A stretch of DNA of 64,000 bases from Macrostomum lignano. Its lineage: Eukaryota. Below the pieces are notes generated by a model. That model had not been told where the DNA came from, did no database searches, and saw nothing but the letters and a program-made list of their open reading frames with translations. Within the stretch, counting starts at the first letter, position 1. Each line of letters begins with the position of its first letter. The stretch covers positions 124,001 to 188,000 of the forward strand of contig NIVC01001458.1 of the NCBI GenBank assembly GCA_002269645.1, given 5' to 3'. Positions 1 through 64,000 of the stretch are shown here, in pieces. The translations under genes were made by a program, and so were the position numbers.

Positions 1-72
1 GCTAAGGCAGTATCTAAACTGCCCCCACTAAGGTAATTGCTATAAAAAACCACGCGAACTAATTTATTGCAG

Positions 73-763
73 AGTAAAATTGGCCGAGGTCATTAAGTCG
101 AGCGACAGTCGAAGGGTCCTTGTAACGCATGGCACGGACACACTGTTGGACACGGCCAGGTTTCTTCAGAGCTACCTAAAATCAGGGAGGGCAACATGTA
201 TATTGTCGATATTTTCTTTATAAATAATCAACTATCCTTACCAGTTAACTGCACTAAATATGGAATCCCAGTGCATGATGAATTGAAATTGATGAGTATC
301 AAAAGGCTCATTAAGGGATTAATCAGACTAGAAAGGCAATTCCCGTTCCGTCCCGTTCCGTCCCGTTCCGTCCCGTTCCGTCCCGTTCCGCCCCGTTCCG
401 TCCCGTTCCGTCCCGTCCCGTCCCGTTCCGTCCCATTCCGTTCCGAATTAGCACGACAGCTCACGCGCCTAATTCTCTACAGACTTTGACGTCGCCAGCA
501 CCGCAGCGCCAGTTGTAATTCTGACCGGCGCCAGACTGCCCGGCGCTTTCAAAGACACCGACGCCGATTTAAACATCGGCTTCGCCCTTGGCTGTCTGGC
601 CGCCGCCAGACCCGCTGCCAGAGACCAGGCCAATGGCGGCAATCCGACAACGTTGCTCAAGCCAGGTGTTTACACCTGTATGAACCTGCGACTCATGCGA
701 CCCGACGAAGTGGTCAGGAATTTGGAAACCGGAGCGTTTGACTGGCCTGCCTGTTCCGACTAA
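73..763 (+). CDS. Short-chain (single-domain, RrA-type) class 1 L-asparaginase, 3' exons; N-terminus lies upstream of or at the window edge
   Basis: Exon 73-197 after acceptor ttattgcag reads VKLAEVIKSSDSRRVLVTHGTDTLLDTARFLQSY, containing the asparaginase HGTDT catalytic motif. Exon 483-763 after ctctacag reads ...VVILTGARLPGAFKDTDADLNIGFALG...KPGVYTCMNLRLMRPDEVVRNLETGAFDWPACSD* (TAA 761-763). The donor at 198 (gtatat) is weak but phase-compatible. Confidence 0.85.
341..445. repeat. Pentamer microsatellite (TCCCG/TTCCG)n in the asparaginase intron
   Basis: Direct tandem tcccgttccg units. Confidence 0.95.
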
Positions 764-1058
764 CGCGTCACAAATATCCGCATCGATGCGACCGATATTT
801 CTAAGAAATTCAAAATCCTGCAGAAGTTGTCTGTGGTTGAGCACTAAGACAATCGGTGCAATAAATCACTTTTAGTTGCAAAAAAATTGTTTTGACTGAC
901 AAATTGATTTGATATTGTACGAGTATTTATTACACCGAATTCGATTTAAATACAAATTAGTCGCGCGCAGTAGACGATTTGAAATTGTTAAATATTACAA
1001 AAATCTGTCAGGCTGTGGGTGTGCTGGACTGTAATTAAACTTTTGGTCTTCTTCGATC

Positions 1059-1392
1059 GGGACTCATCAGGATTCTGGGATCAGGACTCATCGGGATTCT
1101 AGGATCGGGATTCATCGGGATTCTGGGATCGGGATTCATCGGGATTCTGGGATCGGGACTCATCGGGATTCTGGAATCGGGATTCATCGGGATTCTGGGA
1201 TCGGGACTCATCGGGATTCTGAGATCGGGACTCATCGGGATTCTAGGATCGGGATTCATCGGGATTCTGGGATCGGGATTCATCGGGATTCTGGGATCGG
1301 GACTCATCGGGATTCTGGGATCGGGACTCATCAGGATTCTGGGATCGGGACTCATCAGGATTCTGGGATCGGGACTCATCAGGAATCGGAGA
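1059..1392. repeat. 21-bp minisatellite (gggactcatcgggattctgggatc-type)
   Basis: About 16 tandem units; produces the spurious MSPDPRI repeat ORF. Confidence 0.95.
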
Positions 1393-1404
1393 TCGTGACT
1401 CATC

Positions 1405-1600
1405 TCGAGCTGCACACCCTCGCGCTCGTAAAAGTTGGCCATGTAGGCGGCCTTATCCTCATCGGACATGGAGGAGGAACCGCCAGACTCTTCCTTAGCA
1501 GTGTGTCGACACCCACCTTGCCTCCAGCATGTATTAAGTACTGTACGACTGAATATATCTCTTCAGAAGTGTGCAGTTGGTCAATCCAAAACCCCACGAA
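1405..1600 (-). pseudogene. Decayed Polinton/Maverick-type protein-primed DNA polymerase B fragment
   Basis: Two frames read EEIYSVVQY...VDTLL(fs)KEESGGSSSMSDEDKAAYMANFYEREGVQLE. This resembles the pPolB segment (IYEVWHF...YVNTFLKIKQEASG...EDKQ.YI..Y.EREGI.LD) as I recall it. It is frameshifted and ends at the minisatellite. Confidence 0.6.
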
Positions 1601-2006
1601 AGCTCAAGTTGAAAGCCTGAAAGAAATCTCTTCCATTCATTGCCTTGAGTACAGTGAAACCTGAGAACTCACAAAAACGGTTTGGAAAGAGGAGGTGAGA
1701 GAAAAATGAATGTACATGTACTGCTCATGAGAAGCCTGTGCGCACAACGCCTTCCATGCTTTTTACCATGCGATAGCAGCAAACTGTGCACACTGCTTTC
1801 TCATTTCTGTCCCCCGCTACTGCTTCGGTACAAAAAGAGCCAGCTTGGAAAAGACAAAATTTTATAAATTCTTGCCCACCACTGACGGGACTCCTGCGGA
1901 TAGCCCCCCCCCCAACGAACGTTCGTTGGAGAGCCCACCTAACGAACTGGTCGTTGCTACGTAGTCCTGTACCGGAATCTACAGAATTCGATAAGCTGCC
2001 GTGGTC

Positions 2007-5000
2007 ATGCGACCCGCTCGAAATGAGCGAGACAACCTGGAGAGAGACATGAAGGACAGGATGACACAAATGCGGCTGAGGCTGCTGGAGGAGGTGAGGT
2101 CGGGAGTTGAAGATGCTGAGCACAGACAGTATTGAGCTGAGTACAGACATTATTGAGCTGAGTACAGACATTATTGAGCTGAGTACAGACATTATTGAGC
2201 TGAGTACAGACAGTATTGAGCTGAGTACAGACAGTTGAAGATGCTGAGCACAGACAGTATTGAGCTGAGTACAGACAGTATTGAGCTGAGTACAGACAGT
2301 TGAAGATGCTGAGCACAGACAGTATTGAGCTGAGTACAGACAGTATTGAGCTGAGTACAGACAGTTGAAGATGCTGAGCACAGACAGTATTGAGCTGAGT
2401 ACAGACAGTATTGAGCTGAGTACAGACAGTTGAAGATGCTGAGCACAGACAGTATTGAGCTGAGTACAGACAGTATTAAGCTGAGTACAGACAGTATTGA
2501 GCTGAGTACAGACAGTATTGAGCTGAGTACAGACAGTATTGAGCTGAGTACAGACAGTATTGAGCTGAGTACAGACAGTATTGAGCTGAGTACAGACAAA
2601 ACTCGCACACAACCGCAGAAGCTGGAAGCTGAGCGGCGGCAGAGCGCGGCATCGCCGGGAGCAGCTTCGGGCGACTCCGAGCGTCAGCTGGAGGCGGCGC
2701 GGTCTCGTCAGGCTGAGCTCCGAGACCTGCTGGATCGCGAGCGTCAGCTGTCCGAAAGGCTGCGGCGCCAGGAGCCGCGGCCGCCGAGGCAGCAACGACG
2801 GGACAGCGGAGACGGTGGCAGCCCGAGGCACCGACGGCGAGGAGATGAAGGGCGGGGAGGTGAGAGTTTGAGAGAGATTCAATCAGGAGATTTAAAATTC
2901 CTGTTCAAAGCCCCATGCTGAGACAGCAAGGTTGAAGATTATTTTAGCGAATTTAGTCAGTCTTAGTGTCTGTCTTAGTGTCTATCTTAGTGTCTGTCTT
3001 AGTGTCTGTCTTAGTGTCTATCTTAGTGTCTGTCTTAGTGTCTGTCTTAGTGTCTGTCTTAGTGTCTGTCTGTGTCTGTCTTAGTGTCTGTCTTAGTGTC
3101 TGTCTTAGTGTCTGTCTTAGTGTCTGTCTTAGTGTCTGTCTTAGTGTCTGTCTTAGTGTCTATCTTAGTGTCTATCTTAGTGTCTGTCTTAGTGTCTGTC
3201 TTAGTGTCTATCTTAGTGTCTGTCTTAGTGTCTGTCTTAGTGTCTGTCTTAGTGTCTGTCTGTGTCTGTCTTAGTGTCTGTCTTAGTGTCTGTCTTAGTG
3301 TCTGTCTTAGTGTCTGTCTTAGTGTCTGTCTTAGTGTCTGTCTTAGTGTCTATCTTAGTGTCTATCTTAGTGTCTGTCTTAGTGTCTGTCTTAGTGTCTG
3401 TCTTAGTGTCTATCTTAGTGTCTATCTTAGTGTCTACCTTAGTGTCTGTCTTAGTGTCTGTCTTAGTGTCTGTCTCAGTGTCTGTCTTAGTGTCTGTCTT
3501 AGTGTCTGTCTTAGTGTCTGTCTTAGTGTCTGTCTTAGTGTCTATCTTAGTGTCTACCTTAGTGTCTGTCTTAGTGTCTGTCTTAGTGTCTGTCTCAGTG
3601 TCTGTCTTAGTGTCTGTCTTAGTGTCTACCTTAGTGTCTGTCTTAGTGTCTGTCTTAGTGTCTGTCTTAGTGTCTGTCTTAGTGTCTGTCTTAGTGTCTG
3701 TCTCAGTGTCTGTCTTAGTGTCTGTCTTAGTGTCTGTCTCAGTGTCTGTCTTAGTGTCTGTCTTAGTGTCTGTCTTAGTGTCTATCTTAGTGTCTGTCTT
3801 AGTGTCTGTCTTAGTGTCTGTCTTAGTGTCTATCTTAGTGTCTGTCTTAGTGTCTGTCTTAGTGTCTATCTTAGTGTCTGTCTCAGTGTCTGTCTCAGTG
3901 TCTGTCTTAGTGTCTGTCTTAGTGTCTGTCTTAGTGTCTGTCTTAGTGTCTGTCTTAGTGTCTGTCTCAGTGTCTGTCTCAGTGTCTGTCTCAGTGTCTG
4001 TCTTAGTGTCTGTCTTAGTGTCTGTCTTAGTGTCTGTCTTAGTGTCTGTCTTAGTGTCTGTCTCAGTGTCTGTCTCAGTGTCTGTCTTAGTGTCTGTCTT
4101 AGTGTCTGTCTTAGTGTCTGTCTTAGTGTCTGTCTTAGTGTCTGTCTTAGTGTCTGTCTTAGTGTCTATCTTAGTGTCTGTCTTAGTGTCTGTCTTAGTG
4201 TCTGTCTTAGTGTCTGTCTTAGTGTCTGTCTTAGTGTCTGTCTTAGTGTCTACCTTAGTGTCTACCTTAGTGTCTATCTTAGTGTCTGTCTTAGTGTCTG
4301 TCTTAGTGTCTGTCTTAGTGTCTGTCTTAGTGTCTGTCTTAGTGTCTATCTTAGTGTCTGTCTTAGTGTCTGTCTTAGTGTCTGTCTTAGTGTCTGTCTT
4401 AGTGTCTGTCTCAGTGTCTGTCTCAGTGTCTGTCTTAGTGTCTGTCTTAGTGTCTGTCTCAGTGTCTGTCTTAGTGTCTGTCTTAGTGTCTGTCTCAGTG
4501 TCTGTCTCAGTGTCTGTCTTAGTGTCTGTCTTAGTGTCTGTCTTAGTGTCTGTCTTAGTGTCTGTCTTAGTGTCTGTCTTAGTGTCTGTCTCAGTGTCTG
4601 TCTCAGTGTCTGTCTTAGTGTCTGTCTCAGTGTCTGTCTTAGTGTCTGTCTTAGTGTCTGTCTTAGTGTCTGTCTTAGTGTCTGTCTTAGTGTCTGTCTC
4701 AGTGTCTGTCTCAGTGTCTGTCTCAGTGTCTGTCTTAGTGTCTGTCTCAGTGTCTGTCTTAGTGTCTGTCTTAGTGTCTGTCTTAGTGTCTGAGTTTCTG
4801 GCTTACTACTCGTATCTTTAGTATCTGTCCTAATAATTGTCTTAGTGCCATCGTAAATCATCCTGCAAGTTTGAAACTCTGAAATAATATTACATCACTA
4901 TACGCATACGGATTTGTTTCACTATCTTCATGAGACGAGTCTAAAACGCCAATTATACTACTTACTCGTATCAGTATCGTTAACAATCGGTAACACTATC

Positions 5001-8000
5001 TCACTCTCATCTCACCCCAATACACATGTACAACAAATTGGCAAAATGTCTCGCTATGCACTACTTACTAGCAGTAGTATTAATTAGCAGCTCGCATGCC
5101 CTTACTAAAAATGAACCATATTAAATTTAATTTACCCTGTCATCGATTTCTTTTTCAAAGATCGCTTCTCCAACATGATGGAGATGATGATGATGCAGAA
5201 CTCCCAGATGCACAATCTGATGCTCAACCAGATGATGGCGCGGAATACAGCGGAGCTGCAGAAGCCGCCGCCCCCGCTGCCACCTCCGCCGCCGCCGCCG
5301 CCGCAGCCAATGTTCATGCCGATGCCAGGGTTTGAGTCTTTCATGCAGCAGCAGCGGCGGCCACCGGGGACGCCCTCACAGCCGAAAAAGTAAGTTGCTC
5401 AGCTAAAATGCCCCTGCTGTGGTGGCGTCAATGGCTGCATCAGAGGTGACTTTCAGGGCTGGCTGACAACCTCCCAGATCCTTAGTTGCTGTACCAACCT
5501 CCCAGATCCTCAGTTGCTGGGCCAGCCTCCCAGATCCTGAGTTGCTGGGCCAGCCTCCCAGATTCTCAGTTGCTGGGCCAGCCTCCCAGATTCTCAGTTG
5601 CTGGGCCAGCCTCCCAGATTCTCAGTTGGTTTTTATTCATAAACTTCAGCAACCAATATAAATGAGGTGAAGGAATATCCGAAATTTTTCGAAGATTTCA
5701 CCGCAGACATTCCGCATAAAAAAGCTTGACGAAGCAATTCTTTTTTCTTTCACGCCCTTGAAAAATCTATAGACCGGCTGATGCCACACCGAAGCCTGCG
5801 ACACCAGCAAAGGAGTCACCGAAAGGGGCTGCGAAGGGTAAGCTATTTAAAGTCAATAAAGGTTTGTATAGAGGCGGGGATTTTCACAGTAGTGGCGTAT
5901 GTCCTATCGCAATCGCGCCAATAAAAATAACGCTCCGCCAAAAATTGACGTCAGGAGCTCAAGTTTTTCCACCTCTTGTGTGTGATATCCACAAGGCCTA
6001 GGAGACAGGGGCGAACACCAAGAGACAAGGGGCACCCACCAAGGGACAAGAGTACCCACCAAAAGACAGGGGTCACCCACCAAAAGACAGGGGTCACCCA
6101 CCAAGAGGCAGGGGCGCCCATCGAGAGACAGGGGGCACCCACCAAGAGGCAGGGGGCACCCACCAAGAGACAGGGGCACACACCAAGACACAGGGGCGCC
6201 CTCCAAGAGACAGGGGCGCCCACCAAGAGACAGGGCGCGAGACAGGGGCGCCGACCAAAAGACAGGGGCGCCCACCAAAAGACAGGGGCGCCCACCAAGA
6301 GACAGGGGCGCCCACCAAGAGACAGGGGCGCCCACCAAGAGACAGGGGCGCCCACCAAAAGACAGGGGCGCCCAGCAATAGACAGAGGGCACCTACCAAG
6401 AGACAGGGGCGTCCATCAAGAGACAGAGGCACCCACCAAGAGACGAAGGGGCAATATCTCAAATTTATTGAGAATCCTATCGATCATTACAGCGGAGTCG
6501 GAGGATGAAGAGGAACAAGTCCCGTTTCCATTTCCTGGAAATAGTGAGTTATTTTATTTCAAATTCGTGCGCAAAACCTACAATTATTTCTACATTGACT
6601 TCCGGCTGACAAATTTGGCATTGCAGAAAGCCAGCAGAAACTAAGGAGACTGGCCTACACAGCGTTCTTCCTGGCTTCCCTGAACCGTCTAACAAATGAG
6701 GTTGGAAAAATGTCTTTAATGAGATTTTGCATTTAAAATGATGTCAATTGGGTAATGCTTTTCTGCTTTAAAAATCTCGTGCATTCGATTTGCAGAACAA
6801 ATTTCGACCCCGCTTCGATTTTCTATTCGACGTCCGCTTGAAAGAGATGCTGGAGACCCTGCATCGAATCTACAAGACTCCGGATGGCCCCTTGTACAGC
6901 GTCACCTTTGCCACGGTGATGGGGGACGAAGCGATGGAACTGACTGAGCTGATGAATGTGCCGAAGACGCTGAGCAAAGATGAGGAACGAGTTGTAGCTC
7001 AGGAGTTGGCCTACTGTATCGAGAATACAGTGTTTCAAGTTACCGATATAATGGTATAATAGCCTGTAGTTGCTAAACACTCTACTGTCAGTAAAAATTT
7101 CGACATTTACAGCCTATTTTTAGTTTACAACGCATAAACATTTCAGCCAACAAAAGGCATTCTTGGCACTCATCGGAAGTCGGGAGTTTTCGAGATGATT
7201 CGTTCTGGCAATTTGTTTCCGAAGGGCTACTTCTATGATATGGAGAAAGTGAGTGATATGTCCACCAAGCCCGAACCAAGATACAGGGACACCTACTAAT
7301 TAGGCAGGGACACCCAACAAGAGACACGGACACCAATCAAGAGACAGGGGTGCCCACCAAGAGACAGGGGTAACCCACCGAGAGACATGGACACCCACCA
7401 ATAGACATCGGTAGGAACACCCACCAATAAAAGACAGGTGCATCCACCAAGAGACAGGGGCACCCACCAGAGACCATGAGACACAAAATCCTTCGGGTTG
7501 CTGTTTTAACTAATTAAAACCCTGCGTACAGCACTGACAAAAAGTTCAACGGTTTTCTCTAAACGGAGATCGAAAGGGTTGAATTTTTGCATAGCCTTGA
7601 ATAGGGATTTATCAAAGACAAACTCTAGAGGCCAAGATGTGGCCATTTTTTCTAAACTAATAAAGTTGCCGTTTTCTTCTACTGTAGTTTTTCATAATTC
7701 TAAGCCATGCAATTTATTTTTAACGGGTTTTAATACACCAATTATATTCTCGACCAATCAGAACGCGATGGAATTTGACGACGAGGGCAGAACGAGCAGA
7801 GTGACCGACTGCAACGCCCGGATGCTGCTTATCGGCCTGTTTCTGATGCGAGCTCTGGTCGAAACGGTAGGCTAGATATCCCGCTTTACTACTCGCATTG
7901 TCTACTATAAGTAGTAAGGAAATTTAGAAATACTTCACAATTCGCTACAAAAACTATCCGCAGCTCTACCTCAAGACTGAGCACTACGGCATGGTTGTGG

Positions 8001-8717
8001 AAACTACTCAGAAAGCGGAGCGCAACATTCGCCTGGTGTCAACTCTACTCACCTACATCTATCGCAAAGTTGTGGGTCAGCTGGTTGTTATGGACCAGGG
8101 CACCAAGAAGGCTCGTGTGTCCATTCCAGTGCGTGAGGGTGCAGAAAACCGGGGGTTACGGGTTACGGGAGTGAGGTGGGTACAGAAAATAAGGGGTAGC
8201 AGACGGGGAGTGAGGTGGGTGCAGAAAATAAGGGGTAGCAGACGGGGAGTGAGGTGGGTACAGAAAATAAGGGGTAGCAGACGGGGAGTGAGGTGGGTGC
8301 AGAAAATAAGGGGTAGCAGACGGGGAGTGAGGTGGATGCAGAAAATAAGGGGTAGCAGACTGGGAGTGAGGTGGGTGCAGAAAATAAGGGGTAACATACG
8401 GGGAGTGAGGTGGGTGGAGAAAATAAGGGGTAGAAGAAAGGGAGTGAGGTGGGTGCAAGCGCCAACCAATCGGCGTGGAGCTGGACTGTACACATAAAGA
8501 TGGTCTGAAAATACTAAAATCTAAATATACTAAATCTCTAATATTTGTATGCTAAAACCAGGACGTCCCAAGCGAGCTAAGCGGCGTAATGCACACAGAC
8601 CAAGAGATCCGACCCGTGATAAGGGTGGTAAAGAAGAGCCTTGACTATGCCAACAATTTGCTCATGCACTGGTCAGAGGAGTACGTCAAAAGACTGCGAG
8701 GCGCCGGTTTTACTTAA
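2007..8717 (+). CDS. Coiled-coil, DUF4587-motif protein (C21orf58/PRR29-like), about 510 aa, 11 exons
   Basis: Phase-consistent exons: 2007-2093, 2619-2859, 5161-5389, 5773-5837, 6493-6543, 6627-6700, 6796-7053, 7147-7248, 7762-7866, 7964-8128, 8562-8717 (sum 1533 nt, stop TAA 8715-8717). The motif NMMEMMMMQNSQMHNLMLNQMM followed by poly-Pro resembles the DUF4587 LMMxQNAQMHQ signature. The true start may be further upstream (possible acceptor at 1994-1995). Confidence 0.75.
2110..2597. repeat. 21-bp minisatellite (attgagctgagtacagacagt)
   Basis: Tandem array filling the intron 2094-2618. Confidence 0.95.
2961..4792. repeat. 12-bp minisatellite (tgtctgtcttag)n, about 150 copies
   Basis: Tandem array in the intron 2860-5160. 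Confidence 0.97.
5467..5627. repeat. 28-bp minisatellite (ttgctgggccagcctcccagattctcag)
   Basis: About 5-6 tandem copies in the intron 5390-5772. Confidence 0.9.
5990..6445. repeat. 20-bp minisatellite (ccaccaagagacaggggcgc); degenerate copies also at about 7290-7480
   Basis: Tandem units in two different introns of the same gene. Confidence 0.9.
8164..8457. repeat. 39-bp minisatellite (gggagtgaggtgggtgcagaaaataaggggtagcagacg)
   Basis: About 7-8 copies in the last intron of the DUF4587 gene. Confidence 0.95.
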
Positions 8718-9294
8718 ATAACAATTCGACTCAGTGACTTAACAATGATTTATATTGCTACTGACATGCACGCTATGAAGTCAGTAGTAAGTTGCAGAAC
8801 TGGACATTAAATAAATGATAACAATGTTGAAACTTGCAAAATTTTCTTTCCAAAACTGCATTCAAATAACAACATTTGCACAAATGTAATTAATATGCTC
8901 CCTCAATCAGAATATGCAACGCGCTTGACTAATAGAATTTCTATTCTATAGAATTAATAGAATTTATAAAATTACAAACAACAACAATAAAAGTGACACA
9001 GCCGACACCAAAGATTGAAAAAAGAATAACATGAAAAAAATTAAAATTTTAATTGCAAATTTAGGAATCAAGTAAGCATTTTATGCGTCTCTCGTCTAGC
9101 AAGGAAGGAGTTTGGGAAGACGGAAGGCATGCACGAAGAACTGTGGAGGACAAAACTTTGCTGGAAACGTATTAGTGCATACTAAGTAGGCAGTAGTGTG
9201 CTACGCTAATTCAATGTCATTTTTGCGTAAATTTCTGAAAATAAATATTCAGGGTTAGAAGCGATTTTTATTGGCACATCTCATGAATGTGGTT

Positions 9295-12200
9295 AAGGGC
9301 TGACTCTCATGAGTGTGTTTAAGAACTGATTCTCATGAGTGTGTTTAAGAACCGATTCTCATGAGTGTGTTTAAGAACCGATTCTCATGAGTGTGTTTAA
9401 GAATCGATTCTCATGAGTGTGTTTAAGAACTGATTCTCATGAGTGTGTTTAAGAACCGATTCTCATGAGTGTGTTTAAGAACCGATTCTCATGAGTGTGT
9501 TTAAGAACCGATTCTCATGAGTGTGTTTAAGAACCGATTCTCATGAGTGTGTTTAAGAACCGATTCTCATGAGTGTGTTTAAGAACGATTCTCATGAGTG
9601 TGTTTAAGAACTGATTCTCATGAGTGTGTTTAAGAACCGATTCTCATGAGTGTGTTTAAGAACTGATTCTCATGAGTGTGTTTAAGAACCGATTCTCATG
9701 AGTGTGTTTAAGAACCGATTCTCATGAGTGTGTTTAAGAACCGATTCTCATGAGTGTGTTTAAGAATCGATTCTCATGAGTGTGTTTAAGAACTGATTCT
9801 CATGAGTGTGTTTAAGAACCGATTCTCATGAGTGTGTTTAAGAACCGATTCTCATGAGTGTGTTTAAGAACGATTCTCATGAGTGTGTTTAAGAACCGAT
9901 TCTCATGAGTGTGTTTAAGAACCGATTCTCATGAGTGTGTTTAAGAACCGATTCTCATGAGTGTGTTTAAGAACTGATTCTCATGAGTGTGTTTAAGAAC
10001 CGATTCTCATGAGTGTGTTTAAGAACCGATTCTCATGAGTGTGTTTAAGAATCGATTCTCATGAGTGTGTTTAAGAACCGATTCTCATGAGTGTGTTTAA
10101 GAACCGATTCTCATGAGTGTGTTTAAGAACCGATTCTCATGAGTGTGTTTAAGAACGATTCTCATGAGTGTGTTTAAGAACCGATTTCATGAGTGTGTTT
10201 AAGAACTGATTCTCATGAGTGTGTTTAAGAACCGATTCTCATGAGTGTGTTTAAGAACTGATTCTCATGAGTGTGTTTAAGAACCGATTCTCATGAGTGT
10301 GTTTAAGAACCGATTCTCATGAGTGTGTTTAAGAATCGATTCTCATGAGTGTGTTTAAGAACTGATTCTCATGAGTGTGTTTAAGAACCGATTCTCATGA
10401 GTGTGTTTAAGAACCGATTCTCATGAGTGTGTTTAAGAACCGATTCTCATGAGTGTGTTTAAGAACCGATTCTCATGAGTGTGTTTAAGAACCGATTCTC
10501 ATGAGTGTGTTTAAGAACCGATTCTCATGAGTGTGTTTAAGAACCGATTCTCATGAGTGTGTTTAAGAACCGATTCTCATGAGTGTGTTTAAGAACCGAT
10601 TCTCATGAGTGTGTTTAAGAACGATTCTCATGAGTGTGTTTAAGAACCGATTCTCATGAGTGTGTTTAAGAACCGATTCTCATGAGTGTGTTTAAGAACC
10701 GATTCTCATGAGTGTGTTTAAGAACCGATTCTCATGAGTGTGTTTAAGAACTGATTCTCATGAGTGTGTTTAAGAACCGATTCTCATGAGTGTGTTTAAG
10801 AACCGATTCTCATGAGTGTGTTTAAGAACCGATTCTCATGAGTGTGTTTAAGAACCGATTCTCATGAGTGTGTTTAAGAACTGATTCTCATGAGTGTGTT
10901 TAAGAACCGATTCTCATGAGTGTGTTTAAGAACCGATTCTCATGAGTGTGTTTAAGAACCGATTCTCATGAGTGTGTTTAAGAACCGATTCTCATGAGTG
11001 TGTTTAAGAACCGATTCTCATGAGTGTGTTTAAGAACCGATTCTCATGAGTGTGTTTAAGAACCGATTCTCATGAGTGTGTTTAAGAACGATTCTCATGA
11101 GTGTGTTTAAGAACTGATTCTCATGAGTGTGTTTAAGAACCGATTCTCATGAGTGTGTTTAAGAACCGATTCTCATGAGTGTGTTTAAGAACCGATTCTC
11201 ATGAGTGTGTTTAAGAACTGATTCTCATGAGTGTGTTTAAGAACCGATTCTCATGAGTGTGTTTAAGAATCGATTCTCATGAGTGTGTTTAAGAACTGAT
11301 TCTCATGAGTGTGTTTAAGAACCGATTCTCATGAGTGTGTTTAAGAACTGATTCTCATGAGTGTGTTTAAGAACCGATTCTCATGAGTGTGTTTAAGAAC
11401 CGATTCTCATGAGTGTGTTTAAGAACCGATTCTCATGAGTGTGTTTAAGAACGATTCTCATGAGTGTGTTTAAGAACTGATTCTCATGAGTGTGTTTAAG
11501 AACCGATTCTCATGAGTGTGTTTAAGAACCGATTCTCATGAGTGTGTTTAAGAACCGATTCTCATGAGTGTGTTTAAGAACCGATTCTCATGAGTGTGTT
11601 TAAGAACCGATTCTCATGAGTGTGTTTAAGAACCGATTCTCATGAGTGTGTTTAAGAACCGATTCTCATGAGTGTGTTTAAGAACCGATTCTCATGAGTG
11701 TGTTTAAGAACCGATTCTCATGAGTGTGTTTAAGAACGATTCTCATGAGTGTGTTTAAGAACCGATTCTCATGAGTGTGTTTAAGAACCGATTCTCATGA
11801 GTGTGTTTAAGAACCGATTCTCATGAGTGTGTTTAAGAACGATTCTCATGAGTGTGTTTAAGAACCGATTCTCATGAGTGTGTTTAAGAACCGATTCTCA
11901 TGAGTGTGTTTAAGAACCGATTCTCATGAGTGTGTTTAAGAACCGATTCTCATGAGTGTGTTTAAGAACCGATTCTCATGAGTGTGTTTAAGAACCGATT
12001 CTCATGAGTGTGTTTAAGAACGATTCTCATGAGTGTGTTTAAGAACCGATTCTCATGAGTGTGTTTAAGAACCGATTCTCATGAGTGTGTTTAAGAACCG
12101 ATTCTCATGAGTGTGTTTAAGAACCGATTCTCATGAGTGTGTTTAAGAACCGATTCATGAGTGTGTTTAAGAACCGATTCTCATGAGTGTGTTTAAGAAC

Positions 12201-12490
12201 CGATTCTCATGAGTGTGTTTAAGAACCGATTCTCATGAGTGTGTTTAAGAACCGATTCTCATGAGTGTGTTTAAGAACCGATCATGAGTGTGTTTAAGAA
12301 CCGATTCTCATGAGTGTGTTTAAGAACCGATTCTCATGAGTGTGTTTAAGAACCGATTCTCATGAGTGTGTTTAAGAACTCATGAGTGTGTTTAAGAACC
12401 GATTCTCATGAGTGTGTTTAAGAACCGATTCTCATGAGTGTGTTTAAGAACCGATTCTCATGAGTGTGTTTAAGTTCTCATGACCGATTC
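9295..12490. repeat. 26-bp satellite (gattctcatgagtgtgtttaagaacc)n, about 120 copies
   Basis: Highly homogeneous head-to-tail array with no spacers, between two convergent 3' ends. Confidence 0.98.
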
Positions 12491-12811
12491 TCATCGAATG
12501 CAATAAAATTCGATTGAGTTGTTAGGAGAAAGGTTAGGGCTACAACACAGGGTCAGTAGTCATGGATAGAATTAATTTGAATAAAGATGAGCAAAGAAGA
12601 GCATAATTTTTATCATAGGATAATCATAGGATCATAAAGCACAAGTCAAAACAAATTAACAAAAAGGTGCAAATAGCAGCGGGAAGACAGGCAGACAGAC
12701 AGCGGGACAAAGACTACAAAAAACAGCCACAAAGACCAGCAAAGTTTAACAACAATTTGTGACCGAATTACCAGTCCAATACTTACTATATCATAGGAGT
12801 CAGAACAGTAA

Positions 12812-15800
12812 TTATTTAATATTAATTTGTCTGAGAGCAGCTTCCAAAGCTTCCTGGTTGCCAGAGAAATAGGCGGACACGGCGGATTGGAACAGACGCA
12901 ACTGCTTCTGCATCACTCGGATCTGAAATTTTGTGGCTGAGTAAATTAAATGAGTGAAGCCGTGTGAGTAACTATAATTAACCGTCTTTTAAACTCGAAA
13001 CTTTTCATAGCCACAAATTTAGTAATGGTTTTATTAACTACTCTACTTACAGTAGAAATATAGACAAAATACTTAAAATAATAATATAAACAATGCTAAC
13101 GCGTTATTGACTCGACTAGGGGTTGTAGCCTAGTGATTAGAGCGTCGGACTTGAGGGTCGGGGGTTCGATTTTCCGCCCACTCGGAACAATTTGTATCTT
13201 TGAGCAAGCCACTCAACTATACATTGCTTCAGTTTACCCATCTGTAAAATGGGTGCCAGCATTAGCTGAGGTAATTGAGGGTTTGTTGGCGACCCCCCCA
13301 TTCCTTGGACTGAACAGCCTCAAGCAGCCCTCAGATGCGCCGCGCAATAGCTGCGGCTGAGCTGTCGGTTGCACATCTGCCCATTAGGGCAGGTGTAATC
13401 AGTTATTATTATTATTATTATTAGTCAATAATAGTAATACCGAAGGCGTCCATGGAAGTTTAATATTCGGTTTTCGACACCAAAAATCCCAACTCAAACC
13501 TTGTTCTCATCCAGGAACTGCACTTTAATTCGAACGTCATGCCGTAATTGTTCGAATTTCTGCTGCCGAATTTCGTATTGCCGTTTGAGCTCCTCGGCTT
13601 TTGCAACTTCCGCGCCTGTCCGGCCGTGGCTGGGCCTCACGGACAGGGCGTCCAGGTCGCCGCGGTGGGCGTCGAACTCCACTCTGCCAGGTGGTGGAAT
13701 GGTGGGGAGCAGGGTGGTTTTGAACTTTTTTACACAACCTAGGGGTTTTCCCAGACCTCGCCTTCAGGTTCCAAGTTTTGGGCTGGTGCTACAACCTTGC
13801 TACAACCTAATTCTGCATCCTAATCCTACAGAATGGTTCCACATCCTGCTCATGCCATCATCTTGGTTCCACATGCTGGTTCCACATCCTGGTCATGCCT
13901 ACACCCTGGTTCCACATCCTGGGCATGCCTACACCCTGGTTCCACATCCTGGGCATGCCTACACCCTGGTTCCACATCCTGGGCATGCCTACACCCTGGT
14001 TCCACATCCTGGGCATGCCTACACCCTGGTTCCACATCCTGGGCATGCCTACACCCTGGTTCCACATCCTGGGCATGCCTACACCCTGGTTCCACATCCT
14101 GAGCATGCCTACACCCTGGTTCCACATCCTGGTCATGCCTACACCCTGGTTCCACATCCTGGTCATGCCTACACCTGGTTCCACATCCTGGTCATGCCTA
14201 CACCCTGGTTCCACATCCTGGTTCCACATCCTGGTCATGCCTACACCCTGGTTCCACATCCTGGGCATGCCATCATCCTGGTTCCACATCCTGGGCATGC
14301 CATCATCCTGGTTCCACATCCTGGGCATGCCATCATCCTGGTTCCACATCCTGAGCATGCCATCATCCTGGTCCCACATCCTGAGCATGCCATCATCCTG
14401 GTTCCATATTCTCGTTCCACAACCTGATTCTACTGCATACTCAGGTTTTACATTATTTTAAAATATATTATTCTTACATCCGGGACATGATTAGCGCCAA
14501 TCTCACCTGGCAAACTCGTAGGCGCTGACGGTGCGCAGCGCATCCTCGAAGGTTCTGTTAACCAGAGTCGACAGGGCCGTGCAAAACGCCTGCAACGCCA
14601 CCAGCAGTTGCTCGCCGCTGCGCTGCAATGCCCGCTGACTGTCGGCGCTCTGCTGAAAGTCGGTGGCGAGCGCCGGGGGCTCCTGGCGGGCCAAGTCAAG
14701 AAATGCATCGGCGAGGACTCGCTGGGTGTCGCACATGGCCTGGAGAGGAGCGGATGGCGTTAGTTAACAGTTTCCAGTGTTGGTGACTAAGGGTGAGACT
14801 TGGGGTGAGACTTGGTGTGACTAAGGGTGAGACTTGGGGTGACTAAGGGTGAGACTTGGGGTGACTAAGGTTTTGATTTGGGTTGACTAAGGGTGAGATT
14901 TGGGATAACTAAGGTTTTGATTTGGGTTGACTAAGGGTGAGATTTGGGATAGCTAAGGCTGAGATGATGACTAAGGGTGAGATTTGGGATAACTAAGGGT
15001 GAGATTTGGGATAACTAAGGGTGAGATTTGGGATAACTAAGGGTGAGATTTGGGATGACTAAGGGTAAGATTTAGGATGACTAAGGGTGAGATTTAGGAT
15101 AACTAAGGGTGAGATTTGGGATAACTAAGGGTGAGATTTGGGATAATTAAGGGTGAGACTTGGGATGACTAAGGGTGAGACTTGGGGTGACTAAGGGTTT
15201 GATTTGGGTTGACTAAGGGTGAGATTTAGGGTGACTGAGGGTAAGATTTGGGATAACTAAGGGTGAGATTTGGGATGACTAAGGGTGAGATTTGGGATAA
15301 CTAAGGGTGAGATTTGGGATAATTAAGGGTGAGATTTAGGATGACTAAGGGCGAGACTTGGGATGACTAAGGGTGAGACTTGGGGTGACCAAGGGTGAGA
15401 CTTGGGATGACTAAGGGTGAGACTTGGGGTGACTAAGGGTTTGATTTGGGTTGACTAAGGGTGAGATTTAGGGTGACTGAGGGTAAGATTTGGGATGACT
15501 AAGGGTGAGATTTGGGATAACTAAGGGTGAGACTTCGTATGACTAAGGGTGAGATTTTGGGTGAGTAAGGGTGAGATTTTGCATCAATAAGGGTGAGATT
15601 TCAGGTGACTATAAGGATGGAATTTACGATAATGAAAAGGTGTACATATTTGGTCCATAACACTAAACCTGAACAGGTAAGAAGAGCAAGACTGGAGTGA
15701 GTTGAGCAATAAGCAGCAGCAATACCTGAAAGTGCTTAGTCAGAGCTGAGGCCAAATTCAGCAGGGCCTCGTAGCGTCGACGCGACTCGCGAAGAGCGGC

Positions 15801-17265
15801 CACGGCCGCCTCGGTCTCCAGATCGGCTGTCCGGGTGGCCCGGCCGAGCCGTTCGGACACCAGCTGTAGGGTGCACTTGTAGGCGTTGTAGCCCCACTGC
15901 CGCACCGACTGCAGCGGCCACGGGCCGCCACCACCAACTGCGGCTCCGCTGCCGACACCACCGACTGTCTGCTGATGGCCCTCGGTAGGGGCCATGATCT
16001 TGCCGCTCGTGCCTGAAGGAGCAGGGATAGCTTGCCTGAGCACACACTGAAGGAGCAGGGATAGCTTGCCTGAGCACACACTGAAGGAGCAGGGATAGCT
16101 TGCCTGAGCACACACTGAAGGAGCAGGGATAGGTTGCCTGAGCACACACTGAAGGAGCAGAGATAGCTTGCCTGAGCACACACTGAAGGAGCAGGGATAG
16201 CTTGCCTGAGCACACACTGAAGGAGCAGAGATAGCTTGCCTGAGCACACACTGAAGGAGCAGGGATAGCTTGCCTAAGCACACACTGAAGGAGCAGAGAT
16301 AGCTTGCCTGAGCACACACTGAAGGAGCAGGGATAGCTTGCCTAGCACACACTGAAGAGCAGGGATAGCTTGCCTAGCACACACTGAAGGAGCAGGGATA
16401 GCTTGCCTGAGCACACACTGAAGGAGCAGGGATAGCTTGCCTAAGCACACACTGAATGAGCAGGGATAGCTTGCCTAAGCACACACTGAAGGAGCAGGGA
16501 TAGCTTGCCTGAGCACACACTGAAGGAGCAGGGATAGCTTGCCTGAGCACACACTGAAGGAGCAGGGATAGCTTGCCTGAGCACACACTGAAGGAGCAGG
16601 GATAGCTTGCCTAAGCACACACTGAAGGAGCAGAGATAGCTTGCCTGAGCACACACTGAAGGAGCAGGGATAGCTTGCCTGAGCACACACTGAAGGAGCA
16701 GGGATAGCTTGCCTGAGCACACACTGAAGGAGCAGGGATAGCTTGCCTAAGCACACACTGAAGGAGCAGGATAGCTTGCCTGAGCACACACTGAAGGAGC
16801 AGGGATAGCTTGCCTGAGCACACACTGAAGGAGCAGGGATAGCTTGCCTAAGCACACACTGAAGGAGCAGGGATAGCTTGCCTGAGCACACACTGAAGGA
16901 GCAGGGATAGCTTGCCTAAGCACACACTGAAGGAGCAGGGATAACTTGCCTGAGCACACACTGAAGGAGCAGGGATGGCTTGCCTAAGCACATACTAAAG
17001 GCGCAGGGGTAGCTCTAAAAAGTAGCTTTAAAAGTTGAAAACTTTTTTTCTTAGAAAACTTACCTAACTGCCGGCTAGCAGGTGGTAAGCCCATGGTTTG
17101 AATTTGCCTTCGATTCTCTGGACTAAGCTTATTGCCACTACCATCCAAGCTTACTGCTTTGCTTTCAAGAGATCGAACTGCCTCTTCAGCAGCTGGCACA
17201 GATGGTTGGTGATTTTCACCATTAACACTTAATTCCACTGATGATCCTTCTTGTTCACTGGTCAT
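12812..17265 (-). CDS. ARFIP2: Arfaptin (AH/N-BAR domain), 338 aa, 5 coding exons
   Basis: Exons 17265-17064, 16012-15726, 14739-14507, 13683-13500, 12922-12812 (sum 1017 nt) with canonical GT-AG and consistent phases. Peptides [82 protein letters not shown] match arfaptin-1/2. Single invertebrate orthologue; the symbol is approximate. Confidence 0.93.
13119..13423 (+). mobile_element. tRNA-derived SINE with a CORE-like central domain and (TTA)n tail
   Basis: A-box-like tagcctagtgattag, B-box-like ggttcgattttcc, CORE-like ctttgagcaagccactcaac...cagtttacccatctgtaaaatggg, 3' hairpin ctgccc-attag-ggcag, then (tta)7. Antisense within arfaptin intron 4. Confidence 0.8.
13830..14405. repeat. 30-bp minisatellite (ggttccacatcctgggcatgcctacaccct)
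   Basis: Tandem array in arfaptin intron 3. Confidence 0.95.
14780..15600. repeat. 22-bp minisatellite (ctaagggtgagatttgggataa)
   Basis: About 37 degenerate copies in arfaptin intron 2. Confidence 0.95.
16013..16990. repeat. 34-bp minisatellite (ctgaaggagcagggatagcttgcctgagcacaca)
   Basis: About 28 copies filling arfaptin intron 1; the terminal copy supplies the acceptor of exon 2. Confidence 0.97.
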
Positions 17266-19311
17266 GTTTTAGCAATTGCAGTCTATAAATAAATTATACT
17301 GAAAGGCAATTATGTTGAATTATAATTCATATATTCTAAGAAATATTATAAAAGTAAAGTACAAAAGTAATTGGATATATTTTTATCATTGTATAATATA
17401 CAAACTTTATTGGTTATATAAAATATATAGATATAGCTATAAGGCCTAGGTAACTTTTCTATAAAGTTAAAAGCAATAAAAGTATAATTTATGATCAAAA
17501 TTTTCTTTATAATAATTTTTTTTCAAGTATTAATTAATTGTACTATTACTTGTGCTATTTCAATGCCTTAAGAGATGTCTTTGGAATTCTTTAATACTAG
17601 CTATTATACCCCCCAGTAATAGTATGATTGTCATCATTAGTATAACAAAAAATTTGTTGGGAAGTAGATTCTAAAGGATAAAAGCTCAAAAAGGGGGGCT
17701 AAGAAGATGGATTTAAATTTTGGAAAAATGCACTTGGTCCCCACTTTTTTCAGGTCTTTGCTGAAAGAGAGGGGCAACATTCCTTAAAGTATCTTTGGTT
17801 GTTATTAACAGTATACTATACTTTCTATAAGCATTTCTTTTTAGTTTTATAACCGTTTTTACCACGATAAAATTTGAATTGGTTGAATAAGATTTAAGAT
17901 TGGTAAAAGTCACGTTATCGCTTACTTCTTCTAAAAGTTCACTAGGTCAGACGGGTTTATATTTGGTTCCTCTAATTTCTAAACAGATGGCTCTGGTAGT
18001 ACAATATAATTACCTTAATTTATCGGTAAATATCTAAAATATCACAGAAAAATATTCTATTTTGGTTCGTTTTATTATTTTACTGATTCTATGATACAAC
18101 AAATTCAGGTATAATTCAAACCAAAAAGCCAAAGAGTCAGCTCAGCTCTATTTTTCCTTGAAAATGAAAATCTTGAATGCATGCGGTATTGTTTTGCAAC
18201 GTAACAAAAAACTACAAAAAATTAACTCATTAAAAACTTATAAATTTGAAAAATAACACTATTTTTTCTTTTTTTTATGTTATTTTAGCTATCATTTATT
18301 TTTTTACTAAAAGCAATTAAATAGATTGATTATACATAAATGAAAAACATTCAACTTGAAGAATTCCAGTATTTAATTATTTTTCCCACGTGAAAAATGA
18401 AAAATACACCAAAATACCTGCATAGCAAACAACAATATTTTTACTAAATAAAGAAGACTCTTAAAGTTTCCTTATTTCCCCTCTTCCTTGAAGTTCTACT
18501 TTATTAATGTGACAAAAATGTTATTGTTAGGAGTTATAAAAGACTTCAAAATTCGAAGTGGTCAAGTGGATAAGTTTCTTAGTTTTTAACTCTCCAAATC
18601 ATTTGAATAAATATTGAAGTTATCAGCCATACGCTAGTTCGATAGAATAAGATTCGTATCTTTAACACCTTTTAATTTAAGTAAATGAGAAATAATTTTT
18701 ATATTTAAAAGCATGACATCTCTATCTAAGTCCATAATATTAACTAAATTGATAGTGAAAAAAGTTTTTAAATTTTCTACAGAAATTTTATTTTATTTTT
18801 TTATTTTTTTAAATCTGCTCTAATGCTTAATAGCATGGTGGATAAAATATTTCATTCGCTTTAAAGTTTGAAATAAAGTTTGAAGTTATCGAAGTATAAA
18901 CTTTGGATATTTGTTTGAATATGTAAAAAGAAATTAGTGATAGCAACTACATTGTATATTATCCATATGCAATGAAGTTTTGGCATAAGAATTGGATTAT
19001 AATTGATAGGCTTATAGCCCAAAAATGTTCTATGAACTAACAATTACTAAAAGGTTTTAGAATTTTATTTCTTTAGTACAAATATGTGCTCATACCATTT
19101 GTACTTTGCCCTAATCCTCATTATAATTGTAGTCTAAATATATAACTGATTTCTACTGGTTTATTACCCACTTTTTATTTATTTATTTATTCTAATTAAG
19201 AAATTATTGGCTACACCATAGGCATACTTTTCGATTAAGAATTTTTGTTCAAAAAGTAGACTTTAAAATATGCCTTTTACAAAAGTGAAAAATTGACTGA
19301 ACTTTCTGCCC
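17266..19311. promoter_or_regulatory. AT-rich divergent (head-to-head) promoter and 5' UTR region between arfaptin and the DHHC gene
   Basis: Lies between two divergent start codons. Acceptor-like tttatag about 20 nt upstream of the arfaptin ATG; minus-strand donor-like gtaagc near 17921-17926; CCAAT (attgg) near 17899. The TSS is not determinable from sequence. Confidence 0.5.
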
Positions 19312-22300
19312 ATGCCGGAGGGAAACTTTCTGACCCGGACGGTGGCCGATGTCTATCGGCTGGCCCAGAGCGAGCACCGCCGACGCAAGCGAGAGAAGCA
19401 GCGGCAGACCAACGGCGACGAGTCCGACAGCCTACAAGACGCGGCGCCTCCCGAGAATCTGTTCGATGCCGCCAAACGCGGCTGCGTCGATTTCATAGAA
19501 GCTCAGCTGGAGCGCGAAGGCCACTCGACTCTGTCCGAGCGGGATTCGGGCGGCCTCACCGCTGCTCACTGGGCCAGCCTGTCCGGCCAGCTCGGCGTCC
19601 TGCGCTTCCTGGCCGAACGCGGCGGCGTCGCCTGTTGCGACATGCCGGCAACTGGCAAGGAAGAGCTCGGCCAGCGGCCGCTGCACTGGGCCTGCGTCAA
19701 CGGCCACGTGCCCGTCATCGACTTCCTGCTTAGCCTGGGCGCCGATGCCAACACGCCGGACTCGGCGGGCGCCACTCCGCTGATTACCGCCTGCCAGCAC
19801 GCGCGAACCGTCGCGGCTGCCTTTCTGCTCACTCGCGGCGGTGCCCAGGCCGGCGCGGCCGACTGCGACGGCGACACGGCGTTGCACTGGGCGGCTTCGC
19901 GGGCCAACCCGGACCTGGTCCGCCTGCTGGTGCGCGCAGGCTGCGAACCGGGGCGCCGGGACCGGCACGGTCAGGCGCCGCTGCACCTCGCCTGCGCCGC
20001 CGGCCGGGCCGACGTCGCTCGCGACCTCTGCGAGTTGTACGGCGCCGATCCCCACGAGGTTGGTGAGGATGGCAACAAGTCAACCTTGGCTTTTGGAAGT
20101 GCTGCCCATCATTGTGGCAAACATTGTGGCCAGAGGAATGGGGGAGAGGAGAGGGAATAGAGGAGAAAGGAGAGAAGAAATAGGAGATGGAAGAGAAGAA
20201 AAAAGAAGAGAGAAGATTAAAGAAGACAGCTAAGAAGAGACACAAACCTTGAGCGGGCCGGATTGCCATTGTGAAGTTTCACAAGAGACCCGAAGACCGG
20301 ACAGAGAAGCTTCACGGGCCTGAGTTTGCCAACCCCTGACTTATAAAACCATCCTGCTGAATCTTACATACGCAGGCACCAATGTTGGGCGAGTTACTTT
20401 TAAAAAGTAACACGAATAGCAGCAGTAACGATTATTATTGACAAGAGAGTAACAAAAACTAAAAAAGTCACGATTAGTTACCGTTACTTTTAAAGTTATT
20501 TACTCAAAATGTTTTTCGAAGAAAGTAAGTTTTCTTTTGTTTACAAACTAAGAAAACTTGTCAGTTTTGTTGATGATTATCGCATTTCCAAATTTTTACA
20601 GTTTGTAATTACTTAATTGCAATTGTTTTTTTAAATAGCTGGAAACTATACTCAAGTAGTTAGGAAAGTAGTATATAAAGTAAGTTCTTATGACACAGCT
20701 GAGTGTACAATGAACCTCCCCCTGACTTGCTCATCATCAAATTTAGGTGCGACTGTTACTTGACATTTCCATTGCGTTAACTTGTGAACAAAACTCAAAT
20801 AACCTTTGCTGCATCTATACTGGTTTCTATAGTTCAGTCAGTCAGAATGAGAGCGAAGAGGAGAGAGGAGATAAAAAAGATGAGGAGAGCTGAGAAGGCC
20901 GGAGTTTGCAGACCCCTGATGTAGGAAATTCCTGCTTAGCCAAGCGAATCAAAAATGCTTTAACCAACCTTGGCCAAACCCCGCTACAGCCAGACGGCTC
21001 CGGTAGAACTCCATTCCAACTGGCCGCGGCAGGACGCCACGAAGATGTGGAACGCTGCCTACGCCGCCATCTGCTCAGCAGACATGCCGGGCAGGGTCAG
21101 CAGCCAGGCCGCCAACGCCAGCAAGGTCTGCTGGCCAGACTGACCGCTATTGGCAATGGCGGACCGGCTGTCTTCTTTGTGGCTTGTCTGGCTTGCTTCG
21201 GCTATCCGGTCTACTGGCTCCGCGTCCGGCCCTTGACCGCCGGCCTGCATCCGGGAGCTCACGCAGCCTTCCTGCTTGGCAACTGCGTCATGTGGCTGGC
21301 CTACTGCCTAGCCTGGCTAACTAATCCAGGCTACGTTGCTAAGGAGACCGCCGAATACAATCGGCTAATGCGACTGGCTGGCTCTACAGTGGCCGATATA
21401 GGCCTGTCCGGTATGGACAATCCGTTGGACAGGCTGTGCCACACCTGCAGAGCTGTGCGACCGCTCAGGTCTAAGCATTGTCGAGTGTGCGACCGCTGCG
21501 TCAGGGACATGGATCATCACTGTCCCTACGTGCGCAACTGCGTGGGTTCTGGCAATAGGTGAGTGTCTATTTCAGTTGTAGCTTGTACTGTGAATTAAAT
21601 GTCTGTCTGACTTAATGTCTCAGTGTCTTAACGTCTGTCTGACTTAATGTCTTAGTGTTTTAACGTCTGTCTGACTTAATGTCTTTGTGTCTTAACGTTT
21701 GTCTTTAATAATGTCTTAGTGTCTTAACGGCTGTCTGTCTTTATTAATTGATGGGTTCGACCTTTTTAAGCCTGTAGCTTCGGGCCTCAGAACTCAGAAA
21801 TGAATCACTTAAAGCTCTGCCCTCTCACTCCTGTCAGATGGTCAGCCCCGTGGTAGCAAGATTGTGGGCGAGCAGCAAGGTCCTATAGCTAAGAGAAGAC
21901 AGCGAGAGACAAGCAGGGAGAATTTGAAAGGTAGAGATTAGCTAATCCACAGATTAACCAACCCGCTGCCACCAGTCCGTGCGCCCCGGCTCACCAAACC
22001 GGAGCTATCGAAATCGGACTTCCGACTAGAGGGGCATTGCACTTACCTGCCATCTAGTGTCTTTTAGCTGTCTATCTCGAGGTCATAGCCGAATAGAAGG
22101 GACACTGCTGGGACTAAGATCGCATTGGCCATGCAGGGACAGAGAGGACTTTTGCAGGGGGTTCTTGCGCTGGCGAGCCTTTATACGCTACTTATATACG
22201 CTACTAAAAGTACTATTTCATTACCGAATTCCCAGAAGTACATGTACAAGTACACGTAACTGGCACTTGATGACACGTAAATGACACGTATTTTTGGCAC

Positions 22301-25021
22301 TAAATGTGTTAACGCGTCGACAGATAGCGATGATGTAGGTGTATTGCCGCCTTTGGAGATCTTTAGACTAACATTTAACTCGTTTTAGCCGCTTAGCTGC
22401 CTGAGACTGCGCAAAAGCACCAGTCTGGCACTTAGGTTGCATGCTTATCATGATTGCTTAGATCGACTGATTGACTGGGAACTGTGCCGCTTCCGGTCCA
22501 CTGCATGTGACCTCTGCCCCTAGATCTAGCCACTCATCTCAGCTGGCATTGCGACAAAGAAAGAAAACGCCAAGTCTTTAACTTCCAGATTTAACTTTCT
22601 CACTTAATCCGCAATCGTAAACGCCTTAGATTTGTCGAAGCGAATAGCTACTTTTAGCATTAAATGACACTTCTGCCTCAAGTTTGGCACACAAAAACAA
22701 GTAAACAAAAGTGCAAATCCTATCAGACTACCTAGGAAGGGGTCAGACAAAGGGCGCACCCAGTTAAGCAGGTCAAGAGAGCCTCTCACCCAACCAATCA
22801 GAGGACCTATCTGCCGGTAGCCAAGGATTCCACAGAGACCGAAGTGCTCGGACGGGATGCTGATGCTGATATCAACTGACGAGTGCCGCCGTTACTCTTC
22901 AATTGCCGGATGCTGTTGCTGCTCCTAGATCACGACCGGGGAGTACTGACGATGCTGATCAGGGGAGATTTAACTATTGAAGCCGAAACTGCCGGGGGGA
23001 AGGGGGATCACGAGTGACCTCGGCCGAAAGACGAGCGTTGGAGAGAGCTCCGCCCAAGGAGTCCAAGGTTGCCAGGGACTGAACGGACACCTTTTGTCGA
23101 GCGCGGGCCGACATGCCGCCTTTTATAGATCTCACGCGGCCGATTTGTTATAACGAGCGCCAAATTTTCTCATTGGCTGAGAGCCTTTGTTAAAATCGGC
23201 GCCGAATTTTCTGATTGGTCGAGCCGGGGGCGGTCAGGTCGACTCTGATTGGCTGAGCTCAAGACCCCAAAGGCCCAACCCCATCAGGTGGCCTTCAGAC
23301 CCCCGGGAAGTTGACAGGCGCGGTCATAAATCATGAGCAAAACCGAATAAAAGTCACTTGTCTTGACATCCTGGCGCCAAAAGTGACTGCAAAAGCCCAT
23401 AAATCAGAGGAGAAGGTAATAGAGCGAGTGGGGAGGAGGCTGGAAGGACCTCTTTGACCCAGACAGGCTGGAGCCAAAAGTGACAGCTAGACCGCCATAA
23501 GTCACTAAAAATAGTGGAAAAAGTCACAAATCAGGGGGTCAGAATGAGATTAAAAACATTCCTCCCAGACTTAGTGTCGCCTGTCTAGACTGTTAGAGGT
23601 CAAACCACCTCAGATCCGGATAGCCTGACTTTCAGAGATGCGTAAACAACCCAAAATTAGAATCCTAAGGGAAGTACATTGAGTATCTAACATAATTAAT
23701 AATAATGTCATAAATTAGTATAGAACTCAGCCTAAATGAGAGAATAGAGAGAAATTCCTAAGCTAGCTTACTGACAGTAGGGGAAAAAGGGCATCGCAGC
23801 AAAATGTGCGGTTCTAAGATTGAAAAAAAGATGCGTCCTCATCATAATGTCTTAATGTCTTAGCGTCTGTCTGTCTTAATGTCTTAGTGTCGTAGCGTCT
23901 GTCTAACTTAATGTCTTAGTGTTCTAGCGTTTGTCTTTGTTAATGTCTTAACGTCTTTCTATCTTAATGTCTTTGCTTAGTGTCCTAGCGTCTGTCTGTC
24001 TTAATGTCAGTGCCTGATTGTCTTAATATTCTAGTGTCTTAATGTGTTTATGTCTGCCTTAGTGTCTTTTTGTCCCAGAGTTATAGTGCCCGTCTGACTT
24101 AGACCGTCTATGCATATTATAGTGTCTGTCAGATAGTCTTTGACTTTTAAAATGTTCGTTTCAAAGAAATTAACATGTAGTGCAGATTTACACACATGCG
24201 AAAATTTCAGGCAGTACTTTGCGATCATGGTCACTGCAATCATGTTCAACGCATGGATCTCGTTCTTTTTCGCTTACAAATGCCTTCGATTGATTGGCTT
24301 TGATTTCATCCTAGTTCTGGGCACAGTGCTGCTCATCCTTGCCTCCTTAGTTGCCGGATTCATCACTACTTGTGTGGTGAGTATGCAAATTTGTGGATTA
24401 TTTCAATGATTGATTTAGCATAAATAGGAACAGCTTTCGCCACATGTAAATAACGTATTTTTTAAAACTCTAAATCAAAAAATTACTTTTAGATATGGTC
24501 ACAATTCTAAAAATAAAATCACTTATAAGTTTACGTCAATTTTCTAAAAATAGAAGCACTTGTAAATTTGACGTCACGTTTCTAAAAATAGAAATACCTA
24601 CAAGTACTAGCTGACTTTATATTTCTAAAAATAGAAACACAAACTCTTATCATCAGGTTTTAAAAATCGAATCAAAATCGAATCGAAACGGCTCTTGCCA
24701 TAGACGTGCTAAAATTGGAAATGATTTTACCAATGCTATAAAAATACGATTTTAAACTTAAAAGCAACTGCACCGTGTGCGTACCTTGTAAATGCACAAA
24801 AACATCTCCACTTAACTTTGCAGTGGTTCCACGCGACCGTTAATCTGACCACTAACGAGAGCATCAATTACGAGCGCTACTCCTACCTTCAGGACGGCAG
24901 AGGCAACGCCCGCAACCCGTTTAGTCGGGGTCCAGTCAGCAATCTGTTAGAATTCTTTCATCTCAGATCGGCTAGACGGATACCCGAGCTCACTGATGCG
25001 GCTTTTCCGCTTAGCGTGTGA
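19312..25021 (+). CDS. Ankyrin-repeat DHHC palmitoyltransferase (ZDHHC13/17, HIP14/Patsas/Akr1-like), 559 aa, 4 exons
   Basis: Exons 19312-20058, 20990-21558, 24211-24376, 24824-25021 (sum 1680 nt). Ankyrin motifs TAAHWA, RPLHWAC, TPLITAC, TALHWA, APLHLAC, TPFQLA; cysteine-rich domain [37 protein letters not shown]; TTNE and NPFSRG motifs. Confidence 0.93.
20100..20338 (-). mobile_element. hAT-like non-autonomous element remnant with GA-rich interior (copy 1)
   Basis: Ends gtttgccaacccctg, the reverse complement of a cagggg(t)tggcaaac hAT-type terminus. Shares agaagagacacaaaccttgagcgggccggattgc with 58183-58230 and is homologous to the reverse complement of 34203-34300. Confidence 0.6.
21595..24065. 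repeat. Degenerate tgtcttaa/tgtcttag minisatellite (21595-21745 and 23845-24065) interrupted by the solo LTR
   Basis: The same repeat lies on both sides of the LTR. Confidence 0.85.
21749..23844 (-). mobile_element. Solo LTR (2096 bp), probably Ty3/gypsy-type
   Basis: Termini TGATG...CATCA, 4-bp TSD TAAT (21745-21748 and 23845-23848). Splits a tgtctt-type minisatellite. Minus-strand TATAAAA near 23121-23127 with upstream CCAAT boxes and a GC box; no coding capacity seen. Confidence 0.8.
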
Positions 25022-26280
25022 TTTTTATTGCTTTCAGCTTATTTTTTTATTGGTATTTATTGTATCAAGCTTCCAGAAAACTTGACCATTTTTTACCTGT
25101 TTGACACTTATGACTGCAGCTGAGAATTTGTTATTCGAGTGTAATCTCGGACGGCTTAATTAGAAAGAACGGAAGCTTCGTTTCTTAGAAAATAGTTTAA
25201 GGCCGGCCTTTACGCGTAGTGCATTGCAATTTCCTATCCACGTTCGTGTATTTCGTGTATTTATATAAACTGATTTCCGTGTTTTTAAGAAAAACCAGAT
25301 TGACATTTTTATATTTAAAAAAAATAAATTACAAAATTCAAATTCTTACAGCAAATTTTCTCCATTACATATGGAATCTTTATAGCCCAAAAAGATGTTA
25401 TCAGGGCGTCATAATATTACAATATATTAAACAGTTGCTCAACCTACATCATACTACTAACAGTATGCTGATAGCGAAACAGAGTATTTTTTGCAACACG
25501 ATATTCACTCCTCAGAATTGATTTTCCTTTTAAACAAAACCACAGTTCTGGCTGGGTAATTTCGAATTGAAGACGCTCAGGCCAGGCAAACAAGCACTCG
25601 GAGAAAAATTGGTTATAATGCGTCATAAAATACAGGGTGGGGTCAGTAGGCAGTGCGGGTGTGTTATAACGGAGACTTTTGAAACGCCACTCGTAATAAC
25701 AAGACAAAAAATGGTATTATTAATATGAGTATGAGAGAACCAAACAATTTCAATTTATAATTAACTAATTATGAATTGCAAATGGAGACAGAGTCGCTTG
25801 CGGCGAAGTGTTAACAATTACAACGGCAAAGAAGAAACGACAAACAAACAAAGAACACAAGTTGATTTCTCTTCTGCTAAAATGTTATCAAGATATTTAA
25901 AGAGAAAAATTCGTCTCGGTAGAGAACTTGGGAATAATATTAGTTTATTATAAACACTGGCTGAGCTAGCAAGTGAGAGTATATAGACTAGTAGCCCTAC
26001 TGAATGGTTTTAACTATTCATATTAATAATAATAAATGAATGACAGCTAAAATGAGGCATTTTGGCACACACGCAAACTCATAGATGACAGATTGCTAAA
26101 TGAACATTATAACGTTTTTAATAAATTAACTTAAGCTTAAATTAAGCTACGCAGACAGGGCAGGAACAAACAAACACAGACACGTGACGAAGAGAAAAAA
26201 CAGTATTCAGGTTTATCATTGGTTAGTTTATGCCATTCCCTTACCACATTCTCGATGATCAGCAGCCACTAAGTTACAAT

Positions 26281-29200
26281 TCAATCGCTAGCATCCGAGC
26301 TGGCCTGTTTAGTTGGCGACTTGCGCTGTCGAGGACTCTGGGCAGTTTTAGCCCGACGATTCTTGATATCCAAATGCTGCTGTGGAATCCATTCCAGATT
26401 GTAGTTGCCGCCGGGCGACAGGCCGCCATTGTTGTTGTTAGGGGCTGAACCGTCGGCAGAGTCAGCTGACAGGGCGGCAGCTTTGGAAGATTTGACAGCG
26501 TGGCGAGACTTAGCGGCCAGCTTCTTAGCCGGTGTGTAAGTCTTCAGCAGGTACCAAATACCGGCACAGGCCAGGGCAGCCAGCACAATCAGGAAGATGT
26601 ACATGAAGAATGTCTCGCCATCGAAGCCTTCGTCGGGTTCAAATAGGGACACGGTCTGGTTGATAGCCGAGTGCAGATAGTTCTTGCCTTCGGCGTCGCG
26701 ATAGCCAAGTTGAACGGTGAGGCCGAATGACCTGGCGGCCAGCTGCGGGTCGGTGTTGAACTGATACACAAAGCTGGCCTCGCGGCCGGGCTCCACGTCC
26801 TGGCCGTGGTAGCGCACGGTGCTGAAGTTCTGGATGACGTAGCTCATGTCCATGGGATAGCGGAATGCGGCCGTGGCCAGGTCTACGTGGAAAGTTGAGT
26901 CGCCTTTGTTACGCATGTGCATGGCAACCCGGATGGTCTTGCCGGTGGGCAGGTCGAGCGAGCGGCCAACCTGGCCGGCGCCGGCCGGATAGAGGAACAG
27001 GTGAGACAGCTGGACCTTGTCCGATGGGCCCAGCTGCAGTTTGGTCATCTCGTCCTGGCCGAATTAGGTAGGATAATAATTAACTCATCTCAAATGCACA
27101 CCTCTATTTTTCCCGTTCTGATCTCCAATCTCCCATTCATCAGATCTTTAATCTCCCAATCAGATCTCCAATCTCATATTTAGATCTCTAATCTCCCATT
27201 CGTCTCTCTTATCTACCACTCCTATCTCGAATCTCCCACTCCCTAGATCTCATAATCTCCCATTCAGATCTCCAATGTCATGTTTAGATCTCTAATCTCC
27301 AATTCCTATCTCTTATCTCCCACTCCTATCTATAATCTCCACCAAGATCTCTTAATCTCCCATTCAGATCTCCAATCTCATGTTTAGATCTCTAATCTCC
27401 CATTCCTCTCTTATCTACCACTCCTATCTCGAATCTCCCATTCCCCAGATATCTAATCTCCCACTTCTATCTCTTATCTCCCACCTTATCTCTTAATTCC
27501 CATGAGATCCCCAATTTCCCCAGTTCAAGACTCTCAAGTTGCGATTAAGATCCACAATTAGATTCGCACATCCCTACCACTACTCACTTTCCACTATTAA
27601 ATCCCTATTTCCGAAAAATATTACAAGCCACAGCATAATCAGATCACCTAAAAAAGTCACTGCACAACAATCTCGCTATTTATTCAAACTTTACAGACAC
27701 AATCGTGGAAAAACTGCAATGAAAACAGTCGTTTTTTAGCAATTGTCTGCAAAAACTTTTTTGCTTTTAGGTCCGACCACCAAGTCTTTCACCAAAAAAT
27801 ACTGTCAAAACAGATCTGCTGGCTTTGATCTAACCTTGAGCAGATCAAAAAGTCGTTTTTTAAGCTCCTCTTCGGGAAGCCCGTCCAGTTCGTCGGCCAT
27901 ATTTTTAGCCTTTACAATAGCAAATATAGCAGCATTTTGCTCATATTTCTACTTATACAAGTAGACGAATTAGACGAGAGGCGAAAGAAATAAAACGGAG
28001 CGAAAAGACAAGTCACGTTGAACTGAACTGGCGCGCGCTGGGGGGTTGGGGCCTGGCGGAGCACCCACCCCAGTAAAACCCTTAGCAGTGCGCGCATGAT
28101 TCAGCAAACCCCAAGCCTGCTCTCTCAGCTAAGGCGCGCGTCCCCTAACACAGCGAGACAAAGCAGTTGAGTTCTGTGCAGTTGTTAGAAGTCGAAGCAC
28201 TATTTCCTACGCTCACAGACAAATACATGCAAACTGCAGAATATATTTGCTCTGAAAACTTGCAATGAAGAGAAATTGTGGAAAATAAATCATGCCAAAA
28301 CAAGATAAAATTTGAACATTATAACAACTTAAGGTTTAATAAATGCACTATTTAGACAATTAGATGTTGTGTGCATTTGTGTACTTGTAAATTTAACCAT
28401 TTTAATGATTGAAATGACTTCTTATAGACGATATGCTTGAGCAAAGCTGAACAAACTCACCTGTTGTTCAGCTGAAGGAGTGTCAGATGCCATGCCTGGT
28501 TCCCCAGCACCAGAGTCAGCTGCACTACCAGTTGGCACCTTTTCAGCTCGCTCTGCACCCTCAGACTCAACATTGCCTTCTTCTTCTAGCTGATCCTCAG
28601 GACTAGCTCCACCAGCAGCACTTTCTTGTGCTAGGACAGCATCTTAAAAGAAAAAGGGATAGGCCTATATTATATTGATTATATCAAAAGTATAAAATGA
28701 AATAGAATAATTATTGAAGGAATGCAATTAAACTACTTTTAAGACTATTCCAAATAGTAATTACTAGTTACATTTGTTTAATATATAGCTTTTTTCAAAT
28801 TGATATTAATTTCTATAAAAGCTTTTTGAATATAATATTTTTTCTTTAGGCAAATATTTAAAAAATCTTTTGAATTTGACTCTTAATACTAATATTATGT
28901 AAATGTTTTATAATAAATAAGTAATATTTAGCATTATTGCAAGTATTGCTAATAATAAAAATTGAAACAAAAATCAATTAATCAAAATTGCTGACCATTG
29001 CATACTTAAATATATAATAATAATAATAATAATAATATTATATATAATACTTAGAGTAATTGTTTGTAATTCTTTATTTGAAAGTATAAAGAGCCTCTTG
29101 CCCTTGACTTCATTATAAAATGTTTTCAACTGATTGAGAATAAATAGGTCAAAATGAAACTCAAACTGACATCAATTAGGGATCTACTGGTCGTTATCGT

Positions 29201-29998
29201 ATATTAAAAAAGACAAGTTCAAGGCAATTAGGCAAAATATCATCAGATCAGCACCACAGTCAGGAAGGTGGCAGTTTGGTCGGAAAATTCCGGCGCACAC
29301 AAGCCCTTTTTGGGCACACAACGGCGCACAACGGCGCACAGCGGCGCGCCACAACAGCGCACAGCGGCGCACTGGCGCACAGCGGCGCACAACGGCGCAC
29401 ACCAGAGGACACCGGCGCATGGCGGCGCGGCGCGGCGGGCGCCGCGCCACATGCAGCGTTACCCTTGTGGCGATCCCATGTAACGATGTAAGTCGTTACT
29501 TGTTACAGTACACTATTCACTGTTCTATCTAATGTAACACTGCATTCTACCAAAAAATAAAAAATAAAATAAAATATTTTCCTTTTCCTTTTTACCTTTG
29601 TTTTTGCCATTTGCTTACTTTTTATGTTTGTTTTGTTTTAAAAATTAGAAATTTAATTAAAAATTTTTTAAATTTCTATTTTTGGTTTAACGATCTCAAT
29701 TTCTCATAATATAATATAGATAGCCCGTAACCGTCCCGTATATTGGCGCACAAAAATTGTTGCTATGTTGTAAAAAAAGGTCTTTTATTGTCGCAAGGCA
29801 GGTAGTGGCGGGCGCACAACGGCGCACACGAGGGTTTTTGTGTCGGCGCACGGCGCACAATTTTGGGAGAGGCCAAAATTTGTTCCGGCGCACACTCTGC
29901 CACCTTCCTGACTATGGGATCAGCAAAAAAATAAAGAGCAAATACTTACGAAATGCAAGCAGAGCTAGAAGAAGGACGGAAACTGCAAAAACTCTCAT
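26281..29998 (-). CDS. SSR1: Translocon-associated protein subunit alpha (TRAP-alpha), 334 aa, 3 exons
   Basis: Exons 29998-29950 (signal peptide MRVFAVSVLLLALLAF), 28642-28461 (acidic linker) and 27054-26281 (sum 1005 nt). Contains AAFRYPMDMSYVIQNFS, PGREASFVYQF, FEPDEGFDGETFFMYIFL, a TM helix and LEWIP, matching TRAP-alpha. Confidence 0.95.
27095..27520. repeat. Degenerate pyrimidine-rich atctcc/agatct repeat
   Basis: Imperfect tandem units in SSR1 intron 2. Confidence 0.8.
29254..29917. mobile_element. MITE (664 bp) with about 21-bp TIRs and an 8-bp TSD (hAT- or P-superfamily compatible)
   Basis: Left ccacagtcaggaaggtggcag, right ctgccaccttcctgactatgg (one mismatch). TSD GATCAGCA at 29246-29253 and 29918-29925. 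Many subterminal cggcgcaca repeats and an AT-rich core. Confidence 0.88.
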
Positions 29999-30049
29999 TC
30001 TACTTGCTTGACTTTCTTGATCACAGAATAATCTACAGAAATGGCTCAC

Positions 30050-30057
30050 TGACGTGA
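30050..30057. promoter_or_regulatory. UPRE-like element TGACGTGA upstream of SSR1
   Basis: Exact match to the XBP1/ATF6 UPRE consensus TGACGTG(G/A), about 50 bp upstream of the SSR1 ATG. Confidence 0.35.
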
Positions 30058-31431
30058 TGAAAGAAAAAAATAATACACGAGCAAGTTTATGCTGAAACTG
30101 AACTGTAATTTGTAGAAAACGTGAATGGGTTCTACGAGCATTTTAAGTACGCGCTATTTCTATCACTAGATTTAACAACGACATACGAATTAGAACATCT
30201 GTATTATAGTGCATCTAAAGAAAAATATAATTCACCTTTCGTAATTTTTTATGGGCTGCTATTTAGGAAATATCTTTGAATTTAAAGAATGTAAGTTGCA
30301 TGAGAGCCGTTTCAACGCCCTATTAATAATTGTACAACTACGCGAACATTATTACACTGTATAACGACCAAGCATTTCCCTGGGGTAGTTTATAATTCAT
30401 TCTTCTCTTAACTATAATATGTGTTGCGGGTAAACGATAAGTATTTGCATGAAAGTTAAGAAGGAGTATATGTTTTTTGAAATTAATTGCTCTTAATTAT
30501 TGCACTTTTACTTCATACCCCCATTAATAGCTATTGACGACTGTACGTTGCATCAAGTAAAGCGCCATGCACTTATGGATTTGCACTTATGCACTTATAG
30601 ATTTTAGTCTGTGTAGATTTTAAGACTAAAAAATTGAATTGCAATTCCGAAAACCAAGAGGCTGCGTTCTTAAATATGCAATCTAAGAATAATTGAAGAG
30701 CTAAGGGTATTAAAGAATGTTCTCACATACGGGTTAGTAGTTACATGTAAATCATGCTCTAAAGAAAATCGGGTCCAGCTAGATGTACACATGTACTTCG
30801 AAGTACATAAATTGAAGCCCCTTCAATGCTAAACACTGTAAAGTTACATGCAGTATTTCAACGTATGTCATGCATTTTACTGAGAGTGCTTGTTGTAATC
30901 TTGCTTCGTCGGCGACACGTTCCAGAAATACTTCTAATCTAATACTAACATAACAGTAAAATAAATTTAAATTTTGTAGAAAAAAAGTGTATGAAATGTC
31001 GAATTTTGCATGTAGCACGGAGTCACGGACACAGGACAGCAGTAAATTCCCTTGCATAAAAAGCGGATTGCATGTACAATGTCGCCTAAAGGGCAAAAAA
31101 GATTAAAAGACTGGTTTAATGGCGAGTACTCGTAATTACCCTGAATAGAAAGACTGCATGCTGTTCTGCAGCAGTATCTCTCGTTGTCCATTTTTTGCAG
31201 CTATTACTTTTTTAATTAGAGCGGATTACGGAAGTGCTGGGTGATTAAGACGGGCTGTCTATTCATCATGACCGCTAATGACATGTAGGACCTCATTGCA
31301 TGCAAGCTTTACAAAGGAGGAAAAGGCCATTATGAAACCATGGGAATCAGGAAACCAACACTGCCGATGCCTGTTACTGATCTTTTGAGCTACCGAGATG
31401 ATTATATGAAAGCTCATTTTATTACATTACA

Positions 31432-32565
<1,134 letters not shown>

Positions 32566-33404
32566 CAAACATATCCTCAAAGCAATATGAGATCGAGCTT
32601 CCATCAACTGGAAAAGCTTGAGATCTAAGTAGGCTGGAAAAAAATTTGAGACATCTGCATGGTCTGTTCATCATAAAATTGCTAATTCATGATGACTCCG
32701 AACCCACCCGGTCCCCAGGGAGAATCGAGACGTGATGCGGAGGTAAGTCACGCCATGGCGCCACGTTTCCAACTGGGCGAACCCGAGCCGAGCCGCCTGC
32801 CAGCCAGAGGGACCACCTTCGTGCCTCGAATCGCCTCATCTCTACTACAGATAGTTCAAGCTAAGGCAGCGACATCTTTTCCTCTTTCCTCTCTCGCTCC
32901 GGTCGGACCTGCTGCAGCCTGGCCTGCCGGATTATTGTGTAGAAAGACGAGGGTCGCGAAGGAGTGAAGGAAAAGACGGAGCTAAGAAAAAAGCGCCGGA
33001 TTTGGATTGGCCTGCTCGAAAATTCTTATTTTCTTTCTCCCCAAGAGAAAAAAGGGATAAAAATCCTCACTGATCCCGGTTCTCCTCTCTGCGGAGAGGC
33101 TGGGCAGAGCTACGCGATTTTCAATCGAATTTCGGCATCTTTCGATAAGACGTCGGGTATTAAAGGTTGAAATAGATTTCTGTGAGTACACGAATTAAAT
33201 AATTTTTGTCTGTAATATTTCTCAATTCGATTTCCTAACATTCCGCAGTTTCCTTTAGCTTAACACAGTTCCAAATTCTAGGCTTTTTTGTAGTTTATAC
33301 AGTTTTCTACAGCTATCCAAATCAGTCTTCTAGAATTCTTCACTGGAATTTCAGTTACAGTTCGACAAAGTTCTTGTATTTCCCACGGTTTAAAATTTGT
33401 AACT

Positions 33405-33675
33405 TTCTACACTTTCGTACAGTTTCACACAGTTCCCTACAGTTTCACACAGTTCCCTACAGTTTAACACAGTTCCCCACAGTTTCACACAGTTCCCTAC
33501 AGTTTCACACAGTTCCCCACAGTTTCACATAGTTCCCTACAGTTTCACACAGTTCCCTACAGTTTCACACAGTTCCCTACAGTTTAACACAGTTCCCCAC
33601 AGTTTCACACAGTTCCCCACAGTTCCCCACAGTTCCCCACAGTTCCCCACAGTTCCCCACAGTTCCCCACAGTTT
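33405..33675. repeat. 20/10-bp minisatellite (tttcacacagttccctacag)
   Basis: Tandem array. Confidence 0.92.
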
Positions 33676-34202
33676 GTCGACACTATGAAAATTTTAAGCA
33701 GTTTGTCTCGAATATATAATTTACTATCTATAATATTGTGCAGCTGGCACTGTACTTGTATAAACAGAATCGTTATAATGTCAAAATATGTCTACACATG
33801 TACTCTAAAGAGTAGCTAGAAGCCCAGGCCCGTATCAGACTGTGACTCCCGAGCTGTGTCAACATTGCTTCAGAGATATTCAGCTATATGTATATGCAAT
33901 AGTTACCAACGCTACTACTACTATACTAAATGAATCAATGCTTGCTCCACAGCGGAGGTCGAAGTTGAAGTCGAACTTTTCATAAGATCAATAATTCCAC
34001 ACTTGAGCTTAGCAACCTAGCCAGGTTGACAGGCAGCCCATGGAGGCGAGTGTTAATGGCATCGAATCCACTTATGGCGAATTCTTTTTCACTTTTTGGC
34101 GACCTATTTTTAGGCCATAAAAATCAATTTGTTTCTTACGAGCTTTAAGGCTTGCATAGTCTTACATTTTATAGACGATGTGACTAAAAGCATTGAACTG
34201 AC

Positions 34203-35165
34203 CAGGGGTCGGCAAACTCCGGTCCGCGAAGCCTCTCTATCCGGCCCTCGGTCCTTTGAAACTTCACAATAGCAATCTGGCCTGCTCAGGGGTTGTCTCT
34301 TCTCCACAGTCTCCTCTCTCCCCTCTCCTCTATCCCCTCTCCTCTCTCCCCTCTCCTCTCTCCCCTCTCCTCTCTCCCCTCTCCTCTCTCCCCTCTTCTC
34401 TCTCCCCTCTTCTCTCTCCCCTCTCCTCTCTCCCCTCTTTTCTCTCCCCTCTCCTCTCTCCCCTCTTCTCTCTCCCCTCTTCTCTCTCCCCTTTCCTCTC
34501 TCCCCTCTCCTCTCTCTCCTCTCCTATCTCCCCCTTTCTCTCTCCCCTCTCCTCTCTCCCCTCTCCTCTCTCCCCTCTCCTATCTCCCCTTTTCTCTCTC
34601 CCCTCTCCTCTCTCCCCTCTCCTCTCTCCCCTCTCCTCTCTCCCCTCTCCTCTCTCCCCTCTCCTATCTCCCCTCTTCTCTCTCCCCTCTCCTCTATCCC
34701 CTCTCCCCTCTCCTCTCTCCCCTCTCCCCTCTCCTCTCTCCCCTCTCCTCTCTCTCCTCTCCTATCTCCCCTCTTCTCTCTCCCCTCTCCTCTCTCCCTT
34801 CTACTCTCTCCCCTCTCCTCTCTCCCCTCTCCTCTCTCCCCTCTCCTCTCTCCCCTCTCCTCTCTCTCCTCTCCTATCTCCCCTCTCCTCTCTCCCCTCT
34901 CCTCTCTCCCCTCTCCTCTCTCCTCTCTCCTCTCTCCTCTCTCCTCTCTCCTCTCTCCCCTCTCCTTTCTCTCCTCTCTCCCCTCTCCCCTCTCCTCTCT
35001 CCCATCTCCTCTCTCCTCTCTCCCCTCTCCTCTATTCCCTCTCATCTCTTCCCTCTCCTCTATTCCCTCTTCTCTCTCCCCTCTCCTCTCTCCCCTCACC
35101 CCTCTCCTCTCTTCCCTCTCCCCTATCATCAATCCTTTCATCCTCTCTCTCCTCTTCTCTCTCTC
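34203..35165 (+). mobile_element. hAT-like non-autonomous element (copy 2) whose interior is an expanded CT-rich repeat
   Basis: Starts caggggtcggcaaac; about 100 bp homologous to copies 1 and 3; followed by about 870 bp of ctcctctctccc repeats. No second TIR found. Confidence 0.6.
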
Positions 35166-35699
35166 TGTTATTATCTCTTCTTTATTGAATATTTAATATC
35201 AATTTTTAATTATTGAATATTAAAAAAACTAAAATCAGCGATTTATTGTAGATATTTTCAATAAAAAAGTCTAACCATATTCAATTTCCGGAGAAAAGTA
35301 TGTAAAATAACTTTCACTCAGATAGAAATGGCGTCAGCAGGGTTCTTGATTAAAAGTACATTCGCTAATACCACTCAATCGCTGGCTAGTGGGTAAGTTA
35401 AGACTGTGCATTAATCTGCTTAGGAAAGCTCATTTCATTACTGATCTTGGGCGTTATAAAAATATGAAAATTAAATTGCTAAAGCCACCCTTAGCTGGGA
35501 GTCATGAATCCCTGATACTCTCCGTGATTCCTAAATACTGTAGTTTAATTTCTCATGCCTAAGCCTCGCTAATGAAACGTCTTGAGCACACGCTTAACTC
35601 AATACCTTATTGAAATTCCCTTATTCATTGGAACTAACAAGCGAGAAGAGTGCAGATTTTAAATAATATGTGTACCGGTTTTTCTTCCCATTCGCAGTA

Positions 35700-36965
35700 T
35701 TTTCATTCATTCACAGTTTCTCTCTCCATTCACATTTTCTCTTTCCATTCACAGTTTCTCTATCCATTCACAGTTTCTCTTTCCATTCACAGTTTCTCTA
35801 TCCATTCACAGTTACTCTTTCCATTCACAGTTTCTCTATCCATTCACAGTTTCTCTATCCATTCACAGTTACTCTTTCCATTCACAGTTTCTCTATCCAT
35901 TCACAGTTTCTCTATCCATTCACAGTTACTCTTTCCATTCACAGTTTCTCTATCCATTCACAGTTTCTCTATCCATTCACAGTTTCTCTCTCGGCTCACA
36001 GTTTCTCTTTCCATTCACAGTTTCTCTATCCATTCACAGTTTCTCTTTCCATTCACAGTTTCTCTTTCCATTCACAGTTTCTCTTTCCATTCACAGTTTC
36101 TCTTTCCATTCACAGTTTCTCTCTCCATTCACAGTTTTTCTATTCAGTCACAGTTTCTCTTCCATTCACAGTTTCTCTCTCCATTCACAGTTTTTCTATT
36201 CAGTCACAGTTTCTCTTCCATTCACAGTTTCTCTATCCATTTACAGTTTCTCTCTCCATTCACAGTTTTTCTATTCAGTCACAGTTTCTCTTCCATTCAC
36301 AGTTTCTCTATCCATTTACAGTTTCTCTATCCATTCACAGTTTCTCTTTCCATTCACAGTTTCTCAATCCATTCACAGTTTCTCAATCCATTCACAGTTT
36401 CTCTTTCCATTTACAGTTTCTCTCTCCATTCACAGTTTCTCTATCCATTTACAGTTTCTCTATCCATTCACAGTTTCTCTTTCCATTCACAGTTCCTCTA
36501 TCCATTCACAGTTTCTCTATCCATTCACAGTTTCTCTATCCATTCACAGTTTCTCTATCCATTCACAGTTTCTCTTTCCGTTCACAGTTTCTCTTTCAAT
36601 TCACAGTTTCTCTTTCCATTCACAGTTTCTCTTTCCATTCACAGTTCCTCTCTCCATTCACACAGTCCCCTCCATTCACAGTTCCTCTCTCCATTCACAC
36701 AGACCCCTCCATTCACACAGTCCCCTTCATTCACAGTGTCCCCTCCATTCACACGGTCCCCTCCATTCACACGGTCCCCTCCATTCACACAGTCCCCTCC
36801 ATTCACACAGTCCCCTCCATTCACACAGTCCCCTCCATTCACACAGTCCCCTCCATTCACACAGTCCCCTCCATTCACACAGTCCCCTCCATTCACACAG
36901 TCCCCTCCATTCACAGTGTCCCCTCCATTCACACAGTCCCCTCCATTCACACAGTCCCCTCCATT
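35700..36965. repeat. 19/18-bp minisatellite (tttctctatccattcacag, then tcccctccattcacacag)
   Basis: About 65 tandem units upstream of the TP53I11 start exon. Confidence 0.96.
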
Positions 36966-37187
36966 AACAGTAGTGTCATTTTTACGCGTAGAAATTTAAC
37001 CTTCAATATTCATTCAACCGTCATCAGAAGTTCTGTGCTCATAAGGCAATATGCCTAAAGCTCTAGAGATCGTAATCGAACTTTATTCAAATCTACTTTA
37101 TATCAATTTTTGCAACATCATTTTTCGCTCGACAGAACCCATATTGTCAAGCAAAAATTAAAAAACACCGCAGACTTTCACTAAACG

Positions 37188-40100
37188 ATGGACGAGCCTC
37201 AAGGATCAGTGGCCAGAGAGAGGTGAGTCACCAAAAATGCACACATATACTACTGCGGTGTGCATTCTGACCCGAGCACTCACTGAGCATGTGCACTCGC
37301 TGGGCATGTGCAGTCACTGAGCATGTGCAGTCACTGAGCATGTGCACTCACTGAGCATGTGCACTCACTGAGCATGTGCACTCACTGAGCATGTGCAGTC
37401 ACTGAGCATGTGCACTCACTGAGCATGTGCAGTCACTGAGCATGTGCAGTCACTGAGCATGTGCACTCACTGAGCATGTGCACTCACTGAGCATGTGCAG
37501 TCACTGAGCATGTGCACTCACTGGGCATGTGCAGTCACTGAGCATGTGCACTCGCTGGGCATGTGCAGTCACTGAGCATGTGCACTCACTGAGCATGTGC
37601 AGTCACTGAGCATGTGCACTCACTGAGCATGTGCACTCACTGAGCATGTGCAGTCACTGAGCATGTGCACTCACTGAGCATGTGCAGTCACTGAGCATGT
37701 GCAGTCACTGAGCATGTGCAATCACTGAGCATGTGCAATCACTGAGCATGTGCACACACTAAGCATGTATCAATACACTCACTGAGCATGTGCAGTCACT
37801 GAGCATGTGCAGTCACTGAGCATGTGCACTCACTGAGCATGTGCAATCACTGAGCATGTGCACTCACTGAGCATGTGCAATCACTGAGCATGTATCAATA
37901 CACTCACTGAGCATGTGCAGTCACTGAGCATGTATCAATACACTCACTAAGCATGTGCACACACTGAGCATGTATCAATACACTCACTGAGCATGTGCAG
38001 TCACTGAGCATGTGCAGTCACTGAGCATGTGCACTCACTGAGCATGTGCAATCACTGAGCATGTGCACTCACTGAGCATGTGCAGTCACTGAGCATGTGC
38101 AGTCACTGAGCATGTGCAATCACTGAGCATGTGCAGTCACTGAGCATGTGCACTCACTGAGCATGTATCAATACACTCACTGAGCATGTGCAGTCACTGA
38201 GCATGTGCACTCACTGAGCATGTATCAATACACTCACTGAGCATGTGCAGTCACTGAGCATGTGCACTTGTTATACTCGCGGGCTGCGATCTCGTCTAGC
38301 CCGGTCGTTTTGTTTCCCCGGGGTAGCGGGTTCGGTGCGGGACTGCCCCGGGCGCGCGGCGGAGGGATGGACGGAGGACGAACGACTGGCGCTTCTCGAG
38401 GCGGATGGCCACTCCGAGGGGAAGAGGAAGAGATGCGACCCGGGGCGCACAGGCACTCCTTGGTCACGGAAGGCTCGGGTACTTCCGCGGTCAGCGGAGC
38501 GGATAGCCACTCAGAGCCGGCCCGGGAGTCACCGAGGTGAATGTGGAACGAGGTGAAGGTGAAGGATTGGCCGGGGCGTACAGACACTCCAGACCAATCA
38601 AGAGATACGAGGTGATGGATTAGCTGGGGCGTACAGACACTCCAAGCCAATCGAAGAGTGCAGGTGAGCAAGGGGGTGAGTAGGTGAAGCGATGAGGCGG
38701 CGAGGATGGAGGGAAGACACGTGCAGAGAGCCCCAAAAAACGCGAACGCAACCCGAATAAACGTAATTTAAGCTCACCGGGCGGGGTCAAATCGACTCAT
38801 GCAACGCAGTTTATTTGGCCGTAGTAACTGTTCTGGCAGCTCGGAGACGGCGGGTGGCACGGATTAGCTTGCTACGAAGTGTTCCGATAGTTTGCAGGGC
38901 TCGTGCAGTTTTGTACTTTTATGATAGTTTTCTTACTCAGTTGCTGGTGTAGCTCTAACCGCAAAAACCAAGCCGCGTGCCACCGGCCGGCTCCAAGCCA
39001 GCTAATAAATAGTATGCCAAAAAATGGGGGAGTGGGCCAAACCGGCCTGAGCGCAAATACTCACACAACAGACCCCGCGAGCACCCCACCCTAGCCCAGC
39101 CAATCAAAACACGCGCTGGGTAAGGCTTTACGCACGAGGGGGGGGGGTTAGAAAAGCGAGGGTCTGCCGGCCCAGCCAGCCAATCAGACCACACGCCGGC
39201 TGCCTAAAACCAAAGCCGGCTGAACCAACTCAAACCAGCTAGGCCGGCAGACCGGGCGGTTCGCATGCACCAAAAAAAAAACATGTTGATGAGAAGGTCA
39301 TTGTGGCGCAGGCCACAACACACTCACTGAGCATGTGCACTCACTGAGCATGTGCAGTCACTGAGCATGTGCAGTCACTGAGCATGTGCAGTCACTGAGC
39401 ATGTGCAATCACTGAGCATGTGCAATCACTGAGCATGTGCACTCAAACCCAACCGCAGGAAGCAGAGCAGCGGGGATCTAGTCAGCCGACTCAAAACCCG
39501 GAAACTACTCGGTGTGGGCGAGACAGACGACGGAGACGTTCACCGGTCGAAGCTGAGCCAGATCCTCGGTCACAGCGACCAGCTGCACAGCCGGCTGCCG
39601 AATGGGACCAAGGAATGGCAGCTGGTCACCGCCGCGCTGTACACATGCGTTGGACTCGCCGTAAGATCAACATGCATTTTTCGGTTTTGTAAGAATTACT
39701 TTTTTACAAACAATTGCATTTTTCAGACAGTTCTAAAGCCGGAATTGATGTACGCCTGTCCCAGGCAGCAGTTGGCGATGAGGCTGTACGGCTGCTGTTT
39801 GACCAGTTGAGTAGCTTTGAGTCCTAATGATTGCGTGTGTGGCTGTTTAAATATGCGTGTACTAACGAAATCCTCTTTCATACTGCCTGACTGCCTTTTT
39901 AGGCATTTCTGCTGGGTACTGGATGGCTTGGAGGTCGCTGGACCGAGAAGTGGCTCAGTTCTCCCTGCTGTGCGCCCTGGGGCACTGCGGCTTGCAGATC
40001 CTCGGTAACTGGCTGACTGACTGACTGACTGACTGACTGACTGACTGACTGACTGACTGACTGACTGACTGACTGACTGACTGACTGACTGACTGACTGA

Positions 40101-41293
40101 CTGACTGACTGACTGACTAACTGACTGGCTGACTGACTGACTGACTGACTGACTGACTGACTGACTGACTGACTGACTGACTGACTGACTGACTGACTGA
40201 CTGACTGACTGACTGACTGACTGACTGACTGACTGACTGACTGACTGACTGACTGACTGACTGACTGACTGACTGACTGACTGACTGACTGACTGACTGA
40301 CTGACTGACTGACTGACTGACTGACTGACTGACTGACTGACTGACTGACTGACTGACTGACTGACTGACTGACTGACTGACTGACTGACTGACTGACTGA
40401 CTGACTGACTGACTGACTGACTGACTGACTGACTGACTGACTGACTGACTGACTGACTGACTGACTGACTGACTGACTGACTGACTGACTGACTGACTGA
40501 CTGACTGACTGACTGACTGACTGACTGACTGACTGACTGACTGACTGACTGACTGACTGACTGACTGACTGACTGACTGACTGACTGACTGACTGACTGA
40601 CTGACTGACTGGCTGACTGGCTGGCTGACTGACTGACTGACTGACTGACTGACTGACTGACTGACTGACTGACTGGCTGGCTGACTGACTGACTGACTGA
40701 CTGACTGACTGACTGACTGACTGACTGACTGACTGACTGACTGACTGACTGACTGACTGACTGACTGACTGACTGACTGACTGACTGACTGACTGACTGA
40801 CTGACTGACTGGCTGACTCGCTCACTCACTCACTCACTCACTCACTCACTCACTCACTCACTCACTCACTCACTCACTCACTCACTCACTCACTCACTCA
40901 CTCACTCACTCGCTGACTCGCTCACTCACTCACTCACTCGCTCACTCACTCACTCACTCGCTCACTCACTCGCTCACTCACACACTCACTCACTCACTCA
41001 CTCACTCACTCACTCACTCACTCACTCGCTCACTCACTCACTCACCCGCAGTAGCCGCTGCTGCCTTGTTGTTCAGCGAGCCTGCAATCTTGCCTCAGTC
41101 GATGTGCCACCGCTGGCCGCTGCTGCTGTGGCTGTTGGCGCAGCCGGCAGTCCTGCTGTCGGGCATGTGGATGCTGCGTGCCATGCTGCGCAGTCGCCGC
41201 AGGTTCAGCAAGCCGCTGGTGACCAACAGCAGCTGCAGCCCGGCCCACCAGTGCCATTCTGAGCAGCCGTCGCCTGAGCAGCAGCTTCGTTAA
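37188..41293 (+). CDS. TP53I11: Tumour protein p53-inducible protein 11 orthologue, 219 aa, 5 coding exons
   Basis: Exons 37188-37222, 39459-39660, 39727-39805, 39903-40004, 41052-41293 (sum 660 nt). [38 protein letters not shown] and MRLYGCCLTSIS match human TP53I11 ([44 protein letters not shown]). A possible 5' UTR donor GTAAGT lies at 32743 and an acceptor at 37172-37173. Confidence 0.9.
37278..39442. repeat. 17-bp minisatellite (cactgagcatgtgcagt), 37278-38268 and 39321-39442, split by a solo LTR
   Basis: About 60 copies in TP53I11 intron 1, with a 23-bp variant containing gcatgtatcaata. Confidence 0.96.
38269..39320. mobile_element. Solo LTR (1052 bp)
   Basis: Termini TGTT...AACA, 4-bp TSD CACT (38265-38268 and 39321-39324). 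Inserted into the 17-bp array; several CCAAT boxes; no ORF of note. Confidence 0.8.
40010..41045. repeat. (GACT)n followed by (CACT)n compound microsatellite
   Basis: Fills TP53I11 intron 4. Confidence 0.98.
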
Positions 41294-42414
41294 AAAAGGG
41301 AAAAAAACGAAGAAAACGTTGTTGCAATTTTACTACTCTAAAAAGCCTTTTACACTACTGATAGTAGAAAACTTTGATTATAAATGACACAATCATTTTA
41401 ATATGTATAAAATCTACATTTATACAATCAATGTGAGTTTTTTATCCCCATGTCAGTGCTGCATGCTCAGCAGCAGATAATCCCATCCCTGACTCCTGAA
41501 GTTGAGCCATTGTAACGATGTAACGATGTAGAAAATCACCAGAATTCAGAAAATATTTGGGACTTGCGTGTTGCCCTGTGGGTTGTCATTGTCATGAGAT
41601 TCACAGCCATGAGGTCCAGCCACCAAGGCACACAGAGTGTACATGCCTGATGATTGGAAAGTCAGGGCTGCTGTACACCCTGCGTGAGCGTGTGTATGGT
41701 TTTTCATTCTCAGTAGTCTCATACACAGTGCGTCATAAATTATATCGATACAATTTATCTGTCACGAACTCATCATGCATACTCGTAGTTGGAGCTGTTC
41801 ATTTCGGTTTTCAAAAATGATTTGTCAGATTTTAAATCGCGATAACCGATCAATGAAGTAGCGGAGCGCTGGCTCACTTAGCAATTCATTGGACTCCATG
41901 AGGGGCTCTGCATGTCACACAAATGACCTGAGAATTACCAGCAGCTTTCCTCTGCAGTGATTGCAATTAACATCAGCCCGATATGCTGGTTGGTCTCTCA
42001 AGTTTGTCTGAAGCTAGAGTGAAATTTCTGTGGCAGTGGGAGGAGTTCGCCAGGAGGATCTGATGATTGCGCGCATGTCCTGACAGCTTCTTGGAATCCC
42101 CTATCCCACATTTCCTACAACCAGTACCCTTATTCTATCTACCAAGACCAACGTTTGTGAGGCACTTGAGCATCTGTTCTCAAGTGCTTCGGTGGAATTC
42201 GCGTGTTTGAAAAGGGTGCCAAGGTTGTTATATAATTATAAGGCAGCTCCAGTTCCTGGTTTTAGCTCAGTAGTCATAAACAGTTGTCATTGTCCAAAGG
42301 AATTCGATAATTGTTTAAGAGGGGAAATCAAAGCGTATGAAAATAAACTTCGAACAAAAATGTGGGACAGACCAATTTTCGTTGAATCCGTGAGATGAAG
42401 AAGCTTTGAGCTTT

Positions 42415-43193
42415 GCCATCATAAACCCGAAGTATCACAATCCCGAAATATCATAATCCCGAAAACCAAAATAGTGTTGGATATTGCTAGAACTTTCCGA
42501 GTTGTGATATTTCGGGTTTATTATACTTCGAGTTCTGATATTTCGGGTTTGTGATATTTCGGGTTTGTGATATTTCGGGTTTGTGATGTTTCGGGTTTGT
42601 GATATTTCGGGTTTGTGATGTTTCGGGTTTGTGATGTTTCGGGTTTGTGATATTTCGGGTTTGTGATGTTTCGGGTTTGTGAAATTTCGGGTTTGTGATG
42701 TTTCGGGTTTGTGATGTTTCGGGTTTGTGATGTTTCGGGTTTGTGATGTTTCGGGTTTGTGATGTTTCGGGTTTGTGATGTTTCGGGTTTGTGATATTTC
42801 GGGTTTGTGATGTTTCGGGTTTATGATATTTCGGATTTTTATGATACTTCGAGTTATGATATTTCGGGTTTGTGATATTTCGGGTTTGTGATATTTCGGG
42901 TTTGTGATATTTCGGGTTTGTGATATTTCGGGTTTGTGATGTTTCGGGTTTATGATATTTGGGGTTTATGATATTTCGGGCTTCTGATATTTCGGGCTTG
43001 TGATATTTCGGGTTTGTGATATTTCGGGTTTATAATGGAATGAGCTTTTCTGACTTGTGATATTTCGGGTTTGTGATATTTCGGGTTTATAATGGAATGA
43101 GCTTTTCTGACTTGTGATTTTTCGGGTTTGTGATATTTCGGGTTTATAATGGAATGAGCTTTTCTGACTTGTGATTTTTCGGGTTTAGGATGC
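42415..43193. repeat. 16-bp array (gatatttcgggtttgt) with inverted copies at the left end; foldback/MULE-like non-autonomous element candidate
   Basis: cccgaa units at 42421-42465 are inverted relative to the ttcggg units at 42500-43190; imperfect terminal inverted match; no TSD found. Confidence 0.6.
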
Positions 43194-44499
43194 CCCATAA
43201 AACAGACAAATCCTTCCCTCTAAAATTTCAAATAATTTTCTTTATTTTGTGTTTTTTATCAAAGTTTTTTGAAGTATTTTCAAAAGTTGTGACCAAATGT
43301 CCTGTGTGCGACTCTCCCTTGCCCATGCACATGGCGCACGTGTCTGTGAAAATGCTCCACTTGAATAAAACACACGAGTTAGTCAGTAGACCGCTATACA
43401 AACTCATTCATGAGAACAGCACAGAAATCAAGATAAGAAGGCACTGCTCCTTCCTGCACTGCTTCATGCTTTGTCTGCGGAACCACTTGAGTTGAAAATG
43501 ATTTCTTTTGAAGTAGAAAAAACAGATTAAGCTTGTGTAGCTACCGTTTGATAAAGATTGCAGATTCCTCCATCCGTTCATCTTGCGCCCCCCTAGCAAC
43601 CAAGATCAGTTATCGATAAGCGGCTCCTTTCTGTGTTTTCATTGTAATTTTTTTTTATTGTTGAAAATTTATAACTTTTGGTCAGACTAATTTTAATGCA
43701 GGCATCATCGAGTGCATCGGTTGCACTCCCCCCAAAGTAAATAAATTTGCTCCGTCAGGTGAGACAACAAAGGTTGCTGCTGATATTCCATTAATAATGG
43801 GGCCTAATTGATTATAAATTGGATTGTTTGCTAAAACCACTTGTACCCCCGGTATTTCTGGTGACGCCAATTTAAGATATGCGATGATTTTCGAACTGGC
43901 GGGTGCATTAATTCCATTCTGGAAACTGGGCCGAACTGAAAAGGCAGCGGCTTCGCAACCAAAACCTTTAATAGCCTGCAGCTTGCTAATTGCTTTCAAG
44001 TTTCGGCTGGCGCAGGCAGCAAAAAAATCCCCAATCAAAATCTTCCCCGAATGGAAAATTCTGCCAATCAATTTCCGCTGCCGGTGCACAAATTAATCAA
44101 GGCAATTGCCTAATGATTGCTCCAACCTTGATGGACACCATACAGTCCGCCAAGCAGGGTAACAGTTGTAATAATCCCCCCATTCAGCTTCTTGCTGAAT
44201 TTTATCAACATCTTGATCAAGCTAGGTATACAGCGGTATAAAAGCTCAGCCGAAATATCCTGGCATTGGGGAGGGGGATTTAATAAGGGATTTTGTTTGC
44301 AGAGATGACCTGTCAGGTATTTCATCTAGCAGGCCAACACAATCGGATGCCTGGGTGTGTAGCTGCGCAGCCTGCAGTCTGTCAGTCATTTATTTCAGAG
44401 AGCAAATGAGGCGCAAAAATTACTGCATGGTTGACTGTGCGTGTGGTCCCGGGCCAGCGCCAGTTACAGTGGCTGTGCTAATAGTGATCGGTGCATCAG

Positions 44500-46335
44500 T
44501 TTGATAGGAGATAAGAGAGGAGAAATTAAAGAGATGGGAGATAGGAGAGGAGAGGAAGGAGAGAGGTGAGAGGAGATGAGAGAGGGAGAGGAGATATGAG
44601 AGGTGGGAGGAGATGAGAGAGGGTGAGAGGAGATGAGAGAGGTGAGAGGAAATAAGAGAGGGTGAGAGGAGATGAGAGAGGTGAGAGGAGATGAGAGAGG
44701 GTGAGAGGAGATGAGAGAGGGTGAGAGGAGATGAGAGAGGTGAGAGGAGATGAGAGAGGTGAGAGGAAATAAGAGAGGTGAGAGGAGATGAGAGAGGTGA
44801 GAGGAGATGAGAGAGGTGAGAGGAGATGAGAGAGGTGAGAGGAGATGAGAGAGGTGAGAGGAGATGAGAGAGGTGAGAGGAGATGAGAGAAGTGAGAGCA
44901 AATAAGAAAGGGTGAGAGAAGAGATAAAAGAGGGTGAGAGGAGATAAGAGAGGGTGAGAGGAGATGAGAGAGGTGAGAGGAAATAAGAGAGGGTGAGAGG
45001 AGATGAGAGAGGTGAGAGGAAATAAGAGAGGGTGAGAGGAGATGAGAGAGGTGAGAGGAAATAAGAGAGGGTGAGAGGAGATGAGAGAGGTGAGAGGAAA
45101 TAAGAGAGGGTGAGAGGAGATGAGAGAGGTGAGAGGAGATGAGAGAGGGTGAGAGGAGATGAGAGAGGGTGAGAGGAGATGAGAGAGGTGAGAGGAGATG
45201 AGAGAGGTGAGAGGAGATGAGAGAGGTGAGAGGAGATGAGAGAGGTGAGAGGAGATGAGAGAGGTGAGAAGAGATGAGAGAGGTGAGAGGAGAAGAGAGA
45301 GGGTGAGAGGAGATGAGGGAGGTGAGAGGAGATAGAAGAGAGGTGAGAGGAGATGAGAGAAGTGAGAGCAAATAAGAAAGGGTGAGAGAAGAGATAAAAG
45401 AGGGTGAGAGGAGATAAGAGAGGGTGAGAGGAGATGAGAGAGGTGAGAGGAAATAAGAGAGGTGAGAGGAGATGAGAGAGGTGAGAGGAGATGAGAGAGG
45501 TGAGAGGAGATGAGAGAGGTGAGAGGAGATGAGAGAGGTGAGAGGAAATAAGAGAGGGTGAGAGGAGATGAGAGAGGTGAGAGGAAATAAGAGAGGGTGA
45601 GAGGAGATGAGAGAGGTGAGAGGAAATAAGAGAGGGTGAGAGGAGATGAGAGAGGTGAGAGGAAATAAGAGAGGGTGAGAGGAGATGAGAGAGGGTGAGA
45701 GGAGATGAGAGAGGTGAGAGGAGATGAGAGAGGGTGAGAGGAGATGAGAGAGGGTGAGAGGAGATGAGAGAGGTGAGAGGAGATGAGAGAGGTGAGAGGA
45801 GATGAGAGAGGTGAGAGGAGATGAGAGAGGTGAGAGGAAATAAGAGAGGTGAGAGGAGATGAGAGAGGTGAGAGGAGATGAGAGAGGTGAGAGGAGATAA
45901 GAGAGGTGAGAGGAGATGAGAGAGGTGAGAGGAAATAAGAGAGGGTGAGAGGAGATGAGAGAGGTGAGAGGAAATAAGAGAGGGTGAGAGGAGATGAGAG
46001 AGGTGAGAGGAAATAAGAGAGGGTGAGAGGAGATGAGAGAGGTGAGAGGAGATGAGAGAGGGTGAGAGGAGATGAGAGAGGGTGAGAGGAGATGAGAGAG
46101 GTGAGAGGAGATGAGAGAGGTGAGAGGAGATGAGAGAGGTGAGAGGAGATGAGAGAGGTGAGAGGAAATAAGAGAGGTGAGAGGAGATGAGAGAGGTGAG
46201 AGGAGATGAGAGAGGTGAGAGGAGATGAGAGAGGTGAGAGGAGATGAGAGAGGTGAGAGGAGATGAGAGAGGTGAGAGGAGATGAGAGAGGTGAGAGGAG
46301 ATGAGAGAAGTGAGAGGAGATGAGAGAGGTGAGAA
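44500..46335. repeat. 19-bp GA-rich minisatellite (gagaggagatgagagaggt)
   Basis: About 1.8-kb tandem array. Confidence 0.97.
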
Positions 46336-47519
46336 GCAGTTCAGACAGGCCACTCAGCCGATTCCGACCCGAGCAGATGGGACAGTCAAGGCCGGCAGGT
46401 CCCTATAGAGCTGGTCACGGACGCAGGCAGGTAGAAATCAGTGTCTGCACGACGAGCCAAACGATTGAACCGGTTGCGCAAACTCCCTTTTGCGCCCCCC
46501 CGCCTCAAAGCGCGCGTGTGAAGCTGCAACCCCCTTCCAACAGTAGCTGCCTGCAGTCTAACCCTGAGAAATCCCAATTAGGTATTAAGCAATTATTACA
46601 AGGAAATTAGAATTGCACAACAAAATGCTTAATGAAGCTTGCAAAGCTAAAGGCTAATGATATGGCCCTGTCTTCACCCATGCAGCATCAACATGTTTAT
46701 TTTTATTGCAATACTGGGGTTGCCCCCCCCCGCTGAGTGGGCTGGCGGCTCTAAATTAAGGGATAAATCCATTCTAATATGGTGTAATAGCACAATGATG
46801 ATGGCCACATGTGCAACAAACAGTGAGCAAATGACAGTTCAAAATGCTAGCTTTCGCCTATTATAGGAAATAAACTGATTAAAAACGGACGGGTCTGTAG
46901 CAGATATAATTATAACATTTCTTCGCTAAATCAGCTGGGATCTTTCACCGACACTGCATGGATAGGAGCGATTTGAGGGAAATCTTGGCCTAAAACTTTA
47001 TCTAGCATAGAAGTTTTGCCACCTCATAGTCCAGTTTCAATTAACGGTTGGGGATAATTATCCCCAAAAATATCCCAACACCCAAATATAGATTTGCCTT
47101 GTTCGTCACCTGCGCGAAAAAGCTGTTTCATGGAATTCCCCATGCAGACGTAAAGCCAAGGCATATGTCTCTGGATTAATTCTCTTCCTCAAACGATTAA
47201 GTTGATAAGCTTTTCTGAGAAACAACGATTAGGCACGCACTGCTCTGGTGGGTTATGAAAGCAGCTGGCGGAGTGCCTCAGACTATAGGGAACAGGACAG
47301 ACTCAGATTACCCTAAATTATGGGGCGGAGGCGCACGAACTCAGGCCCAGACTCATCTGCTGGAACAGAGCCCCAGCAACAACCGTCATGACCTCCCAGA
47401 AGGTCGATCGTAAAAACGTTTAATCATAATTTTCACAATTTGTCAACAAAAAGGTTGATAAAAACACGAATTTTCAAGCTTGATTGGCGCTGAAAATTCT
47501 TGCCTCTGAGATGAAGTTT

Positions 47520-47866
47520 AAGTCTGATAAAGTTTAGGTCTGATAAAGTTTAGGTCTGATAAAGTTTAGGTCTGATAAAGTTTAGGTCTGATATAGTTTA
47601 GGTCTGATAAAGTTTAGATCTAATAAAGTTTAGATCTGATAAAGTTTAGATCTGATAAAGTTTAGATCTGATAAAGTTTAGGTCTGATAAAGTTTAGGTC
47701 TGATAAAGTTTAGATCTGATAAAGTTTAGGTCTGATAAAGTTTAGGTCTGATAAAGTTTAGATCTGATAAAGTTTAGATCTGATAAAGTTTAGATCTGAT
47801 AAAGTTTAGATCTGATAAAGTTTAGGTCTGATAAAGTTTAGGTCTGATAAAGTTTAGGTCTGATAA
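47520..47866. repeat. 16-bp minisatellite (ctgataaagtttaggt/agat)
   Basis: About 21 copies. Confidence 0.96.
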
Positions 47867-49217
47867 ATTGGATGCTTAAATTTTTCAGGCCATGTAAGAT
47901 TTAGGTGTTTTGAAAGCACCAACGGTCCAGTGCCCAGTGCCACTTCCTATGTGGCAGGACAATAGCAAGCATAAAGGAGGCCGCGGAGTTGAAAGAAGCT
48001 GCTTTCAGACCTCAAAGCGATGAAGCGGATGCTTTTCCATAGAATTGGAAATTGAAAACAGACAGCCAGGAAATGCCATTTTGCTGGTTTAGTTCGCAAG
48101 AAAGGAGCAATTTTAAGGGCCAGGCTTCCTTTGGCACTTCCGGAATTAAATTATGGCAGATTATTGAGAAATTTCACTTTCGATGATGGAGATGCTGCTA
48201 GTTTGTGATTGGGGTCAAGGGATGCGATGTACATGCGCGCTCTGTTTGTATATGTACATGCGTTCTCGAGTAAATATAAGAATAGCTCCACCCTTCGGGT
48301 GAGGGTTTGAATTTTGTTTTCTGGACTAAACCTGACTGGCTTGTCTCTCGCTCACCACACTGACTGTTTGGGGCACTGAACGTTTCGTGTCGACCTGCCT
48401 GAGGCTGAGGCCCGCACACCCTGGTTCTGCAATCATGGCTAAATTAATCTCGACTTGATCCTCCCCAAACAGCTACAAATTACAATCAATAAGCCATGTT
48501 AAGGTGAAGATTGTTACGGGTGTCACCTGATCTCACGCGGCGGCTCAAAATTCACGGATTAAAAAAGTGGGGGGAGTCGGAGAGAAAGGAAAGGAGGCGG
48601 GGTAGCGCTCGGAGGACAAAGATGGGGATGAATGAGGCGCATTGATTGGGAGAAAAGAGAAAGGGATTTGGGAAGCTGAGTGACTGGCCTATTTGGTGCT
48701 GAGTGACGGACGGCTTGCAGAAGCTGTTTTAGCTTCATCATCATGCAAGGGAAGCTGGCGGCGGCCCCGCACGCGAACTCTTTGAATAGAGGGCGGAAGC
48801 GAAGAAAATTGGTGCCTCATCATCATTGCCACCTTCCCTCCTCTTTCCAGCTTCCTCAGTTCCTGCGCTATTCTTCTCGGGCCCAAAGACCCAAGCCGCA
48901 ATGTGGTCATTAGCCCATTAGCAGTGCGCCTCCCCAAGCCCAGCCCAATGTCCCCTCCCCCCCAAATTAATTCCCCCAGCCTCCACGTGCGTGGAAGAAA
49001 ACATGGAGCCGATGCACCGCAGCTGATTGGCCAGCTTGGCACAGCTGATGGCGTGGCGGACCTGTCGGTATTGGCTGCTCAGGGGAGCAGTGAAATCCAC
49101 TCTCTCCCATCCCAACCCCAACTCCTGCCGTCCCAACAGCTCAGCGCCTTATATTAATTTCAAATTGCGCTTCAACTTTCTTAAGACAAATTGTATGAAG
49201 ACCAGCATTGATTAGCC

Positions 49218-55686
<6,469 letters not shown>

Positions 55687-56149
55687 CCGTGACCTTGGGG
55701 AAACCCCCGCCCGTGCTCGTCTCTGATTGGCCAAGCTGAGGCAGTCTTGCCCCTATAAATATATCTATACACAAATGGCTGAAATGGTTCGCAATGCAAA
55801 CAGAAATATGTCGCCACTTGCACAGCCGTATACATAATGATAAGCCTAATAAACTATTGTGAGCATTACTAATGCATTATCAATACGGTTTGCTTTTTCT
55901 GCCTACCTGATTGCCCACTTCACAATATTAGTGTTTAATTATACATGTAATTTCTTTCTTAGCTGCGTGAATATTGCACACAGGTGCGAATGCAAATGTA
56001 ATATTTAATGAATCATCGCGCGCTTAGACAATTAAATGAATTTCAATTCTTTAAAAAAGAGAATTCACGTAAATTTTGTTCCTTTTTTTCGTTAAACTTT
56101 ATCAATTGAAAGGTCAAATTATCAAGGATTAGTATAATCGGTGTACGGG

Positions 56150-56535
56150 ATGCGCCAACTGAGGGCGCCATGTGGAGGGGGCGCCAAGTGGGGGAGGCCA
56201 TGTGGAGGGGGCGCCAAGTGGGGGCGCCATGTGGAGGGGGCGCCAAGTGGGGGCGCCATGTGGAGGGGGCGCCAAGTGGGGGCACCATGTGGGGGGCACC
56301 AATTGGGGGCGCCAGGTGGGGGGGCGCCAAGTGGGGGCGCCATGTGGGGGGGCACCAAGTGGGGGCACCAACTTGGGGGGTGCCAACTGGTGAGGGCGCC
56401 AGTTGAGCTCGGGGCAATGTCCTTGAGGGGGTCACTGTCCTTGGGGGGGCACTGTCCTTGGGGGCACTGTCCTTGGGGGACACTGTCCTTGGGGGCACTG
56501 TCCTTGGGGGGACACTGTCCTTGGGGGGATACTGT
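56150..56535. repeat. G-rich arrays (gggcgccatgtggagg / gggggcactgtccttg)
   Basis: Two adjacent imperfect tandem arrays, probably the interior of a non-autonomous DNA transposon. Confidence 0.85.
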
Positions 56536-57479
56536 CCATCCAAGGATGCATCGGGTCAGTCGGATGTCGGGGTCGGTTGTACACAACAGAACAATGAGAT
56601 TCGATCAGTTTATTATTGCCATTGAGAATTGAGCTTAAAATAAACAGGAAGGATACTCGACCACAAAGCAGCATACGGTAGGTGGCTACAATTAGGCCGG
56701 TGAAGTCTAGGCAACCCACCGACCTGCCTCCTCTCTCCCACAATCCCCAGCTCAGCGGGGGGCATTCGTTCGTGAGCAGGGAACAATGGGGGGTCTTGGC
56801 GGCCGCGTGCGGTTTCTGGGGATCATCTGGTGAAACTCTGCGATTTCTCATCCCATCTATCGTCTCGTTGGCGGCAGGGTCGGCGGCTGCCACCAAGGGG
56901 GAGGCATCTGCCAAGAGGCTCCAGTGAGAGCGGGCTCGCGTGATGATTGCGGAGTCCAGCAGAACCCGGGCGCAAGACTTCCCGCTGCTTCGTTCAGAGC
57001 GCAAAGCAGATTTTAATTTTTTCTTTTTCAAAGTTTCTATTTTCAGATCTTCCTGCGCAGTGCTACAAGAAAGAATTGAGTAGCTGGTTTCTTTTGATCA
57101 CTCTTCTTACTTCCTTATTCTAACTAATTTTTCTGGCCACTGTGCAACTTTTTTCCCTGCTGATGACGACGGTGATGAGGCACAATAGTGAGGCTGGGCG
57201 CGAGGCTGAGGGGAGTAATTAATTTGCTAATAAATTGGCATTTAAGTCGGCGCCGGCACAGAAAGGCGGTGGGGGGCCTCCACCGGGCGTGTCTAAACGG
57301 GCGGAAGCGAGACTGTATGGGGAGGCTGGTGGAACCGATGATGGGGAGAGCTTTTTGACACGTTAGACTCGCAGGGGGACTCAGGGCGCGGAACCGTATT
57401 GGGGGGGGGTTGAAGGAAAGTCTAGAGGCTCCGGAGTGGCCTCTCCTCAGCCTAGCGGGCCAAGGAGAACTTAAACGAA

Positions 57480-58250
57480 ATTTGGGCGGGCCAATGCAGA
57501 TGAGAGAGGAAAGGAGAGGGAATGGAAGGGAGAGAGGAGAGAGGAGATGAGAGGATAGATCAGTGAGAGATGCAAGGAGAGATGAGATGAGGGAGACGAG
57601 ATGATAGATGAGGTAAGAGATGCAAGGAAAGAGAAGAGATGAGAGACGAGATGATAGATGAGGTAAGAGATGCAAGGAAAGAGAAGAGATGAGAGACGAG
57701 ATGATAGATAAGGTAAGAGATGCAAGGAGAGAGAAGAGATGAGGGAGACGAGAGGATAGATGAGGTAAGAGATGCAAGGAGAGAGAAGAGATGAGAGACG
57801 AGATGATAGATGAGGTAAGAGATGCAAGGAAAGAGAAGAGATGAGAGACGAGATGATAGATAAGGTAAGAGATGCAAGGAGAGAGAAGAGATGAGGGAGA
57901 CGAGAGGATAGATGAGGTAAGAGATGCAAGGAGAGAGAAGAGATGAGAGACGAGATGATAGATGAGGTTAGAGATGCAAGGAGAGAGAAGAGATGAGGGA
58001 GACGAGAGGATAGATGAGGTAAGAGATGCAAGGAGAGAGAAGAGATGAGAGACGAGATGATAGATGAGGTAAGAGATGCAAGGAGAGAAGAGAAAGGAGA
58101 TGATATGATAGATGAGATAAGAGATGAGAGGATAAATGAGACAAGAGATGCAAGGAGAGAAGAGATGAGAGAGGAGATGAGAGAGAAGAGACACAAACCT
58201 TGAGCGGGCCGGCCGGATTGCTATTGCAAAATTTCAAAGCTGAGGTCCAG
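57480..58250 (-). mobile_element. hAT-like element remnant (copy 3) with GA-rich tandem interior
   Basis: 58183-58240 matches 20232-20285; preceded by about 690 bp of GA-rich tandem repeats; terminus decayed. Confidence 0.5.
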
Positions 58251-59209
58251 TTTCTATACTAAGTTTGTTAATAAGTTTATCATAGCTCACATAGCTTTAT
58301 TGTTTGGTTGATTAAATAAATTTTTATTAAACTGTTTTTGTACACATTCGAAAAAGACTATTAGCATCAAGGGCAACTGCTAACTCCAGGCTCTCCTTTA
58401 AAATTATCCTTGGCTAGGGCGCTTGCTGGAGGGCTAAGGGAGACGAATCGGGTGGAGACAGGCAAATGGGATAATTAGTGGGGTGGCGCTGCGGCCGCGG
58501 CCCACCTGGGGAGAGGAGAAACGTGATTTTTCGCCGGGACGATTTCGCAAAAAGACTTGGGGAGAAGACGAGGATGTCAAGAGCAGGGAGAGAGTAGAGA
58601 GAGCGAGAGCTGGGGAGACCAGAGGTGGATAGAGAACAGTAAAGATCCCCAATTGGGATTTTATCCCCTTGTAAATCTTATACGCAAGCAATTACCGGCA
58701 AGTTAAGCAGAGCTGGTAGCGGTTAGTACGCTCGTAGCCTACGCAGTTGAAGCAAGTCTGCAACGCTACAAATCAGCACAAGCATCAAAATCAACCCTGC
58801 ACCGGTGGGGAAGGCAGTGAGACAGGCGGTCTGCATCAAGTTTGAGTCCGCTAATCTTCACCTCCCTCCTCTCTATCTGCTCTCTCTACTATAATTGGCC
58901 TCATTTACCTCATTAGGGAATTCGAAGGTGAGGACGGAACGGCGAGGACTCACGCGGAGCCTCCCGCCTCTTTCTCGTGGCCTATACAGCCTCTCTATCG
59001 CTAGCGTGCGATAATTTTGCATGCATCCTCATTTTGTCACACCCCTTCACTCAGCACAGGATTCGGGTTGCCCGCCACCGAGCCCCCCCCTCCCGCCCCC
59101 GAGGCGCGGTGGAAACAGTGACCTGCTGGGAGAAAATCTGCATAGGAAACTTTATTCAGCACAGTCTGTGCTGCTCTTGTCTCAGCGCCATTCTCTCGCT
59201 GCTCTCTTG

Positions 59210-59720
<511 letters not shown>

Positions 59721-60179
59721 TGCTCCCTTTCCCAAACTCTCATCTCAGACAAAATCTCACGGCAAGAAGACAAAAGAAGGCGATGACGGGCAACCCGCAG
59801 GCAGGAGCAGCAGCGCGGGCATCAGACCCGGGGATGGCGGGGATATCCTGTCCGCGCACCTTTCTTCACCTTCTCCGATTTCTCTCCCCCTACCTCAGTG
59901 TCACGCGCGCGAGCGAGAAAATTTCCCATATCGACCTCTCGGGCTGCGACTGCAGCCCCTAATTAATAGGGTTTTTCATTCGAATGTACAAAACAGCTTT
60001 GAGGCAGCGGTGAGGCCACATTGCCAGTGAAACTAATACGAGTATTTTTGTTTAAGACTATGTATAGATCCTTTAATCCTTTTCAGCTGACCAACTCAAC
60101 TTCTTAACAAAGCCTCAGTTAACAAGTTCCTTAAGCCAATCTGCTGCTCTGATCAACCAATCTACGGACTCGTACCGTG

Positions 60180-61325
60180 CTAACAGCCACCAACCTACCA
60201 ACCTACCAACCAATCTACCCCTCTACCAACCAATCTAACAATCTGCCAACCAATCTACCACTCTACCAATTAATCAACCACTCTACCAACCACTACCATT
60301 ATAGTAACCAATGTACCACTCTACCAAGCAATCTATCAATCATTCTACCAACAAACCAACCATTCTACCGATCAATCTACTTCACACTCTAGCTACTTAT
60401 TTTCCTCTCTACAAATCAAACTTCATGTATCATTTTCCCAACCAAACTACCATTTTCCCAACCAAACTACCATTTTCCCAACCAAACTACCATTTTCCCA
60501 ACCAAACTACCATTTTCCCAACCAAACTACCATTTTCCCAACCAAACTACCATTTTCCCAACCAAACTACCATTTTCCCAACCAAACTACCATTTTCCCA
60601 ACCAAACTACCATTTTCCCAACCAATCTACCATTTTTCCAACCAATCTACCATTTTCCCAACCAATCTACCATTTTCCCAACCAATCTACCATTTTCCCA
60701 ACCAAACTACCATTTTCCCAACCAAACTACCATTTTCCCAACCAAACTACCATTTTCCCAACCAATCTACCATTTTTCCAACCAAACTACCATTTTCCCA
60801 ACCAATCTACCATTTTCCCAACCAATCTACCACTTTCCCAACCAATCTACCACTTTCCCAACCAAACTACCATTTTTCCAACCAATCTACCATTTTTCCA
60901 ACCAAACTACCATTTTTCCAACCAATCTACCACTTTCCCAACCAATCTACCATTTTCCCAACCAAACTACCATTTTCCCAACCAATCTACCATTTCCCAA
61001 CCAAACTACCATTTTCCCAACCAAACTACCATTTTCCCAACCAAACTACCATTTTCCCAACCAATCTACCATTTTTCCAACCAAACTACCATTTTCCCAA
61101 CCAATCTACCATTTTCCCAACCAATCTACCATTTCCCAACCAAACTACCATTTTCCCAACCAATCTACCATTTCCCAACCAAACTACCATTTTCCCAACC
61201 AATCTACCATTTTCCCAACCAAACTACCATTTTCCCAACCAATCTACCATTTCCCAACCAAACTACCATTTTCCCAACCAAACTACCATTTTCCCAACCA
61301 ATCTACCATTTTCCCACCCAATCTA
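60180..61325. repeat. 20-bp minisatellite (accattttcccaaccaaact) with degenerate 5' flank
   Basis: About 45 copies from 60430. Confidence 0.96.
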
Positions 61326-62679
61326 TCAAGCAGAAATTTAGTTTTTTTCTCCTGCTTGAATCCTAGCAGCTCGAACAAACGTCCCTAGCAGAGCTTGCCA
61401 GACTTCAGCTAAGGCAAAGGCAAGAATTAATTGGACCCAAAGGAAGAATTCAACACGCAGGTCGCAGTCACATTCTAGTTAAATACTCCTAGAGTGAGAA
61501 TTATTTTCCGCCTTGTTCAACCGACAAGAGCTGTTGAATTGTGACCAGCTGGAGTGGGCCTGGTCTGGAGAAAGTTGCCGCAGGGGTTAGGGTAGGGGTT
61601 TCTGCCATAGACTATAAGAGCCGGGCGGCTGCTGGAGGAGGCTGGCTTCTCGGCGAAAGCCAACAACCACCTTAACAATTCAAGAGGGTTCTTAAATGGC
61701 TTTGCTAACAAAACGTTGCACCACCACACCGCCTCCGGTGCCTCCCTGCAAGCGCAAGAGCAAGTGCTTGCAAGTCTGGTAGCCTGCATGGTTAGCAGGG
61801 AATGAAGGACGGGCCCTCGGTCACGTGTCCTTCCCGATCATATTGAAATTCACACAATGCTTGATTATAATTAATTAATTTCTCCAATATAGGCCTGATT
61901 AATAAATTCTGATGAAGTTTAAAATAATCTGGAACCTGCGTTTTCTTAGAATAGCAATCTGCATCAAAGCATTATGGACGAGAGCAGATCGTTTGAAAAT
62001 AAAATACCAACTAGACAAGGGAAATTGGATTTGATTTCATGATATAACAATGACTAAGTAGTAGCTTTGAATTCGGAGTAAGGTGTTTAGTTAAAGGAAA
62101 GATAGCTAAGGGTTCTCTCACTCTCTTGTTCCATCTTAATTTTAGTTTTCAAGAGGCTGCCAGCACGCTACTGATGGGGGGGAGAGAGTGAGGGGAGCCA
62201 CCCACTTGTCTCCGGCCATGCAGTCGTCGGAGCTCGCCGCATGATCTGTCTAAGAAGACGGCGATTTTAATCAGTTTGATAAAAAAATCGCAAAAATGGC
62301 TGCCGCCACCAGCGGCCACTTCTCTACTTGATATCCCCGAATCGCAGCGGGGGCTCCGATTCGCTTCTAACTAATTGCTCCCCCCATTAATTTGTCTAAT
62401 CGGGCGTGGTCTAGTGATGTTTTCTCAGCATCTTGTTATTGTTGAAGTGAAAGCGCGAACAGTTGTCGATTTTTACCTGCTGTCCTGCAACTGCAGCGTT
62501 GGCACCTTCTTGGCGCCCACTCTCTGTCTACTTTTCACCGTCCTCTTTTTCTGTTAAAATTGCCTCCCAAGTAGGTGAATGTTATGTAAGATGGTAGGCA
62601 CAGTATGTATAGTGCATAAGGGCAGAAAACTTGCATGTCTGGTCGACAGGTCAGTGGTTTCATGGGTTGTTAGTTAAGT

Positions 62680-63415
62680 AGATAGGTAGGTAGGTAGGTA
62701 GGTAGGTAGGTGGGTGGGTTGGTGGGTAGGTAGGTAGGTAGGTGGGTGGGTGGGTTGGTGGGTAGGTAGGTAGGTAGGTGGGTGGGTGGGTTGGTGGGTA
62801 GGTAGGTAGGTAGGTGGGTGGGTGGGTTGGTGGGTAGGTAGGTAGGTAGGTAGGTAGGTAGGTAGGTAGGTGGGTGGGTGGGTGGGTTGGTGGGTTAGGT
62901 AAATAGGTGGGTGGGTGGGTGGGTTGGTGGGTAGGTAGGTAGGTAGGTAGGTTGGTAGGTAGGAGGGTAGGCAGGTAGGTAGGTAGTTTGGTGGGTAGGT
63001 AGGTGCATAATAGTAGACAGGTAGGTAGTTACATAATACTAGGTGGGCAGGTAGGTACATAGCACGTAACTAGGCAGGTAGGTACATAATAGTAGGCAGT
63101 TGGGTACATAATAGTAGGTAGGCAGTTGGGTACATAATAGTAGGTAGGCAGTTGGGTACATAATAGTAGGTAGGCAGGTAGGTACATAATAGTAGGTAGG
63201 CAGTTGGGTACATAATAGTAGGTAGGCAGGTAGGTACATAATAGTAGGTAGGCAGGTAGGTACATAATAGTAGGTAGGCAGGTAGGTACATAATAGTAGG
63301 TAGGCAGGTAGGTACATAATAGTAGGTAGGCAGGTAGGTACATAATAGTAGGTAGGCAGGTAGGTACATAATAGTAGGTAGGCAGGTAGGTACATAATAG
63401 TAGGTAGGCAGGTAG
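62680..63415. repeat. (GGTA/GGTG)n microsatellite followed by a 26-bp array (gtaggtacataatagtaggtaggcag)
   Basis: Direct observation. Confidence 0.96.
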
Positions 63416-64000
63416 TTACGGTGTTGCAGAACAGCATGCTGAGTGAAATCAGCTATTAGCAAGATCGTGAACAGGCCGGTCATATCCAACAATATTGTAT
63501 TGAAATTCTTGTTGCGCTAAAAAGCGACTGAGAAAACACTTTACTCTACTTAAAATAAGTAGTCTAAAATGTAAAAGGCTAGAATTATTTATTAAGTTTT
63601 AGAGAAGAAGCGACACAACCCAGGCCAACACATAAAGTAAGTCCTACACCCGCTCTGATCATAATCAGTATGTTGGAATGTTTTGCGTGCCATTTTAATG
63701 CGCAGTTTCTAGGCTGGCTAACCCCTGCCGCCGATTCTCTTATTAGTCACGCTATAGTGTTAGACTTGTTATAATGGAATGAATTAATTCAGAGCGTCTG
63801 TGTTAAAGGCCTGGCTTGTGCCCACGCAGTGTGTGACTCAGTCAGTGCAGTAAAGGACGGGCATATTATTGTACACTTAGAGGCGGAAAATGTGATTAAT
63901 AAATTCTGCGTGTTGTTAAAAATGGCTTTTTTAAAGGGCTGAAAAATTCAATACGGTAAATTTAGCAGACAAGATGAGCATAGTTCATAGTACACTTCCA

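What the first reader, a model, noticed from the sequence alone, without database searches (positions are those of the whole stretch)
73..763. Intron-containing short-chain (RrA-type) L-asparaginase in an animal genome
Seen: the HGTDT catalytic motif is followed by VVILTGARLPG...DADLNIGFALG...PGVYTCMN...RNLETGAFD and a stop. The protein therefore ends where the N-terminal domain ends, with no C-terminal asparaginase domain and no ankyrin repeats. Established: the usual animal class 1 enzyme (ASPG/60-kDa lysophospholipase) is two-domain plus ankyrins. This C-terminal pattern instead matches the ~170-aa short-chain asparaginases typified by Rhodospirillum rubrum RrA (recalled as TVVLSGAMVPG...DAAFNIGFA...PGVYIAMHG...KNRGLGRFE). 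Inference: a domesticated horizontal acquisition or an overlooked patchily retained animal family. The GT-AG intron filled with a host-type microsatellite argues against bacterial contamination.
Basis: partly seen in the sequence, partly recalled or inferred. Interest (0 to 1): 0.75.

Follow-up and report, generated by a model that had tools for sequence, protein, structure and literature searches.

The report
Flatworm short-chain asparaginase-like gene
The window starts inside a real, intron-containing gene of the flatworm Macrostomum lignano. It encodes a half-length relative of bacterial asparaginase, an enzyme type described so far only in bacteria. This copy is unusually divergent and may no longer work as a normal asparaginase.

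Summary
Window 73-763 holds the last two exons (73-197 and 483-763) of a class 1 asparaginase-family gene. They are split by a 285-nt GT-AG intron carrying a (TCCCGTTCCG)n microsatellite, and TAA lies at 761-763.

The window is Macrostomum lignano DNA. A TRAP-alpha exon 25 kb away is 100% identical to a UniProt protein of that species.

The protein ends where 160-185-aa bacterial short-chain asparaginases (scASNases, prototype RrA) end. No C-terminal asparaginase domain or ankyrin repeat lies in the 6.7 kb of non-repeat + strand DNA scanned downstream, and AATAAA follows the stop.

RrA is by far the best solved-structure match. Short homologues exist in other flatworms (Fasciolopsis, and a fragment from Cichlidogyrus), a tardigrade, a dinoflagellate and a chlorarachniophyte. 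The flatworm sequences share a private 'PG.FK.TDA' signature, so the gene is old in flatworms and not a recent transfer or contaminant.

RrA's catalytic Lys158 is Arg here. That is a subfamily trait, also common on bacterial metagenome contigs. The M. lignano protein also departs at 10 of 36 highly conserved positions, so its activity is doubtful.

UniProt already carries a chimeric 550-aa 'Asparaginase' model of this locus or a near-identical copy. Verdict: new animal member of a known family, of moderate interest.

The parts
1..72 (+). 3' end of the preceding intron. The N-terminal third of the gene, with the nucleophile Thr / Lys19 / Tyr21 region, lies upstream of the window.
   Evidence: The acceptor ttgcag ends at 72. 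The in-frame ORF upstream of 73 shows no asparaginase similarity. UniProt model P0133 continues upstream with ...FAKDGQDISDVV|VKLAEV, and its tblastn match to the window starts at 74.
73..197 (+). Penultimate coding exon. Base 73 completes a split Val codon. It encodes VKLAEVIKSSDSRRVLVTHGTDTLLDTARFLQSYLKSGRAT. HGTDT at 128-142 carries the equivalents of RrA Thr87-Asp88.
   Evidence: Translation; Pfam PF00710; alignment to RrA and bacterial homologues.
198..482 (+). Phase-1 GT-AG intron of 285 nt.
   Evidence: Enumeration of in-frame GT/GC..AG pairs. Excluding the repeat it is 35% GC, against 57% in the exons.
341..445 (.). (TCCCGTTCCG) x10.5 microsatellite inside the intron.
   Evidence: TRF row, score 182. 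The same repeat is read as protein in the chimeric UniProt model P0133.
483..763 (+). Last coding exon with stop TAA at 761-763. It encodes ...PVVILTGARLPGAFKDTDADLNIGFALGCL...KPGVYTCMNLRLMRPDEVVRNLETGAFDWPACSD.
   Evidence: Translation. The C-terminus is in register with the bacterial scASNase and RrA C-termini. Alternative acceptors at 506 and 512 are possible.
602..652 (+). Lineage-specific loop insertion of about 17 residues (AARPAARDQANGGNPTT) between the NIGFALGCL helix and the KPGVY strand.
   Evidence: Alignments. An unidentified homologue (P0162) has a low-complexity insertion of about 30 aa at the same site, so this loop tolerates insertions.
686..688 (+). Leu codon (CTG) at the position of a Gly that is invariant in 82 bacterial homologues and in four eukaryotic or eukaryote-like ones (MNG -> MNL).
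   Evidence: Conserved-column table.
716..718 (+). Arg codon (AGG) at the position of the catalytic Lys (RrA Lys158 / EcAII Lys162).
   Evidence: Alignments. Literature: K158M inactivates RrA (PMC10949315).
860..865 (+). AATAAA polyadenylation-like signal 97 nt after the stop.
   Evidence: Pattern search. The 3' flank 764-1034 is 36% GC.

Best explanation
Window 73-763 is the 3' two-thirds (last two exons) of a nuclear, spliced gene of the flatworm Macrostomum lignano. It encodes a short-chain class 1 asparaginase-family protein (scASNase). [quoted passage not shown]

It belongs to the branch of the family in which the catalytic Lys of RrA (Lys158) is Arg and the N-terminal motif reads DKxYP..GYAFE. 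That branch is common on bacterial metagenome contigs and occurs patchily in eukaryotes. The gene was already present in an early flatworm ancestor and has been inherited vertically since. How that ancestor got it, by ancient transfer from bacteria or by older eukaryotic descent, is not resolved.

Inferred mechanism, by homology to RrA. The protein is cytosolic and oligomeric. Its active site lies at a subunit interface, where an N-terminal Thr (off-window) attacks an amide and Thr-Asp (HGTDT) plus the basic residue at position 158 help to hydrolyse the acyl-enzyme.

The M. lignano protein has Arg at 158. It also replaces an invariant Gly (in the window) and, in the near-identical annotated copy, the substrate-binding Ser. 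I therefore rate it about 40% likely to be an active L-asparaginase of the usual kind. The remaining 60% is split between an altered-specificity or low-activity amidohydrolase, a catalytically dead paralogue, and a decaying gene.
For: Shown here:
- Exon-intron structure and open frame.
- Family assignment by Pfam PF00710.
- RrA is the best solved relative, about 5 orders of magnitude ahead of two-domain enzymes. With a profile the scores are 1e-28 against 3.5e-11 for ASPG.
- The C-terminus is in register with 171-177-aa bacterial homologues.
- No C-terminal domain or ankyrin in the scanned parts of the next 8.5 kb on the + strand (764-2955 and 4793-9278).
- AATAAA after the stop, and an exon/intron GC contrast like that of host genes.
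- Host identity from a 100%-identical M. lignano TRAP-alpha and other animal genes in the window.
- A near-identical annotated M. lignano protein, P0133 = UniProt A0A1I8F7G6, is collinear with window 74-7868.
- Short homologues in Fasciolopsis buski (176 aa), Biecheleria and Norrisiella, and fragmentary ones in Cichlidogyrus casuarinus and Paramacrobiotus.
- The 'PG.FK.TDA' signature occurs only in M. lignano (two copies), F. buski, Cichlidogyrus and one unnamed fragment, 5 of 152 sequences.
- Arg at the Lys158 column in all named eukaryotic homologues, and in 37 of 71 full-length metagenome ORFs carrying the DKxYP/GYAFE motif, which ends in ...R(D/N)xxTGxF in the ORF listing. Two of these were checked and lie on compact bacterial contigs.
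- Full-length eukaryotic homologues score 30-60 bits higher on the Arg-type HMM than on the Lys-type HMM.

Literature: scASNases are 160-185 aa and are described from bacteria only. Lys158 is 'only moderately conserved', and K158M is inactive (PMC10949315).
Against: - The N-terminal third, with the nucleophile Thr, is outside the window, so completeness of this copy is unproven.
- No transcript evidence could be consulted.
- The M. lignano sequence is very divergent. The 134 aa score only 75 bits and tie between the Arg-type and Lys-type HMMs (75.3 against 76.1). It deviates at 10 of 36 highly conserved columns, against 4-6 of 37-45 in other eukaryotic homologues. That pattern fits relaxed constraint.
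- Identity to F. buski is only 34%.
- NJ bootstrap support for any eukaryote or flatworm clade is low: 60% in one sampling, 0-22% in the others.
- The tardigrade fragment nests among bacterial sequences, so some eukaryotic occurrences may be independent transfers or contaminants.
Confidence: 0.8

Rival explanations
1. Decaying or non-functional copy. The locus is a pseudogene in the making, or a catalytically dead paralogue, and is not a working enzyme gene.
For: - 10 of 36 highly conserved columns are changed, including an invariant Gly -> Leu at 686-688.
- In the near-identical copy P0133, the universally conserved substrate-binding Ser is Gly.
- HMM scores are low.
- The exon-junction loop is long (about 20 residues between ARFL and VVILTG, against about 10-22 in homologues) and there is a 17-residue low-complexity insertion at 602-652.
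- The only annotated model is a frame-hopping chimera.
- No full-length transcript-derived protein turned up in either protein search.
Against: - Both exons are open, with good splice sites.
- The exons keep a host-like high GC and GC3 against AT-rich flanks.
- The window copy and P0133 differ at only 2 of about 104 residues and both keep the frame.
- Arg at position 158 is a subfamily trait, not a private lesion.
- Flatworm proteins are generally fast-evolving (background knowledge).
Confidence: 0.25
2. Recent horizontal transfer from a bacterium into Macrostomum, later domesticated by gaining introns.
For: - The family is overwhelmingly bacterial, and its bacterial distribution suggests frequent transfer (PMC10949315).
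- The Arg-type branch is abundant on bacterial contigs.
- The distribution in eukaryotes is patchy.
Against: - The best bacterial identity is only 38%, in a species-representative genome scan and in a metagenome scan.
- There are at least two introns, and host-like composition.
- Homologues in a trematode and a monogenean share a flatworm-only signature.
- In 95% of bootstrap replicates the sister group holds only eukaryotic or unassigned sequences.
Confidence: 0.05
3. Fragment of an ordinary two-domain animal asparaginase (ASPG / 60-kDa lysophospholipase) whose C-terminal exons lie further downstream.
For: The UniProt model P0133 does splice out of the last exon before the stop (after ...RPDEV) into downstream exons.
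Against: - Those downstream exons belong to an unrelated coiled-coil/DUF4587-like gene and are read in shifting frames.
- No Asparaginase_C or ankyrin hit in the scanned + strand regions downstream.
- The ankyrin repeats at 19312-20157 are followed by a DHHC-domain exon at 20906-21559, read here as one ANK+DHHC palmitoyltransferase gene.
- The stop is in register with the scASNase C-termini.
- ASPG chains score far worse than RrA.
Confidence: 0.03
4. Bacterial contamination or assembly chimera.
For: The closest characterised relatives are bacterial.
Against: - The coding sequence is interrupted by a spliceosomal-type intron that contains a microsatellite.
- It lies on the same 64-kb window as three animal genes, one of them 100% identical to an M. 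lignano protein.
- An independently annotated M. lignano protein covers the same locus order.
Confidence: 0.01

Closest known systems
RrA, the short-chain L-asparaginase of Rhodospirillum rubrum, and the bacterial scASNase family (Zhang et al. 2024, Protein Sci 33:e4920; PDB 8uoo, 8uou and related entries)
   Same: - Single-domain architecture that ends at the same point.
- Best solved-structure match.
- HGTDT (Thr87-Asp88) is conserved.
- The strand and helix motifs VVILTG, DAxxNIGFA, PGVY and GxF are shared.
   Different: - Eukaryotic nuclear gene with introns.
- Arg in place of catalytic Lys158.
- Belongs to the DKxYP..GYAFE / R(D/N)xxTGxF branch, not RrA's YxxxxxxxVG / RKN branch.
- Two loop insertions.
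- Several invariant residues replaced.
- Only about 35% identity.
Arg-type bacterial scASNases seen on metagenome contigs (for example L096 and L098)
   Same: - Arg at the Lys158 column.
- The N-terminal GYAFE(F/I)G motif, seen for M. lignano only in the annotated copy P0133.
- About 160-170 aa.
   Different: - Intronless, on compact bacterial contigs.
- They have PE.F..SDA where flatworms have PG.FK.TDA.
- At most 38% identity.
- They keep the invariant Gly and Ser that M. lignano has lost.
Fasciolopsis buski KAA0183964.1, 'L-asparaginase/GlutRNAGln amidotransferase subunit D' (176 aa). Also the fragmentary Cichlidogyrus casuarinus KAL3312461.1 (65 aa, no significant Pfam hit on its own).
   Same: - Flatworm proteins of the same family. 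F. buski is full-length and short-chain.
- Arg at position 158.
- The flatworm-private PG.FK.TDA signature.
   Different: - Only 34% identity to F. buski.
- F. buski keeps Ser58 and the MxxG Gly.
- Neither protein has been studied experimentally, as far as my literature searches show.
Animal ASPG (60-kDa lysophospholipase/asparaginase; guinea-pig structures 4r8k, 5dnc)
   Same: Homologous N-terminal class 1 asparaginase fold, and the HGTDT motif.
   Different: ASPG has the C-terminal asparaginase domain and ankyrin repeats. This protein has neither. Similarity is much weaker than to RrA.

Membership tests
Short-chain class 1 L-asparaginases (scASNase, RrA family) | Chain of about 160-185 aa, homologous only to the N-terminal domain of class 1 asparaginases | tested here: inconclusive
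   The C-terminal end is in register with RrA and with 171-177-aa homologues. The N-terminus is outside the window, so total length is unknown. The F. buski homologue is 176 aa. With its two insertions the M. lignano protein would be about 200 aa.
Short-chain class 1 L-asparaginases (scASNase, RrA family) | No C-terminal asparaginase domain in the gene or immediately downstream | tested here: met
   TAA at 761-763, AATAAA at 860-865, and no PF17763 or ankyrin hit in the + strand frames of 764-2955 and 4793-9278.
Short-chain class 1 L-asparaginases (scASNase, RrA family) | Sequence closer to scASNases than to long-chain class 1 enzymes (a separate region of sequence space) | tested here: met
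   PDB phmmer gives RrA 37 bits (E = 3e-8) and the best long-chain enzyme 21.6 bits (E = 2e-3). All database relatives with E <= 1e-3 that are full-length are short or are duplicated short units.
Short-chain class 1 L-asparaginases (scASNase, RrA family) | Thr87-Asp88 (the TD of HGTDT) | tested here: met
   HGTDT at 128-142.
Short-chain class 1 L-asparaginases (scASNase, RrA family) | Catalytic Lys158. The family's describers note it is only moderately conserved. | tested here: not met
   Arg (AGG, 716-718) aligns with Lys158. The same Arg is found throughout one large branch of the family. This argues against RrA-like catalysis. It does not argue against family membership.
Short-chain class 1 L-asparaginases (scASNase, RrA family) | Nucleophile Thr16, Lys19 and Tyr21 in the N-terminal hairpin | not testable with these tools
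   This region lies upstream of the window. The annotated copy P0133 is also truncated, starting at ...GGYAFEFGD. F. buski, Biecheleria and Norrisiella keep T, K and Y.
Short-chain class 1 L-asparaginases (scASNase, RrA family) | Substrate-binding Ser (RrA Ser58 / EcAII Ser58) | tested here: inconclusive
   The residue is off-window. In the near-identical copy P0133 the KDS motif reads KDG. The upstream exon of the window's own copy was not seen.
Short-chain class 1 L-asparaginases (scASNase, RrA family) | Homotetramer, cytosolic, L-Asn hydrolysis with millimolar Km | not testable with these tools
   This needs expression and assay.
Animal ASPG / 60-kDa lysophospholipase | N-terminal plus C-terminal asparaginase domains followed by ankyrin repeats | tested here: not met
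   The ankyrin repeats at 19312-20157 are followed by a DHHC-domain exon at 20906-21559, read here as one ANK+DHHC gene.
GatD (Glu-tRNA(Gln) amidotransferase subunit D) | Two-domain asparaginase-like core with an extra N-terminal domain, about 400-440 aa | tested here: not met
   NCBIfam GatD models score only 12.5 bits against cut-offs of 310-324. The 'subunit D' name on the F. buski protein is an automatic label.

The most novel reading that the evidence does not exclude
Flatworms, and some protists, carry a vertically inherited, spliced branch of the short-chain asparaginase family in which Arg replaces the catalytic Lys. The proteins would be genuine enzymes with changed chemistry or substrate. 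For example, Lys19 might take over as the base, or the target might be an amide other than free L-Asn. That would give animals a second, unrecognised class 1 amidohydrolase alongside ASPG.
Probability: 0.25. Interest if true: 0.6.

Novelty: new member of a known kind. Interest (0 to 1): 0.45.

Why it matters
Short-chain asparaginases were defined in 2024 as a bacterial family, and interest in them is partly therapeutic because of their small size. This work shows that intron-bearing members sit in animal genomes (flatworms including parasitic ones, and possibly a tardigrade) and in protist transcriptomes. That extends the family to eukaryotes.

It also gives a concrete case for testing ancient bacterium-to-eukaryote transfer against differential loss.

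It draws attention to a large Arg-for-Lys158 branch that the mechanistic model built on RrA does not cover, since K158M is inactive in RrA.

There is a practical point for annotation too. The existing UniProt model of this M. lignano locus or a near-identical copy is a chimera and should be split.

Tried and rejected
1. The word-indexed protein search with the spliced 134-aa peptide found only three Patescibacteria proteins. I first read this as 'no annotated orthologue'. That was wrong. The exhaustive search found the M. lignano UniProt entry and other eukaryotic homologues.

2. The profile search from that first alignment was swamped by the Patescibacteria branch (HGTYT, Ser at position 19) and told nothing about the nearest relatives.

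3. I first concluded that Arg158 plus GYAFE was a eukaryote-only synapomorphy, because 171 of 171 bacterial sequences had Lys. I rejected this after the metagenome scan. The earlier bacterial sample was biased by the search patterns used.

4. NJ trees with three different samplings did not resolve eukaryote or flatworm monophyly. No ML program was available. I rely instead on signature characters and HMM scores.

6. Literature searches for eukaryotic scASNases, flatworm asparaginases and K162R mutants found nothing relevant.

7. A codon-usage likelihood test against three host exons was uninformative (-1.29 against -1.28 per codon).
Full report
**Observation**

- After an acceptor (ttgcag, ending at 72) an open frame reads VKLAEVIKSSDSRRVLVTHGTDTLLDTARFLQSYLKSGRAT. 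HGTDT is at 128-142.
- A donor (CAT|GTATAT) follows at 197|198, and an acceptor with a good pyrimidine tract (CCTAATTCTCTACAG|) at 482|483.
- The frame then continues with (Y)FDVASTAAPVVILTGARLPGAFKDTDADLNIGFALGCL...KPGVYTCMNLRLMRPDEVVRNLETGAFDWPACSD and TAA at 761-763.
- The 285-nt intron holds a (TCCCGTTCCG) x10.5 microsatellite at 341-445. Read in frame it carries 8 stops, so splicing is required.
- Among all in-frame GT/GC..AG combinations that keep the ORF, 198..482 preserves the conserved ARFL segment and has the best acceptor. Acceptors at 506 and 512 remain possible and would remove 8-10 loop residues.
- The spliced 134-aa peptide passes Pfam's threshold for PF00710, Asparaginase N-terminal (34.1 against 22.5 bits).

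**Whose genome**

- The ORF at 26284-27048(-) is a TRAP-alpha exon, 100% identical to a UniProt protein of Macrostomum lignano.
- The window also carries ankyrin exons followed by a DHHC exon, read here as one palmitoyltransferase gene (19312-21559), and a homeodomain exon near 53187.
- Tandem repeats are dense throughout, with 68 TRF rows.
- The asparaginase exons are 57% GC (GC3 64%). The non-repeat intron is 35% GC and the 3' flank 36%. The neighbouring host exons show the same high GC, 58-69%.
- This is flatworm nuclear DNA, not a contaminant.

**Short chain or truncated?**

- The stop aligns within about three residues of the C-termini of 171-177-aa bacterial homologues and of RrA.
- AATAAA lies 97 nt downstream of the stop.
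- Three-frame translations of the + strand at 764-2955 and 4793-9278 give no Asparaginase_C or ankyrin hit.
- In the PDB, the RrA chains are the best match (E = 3e-8). The best two-domain enzymes reach only about 2e-3.
- With a profile, RrA scores 1e-28 and guinea-pig ASPG 3.5e-11.
- The architecture is therefore that of the short-chain asparaginases (scASNases). Zhang et al. 2024 defined these as a separate, bacterial, 160-185-aa family of class 1 enzymes (PMC10949315).

**Relatives**

The word-indexed search found only Patescibacteria proteins at 31-35% identity, on bacterial contigs.

The exhaustive search with the last exon was more telling. Names came from the cluster look-ups.
- P0133 = UniProt A0A1I8F7G6, 'Asparaginase', M. 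lignano, 550 aa. It differs from the window protein at 2 of about 104 comparable residues.
  - Mapped back by tblastn, it is collinear with window 74-7868.
  - It reads the microsatellite as protein, leaves the last exon after ...RPDEV, and hops between frames through the exons of the next gene.
  - It is a chimeric automatic model of this locus or of a near-identical copy.
  - It supplies part of the upstream sequence: ...GGYAFEFGDSGYCRQLL...FAKDGQDISDVV|VKLAEV.
- P0142: Fasciolopsis buski (trematode), 176 aa.
- P0138: Cichlidogyrus casuarinus (monogenean), a 65-aa fragment with no significant Pfam hit on its own.
- P0147: Paramacrobiotus metropolitanus (tardigrade), 116 aa.
- P0143: Biecheleria cincta (dinoflagellate), 228 aa.
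- P0161: Norrisiella sphaerica (chlorarachniophyte), 239 aa.

None of these has an Asparaginase_C domain (for those tested). Scans of one genome per bacterial or archaeal species, and of JGI metagenomes, found hundreds of relatives but none above 38% identity.

**The catalytic lysine**

- RrA's five critical residues are Thr16, Tyr21, Thr87, Asp88 and Lys158, and K158M is inactive.
- In the window protein Thr87-Asp88 are present (HGTDT).
- The Lys158 column holds Arg (AGG, 716-718).
- All named eukaryotic homologues also have Arg.
- I first took this, together with the DKxYP..GYAFE(F/I)G N-terminal motif, for a eukaryotic synapomorphy, because 171 bacterial sequences all had Lys.
- The metagenome scan overturned that. 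37 of 71 full-length metagenome ORFs carry the DKxYP..GYAFE motif, and in the ORF listing these end in ...R(D/N)xxTGxF.
- The two such contigs I checked, L096 and L098, are compact bacterial contigs.
- So the family has at least three branches:
  - Lys-type, like RrA.
  - Arg-type.
  - A Patescibacteria type with HGTYT and Ser at position 19.
- This agrees with the remark by the family's describers that Lys158 is 'only moderately conserved'.
- HMMs built from the bacterial branches place the full-length eukaryotic proteins in the Arg-type. The margins are 172 against 139 bits (F. buski), 202 against 149 (Biecheleria) and 217 against 155 (Norrisiella).

**How divergent is the M. lignano protein?**

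- Its 134 aa score only about 75 bits and tie between the Arg-type and Lys-type HMMs.
- With the N-terminal piece from P0133 added, the Arg-type wins, 96 against 82 bits.
- At columns that are at least 85% conserved in 82 bacterial sequences, it differs at 10 of 36. Other eukaryotic members differ at 4-6 of 37-45.
  - An otherwise invariant Gly is replaced: MNG becomes MNL, with Leu at 686-688.
  - In P0133's upstream part, the universally conserved substrate-binding Ser is replaced: KDS becomes KDG.
- It also has a long loop at the exon junction and a 17-residue insertion at 602-652. An unidentified homologue is also expanded at that second site.
- The exons are nonetheless intact and compositionally maintained. 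Two copies agree almost perfectly.
- I therefore cannot decide between a fast-evolving enzyme with altered properties and a protein that has lost catalysis.

**Origin**

- Neighbour-joining trees on 101-162 columns separate the three branches. They tend to put M. lignano next to F. buski, an unnamed fragment (P0135) and the protist sequences, as sister to the bacterial Arg-type.
- In 95% of bootstrap replicates M. lignano's sister group contains only eukaryotic or unassigned sequences.
- Support for any exact eukaryote or flatworm clade is poor. It is 60% in one sampling and 0-22% in the others.
- The tardigrade fragment nests among bacteria.
- A discrete character is more informative. The motif TG...PG.FK.TDA occurs only in the two M. 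lignano copies, F. buski, Cichlidogyrus and P0135. That is 5 of 152 sequences; the others mostly have PE or PA with SDA.
- Macrostomorpha and Neodermata span most of rhabditophoran flatworm diversity (background knowledge).
- This points to a single origin early in flatworm evolution and vertical inheritance since. It argues against a recent transfer into Macrostomum.
- Whether the ancestor obtained the gene from a bacterium or inherited it from earlier eukaryotes cannot be settled with these data.

**Verdict**

- What is new relative to the literature I could search is the presence of this bacterial-described family in animals and protists (searches found nothing).
- Databases already label some of these proteins automatically.
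- The functional label needs care. The protein belongs to the Arg-for-Lys158 branch and is unusually degenerate in M. lignano.

Noticed in passing
window 74-7868 (compared with UniProt A0A1I8F7G6 = P0133): The only annotated M. lignano 'Asparaginase' is a 550-aa chimeric model. It translates the intronic microsatellite, skips the true C-terminus, and runs through the exons of the next gene in shifting frames. The database entry should be split.
   Followed up: yes
window ~2001-2880 and 5150-7870, + strand: A downstream gene with coiled-coil-like, Arg/Glu-rich exons (for example KTRTQPQKLEAERRQ...RSRQAELRDLLDRERQLSERLRRQ) and a weak DUF4587 hit (MMEMMMMQNSQMHNLMLNQMMARNTAELQK, about 5170-5260). 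Its first exon is interrupted by a 21/65-nt minisatellite at 2105-2598 that stays open in frame.
   Followed up: partly
window 19312-20157 and 20906-21559, + strand: Exons with ankyrin repeats (Ank_2, E = 7e-50) followed by an exon with a DHHC domain (E = 8e-17), read here as one ANK+DHHC palmitoyltransferase gene, ZDHHC13/17-like by architecture. These are the only ankyrin repeats found in the parts of the window examined, and they do not belong to the asparaginase gene.
   Followed up: partly
window 26284-27048, - strand: A large terminal exon of translocon-associated protein alpha (TRAP_alpha, E = 8e-18), 100% identical to an M. lignano UniProt entry. Two further database proteins are 86% identical, which suggests a diverged paralogue or a sister species.
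   Followed up: partly
window ~53187-53420, + strand (and the GC-rich, Ala/Gly-rich ORF at 49218-50219): A homeodomain C-terminal half ([17 protein letters not shown]; Pfam Homeodomain, E = 7.5e-10) that runs straight into a (TATC)n microsatellite. It is probably the last homeobox exon of a paired-like gene.
   Followed up: no
whole window: An exceptional load of mini- and microsatellites: 68 TRF rows. Examples are a 1.8-kb 12-mer array at 2956-4792, a 3.2-kb 26-mer array at 9279-12474, and several (ATAG)n, (TATC)n and (GTTA)n arrays longer than 1 kb. Many generate long spurious ORFs on both strands.
   Followed up: no
P0001-P0120 (database proteins, mostly Patescibacteria): A large branch of 170-180-aa scASNase homologues has HGTYT instead of HGTDT (Asp88 -> Tyr in 120 of 120) and Ser instead of Lys19 (120 of 120), while keeping Thr16 and Lys158. 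This is another uncharacterised active-site variant of the family.
   Followed up: partly
P0150 (326 aa) and P0137 (532 aa), database proteins: These proteins consist of two tandem short-chain asparaginase units in one chain, an independent route to a 'two-domain' enzyme. In P0137 the first unit is degenerate.
   Followed up: no
P0134, P0139, P0140 (unnamed ENA/JGI fragments): ORF fragments of Arg-type or related homologues begin with intron-like residues ending in ...LQ or ...GQ (that is, CAG), directly before the V(I/V)(V/I)(L/F)TG strand. This hints that unidentified eukaryotes have an intron at nearly the same position as the window's 198-482 intron. P0139 and P0144 are identical downstream of that point and differ upstream.
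   Followed up: partly
window 1035-1469, - strand: An ATG-started ORF, MSDEDKAAYMANFYEREGVQLE..., that then runs into the 24-nt minisatellite at 1055-1404. It may be the first exon of a minus-strand gene, or a repeat artefact.
   Followed up: no
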